From an uncultured Candidatus Poseidoniales archaeon (GTDB lineage: Archaea > Thermoplasmatota > Poseidoniia > Poseidoniales > Thalassarchaeaceae): DNA of 64,000 nt. Numbering within the stretch: position 1 is the first letter of the stretch; each line of letters opens with the position of its first letter. The DNA lies in assembly GCA_964013425.1 (NCBI GenBank), contig CAXGWC010000006.1, forward strand, positions 7,083 to 71,082, written 5' to 3'. The notes beneath the pieces were generated by a model. It searched no databases and was not told where the DNA came from. It saw only the letters and a program-made list of their open reading frames with translations. Shown one piece after another: positions 1-64,000 of this stretch. Position numbers and translations under genes: made by a program.

Positions 1-1500
1 AGCAGGCCTGTTGAAGAGCTCGCTGAAGTCCTCAGGGAATTAGAAAATGAGGGTACGATTTGCAGAGTGGTCGCGCTACAGCCTGATCCTACAGACTATT
101 ACTCGTCTCATGAGGACGCCGAGAAGCTACTCTCGCCGTTAGCAGAAGATAGAAAGATGAGAATTTTAGCCCAGTCGGACCCGTTCTGTAGTCGCTTCAT
201 CCAAGAAGTGAGGATGATACTGAAGCAAGGCTGGTATCATCCTGTTTTCAAAGGCGTGGATCCGATCGGCAGGATACTGATGTTCGTGGTCAACGACTAT
301 CTCGAGATCAAGGACGTGAATATTCCACATTCTTACCTGGACGAATTCAAGGACACATTCAATGAGCTTCTAGAAAACTATCGTGACAGATTAGTAGATG
401 TTTCTGTGATGCACTCTTTCAATGGAGTTCCAGTACATGACTGCGATGAAAATATCCAAGGTATACTTTCTGATCTTGGGTTCGTCTCCATGGGAGACGG
501 GGAGAGATACATACGTGGGGGAATCGTAGAACCTAGGCCAAGAAATGAAGTGAATAGACTTCTTTTCCATACGCATAATATTCATCAGATAAGCAGGTGG
601 GAAAATGAAACCTATGCTCTGAAGGAAATTGATGAACTGAGGGATGACTTCGCACTTAGGGGACGCTGTGAAATGTTCAGAGTCGATCTACAATCCATGG
701 CTGCAACCGAGCAACTTCACCAAGGAACTAATCTTAGGGGACACCAAGTTTGGGCCAGACTTCCTCATTTCCAGAGATTACTAGCAATTAGAAACGCACC
801 CCCCAATGATGATGATTTCGGTGTCCTAGAATTCTTTAGGAATCATAACGATCCCTCGGTTTTTATGGAGAGGCTAGCCATGCGCAGAGCTGAATTTAGG
901 AAGCTTATCTCACCACTAGTGAGAAGTGGGCACCTGGTCCAAGACTACAGAGGGGGCTTCAAGACCGTAGAGTCACTACAGAGTTCCGATCTTTGGTCAA
1001 TAAAAAGGAGCTATCTAAGGGAACTGGTCGAGGAATATCCTGTAATTTCGATGAAGCAACTTGAGAGACTGGCAGGAACTCCCTTCTCTCCAGAGGAGAT
1101 CAGCGATGTGTTACATGAATTCGAAGAGGACGGAACTCTGATCAAAGGATTCCTAGTCGACGACCAGCATGATATCAGCTGGGGGAGGAAGGAAATTTTA
1201 GATTCGAAAGAGATCCCAAAAACTAGGGATTTGGTCATTCCACCCTCCGACCCATTGATTCACTATTTTGGATCGATCCTGAGGGAAAGATTCGGTTTCG
1301 GTTCGGCTTACTTAGTATTCCACAAGGAAGAGCCCATCGCAGCTTTCAAGGCCAATACAAGAAACTCGACAATAGAAGTTACGGACTTCGTGGGGGACTC
1401 GGATCTGGAGAAGGAGGCCCTTAGGGTCATGAAAGAATTCGCGTGGGAACACCAAATGCCATTAACGGGCGAGCTCTATGAGAAATTAAGGTCAAGATGA
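1..1500 (+). CDS. hypothetical protein, C-terminal ~500 aa (5' end lies upstream of the window)
   Basis: Frame 1 is open from base 1 (SRPVEELAEVLRELENEGTICRV...) into the listed 67..1500 ORF. No catalytic motif recognised. It could be the non-catalytic C-terminal part of a large helicase-like or winged-helix protein, but that is a guess. Confidence 0.55.
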   Translation, partial: SRPVEELAEVLRELENEGTICRVVALQPDPTDYYSSHEDAEKLLSPLAEDRKMRILAQSDPFCSRFIQEVRMILKQGWYHPVFKGVDPIGRILMFVVNDYLEIKDVNIPHSYLDEFKDTFNELLENYRDRLVDVSVMHSFNGVPVHDCDENIQGILSDLGFVSMGDGERYIRGGIVEPRPRNEVNRLLFHTHNIHQISRWENETYALKEIDELRDDFALRGRCEMFRVDLQSMAATEQLHQGTNLRGHQVWARLPHFQRLLAIRNAPPNDDDFGVLEFFRNHNDPSVFMERLAMRRAEFRKLISPLVRSGHLVQDYRGGFKTVESLQSSDLWSIKRSYLRELVEEYPVISMKQLERLAGTPFSPEEISDVLHEFEEDGTLIKGFLVDDQHDISWGRKEILDSKEIPKTRDLVIPPSDPLIHYFGSILRERFGFGSAYLVFHKEEPIAAFKANTRNSTIEVTDFVGDSDLEKEALRVMKEFAWEHQMPLTGELYEKLRSR

Positions 1501-2478
1501 CTTAGTATTAGTCCTCATGAAAGTCTTAGTCACTGGTCTAGAGATTCTCAATATGTGACGGTGCAACTCTGGTAGCAGATCAAAAAGGGCCGTCGCCAAT
1601 AGGAACATGGCAAACAGACTGGCCACTTTTGCAGCATAACTGTGTGTGAAATCAAACATATCAATATCTGAGCCGGGAAACAGCCTCCAGCCACTGTAAG
1701 TATCACTTAGCCATACAATTCCTGCATTTCTGAATACATTGAGTACGTGTATGGTAGGCAATGCGATGAGTAAACCCCTCACTTTACGCTTCCAGGAAAC
1801 ACCCCTTAGAGCTACAATCGCACCTACAAAGATAATCATCGACTGTAAAGCCGAGCAGGCCAGAATGAAACTAACACTGACTGGAGTCCCATCAGAATAA
1901 TTGAATGGAGCGAAAAATCCCTTGTCACCGAGTGGTTCAGTTAGAAAGTATCTACTTCCCTCCCACTGGGAAGCGGCAACCACCCCACTGGGAAGATCCA
2001 CCATTATTTCTCCAACCTCGAATGACCCCAATCCACAGAATTCTAACAACCACTCTGTACTATGTGCAGTCATCTCAACGAATTGCATATTCAGAACAGG
2101 AATGCTATATACGGCATAATATGGAATGACAGACCAAGCCACAGCTCCTCTAAGCCATATTAGAGACTCATTTTGGAGCTCCCAGTTCCTAACCTCCCAA
2201 ATCCCTAGGGCTATACCGGCTGGAAGGGCTCCAGCAGTCATAAGAACAAGCAAGGGATCTTCAATCTCTATGAAATGTCCCGATTGCATATAGAAAAAGA
2301 GGCCAAGCAATGACCAGCCAAGAGCTGCAGAGTACGCGGCCATGGGAGAATCTCCACGATGAAAAGAGAATCCTAGAGAGAGTGCGCCAATCCAGCAAAA
2401 TGACAGCCAAAGAGAGAATTCGGGTACTCCTAATGCACCCGCAAGACCGTCCACCAAGACGACGATTGGGTCTTCCAT
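1492..2478 (-). CDS. archaeosortase/exosortase-family integral membrane transpeptidase
   Basis: Polytopic membrane protein with the family's ordered Cys/Arg/His signature: ILACSALQSM (Cys208), NVFRNAG (Arg250), FDFTHSY (His279). Spacing resembles the catalytic triad layout of ArtA. Confidence 0.55.
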   Translation of the reverse strand: MEDPIVVLVDGLAGALGVPEFSLWLSFCWIGALSLGFSFHRGDSPMAAYSAALGWSLLGLFFYMQSGHFIEIEDPLLVLMTAGALPAGIALGIWEVRNWELQNESLIWLRGAVAWSVIPYYAVYSIPVLNMQFVEMTAHSTEWLLEFCGLGSFEVGEIMVDLPSGVVAASQWEGSRYFLTEPLGDKGFFAPFNYSDGTPVSVSFILACSALQSMIIFVGAIVALRGVSWKRKVRGLLIALPTIHVLNVFRNAGIVWLSDTYSGWRLFPGSDIDMFDFTHSYAAKVASLFAMFLLATALFDLLPELHRHILRISRPVTKTFMRTNTKSS

Positions 2479-2538
2479 GACGTCAACGAGCCATCAACCC
2501 GTAAATATGATGCCCCCAACCGATAGCCGGGTAATCAC

Positions 2539-3108
2539 ATGGCTGACGACTTCATTGAGTTTGCAAACAGCTACGTCTCCAACCTCAAAAATACACTCGA
2601 TAACCTATCGATAACAGAAATTTCGAACCTATATTCTATGGTTATTGACGCCTCTATGAGGGGGGCCACTGTCCACTTCATAGGAAATGGGGGGAGCGCT
2701 GCTACTCCATCTCACAGTGCTGGTGATTGGTCAAAGGAGCTCGGTCTGAAAACCATAGCTCACTCCGATAATACATCATCCTTCTCAGCATGGGCGAACG
2801 ATGAAGGTTACTCTCAAGTATTCGTGGGCCAACTTTCCACATTTGCAGATAACGGCGATTTACTAATCGCGTACTCTGGTTCTGGCAACTCAGAGAATGT
2901 AATTAACGGGATTAAATACGCTAATGAGATTGGTTGCAAAACTGTAGCAATTACTGGAAATTATAACGGAATGGGAGGGGGTAAAATTGTAGATTTAGTA
3001 GATTTATCCATAGTTATCCCCAGTACTTCCATGGAAAGAATTGAGGACGTCCAATTGGTGATTAACCATATCATCAAAGAGGCAGTGAAATCAAACCGCG
3101 AGCAGTGA
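2539..3108 (+). CDS. gmhA: SIS-domain sugar-phosphate isomerase (phosphoheptose isomerase GmhA-like)
   Basis: VHFIGNGGSAATPSHSAGD and LLIAYSGSGNSENV are typical SIS/GmhA motifs. Length 189 aa. Confidence 0.6.
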   Translation: MADDFIEFANSYVSNLKNTLDNLSITEISNLYSMVIDASMRGATVHFIGNGGSAATPSHSAGDWSKELGLKTIAHSDNTSSFSAWANDEGYSQVFVGQLSTFADNGDLLIAYSGSGNSENVINGIKYANEIGCKTVAITGNYNGMGGGKIVDLVDLSIVIPSTSMERIEDVQLVINHIIKEAVKSNREQ

Positions 3109-3112
3109 TTAC

Positions 3113-3757
3113 ATGTTCCCGCCGATGAGGGATAGGGAAAGTCTGTACTCTCCACTAGAATTACACACTCTCCCAATCAAAGGACAATGGCAAGGAAAAA
3201 TAGCCTATCTTGATAGGGATGGGGTAATTATTAGGGGATTCGAGAACTACGTCAATTCTCCCGACGAGGTCGAGGTACTCGCCGGAGCTCCCCAGGCTAT
3301 AGGAGACTTACGAAGAGATGGATTTAGGATATGTATCGTTACTAACCAATCTCCTGTTGGGAGGGGAATTTGGAGTAGAGAAAATCTGGCTAACATACAC
3401 GACAGAGTTCGTTCTGAGATTATCTCAGTAGATCCTGATGCGATTCTCGATTTGACATTACACAGCCCCTACGCTCCTTGGCATAATTCGTGGGCGAGAA
3501 AACCCAATCCTGGTATGCTGGAAGCAGGCAGGCAGATTATTGAGGCCGCAGAGTCACGGATTTTACTCTCTGAGGGTGACATAAAATTTGGCGATGAATG
3601 GAAAAACCGTCCCTCTGAGGTAAATTCTGTAATGGTAGGCGACAGAAATGTAGACATGGAGGCTGCAAAATCATTTGGCGTAAGGTCATTCAAATGCGAT
3701 CCAGACAAGGGATTGAATGAAGTCATCTCAGAAATATTGGTGAGGGAAAATGAGTAA
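3113..3757 (+). CDS. gmhB: HAD-IIIA phosphatase (D,D-heptose 1,7-bisphosphate phosphatase GmhB-like)
   Basis: HAD motifs YLDRDGV (DxD), IVTNQSPVGRG, RKPNPGML and VGDRNVDMEAA. Adjacent to the gmhA-like gene. Confidence 0.6.
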   Translation: MFPPMRDRESLYSPLELHTLPIKGQWQGKIAYLDRDGVIIRGFENYVNSPDEVEVLAGAPQAIGDLRRDGFRICIVTNQSPVGRGIWSRENLANIHDRVRSEIISVDPDAILDLTLHSPYAPWHNSWARKPNPGMLEAGRQIIEAAESRILLSEGDIKFGDEWKNRPSEVNSVMVGDRNVDMEAAKSFGVRSFKCDPDKGLNEVISEILVRENE

Positions 3758-5003
3758 GGGGCTCATTACGGTTAGAATCGGCCTAGATGATACCGATCAC
3801 CCAGATTCCGGCTGTACCACCCATTCTTTTGACCATCTACTGCATGAATTATCTAAAGTCAAGGGAGTAGATATACTAGATAGAATGCTTGTCCGACTTT
3901 GGCCATATGCAACAAGGAGAACTAGAGGTAACGGCGCACTTTCGTCTCGATTATCGTTGCCTATTGAATCAAAAGATCATTTCATGCAAACTTGCTCTGA
4001 TTGGTTCGACGAACTTCTAAATGACATTGTCGAGATTCCCCGGGATCAAAACTCACCATCTCCCGCTCTGTTGATTTCTTTTGGAAAGGTACCTGAGAAC
4101 TGGTATTGGGAAGCCGTCAGAGGGGAGGTCAGACTTGAGCACAGGGAGGAAGAAGTGAACTCATTTGGAATAACGGTTCTCTCTCATCCAGACAAGTGGG
4201 GGATAATTGGAGCCAGTTCAGCAATCTCTTGGAATCCTCCGATTAATCATTCGTGGGAGCTAATTGCTTGGAGGAAATCACACTTAGTAGGCACGAAAAG
4301 AACAGTTTCTAAGGACTCAGTGATGCAGTTATCCGAGTTATTCACGGACACATTCATGAACAGAGATCCCACAGCCGATAAGGGAATTATCGCACCGAGA
4401 ACTCCCTGTCCGGTACTCTATGGAATACGTGGCGCAAGTAAAGAAGCTGTAGAATCCGCACATATCTGGATGCAAGATGTTGAAACCAATGAGAAGTGTG
4501 AATCATGGGCTTCTCACATGTCTAATCAACTATCGGACGACCATCTCTTAGGGCCATCATTTGGTACGGTAATATCTGATCCAAGAGTCGTTAAGGGAGC
4601 ACACGCCAGTCTAAGGGTAATCTCAGAAGGTTCGGGAGAAACTTTGGTTGCTTTCAGCGAAGGGGGCCCTGTAAACAGACTTCTACGACAACTCTCCCCC
4701 GGAGATACGGTTTCTTGGATGGGTCTGAGATCACCAGACAAAGCCATCCATCTTGAAAAATTGAAAATAGTCTCTGCCTCCCCCAGGATTACCACCCGTC
4801 CTAGATGCTGTGGAAAGGCCATGAGGAGCAAGGGTAAAAATCAAGATCTGTCATGTGATAAGTGCAAGATGAAAACCCCAAAATATTGGCTTTCAGACAA
4901 ATGGTCTCCAGATATCCCTAGCTCATTTGATGGTTGGACCCAGCCACCGCCTTCTCAAAGAAGGCATCTTTCCATGCCCCTTGAACTTGGCATCCCTTCT
5001 TAG
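3750..5003 (+). CDS. tiaS: tRNA(Ile2) 2-agmatinylcytidine synthetase TiaS
   Basis: N-terminal IGLDDTDHPDSGCTTH signature and a C-terminal Cys-rich zinc ribbon (CCGKAMRSKGKNQDLSCDKCK). Archaea-specific enzyme. Confidence 0.75.
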   Translation: MSKGLITVRIGLDDTDHPDSGCTTHSFDHLLHELSKVKGVDILDRMLVRLWPYATRRTRGNGALSSRLSLPIESKDHFMQTCSDWFDELLNDIVEIPRDQNSPSPALLISFGKVPENWYWEAVRGEVRLEHREEEVNSFGITVLSHPDKWGIIGASSAISWNPPINHSWELIAWRKSHLVGTKRTVSKDSVMQLSELFTDTFMNRDPTADKGIIAPRTPCPVLYGIRGASKEAVESAHIWMQDVETNEKCESWASHMSNQLSDDHLLGPSFGTVISDPRVVKGAHASLRVISEGSGETLVAFSEGGPVNRLLRQLSPGDTVSWMGLRSPDKAIHLEKLKIVSASPRITTRPRCCGKAMRSKGKNQDLSCDKCKMKTPKYWLSDKWSPDIPSSFDGWTQPPPSQRRHLSMPLELGIPS

Positions 5004-5037
5004 GTGATTATTTATCTGACATTATACTCAGAGAACC

Positions 5038-5238
5038 GTGGATACCGAATCAGTGATCCAGTTTATCCTTGCAGTAACTGCAATATTTCTGCTATCTTTA
5101 CTGATTCGTAATTTCAAGCCAGGAAACAAAAATGAGAAACCCAAATACTCAGGATTAGCCAGATCCCCAGAGGATCTATACGCCCCGTCGGAAGAAGCAA
5201 TATCAGAAATGGAAGATCTAATTTCAAAGCTCAATTGA
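5038..5238 (+). CDS. small hypothetical membrane protein (one TM helix, acidic tail)
   Basis: ORF only, with a GTG start. The hydrophobic segment IQFILAVTAIFLLSLLI is the only support. Confidence 0.3.
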   Translation: MDTESVIQFILAVTAIFLLSLLIRNFKPGNKNEKPKYSGLARSPEDLYAPSEEAISEMEDLISKLN

Positions 5239-5815
5239 CCAATTCCTCCAGCCCCTTTGAAGTCATCCTAGCTAGAATTAGAATATCTTCACCAGAGATA
5301 ATCCTCACACCATCCTTTTTGGGGTGCTTAAGAAGCAAAAAAGTCGCATATGAACTCTCAATCTTGGTTCCTCCACGAGTCAGCCAACCACTTTCAGAAA
5401 ATCCAGAAGCGTCCTCGTATGATGACGAAGTAATGATCAGGTTGGTCTTTCGGGCAAGCGACGACAGTTTCTTAGCAGCATCGATGTCATCTTTCCTAGC
5501 CCTTCCATTACTTTCACACCAGTCATCGACAATCACAAAATCATCTCTTCCGAAGTCTTCAGCCCTCGTGAGAATAAAGTCTAAATTTCCTGCAAAGTCT
5601 GTTGAGAAATTTAGGATTGAGATGCGCATCAGACCCTGCTCATCAATATCGTGCAGAATCTCTCTAAACCTATTTGGGTCAGGCATTTTTCTGCAGGCCC
5701 AGATTACTCTTCCTCCATTCATTACTGTGTCCGACACAACCCCCAGGCAAAGTGTGGTTTTTCCTGCCCCGGGCGATGCCGAAATATGCACTGCCCTCCC
5801 TTCGAAACGAATCAC
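5231..5815 (-). CDS. small RecA/KaiC-superfamily ATPase
   Basis: Walker A SASPGAGKTTL and Walker B-like FVIVDDW. 194 aa single-domain KaiC/RadB-like fold. Confidence 0.6.
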   Translation of the reverse strand: MIRFEGRAVHISASPGAGKTTLCLGVVSDTVMNGGRVIWACRKMPDPNRFREILHDIDEQGLMRISILNFSTDFAGNLDFILTRAEDFGRDDFVIVDDWCESNGRARKDDIDAAKKLSSLARKTNLIITSSSYEDASGFSESGWLTRGGTKIESSYATFLLLKHPKKDGVRIISGEDILILARMTSKGLEELVN

Positions 5816-5910
5816 GACCTACCGTGTGTGACATAGTCAAAGAGGATTACTGAACTAATTTCCAGAGAAATATAATCAATCCCCTCCCTCATCAGGCATA
5901 TGGGAAAGCC

Positions 5911-6198
5911 ATGAATGAGAGAATTCCAAGGCGGGAGGCTCCTGATTTTAGAGACTCCGAAGACGGAGTAATATCATCAATCGTAGAAGATGGATTTCTT
6001 AACGTGGCTCTAGATGATGCAAATCAGTATGGGCCCCATGCAATGATAATATTCCTGGGTTTGGCTTCAGTACTGACAGGATCTATTTTGGGATTGGCCA
6101 TGATCGACCCAATACTCTCAGTCGGGACGGTAATCCTCATAATTGGCTCCACTCTAACCAACTATCTGATTGCAAAGCTCAAGCTCCCTGGAAGATAG
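5911..6198 (+). CDS. hypothetical small membrane protein (two TM helices)
   Basis: ORF with hydrophobic C-terminal half (AMIIFLGLASVLTGSILGLAMI..., VGTVILIIGSTL). Confidence 0.4.
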   Translation: MNERIPRREAPDFRDSEDGVISSIVEDGFLNVALDDANQYGPHAMIIFLGLASVLTGSILGLAMIDPILSVGTVILIIGSTLTNYLIAKLKLPGR

Positions 6199-6227
6199 TA
6201 GGTTATTCACCTACCTCGAGTCTCGAT

Positions 6228-7589
6228 CTACATGAATGCGCGTGCAATTGTAACTGCATTATCCACGATTTCACCAGAAACTCCGAGGTGACTCTCAGGA
6301 GAAAACAGATAATTCAACTCATTTTCATCGAAGACAGAGCTAATCTGCTCATTCTCAGAACATACGGCCTTCAAATGCCTCCCAGTGCTCAGTGCCTCCA
6401 TTGAGCAACTCCTGAGGACCTCATGAGCCTCATCTCTAGGCATGTTGCTGTCCACAAGAGCTAACATGATCTTCTCAGCCATCACCAAGCCTTTCTGAGA
6501 TTCTATATTCTGCAACATCCTGTCTCTGTCTACTACCAGCCTTGACATAACTTTGTCACACTTAGCAATAATGTCATCAAGCAATATCATTGAATGGGAA
6601 AGCGTGAATCTCTCGGAAGAGGAGTTTGCAAGATCTCTTTCATGCCAAAGAAGTGCATTCTCATAAGAGGGAATTATCATCGATCTTACAATTCTTGCAA
6701 GCCCACATGCATTTTCTGCAGTGATGGGATTTCTTTTGTGAGCCATAGTAGAAGATCCAACCTGCTTTTCAACGTCAAAAGCCTCGGCAACCTCTGCAAT
6801 TTCACTTCTCTGTAGATTCCTGACCTCTTGAAGTATCTTTTCTACTGTGGTTGACACGTTCGCCATCCACCCCACCCATTCAATGTAGCGATCCCTTCCG
6901 ACTACCTGGGTGGTGGCCACTGGAACTTCCAGACCCAACTCTCCAAGGATAAGACTCTGTAACTCCAGCGCATTCTCTCCCTGTGCAGCTCCAGTACCAA
7001 CCGCCCCCAGGAACTTTCCGGCAATAATCCTCGACCTCATTGAGTTGAGCCTTTCTAGATGCCTCCTAAACTCGTCTACCCATACCGCTACCTTGATTCC
7101 GAAGGTTATTGGTACTGCAGCTTGCCCATGAGTTCTGCCGATCATTATCGTATCCCTCTCCCTCTCGGCTAAATCACACAATGTACTCATTAGTGATTTT
7201 AATGAGTCTAGTTGTAAATCCACGCTGTCTTTTATTTGAAGAGCAACAGCGGAATCAACTATGTCATTGCTGGTAGCTCCAAGATGTATGCACCAGCCCG
7301 CTTCGCCAGCTGCTTCGGCCATAGCCTTTGTGAGTGCCATGATATCATGTTTGGTCTCAGCCTCTATTTCTTCCACTCTATCTGCTGTAACTATTCCTGG
7401 GTCTGAAATATCAGCAACAATATCATAGTGCTCAGCACTAACTCTTCCCATCCTGCAATGGGCCCAGACAAGAGCTCTTTCCACCTCCAGTTGTCTTGAA
7501 TGACGCCCTTCTCTCGACCAAATTGCTTTGGCCTCATCTCGTCCATATCTGTAGTCTAGAGGTGAAACCGACATCGTATCCTCAAACAC
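6228..7589 (-). CDS. purB: adenylosuccinate lyase
   Basis: SPLDYRYG start, GATSNDIVD, GRTHGQAA and the fumarate-lyase signature GSSTMAHKRNP. Confidence 0.9.
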   Translation of the reverse strand: MFEDTMSVSPLDYRYGRDEAKAIWSREGRHSRQLEVERALVWAHCRMGRVSAEHYDIVADISDPGIVTADRVEEIEAETKHDIMALTKAMAEAAGEAGWCIHLGATSNDIVDSAVALQIKDSVDLQLDSLKSLMSTLCDLAERERDTIMIGRTHGQAAVPITFGIKVAVWVDEFRRHLERLNSMRSRIIAGKFLGAVGTGAAQGENALELQSLILGELGLEVPVATTQVVGRDRYIEWVGWMANVSTTVEKILQEVRNLQRSEIAEVAEAFDVEKQVGSSTMAHKRNPITAENACGLARIVRSMIIPSYENALLWHERDLANSSSERFTLSHSMILLDDIIAKCDKVMSRLVVDRDRMLQNIESQKGLVMAEKIMLALVDSNMPRDEAHEVLRSCSMEALSTGRHLKAVCSENEQISSVFDENELNYLFSPESHLGVSGEIVDNAVTIARAFM

Positions 7590-7613
7590 CCGACCGGTAC
7601 TTCCGGTTTGAGC

Positions 7614-8366
7614 CTAGCGATTGGAAGTCAGCCGACCTGAGGAAATATCCCAAGACCCTCTGTTCCTTCGCCACGACTTTTCTCCATCCAGAGTAATCCT
7701 TTTTTTCATGTGAGGGGAATCAAGAACTAAGGTCTCGTACTCTCCTCCCTCTCCGTCAGAATTGAATCTGAATTTTGATGAAATACTAATTAGCTCTTCC
7801 ACATCCGAAACTCCCAATTTTCTACCTATCCACTTGTCATCAAGGCCATCGGATGTTACTGAAGAGATCCTAACATCAAAACCAAGCCTTGGCAAGGATC
7901 TAACATGTTCATCAGGACTGTGATGCCACAATGGTGAGAATGATTTAATGCCAATATTGGAGCACATCCTCTCAATCCTTGTTCTTTGGTAGTCGGATCT
8001 AAGAGCACCCGAGACTAAAGCATCTATTTCCAGTAACCCTTCATGCAAAACTATGCCCTCGTCATCCCAATTTTCAGGCCAGAACAGATCGAAATCTTCA
8101 GCAGGATTGCTTACACCAGATAATCCCAGTTGCAAATCCAGCATTTCCTCATCTTCTATTCCTTCCGTAACAATGGGTAGCCATGGAATTTCGGAAGAGG
8201 CTGATTGAAGTCCTGCGACACAGACTCCACCTGTCTGAAACATCATTGAATCATCCCCCGTAACGCACAAGGTAACTAGAGCTCGAACATCCCAGCCTCT
8301 CATAAGGGCCCACCACGTTGCATACGTAGAGTCCTTCCCTCCAGAGCATAACACGGCCACACGCAT
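7614..8366 (-). CDS. dph6: diphthine-ammonia ligase (MJ0570-type PP-loop ATPase)
   Basis: MRVAVLCSGGKDSTYA PP-loop and GEGGEYETLVLDSP. Start placed at the internal ATG 8366, because the 8471 start would run into psmA. Confidence 0.8.
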   Translation of the reverse strand: MRVAVLCSGGKDSTYATWWALMRGWDVRALVTLCVTGDDSMMFQTGGVCVAGLQSASSEIPWLPIVTEGIEDEEMLDLQLGLSGVSNPAEDFDLFWPENWDDEGIVLHEGLLEIDALVSGALRSDYQRTRIERMCSNIGIKSFSPLWHHSPDEHVRSLPRLGFDVRISSVTSDGLDDKWIGRKLGVSDVEELISISSKFRFNSDGEGGEYETLVLDSPHMKKRITLDGEKSWRRNRGSWDISSGRLTSNR

Positions 8367-8465
8367 GTACCCACGAACCAACCATTCGGCTTGAATGCAA
8401 CGAAAGAGGACGCTATACTCAACTAACCTTGATAAGAGGCCGTTGGTGCATGCATACTGATTACG

Positions 8466-9173
8466 ATGCAACCGAGCGGCCGCGGATACGACTCTTCAGT
8501 AGGAACTTTCTCACCAGACGGACGACTTCACCAAGTTGAGTACGCCCGCGAATCAGTAAAAAGAGGCTCCACAACTGTTGGTGTAAAATTCAGAGACGGC
8601 GTGATATTGATAGTAGCCAAGAGAATACCCAGCAAGCTTGTGATCCCTGAGTCGATAGAGAAGATGTACAAGATTGATGACCACATAGGAATTACCACGT
8701 CTGGATTAGTCGCCGATGCAAGACAACTGGTCGATAGGGCCAGAGTTCAGTGCCAAATTAACAAGATGACCTACGGCGACTCTATTGACGTAACGAACCT
8801 AGTCAAGAAAATGTGCGATTACAAGCAATCATTCACCCAGTATGGTGGTGCGAGGCCTTTCGGAACTGCTTTACTGATAGCTGGAGTTGATTCTGACGGA
8901 CCTCATCTATACGAAACTGATCCTTCTGGAGCCTATGGCTCATATCAGGCAGGAGCCATTGGAAGCGGGAGAAGCGAGGTTATATCTTACTTCGAGGAGA
9001 AATGGAAGCCGGAAATGACAGAAAATGCGGCAATAAAAATAGGCTTAGAGGCACTCTCAAAGACATTCGAGGACGGTTTGTCAGAGGAATCAGTGGAAAT
9101 CTGCGTCATAAATTCCGAAGGTTACAGAGAGCTCACCGCCACGGATTTGGAGAAGCATATTTCCAAGCTCTGA
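8466..9173 (+). CDS. psmA: proteasome subunit alpha
   Basis: YDSSVGTFSPDGRLHQVEYA N-terminal signature. 235 aa. Confidence 0.92.
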   Translation: MQPSGRGYDSSVGTFSPDGRLHQVEYARESVKRGSTTVGVKFRDGVILIVAKRIPSKLVIPESIEKMYKIDDHIGITTSGLVADARQLVDRARVQCQINKMTYGDSIDVTNLVKKMCDYKQSFTQYGGARPFGTALLIAGVDSDGPHLYETDPSGAYGSYQAGAIGSGRSEVISYFEEKWKPEMTENAAIKIGLEALSKTFEDGLSEESVEICVINSEGYRELTATDLEKHISKL

Positions 9174-9220
9174 AAGGATAACTCCACTATGTCCTTATGC
9201 TTGTAGCATGTACGACTCAC

Positions 9221-9910
9221 ATGGTTAGTCTTGATGATGCGGTTGTAGCTAGACTAGAAAAGGGCGGTTCAAGATACGAGATTTTAGTGGACCCCGATCT
9301 GGTCGATGCTTGGAAGGAGAACCCTTCTTCTGTTGACTTGGATGAACTTCTGGCTGTCAGTGAGGTCTGGACAGATTCTAAAAACGGAGAGAGACCAACA
9401 TCGGATGCATTGGAAAGCGTATTTGGAAGTAACGATATTCAACAATGCGTAGAGATTATTCTGAAACAGGGTTCCATTCAGCTTACTACTGCTCAGAGAA
9501 AGAAAATGGTCGAAGAGAAGAAGCTCCAGATAATTAATGAAATTGCGATCACTGCAACGGACCCGAAGACAAGGATGCCACATCCTAGAACTAGGATAGA
9601 GAACGCTCTCGAAGAGGCTCGTTTCTCTGTTGATCCGTTCAAGTCTGTCGAGAGTCAAGTTTCAGATGCGGTAAAGGTACTAAAGCCACTAATTCCTCTT
9701 CAATTTATTACAATACGTCTGGCCTTCAAGATCCCTGGCTCATCTTATGGGTCCGTTAATCAAATTCTTAGAGACCTTGTTATTCGTCAAGAATGGCTTA
9801 CTGATGGGACATGGGCATGTGTCGTTGAGGTTCCAGGGGGTATGAAGAACGAGCTCATTAGCAAGGTCGCGAGTAAGGCCTCTGAGGCCGAAGTCAAGGA
9901 GCTTGACTGA
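9221..9910 (+). CDS. sdo1: ribosome maturation protein SBDS/Sdo1
   Basis: ARLEKGGSRYEILVDPD motif and canonical position upstream of rrp4. The start could instead be 9197. Confidence 0.85.
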   Translation: MVSLDDAVVARLEKGGSRYEILVDPDLVDAWKENPSSVDLDELLAVSEVWTDSKNGERPTSDALESVFGSNDIQQCVEIILKQGSIQLTTAQRKKMVEEKKLQIINEIAITATDPKTRMPHPRTRIENALEEARFSVDPFKSVESQVSDAVKVLKPLIPLQFITIRLAFKIPGSSYGSVNQILRDLVIRQEWLTDGTWACVVEVPGGMKNELISKVASKASEAEVKELD

Positions 9911-9941
9911 CTTTCCACCGAAGGTGTCGACATCAACGGTT

Positions 9942-10643
9942 ATGAATAGTAGGCCGGTCGGGCAGCTCGATAACATGAGTATTGAGAGCAACGCGGACAG
10001 TCCGCGAGACACGCAACGCACCCTCGTCGTTGTGCCAGGAGAAGACCTTGGATCATCAGAGGGGATTGAAGCTGGACATGGCGTTTTAGTCGTCGGTGAC
10101 AGAATCATATCGACAAAACAAGGAAAAATGAGAAGAAAGGGAAATACAATTTCTGTTAGCCCTCTGCACACGAGATATATGCCCAGGCCTGGAGACTTAG
10201 TGATAGGTCACATAGAGGGATGTACCAACAACATATGGTTTGTTGACATAGGCGCCCCATTCAACTCAATTCTACCAATGAGTCTCGGCCCATCTAAGGT
10301 TGAGTTTGGAGGGACAAGGAAAATATTAGACATTGGTGACTCCATTCTTTGCAGAGTTCAGGAGGTTGAAGAAACACATCAGAGTGTCGTCACAATGAAG
10401 GGAATGGGTCTCAGAAAGATTCGTTCGGGAGCATTGGATGAATTAGATCCTCACCTCCTAGGTAAGCTCATAGGAAAAGGAGGGGCATTCCTCAGGGAAA
10501 TGAAAATGCAGACTGACTGTAGAATAGTTGTCGCCGATAACGGCCGTCTCTGGATTGATGGGGAGCTTGAAAATATATTAGAGGTCAGAGAGAGGATTAA
10601 TAGCATATCTTCAGAGGCCAAAAAGATAGGAGTTGATGCATAG
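9942..10643 (+). CDS. rrp4: exosome complex RNA-binding subunit Rrp4 (S1 + KH)
   Basis: S1-like PRPGDLVIGHI...WFVDIG and a KH domain GKLIGKGGAFLREM. Ordered before rrp41 and rrp42. A TTG at 9903 is an alternative start. Confidence 0.85.
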   Translation: MNSRPVGQLDNMSIESNADSPRDTQRTLVVVPGEDLGSSEGIEAGHGVLVVGDRIISTKQGKMRRKGNTISVSPLHTRYMPRPGDLVIGHIEGCTNNIWFVDIGAPFNSILPMSLGPSKVEFGGTRKILDIGDSILCRVQEVEETHQSVVTMKGMGLRKIRSGALDELDPHLLGKLIGKGGAFLREMKMQTDCRIVVADNGRLWIDGELENILEVRERINSISSEAKKIGVDA

Positions 10644-11359
10644 TGGGTGGTTACGGAGATGTTCAGATGATTGATGAAAACGGACTGAGAATGGACGGCA
10701 GAAAGCCAGGAGATCTTAGGCCAATATCAATCGAAACCGGTGTAATTCCCGTCGCAGATGGCTCATGCAGGATGGTTTGGGGTACCAATGAGGCCATAGT
10801 CGCAGTTTACGGGCCGATGGAAGCACACCCTAGAAAGATCCAACGTCAAGACAGGGCAGTCATAGATGTCGCGTACAACATGGCGCCCTTCTCAACAACC
10901 GATAGGATAAGGCCAGGATTCAATCGTCGAAGCAGGGAAATAAGTAAAGTGACCAAAGATGCCTTGGAAAGCGTAGTTCTGTTGGAGTTATACCCAAGAT
11001 CAAAGATTAGAGTAAGTATCGAAATAGTTTCCGCAGAAGCAGGAACTAGATGCGTAGGACTCACCGCCGCCTCAGTCGCCCTTGCTGATGCTGGAATTCC
11101 AATGACGGACATGGTCATAAGTGTGGCTAGCGGTAAGGTCAACGACGTTGTAGTTTGTGACCTCAACAAAGAAGAGGACAATTACGGGGAAGCAGATTTA
11201 CCCATGGGAATACTCCCTAATACGGGAGAGCTAGTTTTCCTACAAATGGATGGTGACTTATCACCAGATGAGTTCAAGCAGGCATGGGATTACAATGTAG
11301 ACGCCGCCATGGAAGTCCACAAACTAATGGTTGACGCACTAAAGAGAGGTGACAATTGA
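10643..11359 (+). CDS. rrp41: exosome complex exonuclease Rrp41 (RNase PH fold)
   Basis: GLRMDGRKPGDLRP, PDGSCRM-like and FNRRSREISK motifs. The GTG start overlaps the rrp4 stop. Confidence 0.9.
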   Translation: MGGYGDVQMIDENGLRMDGRKPGDLRPISIETGVIPVADGSCRMVWGTNEAIVAVYGPMEAHPRKIQRQDRAVIDVAYNMAPFSTTDRIRPGFNRRSREISKVTKDALESVVLLELYPRSKIRVSIEIVSAEAGTRCVGLTAASVALADAGIPMTDMVISVASGKVNDVVVCDLNKEEDNYGEADLPMGILPNTGELVFLQMDGDLSPDEFKQAWDYNVDAAMEVHKLMVDALKRGDN

Positions 11360-12132
11360 TGTCTGCCCCAACAATCCCCAATCTACTTAGGGATCATCTC
11401 GCTGATCTCGCACAAAACGACTCTAGACTGGACGGTAGAGAGCAGTTTGGGGCTAGAGAACTCAAATTAGAAACAGGAATTCTCCCAAGGGCTGAAGGTT
11501 CCGCCAGAGTCACAATGGGTAATACCATAGTATTGGCAGGGGTCAAGTTCCAGCTAATGACTCCATATCCAGACAGACCCAATCAAGGTGGTTTGATGTG
11601 TTCATGTGAGGTAAGGCCGATAGCGGGAAGACACTGGGAGGCAGGACCGCCCAGTCCCGAAGCAATAGAGCTTGGAAGAGTGGTAGATCGTGGAATCAGA
11701 GAATCTGGTTGTATCGATGTTGACGACCTCTGTATTATTCCCGGCGAAAAGGCTTGGCAGGTCATTCTAGACCTCCATGCAATATCTGATGACGGGAACC
11801 TATTCGATGCATTCGCCTTAGCTGGTATAGCCGCTCTAAGGAGCGCCACAGTTCCTGCAGAGAGATTTGAAGTAGGTCAAGATTCACCTCTTAAAGTGTC
11901 CAAAAAGCCCATTATGTGCTCCTACCACAAGGTTGGTGGAAGGTTTGTTTATGACGCATCATATAAGGAAGAACTTGGAGGAGATGAGAGAATTCACATT
12001 ACCCTAGGAGATGATGATCACGTCCACTCTCTCCAGAAGGGTCTAAAGGGAATCTTCACGGCAGACGAGTTTGAAGAGATAATGGAGCACGCCAAGACTA
12101 GGTGCGCCGAGTTAAGGAAAATAGTAGACTGA
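11359..12132 (+). CDS. rrp42: exosome complex subunit Rrp42 (RNase PH fold, non-catalytic)
   Basis: RLDGREQFGARELKLETGILPRAEGSARV. The ATG overlaps the rrp41 TGA. Confidence 0.88.
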   Translation: MSAPTIPNLLRDHLADLAQNDSRLDGREQFGARELKLETGILPRAEGSARVTMGNTIVLAGVKFQLMTPYPDRPNQGGLMCSCEVRPIAGRHWEAGPPSPEAIELGRVVDRGIRESGCIDVDDLCIIPGEKAWQVILDLHAISDDGNLFDAFALAGIAALRSATVPAERFEVGQDSPLKVSKKPIMCSYHKVGGRFVYDASYKEELGGDERIHITLGDDDHVHSLQKGLKGIFTADEFEEIMEHAKTRCAELRKIVD

Positions 12133-12144
12133 TTGGTGATTTAG

Positions 12145-12513
12145 ATGGCAAAGAGAACACAAAAAGCAGGCCTAACAGCGCGCTTTGGATCTAGATACGG
12201 AGTAAGTGTGAGGAGGAGAGCGGGCTCGGCTCTCAGGAAAAAGTCAAGACTCTACGTATGCCCTTCCTGTCAGTATCGAAAGGTCAGGAGGAAATCTGCA
12301 GGAATCTGGGAATGCAAGAAATGTAACTACACATTTACAGGAGGAGTTTGGGAACCCTTTACCAGGGCTTCTGATGCAAATAACAGGGTGGTAAGAAGAT
12401 CAATGGAAGGAGCAACGGCTACCGATATGGCTGTCATCGCCCAGCAGGCAGCTCTTGATTTTGAAAGAAAATTAGTGGGGGCGGACGAAGTTGCCGACTC
12501 TGAGGAAGAATGA
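12145..12513 (+). CDS. rpl37ae: 50S ribosomal protein L37Ae (eL43) with extended acidic C-terminus
   Basis: AKRTQKAGLTARFGSRYG plus zinc ribbon CPSC...CKKC. At 122 aa it is about 30 aa longer than usual. Confidence 0.9.
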   Translation: MAKRTQKAGLTARFGSRYGVSVRRRAGSALRKKSRLYVCPSCQYRKVRRKSAGIWECKKCNYTFTGGVWEPFTRASDANNRVVRRSMEGATATDMAVIAQQAALDFERKLVGADEVADSEEE

Positions 12514-12733
12514 GGGTACAATCTCTCTATACCTAGATTTTCCACACTCTGAAGCGAAGCATATCGCCAATGGACTCAAGACTGAATCAGACTTTTCCGA
12601 GAACAATGGGGTAATCTCAATCTCAATATCATCAAATAATTTTTCAGATCTCAGGGCTATATGGAATTCTACCATGAGAGGTATAATAGCATCCGAGCAA
12701 GCTTTGAATGCAATAAAGGAATCAGGTGAATAA
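12491..12733 (+). CDS. pcc1: KEOPS subunit Pcc1-like protein
   Basis: 80 aa with the pattern LxLxFPxxxxAxxIxxxLxxE...ISISxxxxxFSDLRAIWNSxMR, typical of Pcc1/CTAG. Sits in the position known for the archaeal exosome superoperon. A TTG start is inferred. Confidence 0.6.
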   Translation: MPTLRKNEGTISLYLDFPHSEAKHIANGLKTESDFSENNGVISISISSNNFSDLRAIWNSTMRGIIASEQALNAIKESGE

Positions 12734-12734
12734 T

Positions 12735-13058
12735 ATGAGTACCAATAATGACGTAGCAGAGGCCCTAAAGGCAGTAGCTCAAGACTTACAGACAACGCTG
12801 GCACAAATGCAAAACGTCACAACCCAACTAAGCGAGTTGACAATCACGATCGATGCCTTATCGACACAGAATCCCTCAAAGCCGGTTTACAGGGCTATTG
12901 GAAGCCTTCTTCTCGAGGTAGAAGATAGAGAATCATTGAAGAATGACCTGGAGCAATCCATGAGTGCTTTCCAAGAACACATGGATAGGCTCTCCTCCAA
13001 AGAGAGAGAGCTCAGAGAAAAATACGATAGTTTAGTTACAGCATATGAATCAAAGTGA
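12735..13058 (+). CDS. pfdB: prefoldin subunit beta
   Basis: Coiled coil - beta hairpin (VYRAIGSLLLEV) - coiled coil architecture, about 108 aa, in the superoperon context. Confidence 0.8.
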   Translation: MSTNNDVAEALKAVAQDLQTTLAQMQNVTTQLSELTITIDALSTQNPSKPVYRAIGSLLLEVEDRESLKNDLEQSMSAFQEHMDRLSSKERELREKYDSLVTAYESK

Positions 13059-13893
13059 GAATATGTCAGGGAGAGACTCTGAAGGAAGTGTTCTGAGTGA
13101 CGACTTAGAGTACATGCTTCTTCTTCTTTCAAAGGGGAACGCATCCGATGCTAGGGAGCTCTCAGACTCAATACTAGAGAGATCTAGATCCGCTTCTGAG
13201 AGAAATCATGACATTGAGGCCAGGGTTAGGTTAGAGAGGGCACTCATAGGGGCGGTGCCGGAGGAGATGATTGGCCCCGAGTTGAGATGGTGTGTAGATA
13301 GACTGAATGCAATTTCTAGTGGCTCTTCCGTACACGGGCTTGCTCTCCTAAATCTAGCTACATGGCACGCAAATCGAGGCGAGTTGATGATGGCTTTAGC
13401 CACACACTCTGAAATCTCAGTAAATAACGGTCATCCCCTTGACATCAATTCACTGTCAAGGCTGGAAGTTGGTAGAATTCTTAGCTCTATGAATGACTAT
13501 GGCCCAGCAATGAGGCATCTATGGTCTGCCAGATCGGGATTCATAGAACTTGGAATGTCCCCCGAGGCCATCGCAGCCTCCCTTGAATGGCTTGATTTAG
13601 CTCTTGATGATATAACTGATGATTCTCCAACAATGGCCTCCAGAATAGAAGAGGCGAAACCACGTCATGGACCTGGAAATACCACATTTCCGTCTAACCC
13701 GTCTGATGTCACCTCCATTGTAGAATATTTATTCCCAATACTGACTCAAGACCTATCTGGAAAATCAAGATTAGACATAGGGCTAATCATCGAGGCTTCA
13801 GAGAAAATGAATAGGCAAGTTTGGAAGGATGCCATAGCCTCCAGGAAGGATGAGATTCAGGACCCGAACCTTTTGGAAGTATTCCAATCATGA
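13045..13893 (+). CDS. hypothetical all-helical (TPR-like) protein
   Basis: ORF with helical-repeat-like composition. No specific motif. Confidence 0.5.
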   Translation: MNQSENMSGRDSEGSVLSDDLEYMLLLLSKGNASDARELSDSILERSRSASERNHDIEARVRLERALIGAVPEEMIGPELRWCVDRLNAISSGSSVHGLALLNLATWHANRGELMMALATHSEISVNNGHPLDINSLSRLEVGRILSSMNDYGPAMRHLWSARSGFIELGMSPEAIAASLEWLDLALDDITDDSPTMASRIEEAKPRHGPGNTTFPSNPSDVTSIVEYLFPILTQDLSGKSRLDIGLIIEASEKMNRQVWKDAIASRKDEIQDPNLLEVFQS

Positions 13894-14252
13894 TTCTTCA
13901 CTCTGATGATTTCTTGCTCTTCCCAAGCAAGTCTTGCTGGCACTTCAATACACCATCCAACTTCCTCTATAGAGGGATCATCCGACTCCCACGGATTCGG
14001 GAACGGTGATACATCTACCTCGACAAGAACTACCACTCCGCCTTCTATGATATCCTGATCATAGGAGACAGCGGTTCCTAGCAGACCCGTCTCTTCATAC
14101 AATTCCCTCAAGGCCGCTACATCCCATTCCTCGTCTTCGTTGATATTCCCTCCAGGAAGCTCCCAGCCTCTCTCTTTGTGCAATACCATTACCCATGGAT
14201 TACCAAACTCTTCGCCCTTACTGGAATATGTCCAACATAATACGAACATCAA
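13857..14252 (-). CDS. NUDIX hydrolase
   Basis: Nudix box GGNINEDEEWDVAALRELYEETGL (GX5EX7REUXEEXGU). Confidence 0.85.
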   Translation of the reverse strand: MMFVLCWTYSSKGEEFGNPWVMVLHKERGWELPGGNINEDEEWDVAALRELYEETGLLGTAVSYDQDIIEGGVVVLVEVDVSPFPNPWESDDPSIEEVGWCIEVPARLAWEEQEIIRVKNHDWNTSKRFGS

Positions 14253-15244
14253 ACTCTCTCCATCTTCTTCCGCAACTCTTGATTAATTTCAAGAGCCCCT
14301 TCTATTCCTTGTGCGGCCATCCGCCTAGTCATGAAGAAGGCTTCAGATAGCCTCCCTTCGTTAACTAATTCCTCCACCTCTCTAATCGGATCTTCGTCAA
14401 CATCTTCCGCTACATTAACATACGCGCTGTCCGGAGTTGCCATATCCTCCATCTTCCTAAGGAAATCAACTCTCTGTCCTATTCCCGGTGACTTCCATTT
14501 TCTCTTGCCCTTTCCATCCAGCTCAGCCTCCATCCTAGATTTGAACTCGTCTCTAACTGTGGTACTGGGGAAACAAATCTGAGCCTGATCATAGCAAAGC
14601 CAGGCATCACTATACTCCTTTCTCCTCTCATGCATTCTTCCTAACGATGCCCATGCCTCATGATTAGTCGGCCGCTGTGCAAGGATAATCTTCGAAAGAC
14701 GAATGAATTGGTCTTCGTCACCCGAATCTCTTATTCTCTCAATTCTTCTTGAGAACAGTAGATTTGCTCTCCTATCCCTGAGGTCGAGTTTGCTAGTCCT
14801 GTCAAGAAATTCAGTCAGGACATCCTGAGACTCACAGGCCATTTTCCACCAAACGTCTGGATCCAGGGGATCAGCTTCAAGGGAAGCGAGAAGCAAGCCG
14901 TACCCCGAGGTCAAAAAATCAATATGTTCCAATTGCTTAAGGTGCTCAGGCTTTCTCCCAAGTACCGAAAACAGGTCTTCTAGTGCAGACCTAATCCCTT
15001 CCGAGTCTCCAAGAAGGGATTTCACCCTTACCAGAACTTTCCAATTTTCAGCATTAGTAAAATCATGTAATACTGCCTGCCTAGCGCTTTGCTCCCCCCA
15101 CTTTAAGTTCACCAATCGCTCTTGAATCACACGACCTTGTTCATCCAATGCAAGGTTGACATATTTCTGGGATTGACTTCTATGCCTGTCTCCAAGGCTC
15201 CTCCTAGGGTGTTGCAGACTATCTGCAATATCTGAACTTGACAT
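14249..15244 (-). CDS. hypothetical TPR-like helical repeat protein
   Basis: ORF with TPR-like segments (WASLGRMHERRKEYSDAWLCYDQAQ). Start set at ATG 15244 so that it does not overlap the UbiD-family gene. Confidence 0.55.
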   Translation of the reverse strand: MSSSDIADSLQHPRRSLGDRHRSQSQKYVNLALDEQGRVIQERLVNLKWGEQSARQAVLHDFTNAENWKVLVRVKSLLGDSEGIRSALEDLFSVLGRKPEHLKQLEHIDFLTSGYGLLLASLEADPLDPDVWWKMACESQDVLTEFLDRTSKLDLRDRRANLLFSRRIERIRDSGDEDQFIRLSKIILAQRPTNHEAWASLGRMHERRKEYSDAWLCYDQAQICFPSTTVRDEFKSRMEAELDGKGKRKWKSPGIGQRVDFLRKMEDMATPDSAYVNVAEDVDEDPIREVEELVNEGRLSEAFFMTRRMAAQGIEGALEINQELRKKMERV

Positions 15245-15251
15245 ATTGACC

Positions 15252-16565
15252 TCACAAAACCGATTCGAAGGGAGATCTATCGGCACCAGGGATTAGGGTT
15301 GCATCCATCCCAATCTTACTTGTCACGCCATCCTCCGACCTACTGGGATCGAGACTAGAACCCCTCTGTCCACTCATGATTATGGTATCTTTGTCCGGTT
15401 GCCATCTGGTCATAAGTGCCCACTCCACTCTTTTCGGATCCGAGATATCTATATCTTCATCGACCACAACTACCTGTTTCATTGAAGGGTGTCCTCTGAA
15501 GGCCGCCTCTATGGCCTGCATCCCGTCCCCCTCATTTTTGGGAATAATCTGGACTACTGAAGACAGCCATCCACACCCTCCATCGGTCATGTGAACATCC
15601 ACACATTCGACTACTTTGGAAACTGCATTCTTTATTGTTGGGGCTCTAGGCATACCCATCAGTGTCCTATGTTCAATACCAGTTGGAATTAGGGCATGGA
15701 AAATCGGGTTTACCCGATGGTGAACATGGTCATATTCAATCACATGCTCCTGCCTAATGTCATCCACAGTCCCAGTGATGTCGACATAGGGCCCCTCATC
15801 ATCTCTCTCGGTGGTTATCCTGGCCTCCATAGCATACTCTGCATCCGCTGGAACCATAACCCCGTTAGGTAATATAACGACCTTCAGAGGAGAACCATGC
15901 AATCTCATGTGCAAAGAAGAAGCGACCGTCAACTCGTCAACATAGTCTGAGAATGACATAGCTGCTGCCAACAATACTGTAGGGTCTGGGCCATTGACTA
16001 CGGCAATGGGCACGTCGTCGCCCGCTTCTGCTGCTTCTGTACTGATCGTCCTTAGGTGCCTAGGAACTAACCTAGCCACTGTATGATTCCCATCTCTCAG
16101 CAATTGTCGATGGATGGAAAGATTCCGTACTCCTGAATACTGAGCAACTATAATTGATGCAGATTGATACCTGCCCCCGTCCTCATGAAAGTGCCAAGGG
16201 ATGGGAAGCTTCCTCAGATCTACTTCCTCTTGGCCTGATTGCATTACGGGTGCGTCAGATGCATCCACAACTTCGGGCTCAGAAGGATTTTCCATCGCCC
16301 ACGCAAGTACATCTATCAAATCACCAGGTGAAATGTTGAACATTTCACACAATCTAGACTTCTCCAGAACGTTCAGAGCTGCCCTGTGCCCCGGGGCCTC
16401 GTCAATGTTATTGAAAACCAAAGGGATATCCCCCATCTTGTTCGAAGCTTCAATCATACCGTGTAAAACACTGATTGATTCCTGTACATTATGAACGCCA
16501 CTGAGCATGTCACGGAAGGCCATATTGGGGGGCGGGGTCAATACATGCTTGAATGTTGGTGACAT
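15252..16565 (-). CDS. UbiD-family (prenyl-FMN dependent) decarboxylase
   Basis: Overall UbiD layout (NVxE...; PIPWHFHEDGGRYxSAS; ITGTVDD). At 437 aa it is shorter than bacterial UbiD. Confidence 0.75.
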   Translation of the reverse strand: MSPTFKHVLTPPPNMAFRDMLSGVHNVQESISVLHGMIEASNKMGDIPLVFNNIDEAPGHRAALNVLEKSRLCEMFNISPGDLIDVLAWAMENPSEPEVVDASDAPVMQSGQEEVDLRKLPIPWHFHEDGGRYQSASIIVAQYSGVRNLSIHRQLLRDGNHTVARLVPRHLRTISTEAAEAGDDVPIAVVNGPDPTVLLAAAMSFSDYVDELTVASSLHMRLHGSPLKVVILPNGVMVPADAEYAMEARITTERDDEGPYVDITGTVDDIRQEHVIEYDHVHHRVNPIFHALIPTGIEHRTLMGMPRAPTIKNAVSKVVECVDVHMTDGGCGWLSSVVQIIPKNEGDGMQAIEAAFRGHPSMKQVVVVDEDIDISDPKRVEWALMTRWQPDKDTIIMSGQRGSSLDPSRSEDGVTSKIGMDATLIPGADRSPFESVL

Positions 16566-16655
16566 TATCCTCTCTAGGGCCCACTAAGTCGAGGCTATCC
16601 CGTCACGCTCTTATACCCCATGAGGGTCGGCATGACATCATTCTGAGGTGTTACT

Positions 16656-17096
16656 TTGGGTAGAGGTCTTTTCTCCGGGCAGAAGATGAAGTCCGATAGG
16701 AAGAGATATCGCTGGAAGGAGCGTAAGTTTAGGGATCGACAATTCAAGCGACAGAGGGGCGGTGTTCTGAAGCACGATCCTCTGATGGGCAGTACACAAG
16801 CAAAGGGAATTGTGGTAGAGAAAGTTGGTTTTGAGGCTAAACAACCTAATTCTGGAATCAGAAAAGCAGTCAAGATTAGTCTGATTAAAACTGGCAACAG
16901 ACTTACTGCTTTCGCACCCGGTGATGGTGCTATCTCATTCATTGATGAACACGACGAAGTATTAGTCGAGGGTATCGGAGGAAGCAAAGGACGATCTTAC
17001 GGAGATATCCCAGGTGTCAGATACAAGGTCATCAAGGTAAACGGCGTATCTTTGGATGAAATGGTCAGGGGCCGGAAAGAGAAACCGATAAGGTAG
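16656..17096 (+). CDS. rps12: 30S ribosomal protein S12 (uS12)
   Basis: [32 protein letters not shown]...[19 protein letters not shown] start. Confidence 0.95.
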
Positions 17097-17104
17097 GTAT
17101 CGAG

Positions 17105-17722
17105 ATGTCCGAAGAAGAGACCCGCGAAGATTCTAGGGTGGAAGCACCTATTGCCGGAATCGGGACCATGGTCTTTGGGAAGTGGGACGCCACAGAAGTT
17201 ACTTGCTCAGATCCCGGTCTTGCGCCCTACATCAACTTGACAACAATCGGAACGCCCCACAGCGGAGGGCGACACGCTAACGCTTGGTTCGGCAAGGCAA
17301 AGCTTTCCGTTGTTGAAAGATTCATCAATAATCTGATGAGGACTGGTAAATTCTCAGGAAAGAAGCAACATTGTGCTAAGGCATATGAAGCCGCGCTAGA
17401 TTCAATCAACAGTAGGACAGGGGAGAACCCCCTTCAGTCATTCATTGATGCCATTGTTGAGGCTTCACCATGCGAAGAAATAACCAGAATTAAGCAGGGT
17501 GCAGTAAGTACACCTAAGGCTGTAGATTCATCCCCCAGTAGAAGATTAGATATCGCATTAAGAAACCTCGCAATAGGATGTACATCCGCCACAGCCGGTA
17601 GTAAGAGAACTCTTGTTCAAGGCATAGTTAGCGAGATAACTAAGGCGGCCGAGGGAGATGTTGCATCTTACTCCATAGGGAAGAGGGAAGAAATCGAGCG
17701 TATAGCCGCCTCTGCAAGATAA
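17105..17722 (+). CDS. rps7: 30S ribosomal protein S7 (uS7)
   Basis: Position after uS12, plus FINNLMRTGK...GKK and C-terminal KREEIERIAASAR. Confidence 0.92.
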   Translation: MSEEETREDSRVEAPIAGIGTMVFGKWDATEVTCSDPGLAPYINLTTIGTPHSGGRHANAWFGKAKLSVVERFINNLMRTGKFSGKKQHCAKAYEAALDSINSRTGENPLQSFIDAIVEASPCEEITRIKQGAVSTPKAVDSSPSRRLDIALRNLAIGCTSATAGSKRTLVQGIVSEITKAAEGDVASYSIGKREEIERIAASAR

Positions 17723-17813
17723 TTTTCCTACACCCTTACAGTCATGTTTTACTTCTCTCCACAATCGGATTTATGAACCACAGTCAGGTGGACGGGAATA
17801 TTGAGGAATTAAG

Positions 17814-20021
17814 ATGGGTCGTAAGGAAGACAACATCAAGAGAGCTACAGAGATAATGCATGACCGTGAGCATATCAGAAATATTGCAATAGCCGCACAT
17901 ATCGATCACGGGAAGACTACCCTTTCAGACAACCTGATTGCTGGTGCAGGAATGATGTCTGAAGAATTAGCAGGTAAGTCCAGGGTCCTAGATTTTGACG
18001 AACAAGAAAGCGCCCGAGGCATCACTATCAACGCGGCTAGCGCCTCCATGGTCCACGTTGTCGATGGGCAGGACTATCTGATTAATCTCATTGACACTCC
18101 CGGTCACGTTGATTTCGGGGGAGATGTCACCAGGGCAATGAGGGCAGTTGATGGATGCATCATTCTAGCTTGTGCTGTCGAAGGTACAATGCCACAAACA
18201 GAGACTGTAGTACGACAAGCATTGAAAGAAAAGGTTAGGCCTGTTCTTTTCATCAACAAAGTAGACCGGCTAATCAACGAGTTACAAATTGATGGGCCCG
18301 AAATGATGAGTAGGTTTGAGAAGATTATTACTAAGGTAAACAAGCTGATATCCACATATGCCCCTGAAGATCTTGGCAAGGAATGGCAAGTTTCTGTACA
18401 GAAGGGTACAGTTGCATTTGGATCAGCGTACTACAACTGGGGGATGTCAATACCTTACATGCAGAAGAGTAACATTAACTTTAAGCAGATATTCGAATAT
18501 TGTCACGATGACAATCAGAAAGAACTTGCAAAGCTCGCACCCGTACACACAGTTCTTCTGGATATGACAGTCGAAAAGCACCCCTCTCCCGTAGTTGCTC
18601 AGAGGTATAGAATACCAAATATCTGGCAAGGGGACTTAGACTCCGGTGTCGGCAAGGCAATGATGGAGTGTGATCCTGATGGCCCTCTATCTCTCATGAT
18701 AACCAAGATATGGATGGATCCACATGCTGGTGAGGTAGCTGTTGGGAGGGTGTATTCCGGACGGATTAAGCACGGTGAATCTGTATGGGCAATAGGATCG
18801 GCCAAGGCTGAGAGAGTTCAGCAGGTTGGTATGATGGTTGGAGGAGATAGAATCTCTACCTCAGAGGTGACATCAGGAAATATCGCCGCAATTACAGGGA
18901 TTAGAAGTGCCGCGGCAGGAGTTACAATTGCAAGGGAGAAAGACGCTCCTCCGTTCGAAGCGATAAGGCATATTTCTGAACCCGTGGTCACAGTTGCGGT
19001 AGAACCGAAGTCAATGAAGGACCTGCCCAAGTTCATCGACGCACTCAGGGGGCTCGCGAAAGCAGACGCATCACTAGAGGTATCTACAAACCAAGAGACT
19101 GGTGAGGCTTTACTAGCCGGTATGGGTGAGTTGCATCTTGAAATTACTGTTTACAGACTAGAAGAAGAGCAGGGCATCAAAGTCAAGGTCAGTGAGCCAA
19201 TCGTTGTCTACAGAGAATCTGTTCAATCTGATAACAAGGGAAGGCCATTTGAAGGAAAGTCTCCCAATAGGCATAACAGATTCTATGTAGAGGCAGAGCC
19301 TCTCCCTGACATCGTCGTCGAGAAACTAAGGGCTGGTGAATTCAGAGATGGTACTGTCAGATCCAAAGATGCAAAGGAAATAGGAGATCAATTCGCCGAA
19401 CTAGGCATGAACAAGGACTTGATGAGAAAGATTTACGCTATCAATGGAACAAACGTCCTTGTAAATGACACCAAGGGAATTCAGAATCTTCATGAGACTA
19501 GGGAGCTTATCATAGATGGATTCAATGATGTCTGCAAGAAGGGCCCAGTTGCTGATGAGCCTTTAATGGGAGTCATGGTAAGGCTTGTTGACGCCAAACT
19601 ACACGAGGACGCCATCCACAGGGGACCAGCTCAAACTATTCCCGCTGTGAGGAACGCTGTCAAGGGAGCTTTCATGAGATCAAGACCTGTAATCTTCGAA
19701 CCAATTCAGAAAATCCAGATAGACTCTCCCAACGACGTGATTGGCGGAGTTACCAGAGAAGTCTCCACAAGAAGGGGGATAATTGAGGACATGCCTGTCG
19801 AGGATGGAGTTACCAAGGTAATTGGTACGATTCCCGTTGCTGAGACATTCGGGTTCTCCAATGACATTAGGGCAGCGAGCCAAGGAAGAGCGATTTGGAA
19901 TATGGAAAATGCAGGCTTCGTTCACCTGCCCCCTAATCTGTATGAGAAGGTTACAGCCGAGATCAGGGAAAGAAAGGGACTGAAGCCGGAGATTCCAGGT
20001 GAGACCCACTATCAGGATTAG
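17814..20021 (+). CDS. fusA: translation elongation factor 2 (aEF-2)
   Basis: GTPase motifs AHIDHGKTT, DTPGHVDF and NKVD. Diphthamide-site loop HEDAIHRGPAQ. 735 aa. Confidence 0.97.
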   Translation: MGRKEDNIKRATEIMHDREHIRNIAIAAHIDHGKTTLSDNLIAGAGMMSEELAGKSRVLDFDEQESARGITINAASASMVHVVDGQDYLINLIDTPGHVDFGGDVTRAMRAVDGCIILACAVEGTMPQTETVVRQALKEKVRPVLFINKVDRLINELQIDGPEMMSRFEKIITKVNKLISTYAPEDLGKEWQVSVQKGTVAFGSAYYNWGMSIPYMQKSNINFKQIFEYCHDDNQKELAKLAPVHTVLLDMTVEKHPSPVVAQRYRIPNIWQGDLDSGVGKAMMECDPDGPLSLMITKIWMDPHAGEVAVGRVYSGRIKHGESVWAIGSAKAERVQQVGMMVGGDRISTSEVTSGNIAAITGIRSAAAGVTIAREKDAPPFEAIRHISEPVVTVAVEPKSMKDLPKFIDALRGLAKADASLEVSTNQETGEALLAGMGELHLEITVYRLEEEQGIKVKVSEPIVVYRESVQSDNKGRPFEGKSPNRHNRFYVEAEPLPDIVVEKLRAGEFRDGTVRSKDAKEIGDQFAELGMNKDLMRKIYAINGTNVLVNDTKGIQNLHETRELIIDGFNDVCKKGPVADEPLMGVMVRLVDAKLHEDAIHRGPAQTIPAVRNAVKGAFMRSRPVIFEPIQKIQIDSPNDVIGGVTREVSTRRGIIEDMPVEDGVTKVIGTIPVAETFGFSNDIRAASQGRAIWNMENAGFVHLPPNLYEKVTAEIRERKGLKPEIPGETHYQD

Positions 20022-20022
20022 T

Positions 20023-21753
20023 TCAATTAATCCTGACCAACTGGAAATCAGTCATTTCTCTTAGAATCATCAGCGATTCTGACTCTTCTAGTATGTCAAG
20101 GCACGAATGAGCCTTGGAGTGGTGATACATTGCCCTGTCTTTAGCATATTTTATTGAGTCGTTATCATGCAACTCTTGAACGGCTTCAGCGAGTAAATCT
20201 GGGGAGCAATCTCCCGAGCCGTATGCCTTAGAGAAAGAAGGCAGATGATTTCCCGAGTCTAGAGCATGAATAGCAATCAGAGTTCTTTTTCCTTGCAAAA
20301 TATCTGATCCTGCTGGCTTCCCAAGAGTTTCAGTATCCCCAGTGACATCAATGAGATCGTCCATTAGCTGGAAACATAGTCCCATGTTTAGGCCCCACTC
20401 AGCTAGAGACTTTACTACCTCTTCGGATGCTCCGGAAAGCTTTGCACCCGTCATTGCGCATGTCTCGAACATAGCTGAGGTCTTTCCAGCTATCATCTCT
20501 ATGTACTCTTCTTCAGAGACCACGTCTCTTTTCTCAAACTCCATATCAATCATCTGCCCTTCAGCAACTCTTCTAACCATCTCTCCAATAGACTTCACCA
20601 AGAACACTAGGTCATCTGAGGCAATATGCTCTGATTCAGCCAAAATCTCAAACGCCACAGCCAGCATTGCATCACCTGCATTTATAGCTGTAGCATCGTC
20701 ATAAGCTACATGAACAGCGTCCAAACCCCTTCTGATTGGGTCCTGATCCATGATGTCATCATGTACTAGGGTAAAATTATGAATTATTTCTATAGACGCG
20801 CCTAGGGTATTGTGCCCGGGATTCGATCCACCTACTGCATCTCCTACAAGTTTAGGCATAATCGCCCTGAGCCTCTTTCCGCCTCCAGTGAATAGATGTT
20901 TCATTGCACCGTGTAATCTCTCTTGTTTAATCTTAGACAAACTAGAGAGAATCTCGTTCTCCACGACTTCTCTGTGTTCCTTTAAAGCTCCCATCAATGA
21001 GGAACCAGGTGAAACTTGCTGACCGTCTATTGAAACTTCTCCGAAAATAACGACCCCACTTCTTTTCTTAATATTATTAAAATTAGGATAATGTTCTGCA
21101 CAAAACTCTCTCCAAAGTAGTCTAAACCATGGAGCCACAATTTCCTTTTCCCACTCACCAGAACCATCCATTATCTCTCCTATTCCTTCAGATCCTATCC
21201 ATCTGTGGTTAGAAATCTCGTTCTCATTAGGAACAATCTCTAAGGAATCGACCTTTGTAATCAAAACATGATCTACTTCGTTCTCTAACCATTCTTCATT
21301 CCATCTGCACTTATACTGAAAAGAACCAAGATGGAAGAATTCCATAGAGTTTGCAATATCCTGATCTATTCCCAGCTCTTGGGGAAGCTTTCTCTTCGCC
21401 GCATTAATACAGCCCTGTATTGGGTCTCCATTTTCACCCTCAATGTCTAATGGATGGCTACAACAGCTATTTGCCCAAATTCCAGGAAACGTGATTTTAT
21501 CACGAGACCTCTGTTGAATTAACAACCTATTTTCGGAATCGAAAATTAGGACACTGAATGCTCTGTGGAGCATATCTTCTTCTATGTGACAGGCCAATTT
21601 ACTCTCGGAACCAATCATATTATCCTTAAGATCAACTAGAATACAACGCTCAGCCATCATCTCTGCCTGCGAGTTATCATACCCAGAGAGAGCGTTTGCA
21701 CCATCAACCATGACATTCCGAGAAACCCTCGACATATAACAGAATCCAATCAT
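20023..21753 (-). CDS. fusion protein: type-1 isopentenyl-diphosphate isomerase (N-terminal) :: geranylgeranyl/polyprenyl diphosphate synthase (C-terminal)
   Basis: N-terminal half has HRAFSVLIFDSENRLLIQQRSRDKITFPGIWANSCCSHP and ENEVDHV (IDI-1 Cys/Glu). C-terminal half has FARM LVHDDIMDQD and SARM FQLMDDLIDVTG. One uninterrupted 576-aa frame. Confidence 0.85.
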   Translation of the reverse strand: MIGFCYMSRVSRNVMVDGANALSGYDNSQAEMMAERCILVDLKDNMIGSESKLACHIEEDMLHRAFSVLIFDSENRLLIQQRSRDKITFPGIWANSCCSHPLDIEGENGDPIQGCINAAKRKLPQELGIDQDIANSMEFFHLGSFQYKCRWNEEWLENEVDHVLITKVDSLEIVPNENEISNHRWIGSEGIGEIMDGSGEWEKEIVAPWFRLLWREFCAEHYPNFNNIKKRSGVVIFGEVSIDGQQVSPGSSLMGALKEHREVVENEILSSLSKIKQERLHGAMKHLFTGGGKRLRAIMPKLVGDAVGGSNPGHNTLGASIEIIHNFTLVHDDIMDQDPIRRGLDAVHVAYDDATAINAGDAMLAVAFEILAESEHIASDDLVFLVKSIGEMVRRVAEGQMIDMEFEKRDVVSEEEYIEMIAGKTSAMFETCAMTGAKLSGASEEVVKSLAEWGLNMGLCFQLMDDLIDVTGDTETLGKPAGSDILQGKRTLIAIHALDSGNHLPSFSKAYGSGDCSPDLLAEAVQELHDNDSIKYAKDRAMYHHSKAHSCLDILEESESLMILREMTDFQLVRIN

Positions 21754-22559
21754 CCAAGTATTTTGGTACCAATGGTGGAGCCTCCATCTAGAAGCTGACT
21801 GATTCTTTCTGGATGATTTCCATTAATGAACCAAACTTCATCAACGCCTCTTGATATCTGTGAAGCCCTGTTCGCCTTCAACTCAATTCCTCCTGTTACA
21901 TCCTGTTCGGAATTGTGCGAGGTCTCGATATGTTCCTCAGCACTCCAAATTGGCACGAGCCTTGATCCTTCTGTATTCGGTGGCATATCCATCATCCCAT
22001 CTACATCTCCAAGTAGGAAGATAGAATGTGTTACTGAAGGTAATTCAAGTGATATCCTAGCCATTAAATCATCTCCCGAAAGTATGCCAAACTCTGCCTC
22101 TCCGCTGACCCTGACAACATCTCCAAAGGATACTGGAACGGTGTCTCTAGGTGTATTCTCGAAGATATCCAAGTCACCAACGAAGCTCTTTCCTGTTTCC
22201 ATAGCCCACTCTGAAGGTGGAAAAACCGCAAATTCGACCCCAAAACTACTCAAAGAATCAGTCACATATTCACATAGCTCTGCCATGTCTGACCTAACTT
22301 TCAATACGGCATCACGTTGTTGCTCTGAAATTTCATCATCAACACCCCCCGCTAAAGACCACTTCTTAGCAAGTAGATGTCCAAATGAACCGGCTCCGTG
22401 AATTAGTATTACCGAATGTCCATTAGCAATTATCTTCGAAATTTCACTACATATGGAGTCGATAACTCCCTTTTTGGCGGTTTTAAATGAGGATTTATCT
22501 GTGATAAGACCACCTCCCAACTTCATTACCACCTTCGCGGCCATGCTGGTCTGAGGCAC
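21750..22559 (-). CDS. ipk: isopentenyl phosphate kinase
   Basis: Amino-acid-kinase fold: VVMKLGGGLITDK, IHGAGSFGH, DVTGGI. 4-nt overlap with the downstream Idi::GGPPS gene. Confidence 0.85.
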   Translation of the reverse strand: MPQTSMAAKVVMKLGGGLITDKSSFKTAKKGVIDSICSEISKIIANGHSVILIHGAGSFGHLLAKKWSLAGGVDDEISEQQRDAVLKVRSDMAELCEYVTDSLSSFGVEFAVFPPSEWAMETGKSFVGDLDIFENTPRDTVPVSFGDVVRVSGEAEFGILSGDDLMARISLELPSVTHSIFLLGDVDGMMDMPPNTEGSRLVPIWSAEEHIETSHNSEQDVTGGIELKANRASQISRGVDEVWFINGNHPERISQLLDGGSTIGTKILG

Positions 22560-22608
22560 TGATTAGATTTGGGTTCTCCTATCATATTATTGAAAGGTTC
22601 ATTTCTTA

Positions 22609-22956
22609 TTGGGGTTTGGGAGATGTATGTCCGACGCCGGGGAAATTGAAATCTTTCAGAGGTGGCTACAATCTAAGCTAGTTGCCACACAACATATCGA
22701 AGATCCCATTGAGAGGGATAGGAGAAGATCACATATCGAATCTGCGATATCAGAAGCAATATACTTTAGAGAGTCGTTAGAGAAATTAGAGTCTCTTGAA
22801 TCCCCCTCTCCATTCATTGAGAGGAGCTCCTCAGTGAGGTCAATAGATACCAGGGACCATGCTGTCTCTACCAAGGATGGCAAGAAATGCGTCAAATGCT
22901 CCTCTGATTTAGTAGAAGATCTCAGTTTCTGTCCCATATGTGGAGAAGAGAATTAA
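22609..22956 (+). CDS. hypothetical protein with C-terminal zinc ribbon
   Basis: CVKCSSDL...FCPICGEEN at the C-terminus. Otherwise no motif. Confidence 0.45.
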   Translation: MGFGRCMSDAGEIEIFQRWLQSKLVATQHIEDPIERDRRRSHIESAISEAIYFRESLEKLESLESPSPFIERSSSVRSIDTRDHAVSTKDGKKCVKCSSDLVEDLSFCPICGEEN

Positions 22957-23682
22957 CTACTCTTCTTCATCCCACTTTGCTCTGGCCAGTTGGAACTCAG
23001 GGTCATCGTACGGTAGTATGCTCAAGTATTCTCCCGGCACTGATTCTACCAAGTAAACGGTAACTCCTGCATGCCATACCGTCTCCCCTGATGCGACCAT
23101 GGATGCAGTATCCACCTCCAAGATTGAAGGACTGCTGTGGTGGACTTTACCAGCTTCGGCGGCCGATCTTACTGTGGCTGAAAGATGAACATGAGATCTT
23201 CCACTGGGGGTAATGCCCACCTCGAGAAGATTTTCTGCCTCTTCTGGAGAACAGGGATAGAACAGAGAGGGGGGTATGTTATCAGTCGGTAGATCCAACT
23301 CAATTTCTAGACTATGTCCATAGGTAGCTCTGATTACATTGCCTCTAATTTCGTATCTTCCCTTTGGGTCGGTCTCTGCAATTGCCCTAAAGTGATGAGG
23401 TCTCAACCAATGATATCTCCTCTCATTGGACCTTTTGAACTGCCTGATAATGTCCTTGATGTCTATCCAGCCATTGATATCCATCTCCAAATCAAATTTC
23501 TCAGGAGCGTGCCTCAGAGCTAAAGCTAATCTTCTGGCCAGTGAATCTCTCTCATTCCCCCTCATGATGAACTTACCCTCGTCGTTACACGCAGGACATA
23601 GATCATCATCCGCAAAATACTTGATACACCCGGGTTTGATACATTCTCTAATCATATTATCATCCCTCCCAGTTGAAGTCAT
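22957..23682 (-). CDS. kptA: RNA 2'-phosphotransferase Tpt1/KptA with N-terminal zinc-ribbon extension
   Basis: LALALRHAPEKFDL..NGWIDIKDI, DPKGRYEI, IRATYGHS and GRSHVHLS give the Arg-His-Arg-Arg tetrad. An extra CIKPGC...CPAC segment lies at the N-terminus. Confidence 0.8.
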   Translation of the reverse strand: MTSTGRDDNMIRECIKPGCIKYFADDDLCPACNDEGKFIMRGNERDSLARRLALALRHAPEKFDLEMDINGWIDIKDIIRQFKRSNERRYHWLRPHHFRAIAETDPKGRYEIRGNVIRATYGHSLEIELDLPTDNIPPSLFYPCSPEEAENLLEVGITPSGRSHVHLSATVRSAAEAGKVHHSSPSILEVDTASMVASGETVWHAGVTVYLVESVPGEYLSILPYDDPEFQLARAKWDEEE

Positions 23683-23759
23683 CTCAAGAACCTCTCGGTC
23701 GGAGGCCTACATTGATTTAACCACCAAGCATTAATTTCCCTCTTCTGCCTCCAACACAC

Positions 23760-24890
23760 GTGAGAGCTGTAATAGTCGATTGGATGAGGAGCCCTTTCCA
23801 TCGATCACATAAGGGAAAGCTGTCACAAATTCGCCCGGATGAATTATTAGGCCAAGTCACCAAGTCATTGCTGGATAGGAATCCCATCAACCTAGACGAA
23901 ATTGATGATATCATAGTAGGTTGTGCATACCCCGAAGGAGAACAGGGATACAATATTGGTAGACTACTTACATTTCTCGGCGGAATGCCAGACAAGGTCC
24001 CCGGGATGACCATCAATAGGCTATGCGGGTCATCAATGCAGGCTATACTTGTCGCCGCCTCAAACATTGAGAGTGGTTGGGGAGATTGCTTTCTGTGCGG
24101 AGGCATAGAGTCAATGAGTAGAATCAAGAGAAGGGGATTCAATTGGAGCCCGCACCCTGATCTTGAGAAAGTGTTTCCAGACGCTTACATTAATATGGGA
24201 ATTACAGCAGAGAATGTAGCCGAGAAGTGGAATATTTCTAGATCTTCTCAAGAAGAATTTGCTCTAGATTCGCATATGAAATCAATCTATGCTAGAGACA
24301 ACGGTTACTTCAAATCTGAGATTTGTCCTATAAATTCAGATGAGGGTGTAATAGATGAAGATGGTTGCTTAAGGAACACGTCCTTGGATGCAATGTCTAA
24401 ACTAAACCCAGTATTCAAAAATAATGGTTCAGTGACAGCGGCCACATCATCGCCTTTGACAGATGGAGCGGTCTCTATGCTAGTCTGTAGCTCTGAATTT
24501 GCTGAAAAGAATGGATTGGAACCATTAGCAAGAATAGTCACCAGTGCCGTCACCGGATGCCCTCCAAACATGATGGGAATTGGACCTATATCATCGACTC
24601 AAAAAGCACTCGAACTTTCAGGATGGAATATCGACGATGTCGATGTTTTCGAAATCAATGAGGCCTTTTCCTCGCAAAGTATAGCTGTGATTAATGAATT
24701 GTCGATTGACTATCACAAGGTAAATATCGATGGAGGAGCCATTTCAATAGGTCATCCTCTTGGAGCTTCTGGTGCGAGAATTGTTGGAAAGGCCGCATCC
24801 ATAATGGACAGAACCAATTCAGAGAGGGCATTAGCGACAATGTGTATAGGTGGAGGAATGGGCATCACAATCGTACTTGAAAGGCCCTAG
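23760..24890 (+). CDS. acetyl-CoA C-acyltransferase (thiolase)
   Basis: Active-site NRLCGSSMQA, NEAFSSQ, GHPLGASGAR and CIGGGMG. GTG start. Confidence 0.9.
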   Translation: MRAVIVDWMRSPFHRSHKGKLSQIRPDELLGQVTKSLLDRNPINLDEIDDIIVGCAYPEGEQGYNIGRLLTFLGGMPDKVPGMTINRLCGSSMQAILVAASNIESGWGDCFLCGGIESMSRIKRRGFNWSPHPDLEKVFPDAYINMGITAENVAEKWNISRSSQEEFALDSHMKSIYARDNGYFKSEICPINSDEGVIDEDGCLRNTSLDAMSKLNPVFKNNGSVTAATSSPLTDGAVSMLVCSSEFAEKNGLEPLARIVTSAVTGCPPNMMGIGPISSTQKALELSGWNIDDVDVFEINEAFSSQSIAVINELSIDYHKVNIDGGAISIGHPLGASGARIVGKAASIMDRTNSERALATMCIGGGMGITIVLERP

Positions 24891-25441
24891 AGAACGAGTC
24901 TGCCATCACATTCTGGACACTTATCCTCTTCGCTAAGTAGAGATGGTATTACAGCTAGGATACTGGAGCAATGGGGGCACATTGACATTACCTCCTCATC
25001 TGCCAGAACAGTATCTTTAGAGCTACTTATTCCCTCAAACCACCCTCTGAATGAAACGTTGTTGAGTGGTTTTACCCTTCTAACTGATGAAATACCAAGA
25101 AGTACATACAAGGCTCCGACAATAGCAGAGGGGCCCAATACCATTACTAGGAAACCTTCGAACATGAAACAAATTCCCAATGCGCCTAAGGAAATTGTGG
25201 ATAAGAAGATGCCTGGGCTCTTACGAAGACGTAGTAGAACTGCACCTGTAATCGAAACAGGTAACATGATCATACCGAATATCATTGGAAAGATGAAAAA
25301 TATTGACCTGTCGTACGGCAAGCTAAAGATCACTAGAACTTGAACAATGGCCAGAATGATGAGTAAAAAGGATATATGTCGGGTTAAAGAAAGCATGCCC
25401 CGAGTCATAGTCTCAAACATTCGCGGGAGCGACGCACTCAT
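24887..25441 (-). CDS. hypothetical membrane protein (about 4 TM) with C-terminal zinc ribbon
   Basis: Hydrophobic helices followed by CPHCSS...CPECDG. Confidence 0.5.
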   Translation of the reverse strand: MSASLPRMFETMTRGMLSLTRHISFLLIILAIVQVLVIFSLPYDRSIFFIFPMIFGMIMLPVSITGAVLLRLRKSPGIFLSTISLGALGICFMFEGFLVMVLGPSAIVGALYVLLGISSVRRVKPLNNVSFRGWFEGISSSKDTVLADEEVMSMCPHCSSILAVIPSLLSEEDKCPECDGRLVL

Positions 25442-25464
25442 GAATCACTCGGCAATCGGAAGCC

Positions 25465-26652
25465 ATGGCCGGAGACACAGGCGTCAGCCAACTTAGCAAT
25501 TCTCTGGCTGGTCGTAAGGTCTTGTTAGCAGTAACCGGAGGCATAGCTGCAGTAGAATCAATCAAACTTTGTCGAGAGCTCAGAAGACACGGTGCGCTTG
25601 TTTCCCCGATGATGACAAAGGAGGCTACGAAGGTAATTACTCCACTAGCTCTATCATGGGGATCGAATAGTGATATCATATCTAATTGGGACTCTTCAAT
25701 GTCGCAACTAGATGACTATGATGGAATCATTGTCGCCCCTGCAACTAGAAATACAATTTCTAAGCACCTGAATGGGATTATCGACTCTCCAGTGATGATG
25801 GCTCTTTCTGCAGCAAGAGGAAAAGGTACGCCATTAATTTTCGTTCCTTCTATGCATTCAGATCTTTTTGATGACCCAGTTACTAGTGAAATCCTTTCTC
25901 AGTTATCCTCAGAAGGATCACATGTCATTATCGACCATGAGAAGGAGGGAAAAATAAAGCAACCAAGTCATATCAGGATAGTCGCAGAATTCAGCAATAT
26001 CCTAAATTCCGACCTTCCCAATAGAAAGAGAATAGCAATTACTCTGGGATCGAATATTGCACCCATAGATGATGTTCGTAGCATAACCAATCATTCTACA
26101 GGAACAACAGGTTGGTCAATATCAGAATACCTTTACAGAATGGGTCATGATGTTTTCTGCATAGCGGGTCGCACCCAATACTATCCCAATTTCAATCTAC
26201 CAAAAGTAAAGTACACCGAGCACCCAATCGAAATGTTGGAAGAAGCAGTCAATATCTCCTCCTCATTTACACCAGAAGTTTGGATTTTTTCGGCCGCAGT
26301 ACTAGATTATGTCCCGAAGCCTTCCGAAGGTAAGATACCAAGCACCAAAGAAGAAATTCAAATTAAAATGGATCCTACTCAAAAGCACATTCCTGTAATA
26401 TTAAACGCAACAGGTCAGTGTTACTCCATCGGATTCAAACTAGAAAGTAATATAGATTTGGAAAAACTACTTGAGAAAGCTTCCTCACAGATTTCCCGAT
26501 ATTCTTTGGATGCCGTTATCGCAAATAGATTAGAGGACCTAAACAATCCTGAATCTCCAAGGGCCTGGATACTAGATTCCACGGGAAAAAGTTCAGAAAT
26601 ATCAGATCTTACTTCTCTTTGTGGGATAATCGAGTCATTAATAGCGAATTAA
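25465..26652 (+). CDS. coaBC: bifunctional phosphopantothenoylcysteine decarboxylase / phosphopantothenate-cysteine ligase
   Basis: Flavoprotein N-domain KVLLAVTGGIAAVES and PATRNTISK. C-terminal DFP domain ITNHSTGTTG and AAVLDY. Confidence 0.88.
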   Translation: MAGDTGVSQLSNSLAGRKVLLAVTGGIAAVESIKLCRELRRHGALVSPMMTKEATKVITPLALSWGSNSDIISNWDSSMSQLDDYDGIIVAPATRNTISKHLNGIIDSPVMMALSAARGKGTPLIFVPSMHSDLFDDPVTSEILSQLSSEGSHVIIDHEKEGKIKQPSHIRIVAEFSNILNSDLPNRKRIAITLGSNIAPIDDVRSITNHSTGTTGWSISEYLYRMGHDVFCIAGRTQYYPNFNLPKVKYTEHPIEMLEEAVNISSSFTPEVWIFSAAVLDYVPKPSEGKIPSTKEEIQIKMDPTQKHIPVILNATGQCYSIGFKLESNIDLEKLLEKASSQISRYSLDAVIANRLEDLNNPESPRAWILDSTGKSSEISDLTSLCGIIESLIAN

Positions 26653-26700
26653 CGGCACCATGATACGAATTATTCAAACCATCACCGCACACGGCGATAC

Positions 26701-28221
26701 ATGGGCAACCCTGGGAAGGCTAAGAGAGGAATTCCTCCAAAGTCTGAATTCAACTCTTGGTATCCATCTATCGTGGAGATAGCTGACTTAGTGGACAAAA
26801 GATATCCAATTAAGGGAATGGATGTTTGGAAGCCGTATGGCTTGAGGGCAATGTCACTTATCGACTCCCTTACGAGAAATCAGATGTCTATGACCGATCA
26901 TCACGAACATAGGTTCCCTCTACTGGTGCCAGAAAATTTGTTGGATAAGGAGAACAAACTAGTATCTAGATTGAAGGCCGCCAGAGAAGCTGGAGTTGAC
27001 CCATCAGAACTCAGAATGGATGAAGAAGATTCGGGCTTCAAGAAAGAGGTATACTGGGTAACCCATGGAGGAGAAAACGAGCTAGACTCTCCGATGTTTC
27101 TTAGACCGACCTCTGAGACTCCTATGTACACAATGTTCTCCCTATGGGTCAGAAGCCATACAGACCTCCCTTTGAAGACCTTTCAGATTGTCAATACTTT
27201 CCGCTACGAAACTAAACAGACTAGATCATTCATTAGAGTCAGGGAAATCCACTTTTTCGAGGCACACACCGTACATGCGGACGAGGAGGGAGCTACAGAA
27301 CAGATCTCCGAGGATGCCAATATGGTCCAGAGTATTTTGCACGATCTCTGCCTCCCTAATCTAGTATCTAAAAGACCAATTTGGGACACGTTCCCTGGTG
27401 CTTGGTACACCATGGCCGCTGATGTTGTAATGCCTAATGGTAGGACCTTGCAGGTTGCTACATACCACCATTATCGTGATCAATGGGCAAAGGCATTCGA
27501 TTTGAAGTATGAAGACTCAGATGGTGAAACTAAATTTTGCCACCAAACTACATTTGGTATGTCTGAGAGATTGTTGGGTTCTGTAGTGGGGATGCATGGA
27601 GATGATCAGGGACTGATAATGCCTCCTGCAATCGCCCCTTTCCAAGTAGTTCTTCTGCCCATCGCAGCACACGTTCGTGATGATGTGTTGACCGAGATCT
27701 CCATAATTAATGAGCGTCTCAGAAAAATTGGTATCAGGACACACCTCGACGATAGAGATGTCAGGCCTGGCGTGAAACATTTTGACTGGGAGATCAAAGG
27801 TGTCCCGATTAGGTTAGAACTCGGGCCCCGAGATATTGACTCTGGTAGCTTCGTTATTACAGAGAGAACCGGCAAGAAGTACGAAGCTAACCTAGCAAAT
27901 CTGGAGGAATCCATAGTCACTGCATTGGATTCCGTTTCGAATGAACTCAGAGAGAGGGCAAATAAAGTATTCAATAGCCTGGTAGTTGAACTTCCAGATA
28001 TCATCAAGTCGGAAGATGGCCATGATTTTTCATCTCCTCTAAATGATGGCACAGTTTACTCCTTTCCTTTCTGTGGGAACGACTCCGACGCTGAGGTCAT
28101 CGAGAAGCTTTCTGGACTGACCATGCTAGGCGAATGCGTTGATAAATACTCAGAGCCTAGGAATTGCATAATTACCGGAAAACAAACTACGAACAAACAT
28201 CACATGGCTAGAATGTACTAG
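26701..28221 (+). CDS. proS: prolyl-tRNA synthetase (archaeal/eukaryotic type)
   Basis: FNSWYPSIVEIADLVD, class II motifs (LRPTSET, FRYE...R.FIRVREFHFFEAHT), anticodon-binding and C-terminal Zn-type domains. Confidence 0.93.
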   Translation: MGNPGKAKRGIPPKSEFNSWYPSIVEIADLVDKRYPIKGMDVWKPYGLRAMSLIDSLTRNQMSMTDHHEHRFPLLVPENLLDKENKLVSRLKAAREAGVDPSELRMDEEDSGFKKEVYWVTHGGENELDSPMFLRPTSETPMYTMFSLWVRSHTDLPLKTFQIVNTFRYETKQTRSFIRVREIHFFEAHTVHADEEGATEQISEDANMVQSILHDLCLPNLVSKRPIWDTFPGAWYTMAADVVMPNGRTLQVATYHHYRDQWAKAFDLKYEDSDGETKFCHQTTFGMSERLLGSVVGMHGDDQGLIMPPAIAPFQVVLLPIAAHVRDDVLTEISIINERLRKIGIRTHLDDRDVRPGVKHFDWEIKGVPIRLELGPRDIDSGSFVITERTGKKYEANLANLEESIVTALDSVSNELRERANKVFNSLVVELPDIIKSEDGHDFSSPLNDGTVYSFPFCGNDSDAEVIEKLSGLTMLGECVDKYSEPRNCIITGKQTTNKHHMARMY

Positions 28222-29081
28222 GCTCTTTTTCTGGCTGTGATTAACAACAATCCTACAAACGTCATAATCAGAGCACCGTCTATTATGTCTCCTGTACCTG
28301 CCTCGCCCCATGCTTCTTTACTCTCCAAGTTTGAATATTCCGTCCAAATTAATCTTGTATTATCGTTACAATAAGTACTCTGCTCTCCAGATTCTGTAAG
28401 CACACTAATCACTTGCTCTCCGGAGCCATTAGACCACGCTACAGGAACGCCATCCTCAGATAATGTAGACAGGTATGAGTAAGGAGGATTTTCTATTATC
28501 CAATTAAATGAGGTGATTCGTGCAGATTCAGAAAGGTTCCATGAACTAATTCCTTCTTCGACCACCACACTAGATCCATTTTGAGAAACACTCCACTCAA
28601 GAACATACTCTGAGTAGTTGTTCAATCCATACATATTCCAAACAATATACAAAGTACCATTCTCGTTAAGGTGAGAAGACGTGCTCATTTCAAGCTCCTG
28701 TATCGGCTCCTCCTCCGAACACAATGTGATAACCGAACCCAACCCAAAAGACACGTTGTAGGATGAAATAACCAGGCACAAAAACATGATCAGAGGGATG
28801 AATAAACGTCTTCTCTTAACCTTAATTTTTTGATTATTTCCCGACTCATGCGGACTTTCAGCATTAGGCATTTCAACTCCACCATTGCCGTTCAATGTCG
28901 TGATTCTAAGTTCTGGAGGCTTTACTGGGGGATCTACTCCCATGGTCTCCAAAGCTTCCCTTCCATAGATTCTTTCAGCCATGAAGTAGAGCTCTTCGTC
29001 ACCACTGATTTCAGAAGGTTGTATCGAACCATCTAGAACTCCCTTTATTCTTTCAGAGGCATCCATAGAGTGCGGTCGCAT
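28218..29081 (-). CDS. hypothetical surface protein, N-terminal TM anchor plus C-terminal TM/basic tail
   Basis: TM LFIPLIMFLCLVISS, then an N-X-S/T-rich ectodomain, ending in GTGDIIDGALIMTFVGLLLITARKRA. Confidence 0.55.
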   Translation of the reverse strand: MRPHSMDASERIKGVLDGSIQPSEISGDEELYFMAERIYGREALETMGVDPPVKPPELRITTLNGNGGVEMPNAESPHESGNNQKIKVKRRRLFIPLIMFLCLVISSYNVSFGLGSVITLCSEEEPIQELEMSTSSHLNENGTLYIVWNMYGLNNYSEYVLEWSVSQNGSSVVVEEGISSWNLSESARITSFNWIIENPPYSYLSTLSEDGVPVAWSNGSGEQVISVLTESGEQSTYCNDNTRLIWTEYSNLESKEAWGEAGTGDIIDGALIMTFVGLLLITARKRA

Positions 29082-29128
29082 AGATACTTCATGAATGAAA
29101 CCCTATGAATGATTAAATTAATTACGAT

Positions 29129-30070
29129 TCAGGACATTAATGATTCACACGAGTTAGCAATATCTCCGTATGTTATCCCCATAGATTCCATCAGCTCTTG
29201 AGGAGTCCCACTCTCGCCAAACCTATCAGATACTCCCACCATCCTCAGAGGGGTGCCACCACTGTATGAGAGATGCTCAGCAACGGCACCTCCCAATCCT
29301 CCAATGACTGAATGATCTTCAGCTGTTACCAGTCCCTTGCATTTTCCTGCTAGTTCGTCAATCAATTCTGTATCGAGTGGTTTGAGTGTATGCATGTCTA
29401 CTACTGTGGCCTCTATGCCTTTGGAGGATAAGTATTCGGCGGCTTTCATCGACTCAGATACCATCACTCCACAGGAAATAATAGCCACGTCGCCTCCCTC
29501 TCTTAGAACCGAACCCTTTCCAATTTTCAAACTCTTACAGGTTTTTTGATTGTACATTCGGGGAGTTTTGTTCCTTGCCGTCCTTGTATATGATGGATTA
29601 CCGTGATTAAGAAGCTGTACCGTCAGTTCTTCGGCCGATAGATCATCGCAAGGGTGCATTACTGTCATTCCAGGTATGGTCCTGTAGAGGGCTAAATCTT
29701 CTATTGATTGTGCGCTACTGCCATCTGTGCCAGTGTGCACGCCTCCATGACTTCCACACAAATGTACTATTAATCCCGGCCTAGCAACACCGTTCCTGAC
29801 TTGTTCGAAACCTCTCTCTGTGAAAATTGCGAATGTGCTGGCAAACGGAACTTTCCCAGATGATGCCATGCCGGAGGCCACTAGGACCATATTTTGCTCT
29901 GCAATACCCAGAGAAATTGTTCTCTCAGGATATAATTCTCTGAAATGACAAGATTTTGTAGACTTTCCAAGATCTGCTTCCAAGACAACCACTCTGGGAT
30001 CTCTGGATAATCTTAGCAGAGCCGAACCATATCCGTCTCTGGATGCACCACCTGTGGAAGGGGCACTCAT
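29129..30070 (-). CDS. transketolase, C-terminal (pyrimidine-binding) subunit
   Basis: GIAEQNMV, STFAIF and GGLG motifs. Typical archaeal split transketolase, with a 4-nt overlap to the N-subunit gene. Confidence 0.92.
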   Translation of the reverse strand: MSAPSTGGASRDGYGSALLRLSRDPRVVVLEADLGKSTKSCHFRELYPERTISLGIAEQNMVLVASGMASSGKVPFASTFAIFTERGFEQVRNGVARPGLIVHLCGSHGGVHTGTDGSSAQSIEDLALYRTIPGMTVMHPCDDLSAEELTVQLLNHGNPSYTRTARNKTPRMYNQKTCKSLKIGKGSVLREGGDVAIISCGVMVSESMKAAEYLSSKGIEATVVDMHTLKPLDTELIDELAGKCKGLVTAEDHSVIGGLGGAVAEHLSYSGGTPLRMVGVSDRFGESGTPQELMESMGITYGDIANSCESLMS

Positions 30071-30876
30071 GACAACTCCTCCAATGACATTCGCAACTCT
30101 TCATCATTGGGTGCCTTACCATGAAATGATGGATTATTTTCCATAAATGATATTCCTTTTCCTTTGATTGTATGTGCTATAATTGCTGTTGGAGAAGTAA
30201 TATTTTTCGATGACCACTCTAATGCAGAAACTACCTCTTCCATCGAGTGACCATCAATTTCTCTGACATCCCAACCGAAAGATGAGAGTTTCTTCGCAAC
30301 ATCTCCCACTTCCATTTGAACCTCAACAAAATCATCATTCTGTATTCGGTTCCTATCGACAATTAGATTCAATCTTCCGACTGAGTGGAAGTCTGCGGCC
30401 ATCACGGCTTCCCAAAACTGCCCTTCCTGTATCTCCCCATCTCCGACCATGACCCAAATATCTCTATCACTGGAGTCCATCCTTGCTGCAAGAGCGCACC
30501 CAAGGCCAAAAGATAGCCCCATTCCTAAACTACCAGCAGAAAAATCAACTCCTTGAGTCCACTTCATATCTACATGTCCCTGACATACAGAGCCCATTTT
30601 TCTAAAAGACATCATATCTGCCTCAGAGATAAATCCAACTTCATGTAGGATGGAGTAAACAGCAGGGCTAGCATGGCCCTTGCTCATGACAAACCTATCC
30701 CTGTCTTCCCAATCAGGATTTTCTACATCAAATCGTAATTTATTTGCATACAGTGCTACCAAAATATCAATGGCAGAGAGCGATCCTCCGGGATGGCCTG
30801 CACCAGCAGAATGAATCATTCTGACTATGTGTCTCCTGCATTGACGGGCCAACTCCTCCAGCTGAATGTTGTCCAT
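30067..30876 (-). CDS. transketolase, N-terminal (TPP-binding) subunit
   Basis: AGAGHPGGSLS, SKGHASPAVY and VGDGEIQEGQFWEA. Start set at ATG 30876 (MDNIQLEEL), because the 30996 extension lacks homology features. Confidence 0.9.
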   Translation of the reverse strand: MDNIQLEELARQCRRHIVRMIHSAGAGHPGGSLSAIDILVALYANKLRFDVENPDWEDRDRFVMSKGHASPAVYSILHEVGFISEADMMSFRKMGSVCQGHVDMKWTQGVDFSAGSLGMGLSFGLGCALAARMDSSDRDIWVMVGDGEIQEGQFWEAVMAADFHSVGRLNLIVDRNRIQNDDFVEVQMEVGDVAKKLSSFGWDVREIDGHSMEEVVSALEWSSKNITSPTAIIAHTIKGKGISFMENNPSFHGKAPNDEELRMSLEELS

Positions 30877-31004
30877 CACTGAAGTTCGGGTAACGGAATT
30901 CACATGCCTGCTAGAAAATCTAACTAATGATGCTTTCCGGAGTCGTCGCTTCACGATGGCAGACGAATTCTTATGATGTCGATACCCGACCAACAATCGT
31001 TACT

Positions 31005-32219
31005 ATGACGCTCGACGCCGTAGCAGTTTCTAATTCGGACTGGAGAGCTGAGCTTTCAAGCATGGATATTCCATTAGCAGTTTCCACAGATAATGTAACT
31101 CTAGAGTGTCTCGAGACGCTTATTTCAACAGGCCGTTTAACCTTCGATCAGGGTGTAAGACTGATGGTTAACCCGAATCTCAACTCAGTAACCTCATTGG
31201 CTGATATGGTGAAGAAAGCTAGGTTTCAGGATTTTGTGTTTTTCAATGAGAATCTTCATGTTAACTCCACTAATGTATGTGTTTTGGCTTGTAGGTTTTG
31301 CGCATTCAGAAAGGGTCCAAGACATCCAGATGCATATTCGTTGAGCGTCAATGAGTATCTTGAGAGAGTCAGGCCCTACGCAACCAGGATAGATGAAGTT
31401 CACACAGTTGGCGGATTACATCCAACATGGACCGTTGCTGAATATTGTGAGCTGTTTTCAAATCTAAAGAATGAATTTCCACATATTCACATCAAAGCCC
31501 TAACTGCAGTCGAGATAAAGCATCTATCATCAAGGTCCTCTCTTTCCTTCTCTGAGACCCTATCTAGGCTTTCAGAGGCAGGTCTTAATTCACTACCGGG
31601 AGGAGGTGCAGAGATTCTTGTGGATAGTGTAAGAGATCGTATTTGTATGGGCAAGGAATCTTCAGATGAGTATCTGGAGATTCATGGGGTGGCCCATTCG
31701 TTAGGAATTCCTACCAACTGTACAATGCTGTTTGGTACTGTTGAATCTATAGAAGACAGAATCAACCATTTGTTGAGACTTAGAGAACAACAAGACGAAT
31801 CATTAGGCTTTCAGTGTTTTGTCCCTTATCCATTTTTGCCGGATAAGACAAGACTGCCCGAAGCACAGCTCGCCACTGGGCAGGAGATAATACGCATGAT
31901 TTCTGTCTCTAGGCTAATGCTGGACAATATACCACATATCAAGGCATATAGAATGAATATTGGCGATAAACTCGCCTCATATGCAATAAATTGTGGCGCA
32001 GACGATGTTGATGGAACAGTTGGTCATGAAGAAATAATGCATGAAGCCGGAAGTAAGACAAGCCTCACCACCAGCTCAGAACAATTAGCCAGAATGGTGG
32101 TCTCATCTGGTGCCATACCAGTAAAGAGAAACTCCACTTACTCACAATTTGAGATAGTCGATCCTCCGGAAGGAAAACCCTCCCATTTTCTCCCTGTCAT
32201 CACAGTCGAGGTTCCTTAA
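31005..32219 (+). CDS. radical SAM futalosine-pathway enzyme (aminodeoxyfutalosine synthase MqnE / MqnC family)
   Basis: Radical SAM cluster NVCVLACRFCAF with a C-terminal MqnE/MqnC/CofH-like TIM domain. Immediately upstream of mqnA. I cannot separate MqnE from MqnC by eye. Confidence 0.75.
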   Translation: MTLDAVAVSNSDWRAELSSMDIPLAVSTDNVTLECLETLISTGRLTFDQGVRLMVNPNLNSVTSLADMVKKARFQDFVFFNENLHVNSTNVCVLACRFCAFRKGPRHPDAYSLSVNEYLERVRPYATRIDEVHTVGGLHPTWTVAEYCELFSNLKNEFPHIHIKALTAVEIKHLSSRSSLSFSETLSRLSEAGLNSLPGGGAEILVDSVRDRICMGKESSDEYLEIHGVAHSLGIPTNCTMLFGTVESIEDRINHLLRLREQQDESLGFQCFVPYPFLPDKTRLPEAQLATGQEIIRMISVSRLMLDNIPHIKAYRMNIGDKLASYAINCGADDVDGTVGHEEIMHEAGSKTSLTTSSEQLARMVVSSGAIPVKRNSTYSQFEIVDPPEGKPSHFLPVITVEVP

Positions 32220-33023
32220 ATGAGTTGGAAGGACGTAATTGGCAGGGTATCTTTTTCTAACTGCGACCCTATTTTTGATGGAATTAGCCCTAAATGGACG
32301 ATCCTCTCAGCGCCACCAGCCTGGTTAACTGGCCATGTGATGAGAAGGGACTGTATCGCAGCCCCTATCCCATCTGCAGATTATGCTTCTAATAGTGGAA
32401 AACTAATGTTACTTCCGGATATAGGCATAGTCAGTAATGGCGAGGTTGGCTCTGTACTGCTTTTCGGCAATCGTCCGATAGAAAATATGAGGGATATTGC
32501 CCTACCAACTGACTCTTCAACCTCCAAGGTATTACTAAGTTGGATTATCAAGAACCGTGGTCTAGATCCGAAATTCATCGAGACTGGACCGGATATAAAT
32601 ATCATGTTAGAAAAATGCGATGGGGCTCTTCTTATTGGCGATAGAGCGATTTTAGCATCTATTTCCCATCCAGAATTAGTGAAAATGGATTTAGGAGCCG
32701 AATGGACTAGAATTACAGGTCTACCAATGGTCTTTGGAGTGTTTGTAGCTAGAAGGGACTCCCCAGAAGATACTTTGAGGGAAGCGCATTCTGAAATGAT
32801 TAAGCAAGTAGAGCTCTTTGAAAACGATCCAAAATGGAGAGCTTCTGTTATATCCCGAACATCTAAAAAACTTGGATTTCCAGAAAGAAGGGTTGAAGAT
32901 TATTTTAGAGAGGAGGTAAGGAATAGAATGTCCCAAGATGATATTGACGGCCTCCTTTTATTCTTAAAAGAGGCATGTGGGATGTCTGAGCCCCCTGTCT
33001 GGCTCGAACCTCAATCTGAATAA
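32220..33023 (+). CDS. mqnA: chorismate dehydratase MqnA
   Basis: PBP-fold MqnA/MqnD family with GALLIGDRAI and LPMVFGVFVARRD, typical of MqnA. Confidence 0.75.
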   Translation: MSWKDVIGRVSFSNCDPIFDGISPKWTILSAPPAWLTGHVMRRDCIAAPIPSADYASNSGKLMLLPDIGIVSNGEVGSVLLFGNRPIENMRDIALPTDSSTSKVLLSWIIKNRGLDPKFIETGPDINIMLEKCDGALLIGDRAILASISHPELVKMDLGAEWTRITGLPMVFGVFVARRDSPEDTLREAHSEMIKQVELFENDPKWRASVISRTSKKLGFPERRVEDYFREEVRNRMSQDDIDGLLLFLKEACGMSEPPVWLEPQSE

Positions 33024-33490
33024 TTCAGCTTTCTGCTGGAAACCCATTCTAGTAGGTCTAGTGCTACTTCGCACGACTCTGCGACGACGATATCTTTGTC
33101 ATCCTTGAATCTCTCTAAAACGCTCAAAGCTGTCCTATCGCCTATCGCCCCCAGAGCCTCCGCTGCCTCGTGTCTGACCATTACATCCTCTCCATAATCT
33201 TCCAGCCTATCAATTAAGTAAGGTACCGCTGCTGAATCTTGCATTTGGCCCATTACATATGCTATTTCATGTTTCAAAAGGGCCGATGATGATGAAAAGG
33301 CGGCCGCCAGAGCATCTACTGAATCATTTCCACCGATATTTCTGAGTGCAAACAGAGCCCTCATTCTCTGAAACATCTTTTCTTCTTCATCACATAAAGT
33401 TGCCCGAAGTCTAGAGACGTCATTAACAGTACTTGGTGGGGCGGGATCTACAGAATCAAATTCACTTACTTCAGGTCTCTTTTCATTCAT
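33011..33490 (-). CDS. half-length deoxyhypusine hydroxylase (DOHH/Lia1)-like HEAT-repeat di-iron protein
   Basis: SVDPAPP, FQRMRALFALRNIGG, SALLKHEIAYVMGQMQ, VMVRHEAAEALGAIG and VVAESCEVALDLLEW match the C-terminal half of eukaryotic DOHH from memory, including both HE motifs. Only 159 aa. Confidence 0.7.
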   Translation of the reverse strand: MNEKRPEVSEFDSVDPAPPSTVNDVSRLRATLCDEEEKMFQRMRALFALRNIGGNDSVDALAAAFSSSSALLKHEIAYVMGQMQDSAAVPYLIDRLEDYGEDVMVRHEAAEALGAIGDRTALSVLERFKDDKDIVVAESCEVALDLLEWVSSRKLNYSD

Positions 33491-33492
33491 GT

Positions 33493-34362
33493 TTATTCAC
33501 CCGAACCAACGAAAACAATTGAATCTACATCCAAATTAGATCTGACCATACCTATTTCTTGACCCTTTCTGAGGAATAATCGTATAGCTTCTCTACCGTC
33601 GTCTCCATAGTCAAGGGTCCGTTTATTCACATACATACCGACGAATTCCTCGTTTGTTTCATCATCTATCCCTCTTCCCCATTCCTTGGCAAATTCCAAT
33701 GCATCTTCAGGGTTTGAGAGTGAGTGCTCAATGCTATTTCTTACATCTTCTGTAATTTTCCCACACATTTCCAATCCTAGATCTTTCCTCACCACATTGC
33801 CTCCCAAAGGTAGAGGAAGACCAGTCTTCTCATTCCACCAAATTCCCAGATCGAGAACAAGATTGACCCCCTCATTCTTCCAAGTTAGCTGTCCTTCATG
33901 AATAATGACTCCAACGTCGTACTCGCCACTCTTAACTGACGGCATAATTTCATCAAATGGCACCACCTTGTAGTCAACATCCCCTAGGGCTAACCTTAGT
34001 GATAGGTAGGCGCTAGTTCCAACACCAGGAATAGCGAAAACCTTGTTTTTTGCTTCTTCTACAGTCATTTTTTCTTTAGAAATTATCATTGGTCCGTATC
34101 CCTCTCCCATGGAAGCTCCACAGTTCATTAAATGATACTTATCAGAAATGTTGGGGAAAGAGTGTATGCTGACTGCAGAAACCTCGTAGTCACCATTAAT
34201 TGCATGCTGATTCAAAGTCTCTATATCCAACAGAACGTGTTCATATTTCCTATCATCAGTGTCTATGGCGCCTGTTGTCATTGCATGGAACATGAATGCG
34301 TCATCTGGGTCGGGAGAGTGTCCAACTCTGTACACTGTCTCATCGCTCATGTACAGCCGCAT
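33493..34362 (-). CDS. mqnD: 1,4-dihydroxy-6-naphthoate synthase MqnD
   Basis: VGHSPDPDDAFMFHAM, DVGVIIHEGQLT and DLGIWWNEKTGLPLPLGGNVVRKDLG match MqnD. The ORF is open to 34545, but homolog-like starts are at 34362 or 34392. Confidence 0.78.
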   Translation of the reverse strand: MRLYMSDETVYRVGHSPDPDDAFMFHAMTTGAIDTDDRKYEHVLLDIETLNQHAINGDYEVSAVSIHSFPNISDKYHLMNCGASMGEGYGPMIISKEKMTVEEAKNKVFAIPGVGTSAYLSLRLALGDVDYKVVPFDEIMPSVKSGEYDVGVIIHEGQLTWKNEGVNLVLDLGIWWNEKTGLPLPLGGNVVRKDLGLEMCGKITEDVRNSIEHSLSNPEDALEFAKEWGRGIDDETNEEFVGMYVNKRTLDYGDDGREAIRLFLRKGQEIGMVRSNLDVDSIVFVGSGE

Positions 34363-34673
34363 GCAAGGCGATTCAAAATTCCTCCGTGTCATAACTCTCT
34401 GTAGTAAGAGTGAATAATCGCTACCCTGACGAATGGTCATGCCAGACCCCGACAAGCTATCCACGGCCACAGGACAGCTCGGTCCTATCTGCTCCGTCAC
34501 AGGTAAGCCGATTACATTCTCAGAAGCTATAGTTGTAGACGACAAATACGTATGCTACGAGGCATACGTGGAACTAATGGGCCAGGGCTCCGCTACTGAT
34601 TCTCGAGAAGTCCCATCCAAGCTACCGTTGGAATGATGGGCACCTTCATGAAGGACTGTCTCCCCTAGGTAAC

Positions 34674-35846
34674 GTGGCCATCGGTTGGAGCAGGTACGCA
34701 CTTAGATTTGGGGACTACTATCGTTCCTTGTCTACTGACGATTTGTGGACGCCCCCAAGACTCCGCTCAAGGGAGTGGATGTTCATTCCCTGGGGTTCTA
34801 AACCCCCCGACAGACACCGAGCCCTACCCACAAAGATAGATTTACTGAAGTATTTACAGACAAGATCCCCACATTCATGTTTTCATAGTACAGCATACTA
34901 CAATGACCCCAGCCAGAGAAAAATGGCTGAGAAGGGCTGGTTAGGTGCAGATTTAATCTTCGATCTCGATGGAGATCATCTTCCGGGTGTTTCAGATAAT
35001 GACTTCCCAGGAATGATGGAGAAAATTCAGGAACAGGCATGGAGTCTTTGGTCAGACTTCCTTCATCCAGAGTTTGGATTTGACGAGAAATATGTACAGA
35101 CAACCTTCTCAGGTCATAGAGGATTCCATATTCATGTCAGGGACCCATCTCTGATGCATCTTGATTCAAATGCTAGGAGGGAGCTGGTAAACTACATTAC
35201 TGGCGTCGGTATTGATATTCAATCTGTAATGTCAGGGCCTAAAATCGGATGGTCTGAAAGGATTGATCTGGGATTCGACCATATAGTTGGAACACTAGCT
35301 GATATTTCATCAGGGGAAAATTCTGCAGAATCCATAAATCGGTTATATTCAAGTCTCAAATCAAGGGACTTCTCATGTTCCAAGGAACAAATCAAGAAAT
35401 TGGCCTCTGAATCTATTTCCGGAGGAAGAATAGAAAGATTGAGGGAAAATAACAGTAGGCCCGTTTTCACGACTAAGAAACTCAATGAGGCATTTTGGGA
35501 ATTGGTCAAGGGAGCTCCATTAGCCGTCGGTGAGACCGATGAAAATGTGACAGTAGATGTCAAGAGAGTTATCAGATGGGTTGGTAGCCTACATGGAAAA
35601 TCAGGACTCAGAGTTACAGAGTTCCCACTTTCTAGATTGGAGCCGGGAAGAAATAACTCATTCGATGCTATGGCAGAGTCTTCTGTTTTCAGTACCCAGA
35701 ATAGTTGTAAAGTAGAATTAATTGTCGATGATGTGACAACTAGGATATCCGGCCAGGAAGTTTCAGGATCTTCGGGCGACGTGTTCGAAGTTCATGAGTC
35801 CATGGCGACTTTTCTGGGGCTCAAAGGCTGGGCAATCATGCACTAA
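34674..35846 (+). CDS. priS: DNA primase small (catalytic) subunit PriS
   Basis: Catalytic DLIFDLDGDH and FSGHRGFHIHV motifs. GTG start. Confidence 0.88.
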   Translation: MAIGWSRYALRFGDYYRSLSTDDLWTPPRLRSREWMFIPWGSKPPDRHRALPTKIDLLKYLQTRSPHSCFHSTAYYNDPSQRKMAEKGWLGADLIFDLDGDHLPGVSDNDFPGMMEKIQEQAWSLWSDFLHPEFGFDEKYVQTTFSGHRGFHIHVRDPSLMHLDSNARRELVNYITGVGIDIQSVMSGPKIGWSERIDLGFDHIVGTLADISSGENSAESINRLYSSLKSRDFSCSKEQIKKLASESISGGRIERLRENNSRPVFTTKKLNEAFWELVKGAPLAVGETDENVTVDVKRVIRWVGSLHGKSGLRVTEFPLSRLEPGRNNSFDAMAESSVFSTQNSCKVELIVDDVTTRISGQEVSGSSGDVFEVHESMATFLGLKGWAIMH

Positions 35847-35876
35847 TGCAGGCACTTAAGCATACTTAATCACAGA

Positions 35877-36674
35877 ATGTTGAATAGTGTAGAGTCCCGG
35901 AAATCAACTGAGACGAGTATGCCGGACGATGAAGAATCTTTGGTAGGGCCCAATGGAATGCCCTTGCCACCACCCCCGCCAGGACTCAATTTACCCCCTC
36001 CCCCTCCCATTCCAGTACCTCCACCACCACCCGTCGAACCCAATGAAAACCCTAAATCTGAAAATGATTCGGAAGATATTGAAAATCCTTCTGAAGAAGA
36101 GGCAAAGAATGATTTTCAAAGCCACTGGGAGAAGAGGAAATCTGACAGGGATCCCCCAACAATAGAGAGTAGGGATAGCATGTATGGACACATAGACAGA
36201 ATCTCGTCTGGACAGGTGGGTTCCCTGATGGATAGGTTCTCTGATCGATTTGGCTCAGAACTAGATAGGGAGATTATTGTACTCAGAAAAAAGCAACAAC
36301 AAGACCTACTCGCAATTAAGCCAACCGTAGAGCTAATTTCCTCTCCTGATGATGATCATGAACAAGAATCAGGAGACCAGGTTAAAGAAATTGAAGAGGA
36401 CTCGGCAGATTTATTCCCACAGTTCTTCGAAATCGTGAACAATCTCCTCGGTGATATGGATGAGGATTTCATTAACTCATTTGTCTCCTCAGACGACTTC
36501 CCCCTCTTCCAAGAGGTCGGCGAGGATCCAACCGAATGCGATGATGAGACAAAGTCAGAGTTTTTCTCTATGATAAATAGAGTACTGGGAGAGCTCCCAG
36601 AGGAAAAGATCGGAGATTTCGTCGCTTCACCTGGTTTTGCAATCTATCAAGAGATGGGCGAGATTTATTCATGA
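35877..36674 (+). CDS. hypothetical polyproline/acidic protein with duplicated C-terminal motif
   Basis: PLPPPPPGLNLPPPPPIPVPPPPPVEP tract, a very acidic remainder, and two copies of FFxxxNxxLGxxxExxIxxFVxSxxFxxxQExGE. Confidence 0.6.
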   Translation: MLNSVESRKSTETSMPDDEESLVGPNGMPLPPPPPGLNLPPPPPIPVPPPPPVEPNENPKSENDSEDIENPSEEEAKNDFQSHWEKRKSDRDPPTIESRDSMYGHIDRISSGQVGSLMDRFSDRFGSELDREIIVLRKKQQQDLLAIKPTVELISSPDDDHEQESGDQVKEIEEDSADLFPQFFEIVNNLLGDMDEDFINSFVSSDDFPLFQEVGEDPTECDDETKSEFFSMINRVLGELPEEKIGDFVASPGFAIYQEMGEIYS

Positions 36675-36697
36675 AATTAAATAATTGAGGTGCGAAA

Positions 36698-37531
36698 ATG
36701 GGGTTATTGGAGAAAGCAGGAAAGATTTCAGAAGAAGACAAGAAGGATGAAGTAGTCACAAAGCCCACTCCCGTTAAGGCTGAACCAGCGCCCGTAGCTT
36801 CTAAGTCAAGACGTGCTAAGAAGAAGGAAGCCAAAGCGGCCGCCAAGAAGAAGAAAGAGCCTCGGAAGCCCAGGGCACCTAGAGAGAAGAGGCCCAAATC
36901 TCCGCCAAAAGTCATACCTGAAGGTTATGATGAAGTGGGAAGCGCCAGAGCAACTCTAAGACTATTCGTTGATTTCGCTGTAAATTTTGGTTTCATTATT
37001 GCGATATTTGTTGCGTTTGCAATCCTCGAAACCCCTACTACGTTAGCTCTGATCGTTTCTATTCTGCTATCAATATTCAACATGGTCGTAATGCCCATAA
37101 GGTTCAACCGATCCATGGGTAATGTAATTTCACGTACACAATTCATCAATTCAAGGGGAGACAATGCTACTTTCATATATCACTCACTCAAGAATACAAC
37201 TATAGCGTCTTATTTCATATTCCTCCTTGGCGTATTTTTCGGCATTTCCATGCTAGGAGAAAGCTCCGGCATAGAGGGCGGGGATTTCGTGAACGCCTTT
37301 ATCGCAATCTGCCTTTCGACTATATTGATCCCTCTGTTGGACTACATTTTCAGAAGGACTAGAGCGGATTCCCTGGGCCTATGGGAAGTTGCCTTTGGAG
37401 GCATCTGGTTGGTGAAGGCTGCCTCGACTTCGGATTCAGATTCCAAATCAAGATTCATGCAGAGGCTTGAATCAATGGCTGAATATGCAGAGTCCCGTGT
37501 CGATCTTGATGATGAATCGCAAAAGAGTTGA
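36698..37531 (+). CDS. hypothetical membrane protein with Lys/Pro-rich basic N-terminus (RDD-like membrane domain)
   Basis: N-terminus SKSRRAKKKEAKAAAKKKKEPRKPRAPREKRPKSPPK, followed by 3-4 TM helices. Confidence 0.6.
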   Translation: MGLLEKAGKISEEDKKDEVVTKPTPVKAEPAPVASKSRRAKKKEAKAAAKKKKEPRKPRAPREKRPKSPPKVIPEGYDEVGSARATLRLFVDFAVNFGFIIAIFVAFAILETPTTLALIVSILLSIFNMVVMPIRFNRSMGNVISRTQFINSRGDNATFIYHSLKNTTIASYFIFLLGVFFGISMLGESSGIEGGDFVNAFIAICLSTILIPLLDYIFRRTRADSLGLWEVAFGGIWLVKAASTSDSDSKSRFMQRLESMAEYAESRVDLDDESQKS

Positions 37532-37535
37532 TGAG

Positions 37536-39737
37536 TTACCTAACCCTTGAACCAGAGCCGATGTCGCCTTTAGTAGTCAAGATGCTGACATTCCCTTCTC
37601 CATCATCTGCGGCTAATAACATTCCTTCGGATAACACTCCTCTAAGTTTCCTTGGCTTCAGATTAGCTACAAATACAACATTCAAACCTTCTAAATCCGT
37701 TGGATCATAATATTCCTTGAGGCCTGCACAAACTGTCCTAGTTGAATCTGGACCATCCTGAATAGTTACTACGTACAGCTTATCGGCATTAGGATGTTCA
37801 TCAACAGATATGACTTTCCCAGTCAGCATCTCGACCTTCATGAAATCTTCAAAATCTATGTAATCAGCTCCATCCTCACCACCCTCGACGGGGTCCTCAT
37901 TAATATTATTGGCCAATGATTTTTCGTGGGTTAGAATTTCATCAAGGTCTAGTCTTGTAAATAGAGGCTCAGGCGAAATCCCGCTCCACCCAAGGTCCAT
38001 CGAGTAATCTGTAGAATTATCCCATAATTGACTGTCCAGGTCCGTTTTTTCTCCAAGCATTTCCCACAGCCTCTCTGATTGAAAAGGCATGAACGGCCTT
38101 GTACAGATTGCCAATGTTCTGCAGAGTCTCCATGAGAGGGCTAATCCAGAAAGAGAATCCTCTTTCTCTGATGATTCTTCAGATTTTAGGTACTTCCACG
38201 GTGCACATCTCTGCAGCAGCTGATTCCCGATTTGTGCTATTGACATAATTGACCTCAAAGCTTCCTTGAACCTCTGCCTCTCCATTGAATCCATCGCTGA
38301 ATGCATGAGATCATTGCACTGTGAGATAATTTCTGTGTGTCTTTCGATATCGTCATATCTCAGTAACGGATTACCTTGGTCTGTCGCTAACCTATTTGTC
38401 AATGTCATCACCCTATGCACAAAGTTTCCATAAGTTCCGATTAGCTCGTTATTCACCCTGTCAACGAATTCTTCCCATCTGAAATCAGTATCATGTATCT
38501 CTGGCATATTGATTGATAAGTAATATCTCAGACAGTCAGCATCATATCTCTCCAGGAAGGATGGCAGCCAAACTGCGTGTTTTCTGCTCTTACTGAATTG
38601 TCCTCCCTGCAACATGAGGTATTCATTAGATGAAACATTTGTTGCCATTACCAAATCCCCTTCAAATGCCTCATTGGTTATCTTTCGATTGTTGGCTGAT
38701 GAATTAATGCCCATAATGAGTGCCGGCCAAATAATTGTATGGAAGGGGATATTGTCCTTGCCCATGAAGTAAATGTGCTTTGGTGCCTCACCGCTAGGGC
38801 TCTTCTTCCACCATTTTTCCCACGCTGAGTCACCATCAGGATGATTATTTGCGGCTGCATACCTTTCGGACCAGATTCTTGCACAGGAATAGTATCCCTG
38901 AACAGCCTCAAACCACACATAAATACTCTTTGAAGACCACTCATCTCCCGATAGAGGAATATCTATTCCCCATTCTATATCCCTTGTTACTGCTCTCGGT
39001 CTAAGGCCCATATTTAGCCAATTCTTCGTCATTGACCTAACATTAGGCTTCCAAACAGAATGTCGACTAGATGCGTACTTTTCGAGGCTTTCTTGAAACA
39101 TATCTAATCTGAAGAAGAAATGATCGGTATCCCTGACCTCTACCTCTGCTGTCGGATCTAATTTGGATATTGGATTGAGCAACTCATGTGCTTCATATGT
39201 TGAGCCACACTCATCACATTGGTCGCCACGTGCTTCATTTTCTCCGCAAACCGGACAGGTCCCTTCTACGTATCTATCAGGAAGAAATCTAACCTTATCC
39301 TTTGCAACTGAACAATATTGTTTCATTGTCTGCTTCTGTAACATTCCCGAATCCAACAATTGGGTAAAAACATCGCAGACCAACTCCTTATGTCTTGAAT
39401 CTGAGGTTCTGTTGTATAATGCTCCTCCATATTCTATGCCTCTTGAATCAATATTCTGAGACCAGGCGCAACCAAGCTTAGTAAGAGAGTCCAGAGCCAG
39501 ATCATGATATTTGTTTACAATCTCCTGTGGTGAAACGCCCTGTTGCTCAGCCGTGATTGTAATTGGAGTTCCATGTTCATCAGAACCACTGCACATCAGA
39601 ACCCTTCTCCCCCTAGCTCTTTCATACCTATATTGAATGTCTGCGGGAAGGCAATTTCCAGCTACATGACCTAGGTGTAGTGGTGCATTTACATATGGCC
39701 AAGCCATGAAAATCGTGACATATTCCGGCTCCGGCAC
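37536..39737 (-). CDS. metG: methionyl-tRNA synthetase with C-terminal tRNA-binding (Trbp111/EMAP-like) domain
   Basis: HLGH (PLHLGHVAGN), zinc knuckles CPVCG...CDECG, KFSKSR (KMSKS), C-terminal GKVISVDEHPNADKLYV. Confidence 0.95.
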   Translation of the reverse strand: MPEPEYVTIFMAWPYVNAPLHLGHVAGNCLPADIQYRYERARGRRVLMCSGSDEHGTPITITAEQQGVSPQEIVNKYHDLALDSLTKLGCAWSQNIDSRGIEYGGALYNRTSDSRHKELVCDVFTQLLDSGMLQKQTMKQYCSVAKDKVRFLPDRYVEGTCPVCGENEARGDQCDECGSTYEAHELLNPISKLDPTAEVEVRDTDHFFFRLDMFQESLEKYASSRHSVWKPNVRSMTKNWLNMGLRPRAVTRDIEWGIDIPLSGDEWSSKSIYVWFEAVQGYYSCARIWSERYAAANNHPDGDSAWEKWWKKSPSGEAPKHIYFMGKDNIPFHTIIWPALIMGINSSANNRKITNEAFEGDLVMATNVSSNEYLMLQGGQFSKSRKHAVWLPSFLERYDADCLRYYLSINMPEIHDTDFRWEEFVDRVNNELIGTYGNFVHRVMTLTNRLATDQGNPLLRYDDIERHTEIISQCNDLMHSAMDSMERQRFKEALRSIMSIAQIGNQLLQRCAPWKYLKSEESSEKEDSLSGLALSWRLCRTLAICTRPFMPFQSERLWEMLGEKTDLDSQLWDNSTDYSMDLGWSGISPEPLFTRLDLDEILTHEKSLANNINEDPVEGGEDGADYIDFEDFMKVEMLTGKVISVDEHPNADKLYVVTIQDGPDSTRTVCAGLKEYYDPTDLEGLNVVFVANLKPRKLRGVLSEGMLLAADDGEGNVSILTTKGDIGSGSRVR

Positions 39738-39848
39738 ATGGTTAGCGGTCAGTCACCTATTTATGTCGCAATCGGTCGTAAGCCAATTAGGAGCACCCAA
39801 TCGTGTCACGCACATGTGTAATTTTCGCTCAAAAGTGAGGAAAGATAG

Positions 39849-40904
39849 TTGGTAGACTACACGCTAATCATAGCCTATTCGGGACTCGCTCTTGGAGCGT
39901 CATTCTTGTGCAGTATTTTGGAAGCAGTGCTTCTTTCTACAAGCCACGGTCATATTGCCGCCCTCAAGGATACACACCCCAAAGTGAGCGATCTTTGGTC
40001 ACAATGGAAAGATGATCCTGAAAGGCCCCTTACAGCAATATTGACCTTGAATACAATTGCCCATACTGTAGGAGCCTTGGGAGTTGGCGCCGAAGTACAG
40101 ACCCAGTTCGGAGGAGGCATGATTGTGCATGTGGCTGCAGCCGTCTTAACCTTGGCAATTCTATTGCTTAGCGAGATTCTGCCAAAAACCATCGGCGCCC
40201 TTTATTGGAGAAGACTTACAATTCCATCTGCTAGGATAATGAAGGCTATGATGTTCGCTCTCTGGATCATAGTTAAGCCGATAGAAATTACAAGGTCTCT
40301 TTTACCTGCAGTAGAGACTGAGACTGTTACAAGGGACGAGCTTTCTGTATTGGCCGATATAGCTGAGGAGACTGATGTAATTGAAGAAGACGAAGAGGCG
40401 GTAATTCAGAATCTATTGAAACTCAGAGAAATCAAGGTTAGTGATATCATGACACCAAGAGTTGTTGTGACCTCAGTTTCTGTTGATGACACTGTTTCTG
40501 ATGTTTTGGAGAGGATACCGATAATGGTCCACGGAAGAATGCCAGTAACCGGTGGTAATATTGATGATGTAAGAGGAGTTGTACTAAGAAGCGAAATACT
40601 TCGTAGGGCCGCTGTAGATGAGTATAGTAGGAAGATGTCAGAAATATCTAGGCCTGTTGATATCTGTAGCGACAACGATTCTGTGGACAGGGCATTGGAT
40701 ATTCTCCTTGAGACTAAATCTCAGATTCTAATTGTTAAAGACGAGTTTGGAGGCACCGAAGGATTAGTGACAATGGAAGATGTTATCGAAACTCTACTTG
40801 GTGTCGAGATAGTAGACGAGTCAGATCAGGTAGCAATAGACGAGGGCTCACACCATGAGGATATGAGAGAATTAGCAAAACAGAGAGTTGAGGAGAGCGA
40901 GTAG
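39849..40904 (+). CDS. CNNM/CorB-family transporter-associated protein (DUF21 TM domain + CBS pair)
   Basis: N-terminal 4-TM DUF21-like region with LSEILPKTIG, followed by tandem CBS (IMTPR...; VKDEFGGTEGLVTMEDVIE). TTG start. Confidence 0.8.
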   Translation: MVDYTLIIAYSGLALGASFLCSILEAVLLSTSHGHIAALKDTHPKVSDLWSQWKDDPERPLTAILTLNTIAHTVGALGVGAEVQTQFGGGMIVHVAAAVLTLAILLLSEILPKTIGALYWRRLTIPSARIMKAMMFALWIIVKPIEITRSLLPAVETETVTRDELSVLADIAEETDVIEEDEEAVIQNLLKLREIKVSDIMTPRVVVTSVSVDDTVSDVLERIPIMVHGRMPVTGGNIDDVRGVVLRSEILRRAAVDEYSRKMSEISRPVDICSDNDSVDRALDILLETKSQILIVKDEFGGTEGLVTMEDVIETLLGVEIVDESDQVAIDEGSHHEDMRELAKQRVEESE

Positions 40905-40908
40905 TGGG

Positions 40909-41466
40909 CTATCCGGGCCTATCGAAAAATTCCCACTGTACCTCTGCTAATTCATGATTGGTCGATGCTTCCGAATATGCTTCCAGTGGTAATCTATTCA
41001 ATTCGAGAAAAGCATCCCCGTACGGGAGGCAAGATAATACCCTTTTTGCCTGCTCCTTTCTACCAAGAATGTATAATGATGACGCGAATGCCTCAGCTGT
41101 AGAAAGCCTCCCCGGTTTGCCCCAGGATATTGGGTTAGCAGCTAATAGCACTGGAAGAGTCCTACCTTCTAGTCTCGTGTGCTTAGAAATAGAATCCAAA
41201 GACTCTTCCAGTCTCTTCCAAGAACAGTCCAGTGCTACGATGGACCCTCCACGTGACACTGACTTCATATCATCTGGCCCCATAAGGATACCACTAGAAG
41301 GATCTAGAAGAAATCCTCTCTTCGGCGCGCCTCGTGTGGATTTATGCAAAACCGCATGCCCGTGTTTAGAGAGTCTCCTAGCACTACATTTTTTGGGGTC
41401 ATCTTGATCTAGGTGTATGACATGTAGAGGAACGTCCTCAAACTCATTCTTTCGCAAGGAACTCAT
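40909..41466 (-). CDS. tsr3: 16S rRNA aminocarboxypropyltransferase Tsr3
   Basis: HLDQDDPKKCSARRL, ALDCSW and LSTAEAFASSLYILG motifs of DUF367/Tsr3. Confidence 0.8.
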   Translation of the reverse strand: MSSLRKNEFEDVPLHVIHLDQDDPKKCSARRLSKHGHAVLHKSTRGAPKRGFLLDPSSGILMGPDDMKSVSRGGSIVALDCSWKRLEESLDSISKHTRLEGRTLPVLLAANPISWGKPGRLSTAEAFASSLYILGRKEQAKRVLSCLPYGDAFLELNRLPLEAYSEASTNHELAEVQWEFFDRPG

Positions 41467-41929
41467 CTAGGGCATCTCCTATTGTCATACTCCTACTACT
41501 GGGAGTCTTAATGGTCCTCTCAGGTTCTGATACATTTTCCTCAAAGAGTGATATATCCAGTGCTTTAGCTATTTTTTCTAGAATATTATCCGCAGGACGA
41601 ACTCCTGCTTCGGTTTTCTGAATATCGTTGAGTCGTAGATTAAGCCTCTTCCCCATTTCTCGCGCACTCCATCCTTTCCCCTCTCTCGCGTTTTTGATTC
41701 TAATATGAAAATCCCTAGCCACTTCCTTCTCCATCTTACCGATATTTTTGGTGTATGTTTTCGTCTTAGATGAAACAGGCCTTGTCACAGTTTGTGATGG
41801 AACTCTTCTTTCCAAGACCGTAAGGTTATTTGATTCGATACACCTCGAACAACATCTTAACCTAGCTCCTGAAATCTCTGAAAGAAATGTAGTAACTCTA
41901 TCCGTCCCACACATTTCACAGGTTGCCAT
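41444..41929 (-). CDS. mbf1: archaeal multiprotein bridging factor 1 (Zn ribbon + HTH_XRE)
   Basis: N-terminal CEMCG...CCSRC zinc ribbon and a C-terminal cro/C1 HTH (GWSAREMGKRLNLRLNDIQKTEAG). Confidence 0.8.
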   Translation of the reverse strand: MATCEMCGTDRVTTFLSEISGARLRCCSRCIESNNLTVLERRVPSQTVTRPVSSKTKTYTKNIGKMEKEVARDFHIRIKNAREGKGWSAREMGKRLNLRLNDIQKTEAGVRPADNILEKIAKALDISLFEENVSEPERTIKTPSSRSMTIGDALDEFLAKE

Positions 41930-41998
41930 GCACGCTCCAACAAGTCCTCAACCATATGGGTTGGGGTTATTTGAAATCAAATACCCTTTACGATAGTC

Positions 41999-43213
41999 AT
42001 GGCAACTGACTCGGACGCCCATCGTCATGATGACCCATCCAACATTTCCCAAGTTTCTAATCTTCAATCTGAAATAAAGGGACTATCAGAAACCGCACAG
42101 CAACTCCTAACCGATAAATTACTATTGGAAAGTGAAATATCTCAAGTAAAGAAGCGCGCAAGTCGCCTCGAGGAAGAGATCAGAAACCTCAGAACTCCAC
42201 CTATGGTAATAGGGCATATACAGGACATCACCGACGAAGGAGCGATAGTAAGGAGTTCAAATGGTACAGTATTCCTTGTTTCCGTCAACCCTCGTATCAA
42301 TGATTCGCTTTTGATACCCGGAGCTAGAGTTGCATTAAATCAAGATAATCTCTCTGTAATTGAGGTTTTATCTGACTCTTGGGACCCTCTCGTCGTTACC
42401 TCCGAGATAATCGAAAAACCATCTGTTGCCTTTGATGACGTTGGCGGACTCGAAGAACAGATCGTTCAAATTCGAGAAGCAGTAGAGCTATCCTTCACAA
42501 ATCGTGAGGATTTTGAGAGATTCTCCATAGATCCGCCAAAGGGGGTCCTGCTAACCGGACCTCCCGGTACTGGAAAGACTATGTTGGCCAAAGCTGTAGC
42601 AAACTCCACTAACGCTGTCTTCCTAGGTTTAGTAGCCTCTGAACTAGCTCAGAAATACATCGGAGAAGGAGGGAGATTAGTTAGAGAGATATTCGATCTC
42701 GCCAGAAAAAGGGCTCCGGCCATTGTCTTCATTGACGAACTCGACGCCATAGGCTCTAAGAGACTCGACAGTGCAACTTCCGGAGATAGGGAAGTTCAAA
42801 GAACATTGATGCAACTCCTGTCAGAACTGGACGGATTCACCCCACTCGAGGACGTGAAAATTATCGCCGCTACTAATAGGCCAGAGCTTCTCGATAATGC
42901 TTTATTGAGGCCTGGTAGATTTGACAAAATAGTTGAGATACCTCTTCCAGACGAGGATGGTAGACTTTCAATACTAAAAGTACACACCAAGAATACTCCT
43001 ATCTCAAAAAGAATTAAGCTAGAAGAAATCGCATCAAAAACCGATGGTTTCAGCGGTGCTGAGATTAAATCCCTTGTTGTAGAAGCAGGGGTTAGTGCTA
43101 TATCAAAAGGGAATAAAATGATAACAAAAACAGATTTCCTAGATTCACTGGATAAGCTAAAATTAAACAGTGAGAAAGGCAGAACAGACAACTCTTCTGG
43201 ATTATACGACTGA
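41999..43213 (+). CDS. pan: proteasome-activating nucleotidase PAN (AAA+)
   Basis: Coiled coil, OB domain, Walker A GPPGTGKT, Walker B VFIDELD, ATNRPELLDNALLRPGRFD. The C-terminal LYD fits the HbYX motif. Confidence 0.95.
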   Translation: MATDSDAHRHDDPSNISQVSNLQSEIKGLSETAQQLLTDKLLLESEISQVKKRASRLEEEIRNLRTPPMVIGHIQDITDEGAIVRSSNGTVFLVSVNPRINDSLLIPGARVALNQDNLSVIEVLSDSWDPLVVTSEIIEKPSVAFDDVGGLEEQIVQIREAVELSFTNREDFERFSIDPPKGVLLTGPPGTGKTMLAKAVANSTNAVFLGLVASELAQKYIGEGGRLVREIFDLARKRAPAIVFIDELDAIGSKRLDSATSGDREVQRTLMQLLSELDGFTPLEDVKIIAATNRPELLDNALLRPGRFDKIVEIPLPDEDGRLSILKVHTKNTPISKRIKLEEIASKTDGFSGAEIKSLVVEAGVSAISKGNKMITKTDFLDSLDKLKLNSEKGRTDNSSGLYD

Positions 43214-43249
43214 TGAGTAATCCTAATCCCCTAATCTCCATGCGAGGCC

Positions 43250-44284
43250 ATGGGCGAACCGTTGATTGAATGCGTTCCTAACTTTAGTGAGGGCAGAAAT
43301 AAAGATGTTATAGACGCGATCACTGATTCCATTAAAGGCGTAGATGGAGTAAGCGTATTAGATGTAGATATGGGGGCCGATTTTAATCGAACTGTAGTTA
43401 CAATGGTAGGTGGCGCGGAAGCTGTGTTAGAAGCCGCAATAAAATCTACCGGAGTCGCATTAGAATTAATTGACATGTCAAAACATTCCGGTGAACACGC
43501 TAGAATGGGTGCCGTTGATGTAGTTCCCTTCATCCCTCTTAGCAACACATCAATGGATGAATGCATCGATCTTTCAGAGCGCTATGCCAAGGCGGTATCA
43601 GATAATTACGGGATCCCAGTATTCCTCTACGCTGAATCAGCTAAACATGAAAGACGCGTAAAACTACCAGATATCAGGAAAGGTGAGTATGAAGGTCTCA
43701 AACAAAAACTATCTGATCCCGATTGGGAACCCGATTATGGACCTTCAGAGTTCTCGCCACGTTCGGGAGCTACTGCAACCGGAGCTAGACAGATTCTAAT
43801 TGCATACAATGTTAACCTCAGTACAAATGATAAATCACTAGCAAATATCATCGCCGGAAAAATTCGGACAAGCGGGGTGATAAAGAGGGATGATCAAGGG
43901 AATAAACTTGTAGACTCCAGTGGAATTACAATCAGAGAACCTGGTAAATTCAAAGCCTTACAAGCGGCTGGATGGATGTATGACGAAGATACGGCTCAAG
44001 TATCCATGAACTTACTCGATCACACCATTACAGGTCTTCATGATGTTACAGATGCTATAAGATCGGAGGCAACTAAACTAGGACTCACGGTAATTGCAAG
44101 CGAACTTGTTGGATTAGTCCCAATGCAGGCTATGATTCAAGCAGGAATCCATTATTGTCCTGATTCAGAAGAGAGAAATGAAAACAATATTTTACAACAT
44201 GCAGTCGATGGTTTGGGTTTGGAAGGATTGAGTGACTTTGATATTGGGTCCTCTATTATCGAGCTAGCAATAAGAGGTGATTAA
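43250..44284 (+). CDS. glutamate formimidoyltransferase (FtcD transferase domain, stand-alone)
   Basis: IECVPNFSEGRNKDVID start signature. Domain length 344 aa. Confidence 0.85.
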   Translation: MGEPLIECVPNFSEGRNKDVIDAITDSIKGVDGVSVLDVDMGADFNRTVVTMVGGAEAVLEAAIKSTGVALELIDMSKHSGEHARMGAVDVVPFIPLSNTSMDECIDLSERYAKAVSDNYGIPVFLYAESAKHERRVKLPDIRKGEYEGLKQKLSDPDWEPDYGPSEFSPRSGATATGARQILIAYNVNLSTNDKSLANIIAGKIRTSGVIKRDDQGNKLVDSSGITIREPGKFKALQAAGWMYDEDTAQVSMNLLDHTITGLHDVTDAIRSEATKLGLTVIASELVGLVPMQAMIQAGIHYCPDSEERNENNILQHAVDGLGLEGLSDFDIGSSIIELAIRGD

Positions 44285-44912
44285 CTTGAATGACGGATAT
44301 GCCGATGTTTTGTCAAAAATATCATCCTCCAGCGCAACGCCGGGAGGTGGCTCAGTTGCTGCTCTGACTCTTGCGCATGCTCATGCTCTAGGTATGATGG
44401 TATCTAGGCTGACTCTGGGTAAAGAAAAATGGTTAGAAGGTCAAGATTTTGCTAGAAAAGTGATAGAATCATCTACCGAAGGAATCAAACGCGCTTTGTC
44501 ACTTGCTGATGAAGATGCTTCTGCATTTGATGCCGTTATAGATTCTTATAACCTCCCAAGAGATAACGATTCTCAGAAATCAATCAGGGCAGAGGCTATT
44601 GTATCTTCTACCATTAACGCCGCATTGGTGCCTCTAGAAATAATGAGAGCCTCATCTGAATTTCTACAATCGATTATTGGATTGTCAAAAACTGGTAACG
44701 CCTATGCCCTTACAGATCTTCTCGCATCATCTGAATTGGCTCATGCATCCTCCAGAATAGCTTCTTACAATGTCAGAATTAACCTAGATTCCTTGGATGA
44801 CACCGATGAGAAAAAAAACATATCTCAAGAGATGGAAACACTTCAGAATGCATCTGTTACTAGCTATTCTACCATCGAGTCTACTATATTGGAGAGGCTA
44901 AAATGGGATTAA
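44277..44912 (+). CDS. formimidoyltetrahydrofolate cyclodeaminase (FtcD cyclodeaminase domain, stand-alone)
   Basis: SSATPGGGSVAALTLAHA motif. All-helical, 211 aa. Overlaps both neighbouring genes. Confidence 0.8.
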   Translation: MINLNDGYADVLSKISSSSATPGGGSVAALTLAHAHALGMMVSRLTLGKEKWLEGQDFARKVIESSTEGIKRALSLADEDASAFDAVIDSYNLPRDNDSQKSIRAEAIVSSTINAALVPLEIMRASSEFLQSIIGLSKTGNAYALTDLLASSELAHASSRIASYNVRINLDSLDDTDEKKNISQEMETLQNASVTSYSTIESTILERLKWD

Positions 44913-46921
44913 CATTCAAACAACAGATATCGGTTGGAATACCTGATCGTTTGCCGTCTGCTAAATCGTTAGATGACTCAGTCCCACACGCACCTATCAG
45001 GCCACAAGTGCTCAGTGAAAATGAAAAGAAATTAGCAATTAAAAACTCGTTGAGGTATTTTCCGTCGGATTGGCACGGTGAGCTAGCAACCGAATTTTTA
45101 CGTGAACTAGAGGAACTTGGTCACATTTACATGCATAGGTTTAGGCCAGATTACAAAATGTTCTCTCGACCTATTGATGAGTACCCATCTATCTCTCCCT
45201 CTGCAGCCTCGGTAATGTTGATGATTCAGAATAATCTAGATCCTTCGGTAGCTCAGTATCCACACGAGCTGATTACATATGGGGGCAATGGATCAGTTTT
45301 CCAAAATTGGGCCCAATACCTCATCACCATGGAACTTCTGTCAAAGATGAGCGACAATCAGACCCTCGTCATTAACTCGGGCCACCCACTAGGATTGTTT
45401 CCTTCGAGTCCAGACGCCCCCCGGGTAGTTATCTCTAACGGACTAGTAATTCCGAATTACTCCTCCCAGTTAGATTATGAAAAGATGAACGCTCTAGGGG
45501 TTACACAATTCGGCCAGATGACTGCAGGGTCCTACATGTACATAGGCCCACAGGGAATTGTCCATGGAACAACAATAACGCTATTGAATGCAGCCAGAAA
45601 ATATCTGGATATTGATATAGATTCAAACCTATCAGGGATACTATTCATCACATCTGGACTAGGGGGAATGTCTGGCGCTCAAGCGAAAGCTGCTGTCATT
45701 GCTGGAGCTGTCTGCATAATAGCTGAAGTAGACTCTCAGGCTGCCGATAAGAGGCATCAACAAGGATGGCTGTCCGAGTTGCACTACGACTTGAATCAAG
45801 TAATATCACGAGCGCGCCAAGCGATAAATGACGGAGACGCTGTCTCAATAGGCTATGTTGGAAATATAGTAGATTTACTTGAGGCGCTTATCGAAAACAA
45901 CCTCACACCAGATTTAGGCAGCGATCAAACCAGTCTTCACAATCCCTGGCTAGGTGGGTATACTCCCGCTGGATTCACTTTTGAAGAGGCTAAGGAACTC
46001 TTGTCAAGTGATCCTGAAGAATTCAAGATCCATGTCAAGCAGTCACTAAGAAAACATGCAGACATGATTAACACATTATCCTCTAGGGGCATGAAATTCT
46101 GGGACTATGGAAATGCGTTTCTTCTGGAGGCTAGTAGGTCAGGAGCGGATATTTTAAACGGATTTGGTCAATTCAAGTATCCTTCATACGTTGAAGATAT
46201 AATGGGGCCAATGTGTTTCGACTATGGTTTCGGTCCTTTCCGTTGGGTCTGTACTTCTGGCTCAGATAAGGACCTAGAAATTTCCGACTCAATAGCCCAC
46301 ACCATACTTACAAAGCTCCATTCTGAAGCCCCAAAAAGAATCAGACAACAATATTCAGATAATCTCAGATGGATAGAAGAAGCCGGTAAAAATGACATGG
46401 TCGTCGGTAGTAAGGCCAGAATATTGTATGCAGACTCTAAAGGAAGAAAGTCCATCGCTATGGCCTTCAATGATGCCATAAGAAATGGGGATATATCTGG
46501 ACCTATTGTTCTAGGCAGAGACCACCATGATGTCAGTGGTACAGATAGTCCATACAGGGAGACGGCGAATATCAGAGACGGCTCTATGTTTACTGCGGAT
46601 ATGGCTGTTCAGAATTTCGTTGGCGACTCGTTCAGAGGGGCAACTTGGGTTAGTCTTCACAACGGCGGAGGGGTTGGATGGGGAGAGGTGATTAACGGAG
46701 GTTTCGGACTTTACATCGATGGGTCAGAAAAATCCAGTAGGGCGATAGAATCAATGATTCCCTGGGATGTAGAAAACGGTATTGCAAGGAGGTCATGGGC
46801 TAGAAATGATGAGGCCATGTGGACAATAAAAAGAGCCATGGATAATGACCCGGACTTAAGAGTCACAATGCCTAATATCGTAGATGAAAGTATTCTGGAA
46901 AACATTTTCGATTCTCGATGA
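44903..46921 (+). CDS. hutU: urocanate hydratase, long (eukaryote-like) form
   Basis: NNLDPSVAQYPHELITYGGNG, GQMTAGSYMYIGPQGIVHGT, GLGGMSGAQ, GRDHHDVSGTDSPYRET and SLHNGGGVG. 672 aa with an N-terminal extension (PHAPIRP...LRYFP). Confidence 0.93.
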   Translation: MGLTFKQQISVGIPDRLPSAKSLDDSVPHAPIRPQVLSENEKKLAIKNSLRYFPSDWHGELATEFLRELEELGHIYMHRFRPDYKMFSRPIDEYPSISPSAASVMLMIQNNLDPSVAQYPHELITYGGNGSVFQNWAQYLITMELLSKMSDNQTLVINSGHPLGLFPSSPDAPRVVISNGLVIPNYSSQLDYEKMNALGVTQFGQMTAGSYMYIGPQGIVHGTTITLLNAARKYLDIDIDSNLSGILFITSGLGGMSGAQAKAAVIAGAVCIIAEVDSQAADKRHQQGWLSELHYDLNQVISRARQAINDGDAVSIGYVGNIVDLLEALIENNLTPDLGSDQTSLHNPWLGGYTPAGFTFEEAKELLSSDPEEFKIHVKQSLRKHADMINTLSSRGMKFWDYGNAFLLEASRSGADILNGFGQFKYPSYVEDIMGPMCFDYGFGPFRWVCTSGSDKDLEISDSIAHTILTKLHSEAPKRIRQQYSDNLRWIEEAGKNDMVVGSKARILYADSKGRKSIAMAFNDAIRNGDISGPIVLGRDHHDVSGTDSPYRETANIRDGSMFTADMAVQNFVGDSFRGATWVSLHNGGGVGWGEVINGGFGLYIDGSEKSSRAIESMIPWDVENGIARRSWARNDEAMWTIKRAMDNDPDLRVTMPNIVDESILENIFDSR

Positions 46922-46951
46922 GTCTATTTGCTATCGCCCTTACCGGAATCT

Positions 46952-48478
46952 ATGAGAGACCTCGTGATAGATGGATATTCCCTGACTATCCGTGACGTCG
47001 TGGACACTGGCTTGGGACTAACTAAAGTAACTCTTTCACAATCGGCCAGAGAAAAAATGACGTCCTCCAGAGAGGCGGTTACAGAGATTCTGAATGACGG
47101 AACTGTGACTTATGGCATAAATACCGGTTTTGGAGCACTTTCATCTGTTTCCATAGAACCGGACAAATTAGAACATCTCCAAGCTAATCTCATTAGAAGT
47201 CACGCTTGTGGAGTCGGGGAACCAATGGAAGACCGCCACACGTTAATGATGATGCTGATCAGAGCCAATACGCTCTGTAGGGGTGATTCTGGTGCTCGAC
47301 CGGTCATAGTTGATACGCTTATTTCAATGATTAACCATGGCGTATGCCCAGTAATTCCTAGAATAGGCTCACTAGGCGCCTCGGGGGATTTGGCCCCGCT
47401 TTCTCACTTAGCATTAGGTATGATGGGTGAAGGAAAATGTAACATCAGGATTGGAACCAACGAATGGACTCTGATGTCGTCTAAAGAGGCCCTTATGAAA
47501 TCTGGAATTAATCCAATAATTCCTGCCGCCAAGGAAGGACTCTCTCTAATCAACGGGACTAGTCAGATGTGCGCATTTATGTGCGAGGCCTTGGATAATA
47601 TGGATATCCTTTGTTTTGCTTCTGATGCTTCAGTTGCTTGCACTGTCGAGGCTATCAGAGGGTCCCACAAGCCTTTTGATCCGAGAATACACAATTCTAG
47701 ACCACATCCAGGTCAAATTATGTCCGCAGCAAGAATATCGTCGTTACTAGAAGACTCTGAAGTGAAATTTTCTCATGAAAACTGTGACAGAGTCCAGGAT
47801 GCATACTCAATCAGGTGCTCTCCCCAGGTACACGGTCCTGTTATCGATATGCTTCGGGAATCTAGGAGAATTCTGGAAATCGAAATTAACAGCTCAACGG
47901 ACAATCCTCTCGTATTCACCGAGGGAGATAACACAGAAGTGATATCTGGAGGTAATTTTCATGGCCAGTATATCGCATTGAGCAGTGACTCTATTTCTAT
48001 AGCATGTCACGAGCTTGCAAGTATTTCAGAGAGAAGAATAAATCAGATCTTAGATCCGAAATGGAGCGGACATAGCGCATTCCTAGCTAATCATGAAGGT
48101 CTTGAAAGTGGTCTTATGATAATCCAATACTCATCAGCTGCAGTCTTAGCAGAGTTACACCTACTGTCAAACTCCGCAACTACCTCAAATACCCCAGTTA
48201 GCATGGGCAAGGAGGACCATGCATCAATGGGCGCCACCGGAGCTTACAGAACAATGATTTCTACTAGACTGCTAGCCAATGTTATTGCAAATGAGATCAT
48301 TTGTGCTTCAGAAGCTATGTATAGAATCGATGAAAAACCCGGTCATGGAGTTTCTAGGGTTCTAGAATGGTCAAGGGGAATTGTCAAGCCTCTCAATGGC
48401 GATAGGGCATTATCCGAAGATACAAAAAATCTTTCTGAGTCATTATTGAACGGCGATCTTACTAGGATTTTTATGTGA
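46952..48478 (+). CDS. hutH: histidine ammonia-lyase
   Basis: MIO-forming GSLGASGDLAPLSHL, plus NTGFG and SNSATTSNTP-like motifs. ATG 46952 (MRDLVIDGYSLT) preferred over TTG 46928. Confidence 0.93.
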   Translation: MRDLVIDGYSLTIRDVVDTGLGLTKVTLSQSAREKMTSSREAVTEILNDGTVTYGINTGFGALSSVSIEPDKLEHLQANLIRSHACGVGEPMEDRHTLMMMLIRANTLCRGDSGARPVIVDTLISMINHGVCPVIPRIGSLGASGDLAPLSHLALGMMGEGKCNIRIGTNEWTLMSSKEALMKSGINPIIPAAKEGLSLINGTSQMCAFMCEALDNMDILCFASDASVACTVEAIRGSHKPFDPRIHNSRPHPGQIMSAARISSLLEDSEVKFSHENCDRVQDAYSIRCSPQVHGPVIDMLRESRRILEIEINSSTDNPLVFTEGDNTEVISGGNFHGQYIALSSDSISIACHELASISERRINQILDPKWSGHSAFLANHEGLESGLMIIQYSSAAVLAELHLLSNSATTSNTPVSMGKEDHASMGATGAYRTMISTRLLANVIANEIICASEAMYRIDEKPGHGVSRVLEWSRGIVKPLNGDRALSEDTKNLSESLLNGDLTRIFM

Positions 48479-48482
48479 TTTT

Positions 48483-49196
48483 ATGCAGGAAAAAATGCAT
48501 CTTACCCAACATCCAGGTCTAAACCCTCCAGGATTCGAGGCTTCAATTACGGATATCATCGATGATGGTATTTTTCTAGATAGGACTTTTTTCTATCCAA
48601 GAGGTGGCGGACAGCCCGGTGATAAGGGATCGATTTCCTCTGGTGATAAATTTAGTAACATGGGGGAAGTTAAACCAGGGGATAGAATTCTACACCCGTT
48701 AGAAAGCTCTGAGCTATTCAGAGTTGGTGACAGGGTTGAATGTAAGATAGATTCTTCTTGGAGGAATAGGAATACAATGATGCATACAGCCCAGCATGTT
48801 TTCTCAGCAATAGCCAATGACATGTACAATGCCGAAACAGTAGGTAATCAGATTAGTGATCAAACTACAAGAATTGATTTATGGTTCCCAGATAGAGACC
48901 TTTTCAATGCAGAGGATATTTCATTACAAGTTAATGATGTTCTCAACTCGGGCGCGGAGGTCTTAATTCATAATTGGTCGAGGGAAGAAATACTAGGTCA
49001 CGATAAAATGAGGCATACAAATTTCATGGATAGGATACCTTCATCCATAAGTATACTCAGAGTCGTGGAGATAGAGGATATTGATCTGTGCCCGTGTGGA
49101 GGGACACATGTAGGAAATATATCCGAGATACCAAATATTACCATTGAGAATGTAAAATCGAAAGGTGCTGGTAAACTAAGAGTGTCCTATTCTTGA
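48483..49196 (+). CDS. alaX: AlaX-type alanyl-tRNA editing protein
   Basis: HTAQHVFSA and CPCGGTHV zinc/editing motifs. 237 aa (AlaX-M size). Confidence 0.8.
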   Translation: MQEKMHLTQHPGLNPPGFEASITDIIDDGIFLDRTFFYPRGGGQPGDKGSISSGDKFSNMGEVKPGDRILHPLESSELFRVGDRVECKIDSSWRNRNTMMHTAQHVFSAIANDMYNAETVGNQISDQTTRIDLWFPDRDLFNAEDISLQVNDVLNSGAEVLIHNWSREEILGHDKMRHTNFMDRIPSSISILRVVEIEDIDLCPCGGTHVGNISEIPNITIENVKSKGAGKLRVSYS

Positions 49197-49224
49197 TTTA
49201 TTTAATAGATAGTTTCCAAGTTAC

Positions 49225-49300
49225 TGGTGGGCTCGGCAGGAATTGAACCTGCGATCTTCGCCATGTCAAGGCGACGTCATAACCCCTAGACCACGAGCCC
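49225..49300 (-). tRNA. tRNA-Val (anticodon GAC), CCA encoded
   Basis: Folded by hand: acceptor GGGCTCG/CGAGCCC, anticodon stem TCGCC/GGCGA with loop TTGACAT, T arm GCAGG-TTCAATT-CCTGC, discriminator A, then genomic CCA (49225-49227). No intron. Confidence 0.9.
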
Positions 49301-49343
49301 AGTAATAATGGGACCCCGTTCTACTCAATGAATGATTCCATTA

Positions 49344-49499
49344 CTAGGAAACAATTTTTGAAATCTTACCTGCACATCCTTTTTGGCTACAGAATCCATG
49401 GGCACGGGTTCTACCGTTCCTCATCAGATCTAACCTGCAATCTATAATCTCACCATATGTTTTACACTTCAAACAGAAACCATTCACCTTTCTGATCAT
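49344..49499 (-). CDS. 51-aa zinc-ribbon protein (DUF5679-like)
   Basis: Hand translation: MIRKVNGFCLKCKTYGEIIDCRLDLMRNGRTRAHGFCSQKGCAGKISKIVS. CxxC...NGR...GxCxxxxC resembles the small C4 ribbon family in which a central NG(R/K) loop is flanked by two Cys pairs. Below the 60-aa cutoff of the ORF track. Confidence 0.45.
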   Translation of the reverse strand: MIRKVNGFCLKCKTYGEIIDCRLDLMRNGRTRAHGFCSQKGCAGKISKIVS

Positions 49500-49758
49500 G
49501 CTTCCACATGCACAACTAAAGATGACTCAGATAAGGGGGTTTTGGTCTAATTATCGAATTATTTCTAAAAACGTTACACTGAGCTTAAGTAACACCAATA
49601 TTTGAAATTAATTTTGCTGATAACCTGGATTATCAGTTTAACGTGTAGCTTCATTTCGCAGATTTTTTATTGTGATTTAGAAAAAATAAGTTTCTTATAT
49701 TGTAAAATATTAGTAATAGTTTCTATACTATCAATAAATATTAACTAGTTTACAATTA
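49500..49758. other. unusually AT-rich non-coding spacer (about 24% GC)
   Basis: Hand count: 43 G+C in 180 nt (49561-49740). No ORF. Contains a T6 run on the minus strand (plus-strand AAAAAA at 49681-49686) downstream of hutI, and a 7-bp inverted repeat. Confidence 0.6.
49617..49636. repeat. inverted repeat CTGATAA-N6-TTATCAG
   Basis: Perfect 7-bp arms read directly. Lies about 120 nt upstream of the small zinc-ribbon gene. Could be an operator or a hairpin. Confidence 0.3.
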
Positions 49759-51048
49759 TTATTCATGTTTTACAATAATACCATTAGCAAGTGTTTTGGA
49801 TATTGGATTCATACCAGGAGATTGACACCATGATTCGACCTTCCTTGAGTGAAGTATGTTAAAAGAAGCTGAATTATTTTCTGAAATTACACCATAATTT
49901 TTATTTTCATTATTCCTCAATGTCGTCGATGGGTTCCTAGTACTGGCAGCTAAAGCCGTGATTGGATCGATGCCACACCTGTGTGTGGCAAGAGACCCGA
50001 CGAATGGCATAGAAATTGTATTGCAATTAGGATTAAAATCTGAAGCAATAGAAAAGGCCCATGAATTTTCTACGCATTTTTTCATCGGAGGAAATTTATT
50101 CATACCCAATACATATTGTGTACCAGGGAGAAAAGTTTGCATTACTCCACTATCATGAGCCTTTGCTCGAGAATCATCATCCGACTTTGCTACGTGATCA
50201 GCACTAACTGACCCTAATTCTGCTGCGATGGCCAAACCACCCGAATCTACAAATTCGTCTGCATGTATCCTTGATGCCAATCCCATATTCTTTGAAGCTG
50301 TAATAATGTCGATTGTATCATCCACCGTGAACCAACCAGGTTCACAAAATACATCTGCCCACAGAGCAATACCTTGTTTTACAACCATTGGAAGTTGCTT
50401 ACTGATTAACTCTTCAATATAATCTTCCTTATTGTTCTGCCTAGGAACATCGTGTGCACCTAACCAAGTTGCTTGAATATCACATTCTGAAATTCGATTA
50501 ACTCTTTCTGTAGCTTCTAGCAATTTGAGTTCAGACTCGGTACTAAGGCCGTACCCACTTTTCGCTTCCATAGTTGTTGTACCCATTCTTAATGCATTGG
50601 AAGCTCTCTGAACTCCAAGGTCAACCAACTCCTGAATAGAACGACTTCTGGTGGCTTCAACCGTCTTCGATATTCCCCCTCCTATTTTTGAGATGTCTGA
50701 GTAACTCAAGCCCCTTTGCCTAAGTGCCATCTCGTTACTTCTATCTCCGTCCCATATCAAATGAGTATGTGAATCTACAAAACCAGGCACTATTGCTCCT
50801 CCTTTTGCATCTATGATGTTCATATCCCCTATCATTTCTGAATTTCTATCCCACGATGGAGCATATTCAGAGATTAAATCTTCTGAGTCTCTTATACTAA
50901 GTATAATCCCATCGTCAACTAAAATCCCCAATCCTTCTGAGTAGATATTCAGATCTTTATCACCCATTTCGTGACCTACGAGCGGTTTTGTGGAGTCGCC
51001 ATGGGACATGTGGGCTATTTCCCCAGAGTTAACCACCAGTGTTCGCAC
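49759..51048 (-). CDS. hutI: imidazolonepropionase
   Basis: Amidohydrolase motifs FVDSHTHLIWDG, RIHADE and ADH. 429 aa. GTG start. Confidence 0.88.
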   Translation of the reverse strand: MRTLVVNSGEIAHMSHGDSTKPLVGHEMGDKDLNIYSEGLGILVDDGIILSIRDSEDLISEYAPSWDRNSEMIGDMNIIDAKGGAIVPGFVDSHTHLIWDGDRSNEMALRQRGLSYSDISKIGGGISKTVEATRSRSIQELVDLGVQRASNALRMGTTTMEAKSGYGLSTESELKLLEATERVNRISECDIQATWLGAHDVPRQNNKEDYIEELISKQLPMVVKQGIALWADVFCEPGWFTVDDTIDIITASKNMGLASRIHADEFVDSGGLAIAAELGSVSADHVAKSDDDSRAKAHDSGVMQTFLPGTQYVLGMNKFPPMKKCVENSWAFSIASDFNPNCNTISMPFVGSLATHRCGIDPITALAASTRNPSTTLRNNENKNYGVISENNSASFNILHSRKVESWCQSPGMNPISKTLANGIIVKHE

Positions 51049-51097
51049 GGCTCTCGACAGTAGTGATGCTTGAAAGCACTACCCTTCTCGGAAATAC

Positions 51098-52105
51098 GTG
51101 ACAGGACTAATTGTGGGCATCGAGAGTACTGCTCATACACTATCTATTGGCTTTGTAGATGAATCAGGAAAGCTATTCTCGTCCGAATCAGCTTTATTCA
51201 AGCCAGAGGAAGGTGGGATACATCCCCGCGAGGCTGCCGATCATCATTCTCTAGTTGCACCGAACCTTGTCTCTTCTCTTATGAATAGGGAAGATTTCAG
51301 TCATGAAGATATTATTGCAGTCTCATTTAGTCAGGGCCCGGGCCTTGGACCATGCTTACGTATCGGAGCCTCGGTTGCCCGTTCACTCTCGTCTTTCTGG
51401 AAAGCTCCCCTAATTGGCGTTAACCATTGTGTCGCACACATTGAGGTAGGAAGGAATCAAACTGGTTGCGATGATCCAGTTTTATTGTATGCAAGTGGGG
51501 GAAATACACAAGTTATAGCCAGATCCGGAAGTAAGTACAGGGTAATCGGAGAGACTTTGGATATTGGCATTGGTAACATGCTGGATAAATTCGCTCGCAA
51601 CCATGGTATTCCTTTTCCTGGGGGTCCAGCTATTGAAAGACTGTCTCAAAAATGGGCTGAAAAAATATATGTCAATGAGCCAGAACTACTGACACTTCCA
51701 TATGGCGTGCATGGTACAGACCTAGCCTTTTCAGGACTATTGACATCCGCATTATCTCATTCTAAGAAATTACCATTGGAGCAAGTTTGTTACTCCCTTC
51801 AGGAGCATGCTTTCTCTAGTTGTATTGAGGTTGCTGAGAGGGCTATGGCCCATACTGGAAAATCCGAATTACTCCTAGGGGGTGGTGTTGCTTGTAATGA
51901 GAGGCTACGTCAGATGAGTGCTATAATGTGCGAAGAAAGAGGAGGACGATCTTTCTGGCCAGAAAAGCAGTACTGCATAGACAATGGAACCATGATTGCT
52001 GAATTGGGGAGGAAAGAGATACAATCTGGGAGGATTACAGAATTGGATGAAAGCGCTATTGACCCATCCATGAGAACCGACTCTTCTACTATAACATGGA
52101 CTTGA
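51098..52105 (+). CDS. kae1: tRNA N6-adenosine threonylcarbamoyltransferase Kae1 (not fused to Bud32)
   Basis: GIESTAHTLSIGF, NHCVAHIE, SGGNTQV, GNMLDKFAR and DNGTMIA. GTG start. Confidence 0.92.
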   Translation: MTGLIVGIESTAHTLSIGFVDESGKLFSSESALFKPEEGGIHPREAADHHSLVAPNLVSSLMNREDFSHEDIIAVSFSQGPGLGPCLRIGASVARSLSSFWKAPLIGVNHCVAHIEVGRNQTGCDDPVLLYASGGNTQVIARSGSKYRVIGETLDIGIGNMLDKFARNHGIPFPGGPAIERLSQKWAEKIYVNEPELLTLPYGVHGTDLAFSGLLTSALSHSKKLPLEQVCYSLQEHAFSSCIEVAERAMAHTGKSELLLGGGVACNERLRQMSAIMCEERGGRSFWPEKQYCIDNGTMIAELGRKEIQSGRITELDESAIDPSMRTDSSTITWT

Positions 52106-52133
52106 TAGCACCAAGTCTTATGAGAGGCCTTCA

Positions 52134-52898
52134 ATGCGGAGTATTGGAGATAGTGTAGTGCAGAGGAGAAGGAAACCGAGAGCTAAGCCTCGCGATGTGT
52201 TTAGTGGATCCTCTTCTACCCCAAGCAAAGTTACCAAAAATCCGCCTCCAAGAGAGAGTAAAAAACCCCCAGCGGTTCCTCCTTCTAAGCCTTCCATCCC
52301 AAAAAAAGCTTCAAGAGACACATCCGTAAATGATTCTGATAAGGCCAAAGACACTGGTAATATCAGGAGTAACGAATCAGCAAATTCTACAGAAATCATT
52401 CAGAATAATATTTTGGGCGACTCTAGGAAAACCATAGGCCTGAGGAATAAAATAGAATCATCAGAACCTGAGATTAAAGAAAATGTCACAAGTAAAAAAG
52501 CTCAAGACATAATTGACAAAAGTAGAGCGAGGGCTATGGAATCCTTAGTAAAGAAGGCCATAACTCCCGATCCTGCAGAAAAGCAAATAGTACCTGCCCC
52601 ACCTAAGAAAAGAGTTAGGAAGGCTAGGAATTCTTTCCAGCCCGCAGAAAGAAAAAGGAGACTTGATAGAAGTCGACATATGGAATACAAATACGAAGTC
52701 AGGAGATTATTAGTCGAGTTAAATGTTGATGAAGAACACCGATCTAGCCTACTGGGTACTATCTGGGCTAAGGGTGAAAGGCAAACAGTATCTGATGCTA
52801 AAGACTTCTTGTTTACAAAGCACTCAGAGGGCGTCATTGATGAACATCAGCTAGAGACTCTCAATAAGGTCGTAGATGGATATACGGTTAGACGCTGA
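52134..52898 (+). CDS. hypothetical highly basic protein (Lys/Pro/Ser-rich N-terminus, structured C-terminal ~90 aa)
   Basis: ORF with a low-complexity basic N-terminal two-thirds. No motif recognised. Confidence 0.5.
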   Translation: MRSIGDSVVQRRRKPRAKPRDVFSGSSSTPSKVTKNPPPRESKKPPAVPPSKPSIPKKASRDTSVNDSDKAKDTGNIRSNESANSTEIIQNNILGDSRKTIGLRNKIESSEPEIKENVTSKKAQDIIDKSRARAMESLVKKAITPDPAEKQIVPAPPKKRVRKARNSFQPAERKRRLDRSRHMEYKYEVRRLLVELNVDEEHRSSLLGTIWAKGERQTVSDAKDFLFTKHSEGVIDEHQLETLNKVVDGYTVRR

Positions 52899-52955
52899 AT
52901 ACGTATAATTCATTTCCTCCTCCCTGTTGGATTATACTCGGGTGTATCCGAGGTA

Positions 52956-54464
52956 ATGCTAATGGATGAAATTGTGAAGGCTGGAAAACCACCGTACACT
53001 AGTGGCATATATCCCGACATGTATAGGACTAGGCTTTGGACAATGAGGCAATATGCAGGGTTTTCTACTGCTAAACAGACTAATGAAAGATTCAGATTAT
53101 TACTAGAACAGGGTCAGACCGGCCTTTCTGTTGCATTTGATTTACCCACCCAACTAGGTCTTGACTCGGATAATAATAAGTCATTAGGAGAAGTTGGGAA
53201 AGTAGGCGTACCAATAGACTCTATTTCAGACATGAGATTATTATTTGACGGAATAGATCTTTCTACCGTTTCAACATCAATGACAATCAATGCGCCAGCC
53301 ACAACCTTGCTTGCATTGTATGTTGCAGTTGCCGATGAGCAGGGAGTAGACAGGAAATATCTCAGAGGAACAGTTCAGAATGATATTCTCAAAGAATATA
53401 TTGCGCGGGGACTCTACATTTATCCTCCTGAGGCATCTATGAGATTGACATCTGATCTGATGAAATGGTGCTCCAGAAATGCCCCGTCCTGGAATACTAT
53501 CTCAGTAAGTGGATACCATATGAGGGAGGCTGGTTGTACTGCTGTTGAAGAAGTAGCCCTAACTATTCTGAATGGTATTGAATATGTTAAAAATGCCATT
53601 GATAGTGGAATGTCGGTAGACGACTTTGCACCTAGAATCTCATTCTTTTTTGCTTGCCAAAATAATATTTTAGAAGAAATCTCAAAATTCCGTGCTGCTA
53701 GGGAAATTTGGTATGAATTGATAACCAATAGATTCAATCCTAAAAATCCAAAATCTGCCATGCTCAGATTCCACACACAAACTGCAGGAGCTACCCTAAC
53801 TGCCCAGCAACCCTTCAACAACATAGTAAGAGTATCCTATCAAGCACTTTCAGCAGTTTTAGGGGGCACTCAATCACTCCACACTAACAGCTATGATGAG
53901 GCCATAGGGCTACCAACACGCGAGGCTGTTACGATCGCTCTGAGAACGCAGCAAATATTGGCCTCTGAAACAGGAGTTGCAAAACACATTGACCCCCTTG
54001 CCGGCTCGTATGTAATCGAAGAAATGACGTCAGATATAGTCAAAAAATCCTTCGAATTAATAGAAAAGATAGAGTCACATGGAGGAGCATTATCGGGAGT
54101 TAGATCGGGTATACAACAGAGGATGATTCATGAGAGTGCATGGAAACATCTCAATTCTCTAGAGGACGGCTCAACTAAGGTCATTGGAGTTAACGTCAAT
54201 CAGCAACAAGAGGAGTCTATTGAAGGCCAGATACTGGACCCGAAGCTTGCTGAGGACCAGGTATTATCACTGAAAAAATTTAGATCCGAGAGGAATAATG
54301 AATATGTAAAGAAATCACTGGATAAACTCAGAATAGCTTGCCAAACAGATGACAATCTAATGGACTTCATCATAGATGCAGTCAAATCTAATTGTACTGT
54401 GGGTGAAATAAATGAAGTACTTAGTGACTCATTCGGTACATGGGTGTCTCCAAGCGGTGTTTAG
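52956..54464 (+). CDS. methylmalonyl-CoA mutase, catalytic (large) subunit without B12-binding domain
   Basis: RTRLWTMRQYAGFSTAKQTNERFRLLLEQGQTGLSVAFDLPTQ and SGYHMREAG. 502 aa, the split archaeal form. Confidence 0.92.
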   Translation: MLMDEIVKAGKPPYTSGIYPDMYRTRLWTMRQYAGFSTAKQTNERFRLLLEQGQTGLSVAFDLPTQLGLDSDNNKSLGEVGKVGVPIDSISDMRLLFDGIDLSTVSTSMTINAPATTLLALYVAVADEQGVDRKYLRGTVQNDILKEYIARGLYIYPPEASMRLTSDLMKWCSRNAPSWNTISVSGYHMREAGCTAVEEVALTILNGIEYVKNAIDSGMSVDDFAPRISFFFACQNNILEEISKFRAAREIWYELITNRFNPKNPKSAMLRFHTQTAGATLTAQQPFNNIVRVSYQALSAVLGGTQSLHTNSYDEAIGLPTREAVTIALRTQQILASETGVAKHIDPLAGSYVIEEMTSDIVKKSFELIEKIESHGGALSGVRSGIQQRMIHESAWKHLNSLEDGSTKVIGVNVNQQQEESIEGQILDPKLAEDQVLSLKKFRSERNNEYVKKSLDKLRIACQTDDNLMDFIIDAVKSNCTVGEINEVLSDSFGTWVSPSGV

Positions 54465-54863
54465 ATGACTAAAATAGACCATATTGGTATCGCTACTAAT
54501 TCAATCCCTGACTCTATTCCGTTCTGGGAAGCTCTAGGATTCACACCTTCTGGAGGTGGGCTAGTAGAAGATCAAGGCGTGAAAGTTAGGTATTTAATTA
54601 ACGAATCTGATACCCGGATCGAATTGCTAGAGCCAACATCATCCAGTACACCTGTTGGTAAATTTATTCAGAAGAAGGGAGTAGGAATTCAACAGTTAGC
54701 AATATCTGTCGATGACGTTTCAGAAACCATATCCAAACTCTTAGAAATGGGCATCAAGATGATCAATACCGTGCCTCAAATAGGCCATGGAGGAAATAAA
54801 ATAGCGTTTGTCCATCCGTCATCTTCAGGCGGGGTACTGATAGAGCTAGTCGAGTACGTTTGA
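54465..54863 (+). CDS. mce: methylmalonyl-CoA epimerase (VOC/glyoxalase fold)
   Basis: IDHIGIATNSI, RIELLEP, GIQQLAISVDD and FVHPSSSGGVLIELVE. Starts at the mutase stop codon. Confidence 0.88.
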   Translation: MTKIDHIGIATNSIPDSIPFWEALGFTPSGGGLVEDQGVKVRYLINESDTRIELLEPTSSSTPVGKFIQKKGVGIQQLAISVDDVSETISKLLEMGIKMINTVPQIGHGGNKIAFVHPSSSGGVLIELVEYV

Positions 54864-54897
54864 AAATCATCAAAAAGCCAACTATGTTCGGAACTCC

Positions 54898-55218
54898 ATG
54901 ATTACTTCAATAAACAGCGTTACTGGTCAAGAGACACGTATCTCTAGTGAGATTACTCAAGAGGTTGAATTTCTATCTGCAACACTCAGCCTTCTCAGGG
55001 ATTCAGAAAAGATTTCCAATGATGAGTTTTTAGAAGCCGGCTTAATACAAGGTGGCTTGAATCTTCTATCTGCTATGATTTCTAACGGTGTTGAAGCTGA
55101 AGAATTAGAGATCCAAATTACTTCTTTGAAAGATCGAGCACTACTAATCTGTCAAAGATTTCCAAACTTGGATGAGAAAATTGAGAGTATGAGATTGCCT
55201 ATCTCCAGAGATTCCTAG
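54898..55218 (+). CDS. hypothetical protein
   Basis: ORF only. Helical, acidic. Confidence 0.4.
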   Translation: MITSINSVTGQETRISSEITQEVEFLSATLSLLRDSEKISNDEFLEAGLIQGGLNLLSAMISNGVEAEELEIQITSLKDRALLICQRFPNLDEKIESMRLPISRDS

Positions 55219-56026
55219 TGGATGGGAACTCTTCATTACAATATTCATACACTTCGGAATAGAAATTCTTTACTTTTTCCTCTATTTCATGATTAACTGT
55301 GGTAGGAGATTTTGTCTTATTCACCTTAACGGACGCAAAATCATACTTTGCCTTTATACCAACAAAATTAGATACATTATCAATCTTATCCGAATCGAAC
55401 ATTTCTTCGTAAATACCGATGTAGATATCCTCTCGATCGAACACCCCTCTGACTGACTCAATCGTCTTATCGTACCTCGTTCTGATTGTACAATGCTCAC
55501 TCTTGTAATACTGTTCTAAGGCTTGTAAAAAATCCGTCTCTCCATTTTCTATGCCTTCGTCATAGTTTTTCCTATCTAGATTGTACCTTACAGCGCTCTT
55601 TATTCTATCGACAGGATCCCTCAATAACATTACTGCCTTGCAATCAATATCCCTTTGTTTGAACCCCGAGTAAATACTACTTAGCCTTGATTTTTGTAGA
55701 CCGCTATACGATGGAGTAATATCTGCAGTAATGGTTACAGTATCAGAAAAAATAGATTCAAAATAATCAAAATATGATTCATTATCTGTCTGCATATGAT
55801 ATCTCAGGTAATTGCTCTTATCTAACATATTACGTATTAATCCGGGCCTTTTTACTATGTTATAACTCATAATTGGTATATCTATCGCATCCCAAATATG
55901 GTATTCTTTTAGTTCACCTCCATCAAACTTTTCAGATTGCTGTAAGTAACGATATAACCAACTCGTTCCACATTTTTGAAACCCCAGTCCCAAAACAAAA
56001 GTATTCTTCGACTTCGTAGGTTCCAC
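55199..56026 (-). CDS. sulfotransferase-family protein
   Basis: 5'-PSB-like loop GFQKCGTSWLYRYL and 3'-PB-like LLRDPVDRIKS. The gene is visibly more AT-rich than the window average. Confidence 0.7.
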   Translation of the reverse strand: MEPTKSKNTFVLGLGFQKCGTSWLYRYLQQSEKFDGGELKEYHIWDAIDIPIMSYNIVKRPGLIRNMLDKSNYLRYHMQTDNESYFDYFESIFSDTVTITADITPSYSGLQKSRLSSIYSGFKQRDIDCKAVMLLRDPVDRIKSAVRYNLDRKNYDEGIENGETDFLQALEQYYKSEHCTIRTRYDKTIESVRGVFDREDIYIGIYEEMFDSDKIDNVSNFVGIKAKYDFASVKVNKTKSPTTVNHEIEEKVKNFYSEVYEYCNEEFPSTRNLWR

Positions 56027-56131
56027 TAACTTCCCCGATTAGCGAAGCGATAACTACTATTTTAACTAATAATTATAATAGCGAGGTATTACTCAAGGAA
56101 TATTTATTAAAACTAGCCACTGGGAATTTAC

Positions 56132-56314
56132 ATGCCTAAGGTCAGTCTTGACATGCCAAACCAGATATTACTGGACCTCAAGATGCATGTTGGTGATGAT
56201 AAGAAATTCGTTAGTGTGGCAGATGCCATTAGAACAGCATGTAGAAAGTTGCTAGATCAACTCGACACAATAGACGAAAGACACGGGAGATTTAACAATG
56301 ACAACCAGAGATGA
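56132..56314 (+). CDS. ribbon-helix-helix (CopG/Arc-like) small DNA-binding protein
   Basis: N-terminal beta strand KVSLDMPNQILLDL followed by helices (VSVADAIRTACRKLLDQL). The 3' end overlaps folE. Confidence 0.5.
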   Translation: MPKVSLDMPNQILLDLKMHVGDDKKFVSVADAIRTACRKLLDQLDTIDERHGRFNNDNQR

Positions 56315-56864
56315 AGCAGTAGAAGCTGTTGAAAAATTGGTTAGATATGTTGAGTCAGTTAATGGTGGTCTTAGAGAGGGGCTAATTGATACACCGCAAA
56401 GAGTCATTAATTCATACGAAGAAATATATTCAGGATACTCATTAAAACCAAGTGAAATCCTAGACTCCACATTCAATGGAGAAGACTATGATGGCATAGT
56501 TCTTCTGAAAAATATTGAGTTTCACAGTACATGCGAACATCATCTCCAACCGTTCAGTGGCAAGGCCCATATCGCGTATATCCCAGTCGATAGAATCGTC
56601 GGGATCAGTAAATTAGCTAGGTTACTAGATTGCCACAGTAAAAGATTACAGAACCAGGAAAGGATTACTAAATCCATAGCTGACGATATTATGGAACATC
56701 TAAAACCACTTGGTTGCGCTGTAATTGTAGAGGCAAAGCACGGTTGTATGACATGCAGGGGAGTCTCTAAGCAGAACGCCTTCATGACTACCAGTTCCAT
56801 GAAAGGGGTATTTTTCGACAATGCAGAGGCTAGAAATGAGCTGTTTCAATTAATCAATAACTAG
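56298..56864 (+). CDS. folE: GTP cyclohydrolase I (FolE type 1)
   Basis: STCEHHLQPFSGKAHIAYIP, QERITKSIAD and HGCMTCRG (Zn ligands present). Confidence 0.92.
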   Translation: MTTRDEAVEAVEKLVRYVESVNGGLREGLIDTPQRVINSYEEIYSGYSLKPSEILDSTFNGEDYDGIVLLKNIEFHSTCEHHLQPFSGKAHIAYIPVDRIVGISKLARLLDCHSKRLQNQERITKSIADDIMEHLKPLGCAVIVEAKHGCMTCRGVSKQNAFMTTSSMKGVFFDNAEARNELFQLINN

Positions 56865-56876
56865 TTGGATGATATA

Positions 56877-57473
56877 ATGATAAAATATCCAGTAGTAGAA
56901 ATCTTTCATTCGGTTCAAGGTGAGGGATTTCATTCGGGTGTACCACATGTATTCATAAGATTTGGAAACTGTAACCTAAGATGCGAGTGGTGCGATACTG
57001 ATTTCCTGAAATATGAGGAATTATCGTTAGATGAAATTACAGAAAAGGTACTTTCATTTGGATGCAAGAGGGTAATATTCACGGGTGGAGAACCAGCCTT
57101 ACAAGATCTAAAGACCATTGGTAGAAGACTCAAAGAATTTGGAATTTCATTATCCATAGAGACAAACGGGACTGTAGAGATAGATCCAATCATAGATTGG
57201 ATATGTGTTAGTCCTAAAGATCAGATTTACCCAGATGTAAAAATAAAGCAGGTTATAGGTGATGAATTGAAGATAGTATACTGTGGACAGGATCTATCCA
57301 TGTACGATGAGCTAAAATCTGGCTTTACATATCATTATATTCAACCTCTTTATTTGGAAAACGAAAGCGTGGAATCTAATGGAATCGGGTTCCAAACTGT
57401 AGAAGAGCTAGTCAAGAATTCCCCCGGTTGGAGACTATCCTTACAAACTCACAAATGGATGGGTGTCCTTTAA
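56877..57473 (+). CDS. queE: 7-carboxy-7-deazaguanine synthase (radical SAM)
   Basis: EIFHSVQGEG and FIRFGNCNLRCEWCDT. ATG 56877 preferred over TTG 56865. Confidence 0.9.
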   Translation: MIKYPVVEIFHSVQGEGFHSGVPHVFIRFGNCNLRCEWCDTDFLKYEELSLDEITEKVLSFGCKRVIFTGGEPALQDLKTIGRRLKEFGISLSIETNGTVEIDPIIDWICVSPKDQIYPDVKIKQVIGDELKIVYCGQDLSMYDELKSGFTYHYIQPLYLENESVESNGIGFQTVEELVKNSPGWRLSLQTHKWMGVL

Positions 57474-58252
57474 TGCCTCCAAGAGCCATAATGGCATTAT
57501 CTGGGGGCATGGATTCCACATCATTACTTCTTCGGCTTCTCAGAGAGGGGTACTCAGTAACCTGTGTTAGTTATCTGTATGGTCAGAAACATTCTATTGA
57601 GATAGAAAAGGCCATGGAAAATGTCGAACGGTTAAAGTCTAGAGAATTTATCGTAAATCACAAGATAATTGACTTACGATCTGCAATGGGTTCGTTTCAC
57701 TCTGCTTTGACTGATGAAAACTTCGAGGTTCCCGAAGGACATTATGAAGAAGTACAGATGAAACAAACTGTAGTGCCAAATAGGAATGCCATATTCTCAT
57801 CAATTTTGTATGGAATGGGGTTAAGCATATCTCAGAAAGAAGATTGTAATGTCACCATTGCCTTGGGCGTACACAGTGGGGATCACGCTATCTATCCAGA
57901 TTGTAGGCCTGAATTTTACAATGCTCTTTCTACTGCATTCCAAATAGGAAATTGGAATTCAGAAAGAATCAGTTTTGAGTTGCCGTATATAGAAGGTAAT
58001 AAGACAACTATTCTGAAAGACGCTCTACGTTCCTGCGATATTTTAAATCTTGATTTTAATGAGATAATGCGTAGTACAATAACCTCGTACAACCCAGATA
58101 TATCGGGACGTTCTAGTGGAAAGTCTGGATCTGACGTTGAACGAATATTGGCATTCCACGAGATAGGTCATGTGGATCCCATCGAATACATCTCTTCATG
58201 GGAAACCGTACTAGAGAACGCATTAAAACTAAAAAATAAAGTTGGTGAATAA
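57473..58252 (+). CDS. queC: 7-cyano-7-deazaguanine synthase-like protein (QueC family) lacking the C-terminal Zn-Cys4 site
   Basis: PP-loop ALSGGMDS, YGQKH, VPNRN and GDHAIYPDCRPEF. The usual CYxx...CGxCxxCxxR is TSYNPDISGRSSGKSGSDVER here. The ATG overlaps the queE TAA. Confidence 0.85.
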   Translation: MPPRAIMALSGGMDSTSLLLRLLREGYSVTCVSYLYGQKHSIEIEKAMENVERLKSREFIVNHKIIDLRSAMGSFHSALTDENFEVPEGHYEEVQMKQTVVPNRNAIFSSILYGMGLSISQKEDCNVTIALGVHSGDHAIYPDCRPEFYNALSTAFQIGNWNSERISFELPYIEGNKTTILKDALRSCDILNLDFNEIMRSTITSYNPDISGRSSGKSGSDVERILAFHEIGHVDPIEYISSWETVLENALKLKNKVGE

Positions 58253-58253
58253 C

Positions 58254-58643
58254 ATGGTAGATCGAGATAATGAATGGAGGGATCAATTAAGTGATCTTGC
58301 TTATAGAGTTACTAGGAAAGGCGATACTGAAAGGCCGTATACAGGTAAATATTACCTCGAAGAAAGGAATGGGAATTACTATTGCATTTGTTGTAACCAT
58401 CTCTTATTCACTTCTGAAATGAAGTATCATTCAGGGTGTGGTTGGCCAGCTTTTCATACAGAGCACGAACAAGCAGGAATCAAAAGAATAGTTGACCTGA
58501 GTCATGGAATGCGTAGAATAGAAGTCAAATGTGGAAAGTGTGATGCGCATCTAGGACATGTATTTGATGACGGACCGAAGGAATATGGCGGTGAAAGGTA
58601 TTGCATAAATTCTGTCTGCTTAGAATTTGTCACGGAGGCATAA
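58254..58643 (+). CDS. msrB: peptide-methionine (R)-S-oxide reductase
   Basis: YYCICCNHLLF, GCGWPAF, CGKCDAHLGHVFDDGP and YCINS. Confidence 0.93.
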   Translation: MVDRDNEWRDQLSDLAYRVTRKGDTERPYTGKYYLEERNGNYYCICCNHLLFTSEMKYHSGCGWPAFHTEHEQAGIKRIVDLSHGMRRIEVKCGKCDAHLGHVFDDGPKEYGGERYCINSVCLEFVTEA

Positions 58644-58645
58644 AA

Positions 58646-59101
58646 ATGACCCGATTCCTATCTTCAAAGAAATATGGCCATGAAAGGGGCCTATCAGTGG
58701 CATTTAGACAATGGAGAGCAGCGAGTCACTGTAGATTCATGCATGGTTATTCTCTAGAATTTGAGTTTGTTTTTGGCACACATGAATTAGATGAAAATAA
58801 TTGGGTTGTTGATTTTGGTGGCTTGAAAGAACTTGAGTCCTGGCTCAGATTAAATTTCGATCATAAGACATTGGTAGCTTCTGATGATCCCAACTATTCG
58901 CTCTTTGAAGAGATGCATGAGAATGGGATTATCGATATGGTAACAGTCGAAGGTACGGGTTGTGAAATGTTTGCAAAGCTAACCATGGATTATGCCAAAG
59001 AATTGATTCTGAAAATCACTAAAGGCAGGTGCTGGGTTGAAAGCGTCTCAGTACGAGAACATGGTGCAAACAGCGCCACATGTATGAGAACAACAGGATA
59101 G
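58646..59101 (+). CDS. queD: 6-carboxy-5,6,7,8-tetrahydropterin synthase (PTPS family)
   Basis: FRQWRAASHCRFMHGYS (Cys/His motif), FDHKTLVAS, and size about 150 aa. ATG 58646. Confidence 0.85.
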   Translation: MTRFLSSKKYGHERGLSVAFRQWRAASHCRFMHGYSLEFEFVFGTHELDENNWVVDFGGLKELESWLRLNFDHKTLVASDDPNYSLFEEMHENGIIDMVTVEGTGCEMFAKLTMDYAKELILKITKGRCWVESVSVREHGANSATCMRTTG

Positions 59102-59126
59102 TACTGAAAAAATGCGTATAGTACCA

Positions 59127-59909
59127 TTATTCTGAGTCATGATCCGAAGAAGAGTTATCCCTCTCGAATGAGTTTGCAGCCTCTGTAATTACGGAAATAA
59201 TCCTATGAATCTCATCATCCTTTGGCAACCCCCTCATGATGACTCTATTCAATGTCTCTTCAATTCCCGTCCTCTTATGCTCCTTGGTAGGGATGGAACT
59301 AGATAGTCTAGATATTTCAGATCTGAGCCTATTTCTAAGTAGAGGATTAAGTAATCTTTGCTGGTCAGGTTTGCTAATTTCAGAGTTTGTAATATTTGCA
59401 AACCAGGTGTAACAAATGATAGATACTGCATGACTAAGGTTCAGTATTGGATAACCTTCCCAAGAAGGTATTGTTACTAGTAAATCGCACTCATGTAGCT
59501 CCTGATTTGTAAGACCAATATCCTCGGGCCCAAATACATAGGCAGTCTTGCCTTCTACTGAGATCAAACTCTGAGTTAACTCCTCTGGCAATATGAAATG
59601 TCTGAAAGAAATTTTATCTCCTACTTCTCTCTTCCCTGATGTCCCTACGACTATAGAACAGTCTTGAGTAGCATCCGCTAAATTTTGAAATGTCCTGCAG
59701 GAGTCTAATATGTCTTGAGCGTGTTTAGCCCTGTTCCTAGTATCTTCGCTCCAATCATTATCTCTTCCAACTATTCTCAAATCAGTAATTCCGAAATTAA
59801 GAACAGTTCTGGCTACTGCACCAATATTTCCATCATATTTGGGTCTAACAAGGACGATTGCAATATTGTTATTCTCTATTGGAAGATCGATCGGCAATCT
59901 TCCGCCCAT
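59127..59909 (-). CDS. SPOUT (SpoU/TrmJ-like) RNA 2'-O-methyltransferase
   Basis: IAIVLVRPKYDGNIGAVARTVLNFG, FGPEDIGL and NLSHAVSI (trefoil-knot motifs). Confidence 0.8.
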   Translation of the reverse strand: MGGRLPIDLPIENNNIAIVLVRPKYDGNIGAVARTVLNFGITDLRIVGRDNDWSEDTRNRAKHAQDILDSCRTFQNLADATQDCSIVVGTSGKREVGDKISFRHFILPEELTQSLISVEGKTAYVFGPEDIGLTNQELHECDLLVTIPSWEGYPILNLSHAVSIICYTWFANITNSEISKPDQQRLLNPLLRNRLRSEISRLSSSIPTKEHKRTGIEETLNRVIMRGLPKDDEIHRIISVITEAANSFERDNSSSDHDSE

Positions 59910-59944
59910 GGTAACCCGAATAGTATCGCATTGATAGTAATACG

Positions 59945-60136
59945 CTAATCTACTCTTCTTTGACGGTACCTTGTGATGTACCCAGCAATCCAGTTTCTCA
60001 TTCTCTTACTTCCCACGTCTGAATATTCGCTAACAAGTCTCTTGTTGTCATCGAAACTATCGGTAAATTGATCGGGATAAAGCTCCAAAAGTCTGATTGC
60101 CCTGATTTTGATAAATGATGGTCTGATATTACCCAT
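59945..60136 (-). CDS. rps17e: 30S ribosomal protein S17e (eS17)
   Basis: MGNIRPSFIKIRAIRLLELYPDQFTDSFDDNKRLV...SKRMRNWIAGYITR. Confidence 0.9.
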   Translation of the reverse strand: MGNIRPSFIKIRAIRLLELYPDQFTDSFDDNKRLVSEYSDVGSKRMRNWIAGYITRYRQRRVD

Positions 60137-60137
60137 A

Positions 60138-60401
60138 TTATTCCTCCAATAACTTAACTTCTAGCGGAAACCCTTCTTCCCTGGTGCATACTACAGTTAT
60201 CTTTCTGGGGGGCTTCTGCATACCTCTTGACCAGATATAATGGTTGACGGCCTCGTCTATCCAAATATCCTCGTCTTCCCTCATCTTCATGTGTCTAGCG
60301 ACGTGAATTTTAATTTCTGCCATAGCCCTGTTAGCCCTCCTAGTTCTAGGAACACCCCAAGCCGCTCTTAATGGAATAGTCATCTCCTTTATTTCAGCCA
60401 T
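60138..60401 (-). CDS. rpl31e: 50S ribosomal protein L31e (eL31)
   Basis: MTIPLRAAW..PRTRRANRAMAEIKIHVARHMK...IWSRGMQKPPRKITV. Confidence 0.9.
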   Translation of the reverse strand: MAEIKEMTIPLRAAWGVPRTRRANRAMAEIKIHVARHMKMREDEDIWIDEAVNHYIWSRGMQKPPRKITVVCTREEGFPLEVKLLEE

Positions 60402-60405
60402 GTAA

Positions 60406-60561
60406 TCACCTCTGTAGCTTACTTCTTCGCCACATGTGACGCTTAGGATGTGTGGTAGTGTTCCTGTTAGTCCTCAACATTACCCACACGGGGACTCTCC
60501 TGTTTTGTTTCGTGACTTTCATCAGGCGCCTTTTCTTAGCATTCGGCTTGTTTCTTGCCAT
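60406..60561 (-). CDS. rpl39e: 50S ribosomal protein L39e (eL39)
   Basis: Hand translation: [51 protein letters not shown] (51 aa). Not in the ORF track because it is under 60 aa. Confidence 0.9.
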
Positions 60562-60569
60562 CATATCAC

Positions 60570-61040
60570 CTAATAATTTGATAGTCCTGGATGCCTTTCT
60601 ATTGCATCATCTCTCACAGCATGAGCTACGGAATCTAATAATGCCTGGCCTTCCTGGGTCAACACCTTCCCATGGTTGACATTCCCAGCAGGGTTCATCT
60701 TGCTCTCTATTAGGCCAGCTTTTGTCAACTGTTGCATAATGGTTCGGGAAATATTTCTTGACCCTGCAACCGCCCTATTAGGTTTCACACCTCGATCCTT
60801 GGGGCCACCAAAGTGCTGAGCCATGTGGTTAGCACCAATCGGACCTAATTTGCCAACTTTCCTCAATACGGCGGCGGATCTGATATGCCACCAATTTTCT
60901 TGCGAGGGGGGCCTCTCTCTATGTGTACCTGTTTTGACTATTTTAGACCATTCTGGCGGATTTATTGAGGATACATTAACCAAACGAGCTGAAAGCTCGT
61001 TAATCAAAAGGTCCGCTGGAACATCGTGATACGTAGTCAT
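60570..61040 (-). CDS. rps19e: 30S ribosomal protein S19e (eS19)
   Basis: [35 protein letters not shown] and [17 protein letters not shown] 61040 preferred over 61085, which leaves a divergent promoter region. Confidence 0.9.
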
Positions 61041-61172
61041 TGGCTCACCAAGCAGCCGCCCGTCTGACAGTTCATATTTAACCATGATGACATGTTACTC
61101 CAAAAGAAGTGGTACCAAAATGAGTTACATAGCTCTACAAGGTTTGAAATTACTTTGTGGTCACGGACGTAC

Positions 61173-61982
61173 ATGAGGAAGACAATGTCACAGAATCCTA
61201 ACATGCTTAGGACTATGGTAGGTATAGGTCTGACCTTGATTTTTGTATTGGGATATGCAGTCTACTCAAATACAGTTGAGTCAGAGTATTATGGGTATGA
61301 AACAACCAATACTTCAGAGTCTCTGGTACCTAACCAAGACGATGATTCTGTTGCAGAGTGGTTTTTATCCACGAACATGCCAATGACGTGGGTCAATGTT
61401 ACAGTTACCGGAGCTCCCCAAGATTCTATACTCAGAGTTCAAGCCGATGGTACTCCATGGTTTCACTCACCATTCCTAGGTGATAATCAAGAATTTCCAT
61501 TCAGTTGCGAAGGCGATGGGGATTATTCAGATATAGTTGAGACCTGTGATTATTCAACAAATCATGAAATCGTAATAACCCAGGAAGAAAGCACCCTGAG
61601 AGGAATAGTCTCTTCCGTATTACCTATAGAAGGATTAGGCTATCTTCAAGCCGATAATCTGGAAGAGGCATATGGTAAGGCTGGCGACTTAATTTCACAA
61701 GAAGCAACAACCATCACTTGGCGAATGGGAGTATATGATGATGAGGGCAATGCTGTTGATTCCGTTGGAATAGAACTGAGTGTATCGATGGTTAATCACG
61801 AATTAATAGTTGTAAATGAGTTTCAGATTGATCCTATCGAAGAGTCCGTTTACAGTCTAGCAACACTTATTGGCTGCTTCAGCCTTATGTTGGTACTTCC
61901 ATTGATAATATATTTCTCTGCAATATACAAAGCGAGGAAAGATGAGTCAAAAAGGCTAGAAGCCCCCCCAGTAGAGAATTAG
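61173..61982 (+). CDS. hypothetical surface protein with N- and C-terminal TM helices
   Basis: TM MVGIGLTLIFVLGYAVY, an acidic ectodomain, a C-terminal TM LIGCFSLMLVLPLIIYFSAI, then KARKDESKR. Start uncertain (61092 or 61173). Confidence 0.5.
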   Translation: MRKTMSQNPNMLRTMVGIGLTLIFVLGYAVYSNTVESEYYGYETTNTSESLVPNQDDDSVAEWFLSTNMPMTWVNVTVTGAPQDSILRVQADGTPWFHSPFLGDNQEFPFSCEGDGDYSDIVETCDYSTNHEIVITQEESTLRGIVSSVLPIEGLGYLQADNLEEAYGKAGDLISQEATTITWRMGVYDDEGNAVDSVGIELSVSMVNHELIVVNEFQIDPIEESVYSLATLIGCFSLMLVLPLIIYFSAIYKARKDESKRLEAPPVEN

Positions 61983-61984
61983 TG

Positions 61985-62377
61985 CTACTTCAATTCGACA
62001 AGGTTTAATTCTATTAGTTTAGATATTGATGCTGAACAACGCTGTCTGGCTGGGATTATCTCTTCTTCATAGCAATCCTCCATAATCTGTATAATTTCTG
62101 ACAATGTCCTGTTACCGTCTATAAGATCCCATAAGCCTGAATTCAACCTGTCCAATGGTCTTCTGAGCAGTCTAGGAGCCCCTGTTAATCTAGCAAGTAA
62201 CCATTCGAATCGATTAAATTCCTTCTGGATAATAATAACGACTTGTCTATCTGATATTCCGTTATCCCCTAATATTCTATTTGGCGTATCATAGGAATTT
62301 CCATATTCCCACAAACAAGGTACCCGAATAGGGATGCTGTTTGTATCAATGTGTGAACTCATTATATCATCACCCAT
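61985..62377 (-). CDS. PqqD-family (RiPP recognition element-like) protein
   Basis: C-terminal LNSGLWDLIDGNRTLSEIIQIMEDCYEEE...ISKLIELNLVEL matches the PqqD winged-helix pattern. Confidence 0.55.
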   Translation of the reverse strand: MGDDIMSSHIDTNSIPIRVPCLWEYGNSYDTPNRILGDNGISDRQVVIIIQKEFNRFEWLLARLTGAPRLLRRPLDRLNSGLWDLIDGNRTLSEIIQIMEDCYEEEIIPARQRCSASISKLIELNLVELK

Positions 62378-62530
62378 GTAAATAAGCTAACCATGCAACA
62401 TACACCGGTAATTGCTGATACTCTAGTGAGCCTCATCGATTTTATCACGTTTTTAGAGTACCAAGTAAGAATTCCAAAAAATGATGTTAAGAAAAGTAAG
62501 ATTTCGCTGCCTTGTGGAAGTAATTCCAAT

Positions 62531-63076
62531 TTATCTCCTCAACTTTTTGGAATTCTCTACAATGGACTTTGACAGTGCGGAAATTCTATTTCTAACCGCC
62601 TCATCATTAATCTCTCCATTCTCATCGAATGCCTTCTTGATGTTCGCCACGGCAACCTGTTCAGGGATCACCCACCCATGAATCCATCTAGCTGCAATTC
62701 TCATATGATTCAGAGTGTTATTGCTAGATTGCCCTCCCAATGTGGAAACTAATCCGAATACCTTTCCGGATGTGTGTTTAGAGTAAAGCCAATCAAGACT
62801 ATTTTTCATTACGCCACTCATCGTCCCATGATATTCAGGACTGGAGAGGATATACGCGTCCGAATCAGTAGCCATTGTCTGAAATTGGCTAACATTTTCA
62901 TCCTCCCATGAGCCTTGGGCCCCCACAAGAGGCAGAGGATTAGCTCCGTGATCCCAGATCGTCACTTCAGCTCCTAGCTCCCTACACTGGTCAAGTATTA
63001 TTTCCAATATCCTGCCATTTGCGGATTGTAAATCATAAGTGCCACAAATTCCCATGACGCGTATGGGCTTACTCAT
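62531..63076 (-). CDS. NAD(P)H-dependent FMN reductase (flavodoxin-like fold)
   Basis: IRVMGICGTYDLQSANG, SSPEYHGTMSGVMKNSLDW and VSTLGG. Confidence 0.8.
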   Translation of the reverse strand: MSKPIRVMGICGTYDLQSANGRILEIILDQCRELGAEVTIWDHGANPLPLVGAQGSWEDENVSQFQTMATDSDAYILSSPEYHGTMSGVMKNSLDWLYSKHTSGKVFGLVSTLGGQSSNNTLNHMRIAARWIHGWVIPEQVAVANIKKAFDENGEINDEAVRNRISALSKSIVENSKKLRR

Positions 63077-63179
63077 GTGTCTGGAAGAAGGTATACGTCT
63101 TCAAGGTGTAGGTATCCACATGACTCAATAGAGTACGTAACTAGAGAATGCTTATTTTAAGCTCGTGTAGCGGTAGTCT

Positions 63180-64000
63180 ATGGATGGGGGCAGGATTAGT
63201 CAGCTGCTCACTGATGCGAAGTCTCACGCAGACGTAGGTGACATGCTCTTGGCCAGCCAGCTATATACTAAAGCAACGGAGATCGAACCCAACAATGCGG
63301 CTGCATGGTATGGACTAGGTGTAGTACAGACTGCCAGGGGATTCCCAGAAGAATCAAGGGTTGCGTTCGAGAAGGCAAATATGCTAGATCCAGAGCATGC
63401 TCCTACTGCGGCTAATCTTGCTGTTTTATTGAACAACATAGATCCCGTGAGGTCTTACGAGCTCGCGACTATGGCTGTGAGTAAATTAGGTAGTATCCAA
63501 CAATTATCTTTTATTATTGAGAGTCGGGATGAATCAATAGTCGAAGGTGACACCGTCGAATTAACTGAAGTTGAAAAATTTGGGGAGGCACCATTGTTAG
63601 ATAGTCGTATGATACATGATAATCAATTTGAATCTGAGGAAGTCCCGATAGTAGAAAGTCGAATAATTGAAGATGAAGAGGACATATTATTGGAAGCTCG
63701 ACCTGTAGAAACTATTGATGAAGTAATCAGTAATGCCAAAGAAATGTTAACCACAAATAGGGCTAAAGAGGCTCTCTTATACATTAGATCTAGATTGGAA
63801 ACAGATGGATCAAAGAACTATGAATTATGGTCATTATGCGCATCGACACTGTATATGTTAGGACATAATAATGAGGCTCTAGAGGCCATAGAGTATGCCA
63901 TTGCGATAGGAGACGATCGGGCGAAAACCCACTTTAATCATTCACAGATTCTCAAGAATCTAGGTAAAATAGACCAATCATTACAATCTATTTCTAATGC
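63180..64000 (+). CDS. TPR-repeat protein, N-terminal part (3' end beyond window)
   Basis: I checked that the frame is open from ATG 63180 to the window end. TPR-like units (AAAWYGLGVVQTARGFPEESRVAFEKANMLDPEH; ...AKTHFNHSQILKNLGKIDQS). Confidence 0.65.
   Translation, partial: MDGGRISQLLTDAKSHADVGDMLLASQLYTKATEIEPNNAAAWYGLGVVQTARGFPEESRVAFEKANMLDPEHAPTAANLAVLLNNIDPVRSYELATMAVSKLGSIQQLSFIIESRDESIVEGDTVELTEVEKFGEAPLLDSRMIHDNQFESEEVPIVESRIIEDEEDILLEARPVETIDEVISNAKEMLTTNRAKEALLYIRSRLETDGSKNYELWSLCASTLYMLGHNNEALEAIEYAIAIGDDRAKTHFNHSQILKNLGKIDQSLQSISN

What the first reader, a model, noticed from the sequence alone, without database searches (positions are those of the whole stretch)
33011..33490. 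Half-size deoxyhypusine hydroxylase (DOHH) homolog in an archaeon, co-oriented 2 nt behind mqnD
The 159-aa product resembles the C-terminal half of eukaryotic DOHH/Lia1 almost block for block. The shared blocks are SVDPAPP, F-x-R-x-RA-x-FALRN-x-GG, SALLKHEIAYVMGQMQ, VMVRHEAAEALGAIG and VVAESCEVALDLLEW. Both His-Glu pairs (KHE, RHE) that each DOHH half contributes to the di-iron centre are retained. Eukaryotic DOHH has 8 HEAT repeats arranged as two symmetric halves. This gene encodes only 4, so an active site would need a homodimer, which is what an ancestral, pre-duplication form would look like. As far as I know, no hydroxylase for hypusine formation on aIF5A has been assigned in archaea. 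The gene sits 2 nt downstream of mqnD and its 3' end overlaps mqnA convergently. An alternative reading is therefore a di-iron hydroxylase recruited to quinone or other small-molecule chemistry. A third option is late transfer of a half gene from a eukaryote.
Basis: partly seen in the sequence, partly recalled or inferred. Interest (0 to 1): 0.8.

Follow-up and report, generated by a model that had tools for sequence, protein, structure and literature searches.

The report
Half-size archaeal deoxyhypusine hydroxylase homolog
Marine group II archaea carry a conserved gene that is one half of the eukaryotic enzyme completing hypusine on translation factor 5A; reviews say archaea lack this enzyme, and two copies could pair to rebuild its two-iron active site.

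Summary
Window 33011-33490 (-) encodes a 159-aa protein with four HEAT repeats. It matches human deoxyhypusine hydroxylase (DOHH, PDB 4D4Z) at E=6e-77, hitting both halves (122 and 137 bits). Natural PBS-lyase HEAT proteins score 24-28 bits.

The organism is a marine group II archaeon (Poseidoniales). At least 243 related genes are all 150-176 aa. The iron-ligand and substrate-binding positions (H74, E75, G81, H107, E108) are invariant in 178 unique sequences. Median dN/dS is about 0.13. A second half-size clade occurs in high-GC Thermoplasmatota.

No genuine full-length prokaryotic copy appeared. Three "bacterial" hits are mislabelled eukaryotic DNA.

The archaeal half is about 45% identical to eukaryotic N-halves and 47% to C-halves, which share only 38%. 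It is therefore neither a recently captured C-half nor an N/C chimera. Its position relative to the duplication is unresolved.

A homology-guided tandem model superposes on 4D4Z at 1.8 A.

The mqnD linkage is tight across MGII but absent in five MGII-like loci and in all of clade 2.

Most likely function: a homodimeric di-iron hydroxylase acting on aIF5A (about 0.6, untested). KEGG/JGI pipelines already label it DOHH; I found no paper discussing it.

The parts
33011..33490 (-). Half-size DOHH homolog: 159 aa, four HEAT repeats
   Evidence: ORF. E=6.4e-77 to human DOHH 4D4Z, matching both halves. Conserved at 150-176 aa in 243 archaeal genes; median dN/dS 0.135.
33434..33454 (-). Lead-in motif S13-V-D-P-A-P-P19, the same motif as the inter-domain linker before the eukaryotic C-half
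   Evidence: S13, D15, P16 and P18 are invariant in 178 unique archaeal sequences. In eukaryotes the motif lies 59-63 residues upstream of the first His of the C-half, as in the archaeal protein (D15 to H74 = 59).
33266..33271 (-). First His-Glu motif, H74-E75, equivalent to human H56-E57 and H207-E208 (iron ligand plus substrate-binding Glu)
   Evidence: Alignment. DNA reads CATGAA on the minus strand. Invariant in 178/178. Residue roles from PMC9117371.
33248..33250 (-). G81, aligned with the conserved Gly of the HE-x-AY-x-x-GQ block (human G214; the first-half partner is printed as G65 in PMC9117371 and falls at residue 63 in the alignment)
   Evidence: Alignment; invariant in 178/178; role.
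33167..33172 (-). Second His-Glu motif, H107-E108, equivalent to human H89-E90 and H240-E241 (iron ligands), 33 residues after the first
   Evidence: Alignment. DNA reads CACGAG on the minus strand. Invariant in 178/178.
33491..33501 (-). Junction with mqnD: TAA stop (33493-33495), 2-nt spacer, and a GGTGA Shine-Dalgarno-like string (33497-33501) 6 nt before the ATG. Co-transcription and translational coupling are inferred.
   Evidence: Sequence. The gap between the mqnD stop and the start codon is -8 to +13 nt in 163 of 164 distinct loci.
33493..34350 (-). mqnD (1,4-dihydroxy-6-naphthoate synthase), probable 285-aa form. The listed TTG start at 34545 is over-extended.
   Evidence: Pfam VitK2_biosynth 4e-68. 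PDB MqnD TTHA1568 1.6e-51. Relatives are 285-303 aa.
32220..33023 (+). mqnA (chorismate dehydratase), convergent, overlapping the half-DOHH 3' end by 13 nt
   Evidence: Pfam VitK2_biosynth 3.1e-49. PDB chorismate dehydratase 2.5e-23.
30927..32219 (+). MqnE/MqnC-type radical-SAM enzyme directly upstream of mqnA
   Evidence: NCBIfam MqnE 389 bits and MqnC 329 bits, both below their cut-offs.

Best explanation
The gene encodes an archaeal member of the deoxyhypusine hydroxylase lineage built from a single four-HEAT-repeat module.

Shown: it is a specific homolog of both halves of eukaryotic DOHH. It keeps every residue that one DOHH half contributes to the di-iron centre (H74, H107, E108) and to binding the deoxyhypusine side chain (E75, E108, G81). 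It is under purifying selection and is always half-size.

Inferred: two subunits pair about a two-fold axis, as the N- and C-halves do in human DOHH. Each subunit ligates one iron, giving a 4-His/2-Glu di-iron site at the interface. The centre activates O2 and hydroxylates C2 of the deoxyhypusine residue that deoxyhypusine synthase has placed on aIF5A, yielding hypusine. An O2-requiring step fits the oxic surface-ocean habitat of MGII.

The gene is probably co-transcribed with mqnD in MGII, most likely as operon packing in a compact genome and not as a shared pathway. In sequence terms it lies near the common ancestor of the two eukaryotic halves.
For: Specific homology: 259.8 bits, E=6.4e-77 to 4D4Z, with the N-half at 121.8 and the C-half at 136.8 bits. 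The top non-archaeal hits among 1.84 billion representatives are roughly 300-aa proteins with four HE motifs, confirmed eukaryotic where named.

Catalytic and substrate residues are invariant in 178 unique sequences; their roles come from PMC9117371. Median dN/dS is 0.135. The gene is present in at least 282-393 GTDB species-level genomes of Poseidoniales and related Thermoplasmatota.

The tandem model has pLDDT 93 and pTM 0.91, and fits 4D4Z at rmsd 1.8 A over 287-289 residues.

Pathway partners are in the same kind of genome. MGII MAG SIMO Bin 19-2 has aIF5A (K03263), DHS (K00809, next to speD) and this gene (K06072, overlapping mqnD), each with at least one non-zero value in the table's expression columns (PMC9723583, supplement 4).

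Independence from mqn: clade 2 has an iPGM / M28 peptidase / gene / PurH / PurN / FolC context. MGII-like loci L060, L128, L197, L220 and L157 keep an intact gene with no upstream mqnD.
Against: There is no biochemical evidence for iron binding, dimerisation or activity. The confident dimer-like model used eukaryotic DOHH rows, so it is not independent; the single-sequence tandem model was poor (pLDDT 61). The gene is never adjacent to dhs or aIF5A in any locus examined. Its only conserved partner is mqnD, with a -8 to +13 nt junction in 163 of 164 loci. Older amino-acid analyses found mainly deoxyhypusine, not hypusine, in Euryarchaeota including Thermoplasmales (PMC5178350); MGII was never tested. 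Crenarchaea that do make hypusine did not appear among the hits I could list, so this gene cannot be the general archaeal solution.
Confidence: 0.6

Rival explanations
1. A DOHH-derived di-iron oxygenase recruited to menaquinone (futalosine-pathway) or other small-molecule chemistry. It would be co-expressed with MqnD and act on a naphthoate or quinone intermediate, or on a lineage-specific quinone modification.
For: mqnD lies immediately upstream and co-oriented in 164 distinct loci from both MGII families, with a stop-to-start gap of -8 to +13 nt in 163 of them. This holds although mqnA/mqnE and priS change position around the pair. The gene sits inside a three-gene mqn cluster in the window.
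Against: To my knowledge no step from chorismate to menaquinone via futalosine needs a hydroxylase (general knowledge, not tested here). No MqnD fusion exists in about 240 genes. Clade 2 and five MGII-like loci keep an intact, fully conserved gene with no adjacent mqn gene. The Glu and Gly residues that bind the deoxyhypusine side chain in human DOHH are invariant. Identity of 45-47% to eukaryotic halves is as high as eukaryotic halves share among themselves, which argues against a change of substrate.
Confidence: 0.15
2. A DOHH-lineage protein that no longer makes hypusine, or never did. Examples: an iron-binding or aIF5A-binding factor without hydroxylase activity, or a hydroxylase for another aminoalkylated protein or polyamine.
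For: Function is untested. Euryarchaeota examined so far contain mostly deoxyhypusine. There is no neighbourhood link to dhs or aIF5A.
Against: Invariance of all six ligand and substrate positions across clades that share only 52-60% identity, and GC from 29% to 74%, is what an active enzyme predicts. Eukaryotic DOHH is reported to have a single known substrate.
Confidence: 0.12
3. Origin rival: a late (post-LECA) transfer of the C-terminal half of a eukaryotic DOHH gene, or an N/C chimera made by unequal crossover, into a marine archaeon.
For: The SVDPAPP lead-in is otherwise found only in the linker before the eukaryotic C-half. The archaeal core is slightly closer to C-halves than to N-halves (45-47% against 43-45%). 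The prokaryotic distribution seen is narrow, limited to Poseidoniales plus one other Thermoplasmatota clade.
Against: A captured C-half should be as far from N-halves as C-halves are (38%), but it is at 43-45%. In all three segments (21-60, 61-117, 118-151) the archaeal halves are closer to both N and C than N is to C, so there is no chimera signature. At diagnostic columns the archaeal consensus matches N at 9, C at 4 and neither at 4. No eukaryotic half exceeds 53% identity, so there is no candidate donor. In quartet mapping the A+C grouping is the least favoured (28%; plurality in 7 of 100 bootstraps).
Confidence: 0.05
4. An ordinary PBS-lyase-type HEAT scaffold protein, which is how NCBI names it, with no DOHH-specific function.
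For: Pfam sees only HEAT_PBS and HEAT_2. NCBI names include 'HEAT repeat domain-containing protein' and 'PBS lyase'.
Against: NblB and CpcE models score 38.9 and 24.9 bits against cut-offs of 300 and 330. CpcE and YibA structures score 24-28 bits against 260 for DOHH. The HE motifs that define DOHH, reported absent from YibA, are invariant here.
Confidence: 0.03

Closest known systems
Eukaryotic deoxyhypusine hydroxylase (DOHH / yeast Lia1 / Drosophila Nero; EC 1.14.99.29; PDB 4D4Z)
   Same: HEAT-repeat fold. Two His-Glu motifs per four-repeat module, 33 residues apart. The conserved Gly and Glu that bind the deoxyhypusine side chain. The M-V-R-H-E-A-x-E-A-L-G-x-I block. The SVDPAPP lead-in before the module. 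43-47% identity to each half, and 47% over a tandem model that fits 4D4Z at 1.8 A.
   Different: Half the length: four repeats in 159 aa, against eight repeats in about 300 aa, so a complete 4-His/2-Glu site needs two chains. Found in archaea. Usually in an operon-like pair with mqnD. Activity, iron content and oligomeric state are untested.
PBS-lyase HEAT-like repeat proteins (Pfam PF03130: CpcE/CpcF, NblB, E. coli YibA, MTH187) and the alphaRep designs derived from them
   Same: The same repeat type and solenoid architecture. These are the only Pfam families that match.
   Different: No His-Glu motifs. Scores are 10-fold lower. Continuous solenoids fit the tandem model poorly (TM about 0.38, rmsd about 14 A).
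Archaeal homo-oligomers whose eukaryotic counterparts are fused or heteromeric paralogs (for example archaeal histone homodimers versus eukaryotic heterodimers)
   Same: A symmetric single-gene archaeal form alongside a duplicated, asymmetric eukaryotic form. The archaeal sequence is roughly equidistant from both eukaryotic copies and on a shorter branch.
   Different: This is an analogy of pattern only. Here the archaeal form is confined to part of Thermoplasmatota and did not appear in any other archaeal lineage among the hits listed, so vertical inheritance into eukaryotes is not implied.

Membership tests
Deoxyhypusine hydroxylase (DOHH) | Sequence similarity specific to DOHH, above generic HEAT-repeat similarity, and reciprocal | tested here: met
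   4D4Z scores 259.8 bits, E=6.4e-77, with both halves matched. The next natural HEAT proteins score 24-28 bits. The best non-archaeal hits among 1.84 billion representatives are eukaryotic DOHHs.
Deoxyhypusine hydroxylase (DOHH) | His-Glu motifs that ligate the di-iron centre (human H56, H89, E90 / H207, H240, E241): two per four-repeat module, 33 residues apart | tested here: met
   H74-E75 and H107-E108 have the correct spacing and are invariant in 178/178 unique archaeal sequences. Roles from PMC9117371.
Deoxyhypusine hydroxylase (DOHH) | Residues that bind the deoxyhypusine side chain (human E57/E208, E90/E241, and the conserved Gly of the GQ block, G214 and its first-half partner) | tested here: met
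   E75, E108 and G81 align to these positions and are invariant.
Deoxyhypusine hydroxylase (DOHH) | Eight HEAT repeats in one chain, arranged as two symmetric four-repeat domains | tested here: not met
   There are only four repeats: 159 aa here and 150-176 aa in 243 relatives. No full-length archaeal gene appeared among the loci examined. It is therefore a variant architecture, not a canonical member.
Deoxyhypusine hydroxylase (DOHH) | Dyad arrangement of two modules that brings the four His and two Glu together | tested here: inconclusive
   A tandem construct modelled with eukaryotic DOHH rows gave pLDDT 93 and rmsd 1.8 A to 4D4Z. That is compatibility only.
Deoxyhypusine hydroxylase (DOHH) | Co-occurrence with the substrate pathway (IF5A, deoxyhypusine synthase, spermidine supply) | tested here: met
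   One MGII MAG carries K03263 (aIF5A), K00809 (DHS, next to speD) and this gene (PMC9723583, supplement 4). DHS is reported in all archaeal genomes. None of these is in the window among the ORFs scanned.
Deoxyhypusine hydroxylase (DOHH) | Binds two Fe per active site and converts deoxyhypusine-IF5A to hypusine-IF5A using O2 | not testable with these tools
   This needs protein expression, metal analysis and an activity assay, or mass spectrometry of MGII aIF5A.
Futalosine (mqn) menaquinone pathway | Conserved genomic linkage with mqn genes in every lineage that carries the gene | tested here: not met
   Linkage to mqnD is tight in 164 MGII loci. It is absent in L060, L128, L197, L220 and L157, and in every clade-2 locus. 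There are no fusions.
Futalosine (mqn) menaquinone pathway | A known pathway step that needs an O2-dependent hydroxylase | not tested
   To my knowledge the described steps (MqnA, E, B, C, D, then prenylation, decarboxylation and methylation) include no hydroxylation. This rests on general knowledge, not on a tool result.
PBS-lyase HEAT proteins (CpcE/F, NblB) | Passes the curated family score | tested here: not met
   NblB scores 38.9 against 300, CpcE 24.9 against 330 and CpeY 14.9 against 600.

The most novel reading that the evidence does not exclude
The half-size gene is a surviving descendant of the unduplicated, homodimeric ancestor of DOHH. On this reading the eukaryotic enzyme arose before LECA by tandem duplication and fusion of such a gene, and the gene passed between the eukaryotic stem lineage and aerobic Thermoplasmatota (direction unknown) before that duplication. 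MGII archaea would then make true hypusine with a symmetric di-iron enzyme. This would be the first archaeal DOHH and a minimal model of the enzyme.
Probability: 0.35. Interest if true: 0.85.

Novelty: new variant of a known kind. Interest (0 to 1): 0.72.

Why it matters
Papers on hypusine state that no DOHH ortholog exists in archaea (PMC5178350, PMC3306375), although some archaea contain hypusine. This gene is a clear DOHH-lineage homolog in one of the most abundant archaeal groups of the surface ocean, so that statement needs qualifying.

The gene makes three questions directly testable:
- Do MGII archaea carry hypusine or deoxyhypusine on aIF5A?
- Can a symmetric homodimer form the unusually stable peroxo-di-iron centre of DOHH? 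A 159-aa subunit would be a minimal system for spectroscopy and crystallography.
- How did the eight-repeat eukaryotic enzyme arise? The archaeal sequence lies near the node joining the two eukaryotic halves.

It does not explain hypusine in Crenarchaea, which did not appear among the hits I could list. It also shows that a correct automatic label (K06072) has sat unnoticed in supplementary tables.

Tried and rejected
1. The single-sequence tandem model had pLDDT 61 and pTM 0.42, too poor to judge how the halves pack.
3. Alignment A3 was staggered, because the first copy aligned to eukaryotic C-halves through SVDPAPP. It was discarded and replaced by A4.
4. Rooting attempts failed. NJ with seven generic HEAT segments as outgroup gave (N+C)|(archaeal+outgroup) in the point tree, but bootstrap support was negligible. 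Quartet mapping gave 37/28/35%. The rooting is unresolved.
5. The search for a 'fossil' SVDPAPP before eukaryotic N-halves found only 3 weak candidates among 73 proteins. That is not convincing.
6. The chimera hypothesis (N-like in 46-117, C-like in 135-142) was rejected by segment-wise identities.
7. Three full-length 'bacterial' DOHH genes (L172, L173, L205) are eukaryotic DNA under bacterial labels. The evidence is an intron-split COP9 CSN3, split NDH2 and GT8 genes, and intron-split DOHH.
8. An apparent mqnD remnant in L060 and L128 is an artefact: the antisense translation of a conserved small ORF matching the over-extended N-terminus of the window's mqnD ORF.
9. dhs and aIF5A were not found in the window among the ORFs scanned or in the fetched loci.
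10. No viral copies were found, and there is no second paralog in the window.
11. Literature searches for an archaeal DOHH, for Asgard with deoxyhypusine, and for MGII with hypusine found no description of this gene. Park et al. 2006 (PMC1324997) is not held.
Full report
**1. The observation**

The ORF at 33011-33490 on the minus strand is real: ATG start, 159 aa. The two His-Glu pairs are H74-E75 and H107-E108, 33 residues apart.

The gene starts 2 nt after the TAA stop of the upstream co-oriented gene. A GGTGA string lies 6 nt before the ATG. The last 13 nt overlap the convergent downstream gene.

Comparison with solved structures identifies the neighbours. The upstream gene is MqnD (TTHA1568, 2CZL/3A3U, E=1.6e-51). 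The downstream gene is MqnA (chorismate dehydratase, 7AHR, E=2.5e-23). A MqnE/MqnC-type radical-SAM gene precedes mqnA.

**2. It is DOHH-like, not a generic HEAT protein**

Pfam has no DOHH-specific model and reports only HEAT_PBS and HEAT_2. Against all PDB sequences, the best match by far is human DOHH (4D4Z/4D50) at 259.8 bits, E=6.4e-77. There are two matched stretches: query 21-151 against DOHH 8-138 (121.8 bits), and query 6-153 against DOHH 144-291 (136.8 bits).

Other HEAT proteins score far lower:
- Designed alphaRep proteins reach at most about 42 bits per stretch.
- The natural lyase subunit CpcE scores 27.7 bits.
- YibA scores 23.8 bits.

NCBIfam models for NblB and CpcE score 38.9 and 24.9 bits, against cut-offs of 300 and 330.

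In an exhaustive search of 1.84 billion representative proteins, the best hits after the gene's own cluster are roughly 300-aa proteins. They show two matched stretches, four HE motifs and a DPxP linker, at 41-52% identity. Those that carry names are eukaryotic DOHHs.

**3. Organism and distribution**

The closest proteins (78-99% identity, nearly all 159 aa) come from Poseidoniales/Thalassarchaeaceae MAGs, that is, marine group IIb. The rest of the window is archaeal housekeeping: PriS, aEF2, proteasome, exosome, TiaS, Kae1 and split transketolase.

Scans of one genome per GTDB species found at least 282 to 393 genomes with a relative. The listed loci are MGIIb (about 70-97% identity), MGIIa/Poseidoniaceae (about 55-66%), and a second clade of 168-176-aa proteins in high-GC (62-74%) MAGs labelled Thermoplasmatota.

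From the fetched loci I extracted 243 genes, 177 of them unique coding sequences. Lengths are 150-176 aa, with a mode of 159. One apparent outlier reflects a start-codon call.

These positions are invariant in all 178 unique sequences (177 plus the window's): S13, D15, P16, P18, H74, E75, Y78, G81, Q82, R106, H107, E108, E111, G114 and C140. Median dN/dS over 61 unsaturated pairs is 0.135. This is a real gene under purifying selection and not a remnant.

**4. No full-length relative**

A profile of eukaryotic DOHHs scanned against the prokaryotic genome collection put three full-length matches at the top, all in records labelled bacterial. All three are eukaryotic DNA:
- L172 lies next to a COP9 signalosome subunit 3 gene split into exons.
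- L205 lies among split NDH2 and GT8 genes.
- The DOHH reading frames of L173 and L205 are interrupted by introns.

Every archaeal locus listed is half-size. The gene was not found on viral contigs, and there is no second copy in the window.

**5. Relation to the two eukaryotic halves**

I cut 143 eukaryotic DOHHs into N- and C-cores registered on the HE motifs, and aligned them with 217 archaeal cores. Identities over the 131-residue core were:

| Comparison | Identity |
|---|---|
| Window protein to N-halves | 44.6% |
| Window protein to C-halves | 46.6% |
| N-half to C-half | 38% |
| N-halves among themselves | 46% |
| C-halves among themselves | 50% |

After removing near-duplicate sequences, the pattern holds in each of three segments. 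Archaeal halves are closer to both N and C than N is to C.

At columns where the N and C consensus differ, the archaeal consensus matches N at 9, C at 4 and neither at 4. No eukaryotic half exceeds 53% identity to the window protein.

This rejects a recent capture of a eukaryotic C-half, and it rejects an N/C crossover chimera. Mean distances give a shorter branch for the archaeal group, and the three groups radiate from nearly one point.

Rooting with generic HEAT segments is unresolved: NJ bootstraps are negligible and quartets split 37/28/35%. One character favours a link to the C-half. The SVDPAPP lead-in lies 59 residues before the first His in the archaeal protein and 59-63 residues before it in the eukaryotic C-half, and it is essentially absent before N-halves.

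The honest conclusion is a deep, pre-LECA-like three-way split with an ancestral-like archaeal sequence. Whether the archaeal lineage left before the duplication or just after it cannot be decided here.

**6. Structure**

A head-to-tail construct served as a stand-in for a homodimer: residues 21-159 followed by residues 1-159, which mimics the eukaryotic layout. Modelled with 31 eukaryotic DOHH sequences as the alignment, it gave pLDDT 93 and pTM 0.91.

Foldseek places it on 4D4Z at TM 0.91-0.94 and rmsd 1.8 A over 287-289 residues. Continuous eight-repeat solenoids fit at TM about 0.38 and rmsd about 14 A.

Two copies are therefore compatible with the DOHH dyad, and by alignment H74, H107 and E108 of each copy fall on the iron ligands. 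This is homology-guided and not independent evidence.

**7. Genomic context and function**

In MGII the mqnD-to-gene pair is strikingly conserved. It occurs in 164 distinct loci. The stop-to-start gap is -8 to +13 nt in 163 of them and 32 nt in one, with no fusions. This holds while mqnA/mqnE and priS change position around the pair. That argues for co-transcription.

The link is not obligatory:
- L060 and L128 lack mqnD and mqnE at the locus.
- L197 and L220 have the gene alone, upstream of priS.
- L157 has no mqn gene within 7 kb.
- Every clade-2 locus has the order iPGM, M28 peptidase, the gene, PurH, PurN, FolC.

No locus places the gene beside dhs or aIF5A. The supplementary table of an MGII metatranscriptome study, however, lists all three for one MAG: aIF5A, DHS (next to speD) and this gene. 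The gene is labelled 'PBS lyase HEAT' by eggNOG and K06072 DOHH by KEGG, and it overlaps mqnD. Each shows at least one non-zero value in the table's expression columns (PMC9723583).

According to the literature, H56, H89, E90, H207, H240 and E241 anchor the di-iron centre, while E57, E90, E208, E241 and two Gly residues bind the deoxyhypusine side chain (PMC9117371). Every equivalent position is invariant here.

I therefore favour a homodimeric di-iron deoxyhypusine hydroxylase acting on aIF5A (about 0.6). A quinone-related or other small-molecule oxygenase is the main rival (about 0.15).

**8. What is known**

Papers repeatedly state that archaea have no DOHH ortholog (PMC5178350, PMC3306375). 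Early analyses found hypusine in Crenarchaea and mainly deoxyhypusine in Euryarchaeota, including Thermoplasmales.

My searches of the paper library found no description of an archaeal or half-size DOHH, and the MGII papers returned do not mention hypusine. Automatic pipelines (JGI, KEGG) already call these genes 'deoxyhypusine monooxygenase', so the label exists but its significance has gone unremarked.

The gene meets the sequence-level definitions of DOHH and fails the eight-repeat architecture. I file it as a new variant of a known kind.

**9. Verdict**

The limits are that function, metal content and dimerisation are untested, and that the evolutionary polarity is unresolved. The finding does not explain hypusine in Crenarchaea.

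Noticed in passing
L172 (OZ245997.1, 1015587-1022516); L173 (JAIYDP010000069.1); L205 (MNJR01000114.1): Records in the prokaryotic genome collection labelled Putridiphycobacter sp. (a 6.9-Mb 'chromosome 1'), Verrucomicrobiaceae and Acidobacteria carry eukaryotic DNA. The evidence is an intron-split COP9 signalosome subunit 3, split NDH2 and GT8 genes, and full-length DOHH genes with introns. These are mislabelled or contaminated assemblies.
   Followed up: partly
L140 (Yoonia sp.), L158 (Deltaproteobacteria), L194 ('bacterium'), L154 ('Halobacteriales'): Contigs with typical MGII or Thermoplasmatota gene order (MqnD / half-DOHH / PriS, or M28 / half-DOHH / PurH) are filed under unrelated taxa. 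They are probably binning or labelling errors.
   Followed up: no
window 34433-34636 (+); L060 3220-3414; L157 6701-6973: A conserved Cys-containing small ORF of 64-90 aa lies between mqnD and priS in all MGII loci examined, and has no Pfam hit on record. Its antisense translation overlaps the over-extended TTG start (34545) that the ORF listing gives for mqnD. The real mqnD start is probably the ATG at 34350, giving 285 aa.
   Followed up: partly
window 35877-36674 (+); L060 888-1859; L157 4215-5450: A conserved acidic protein with long polyproline runs (for example PPPPPGLNLPPPPPIPVPPPPPVEP) sits next to priS and has no Pfam match. Translation of polyproline tracts is what IF5A assists, so this is a curious neighbour for a putative IF5A-modifying enzyme.
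   Followed up: no
L086 7542-9902 (also L087, L089): In one deep MGIIb clade (protein P0224), a 786-aa WD40 beta-propeller gene is inserted between the half-DOHH and mqnA.
   Followed up: no
window 30927-32219 (+): The radical-SAM gene next to mqnA scores below the curated cut-offs of both MqnE (389 against 434.6) and MqnC (329 against 428). I did not look for a second paralog, so which futalosine-pathway step it performs is unclear.
   Followed up: no
window 7614-8471 (-), 3750-5003 (+), 17814-20021 (+): The window also encodes a diphthamide-synthase-like protein (modification of aEF2), the tRNA agmatidine synthase TiaS, and aEF2 itself. These are further translation-factor and tRNA modification genes of the type shared by archaea and eukaryotes.
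   Followed up: no
window 15252-16565 (-), 20023-21753 (-): A UbiD-family decarboxylase and a NUDIX-polyprenyl synthase fusion lie 11-18 kb from the mqn genes. They may be later menaquinone-pathway or isoprenoid genes.
   Followed up: no
L050/L099 and L076/L116 (MAG PAOK01, contigs 8 and 48): One MAG carries the MqnD / half-DOHH locus on two different contigs (74-76% identity to the window protein). That suggests a mixed-strain bin more than a true duplication.
   Followed up: no
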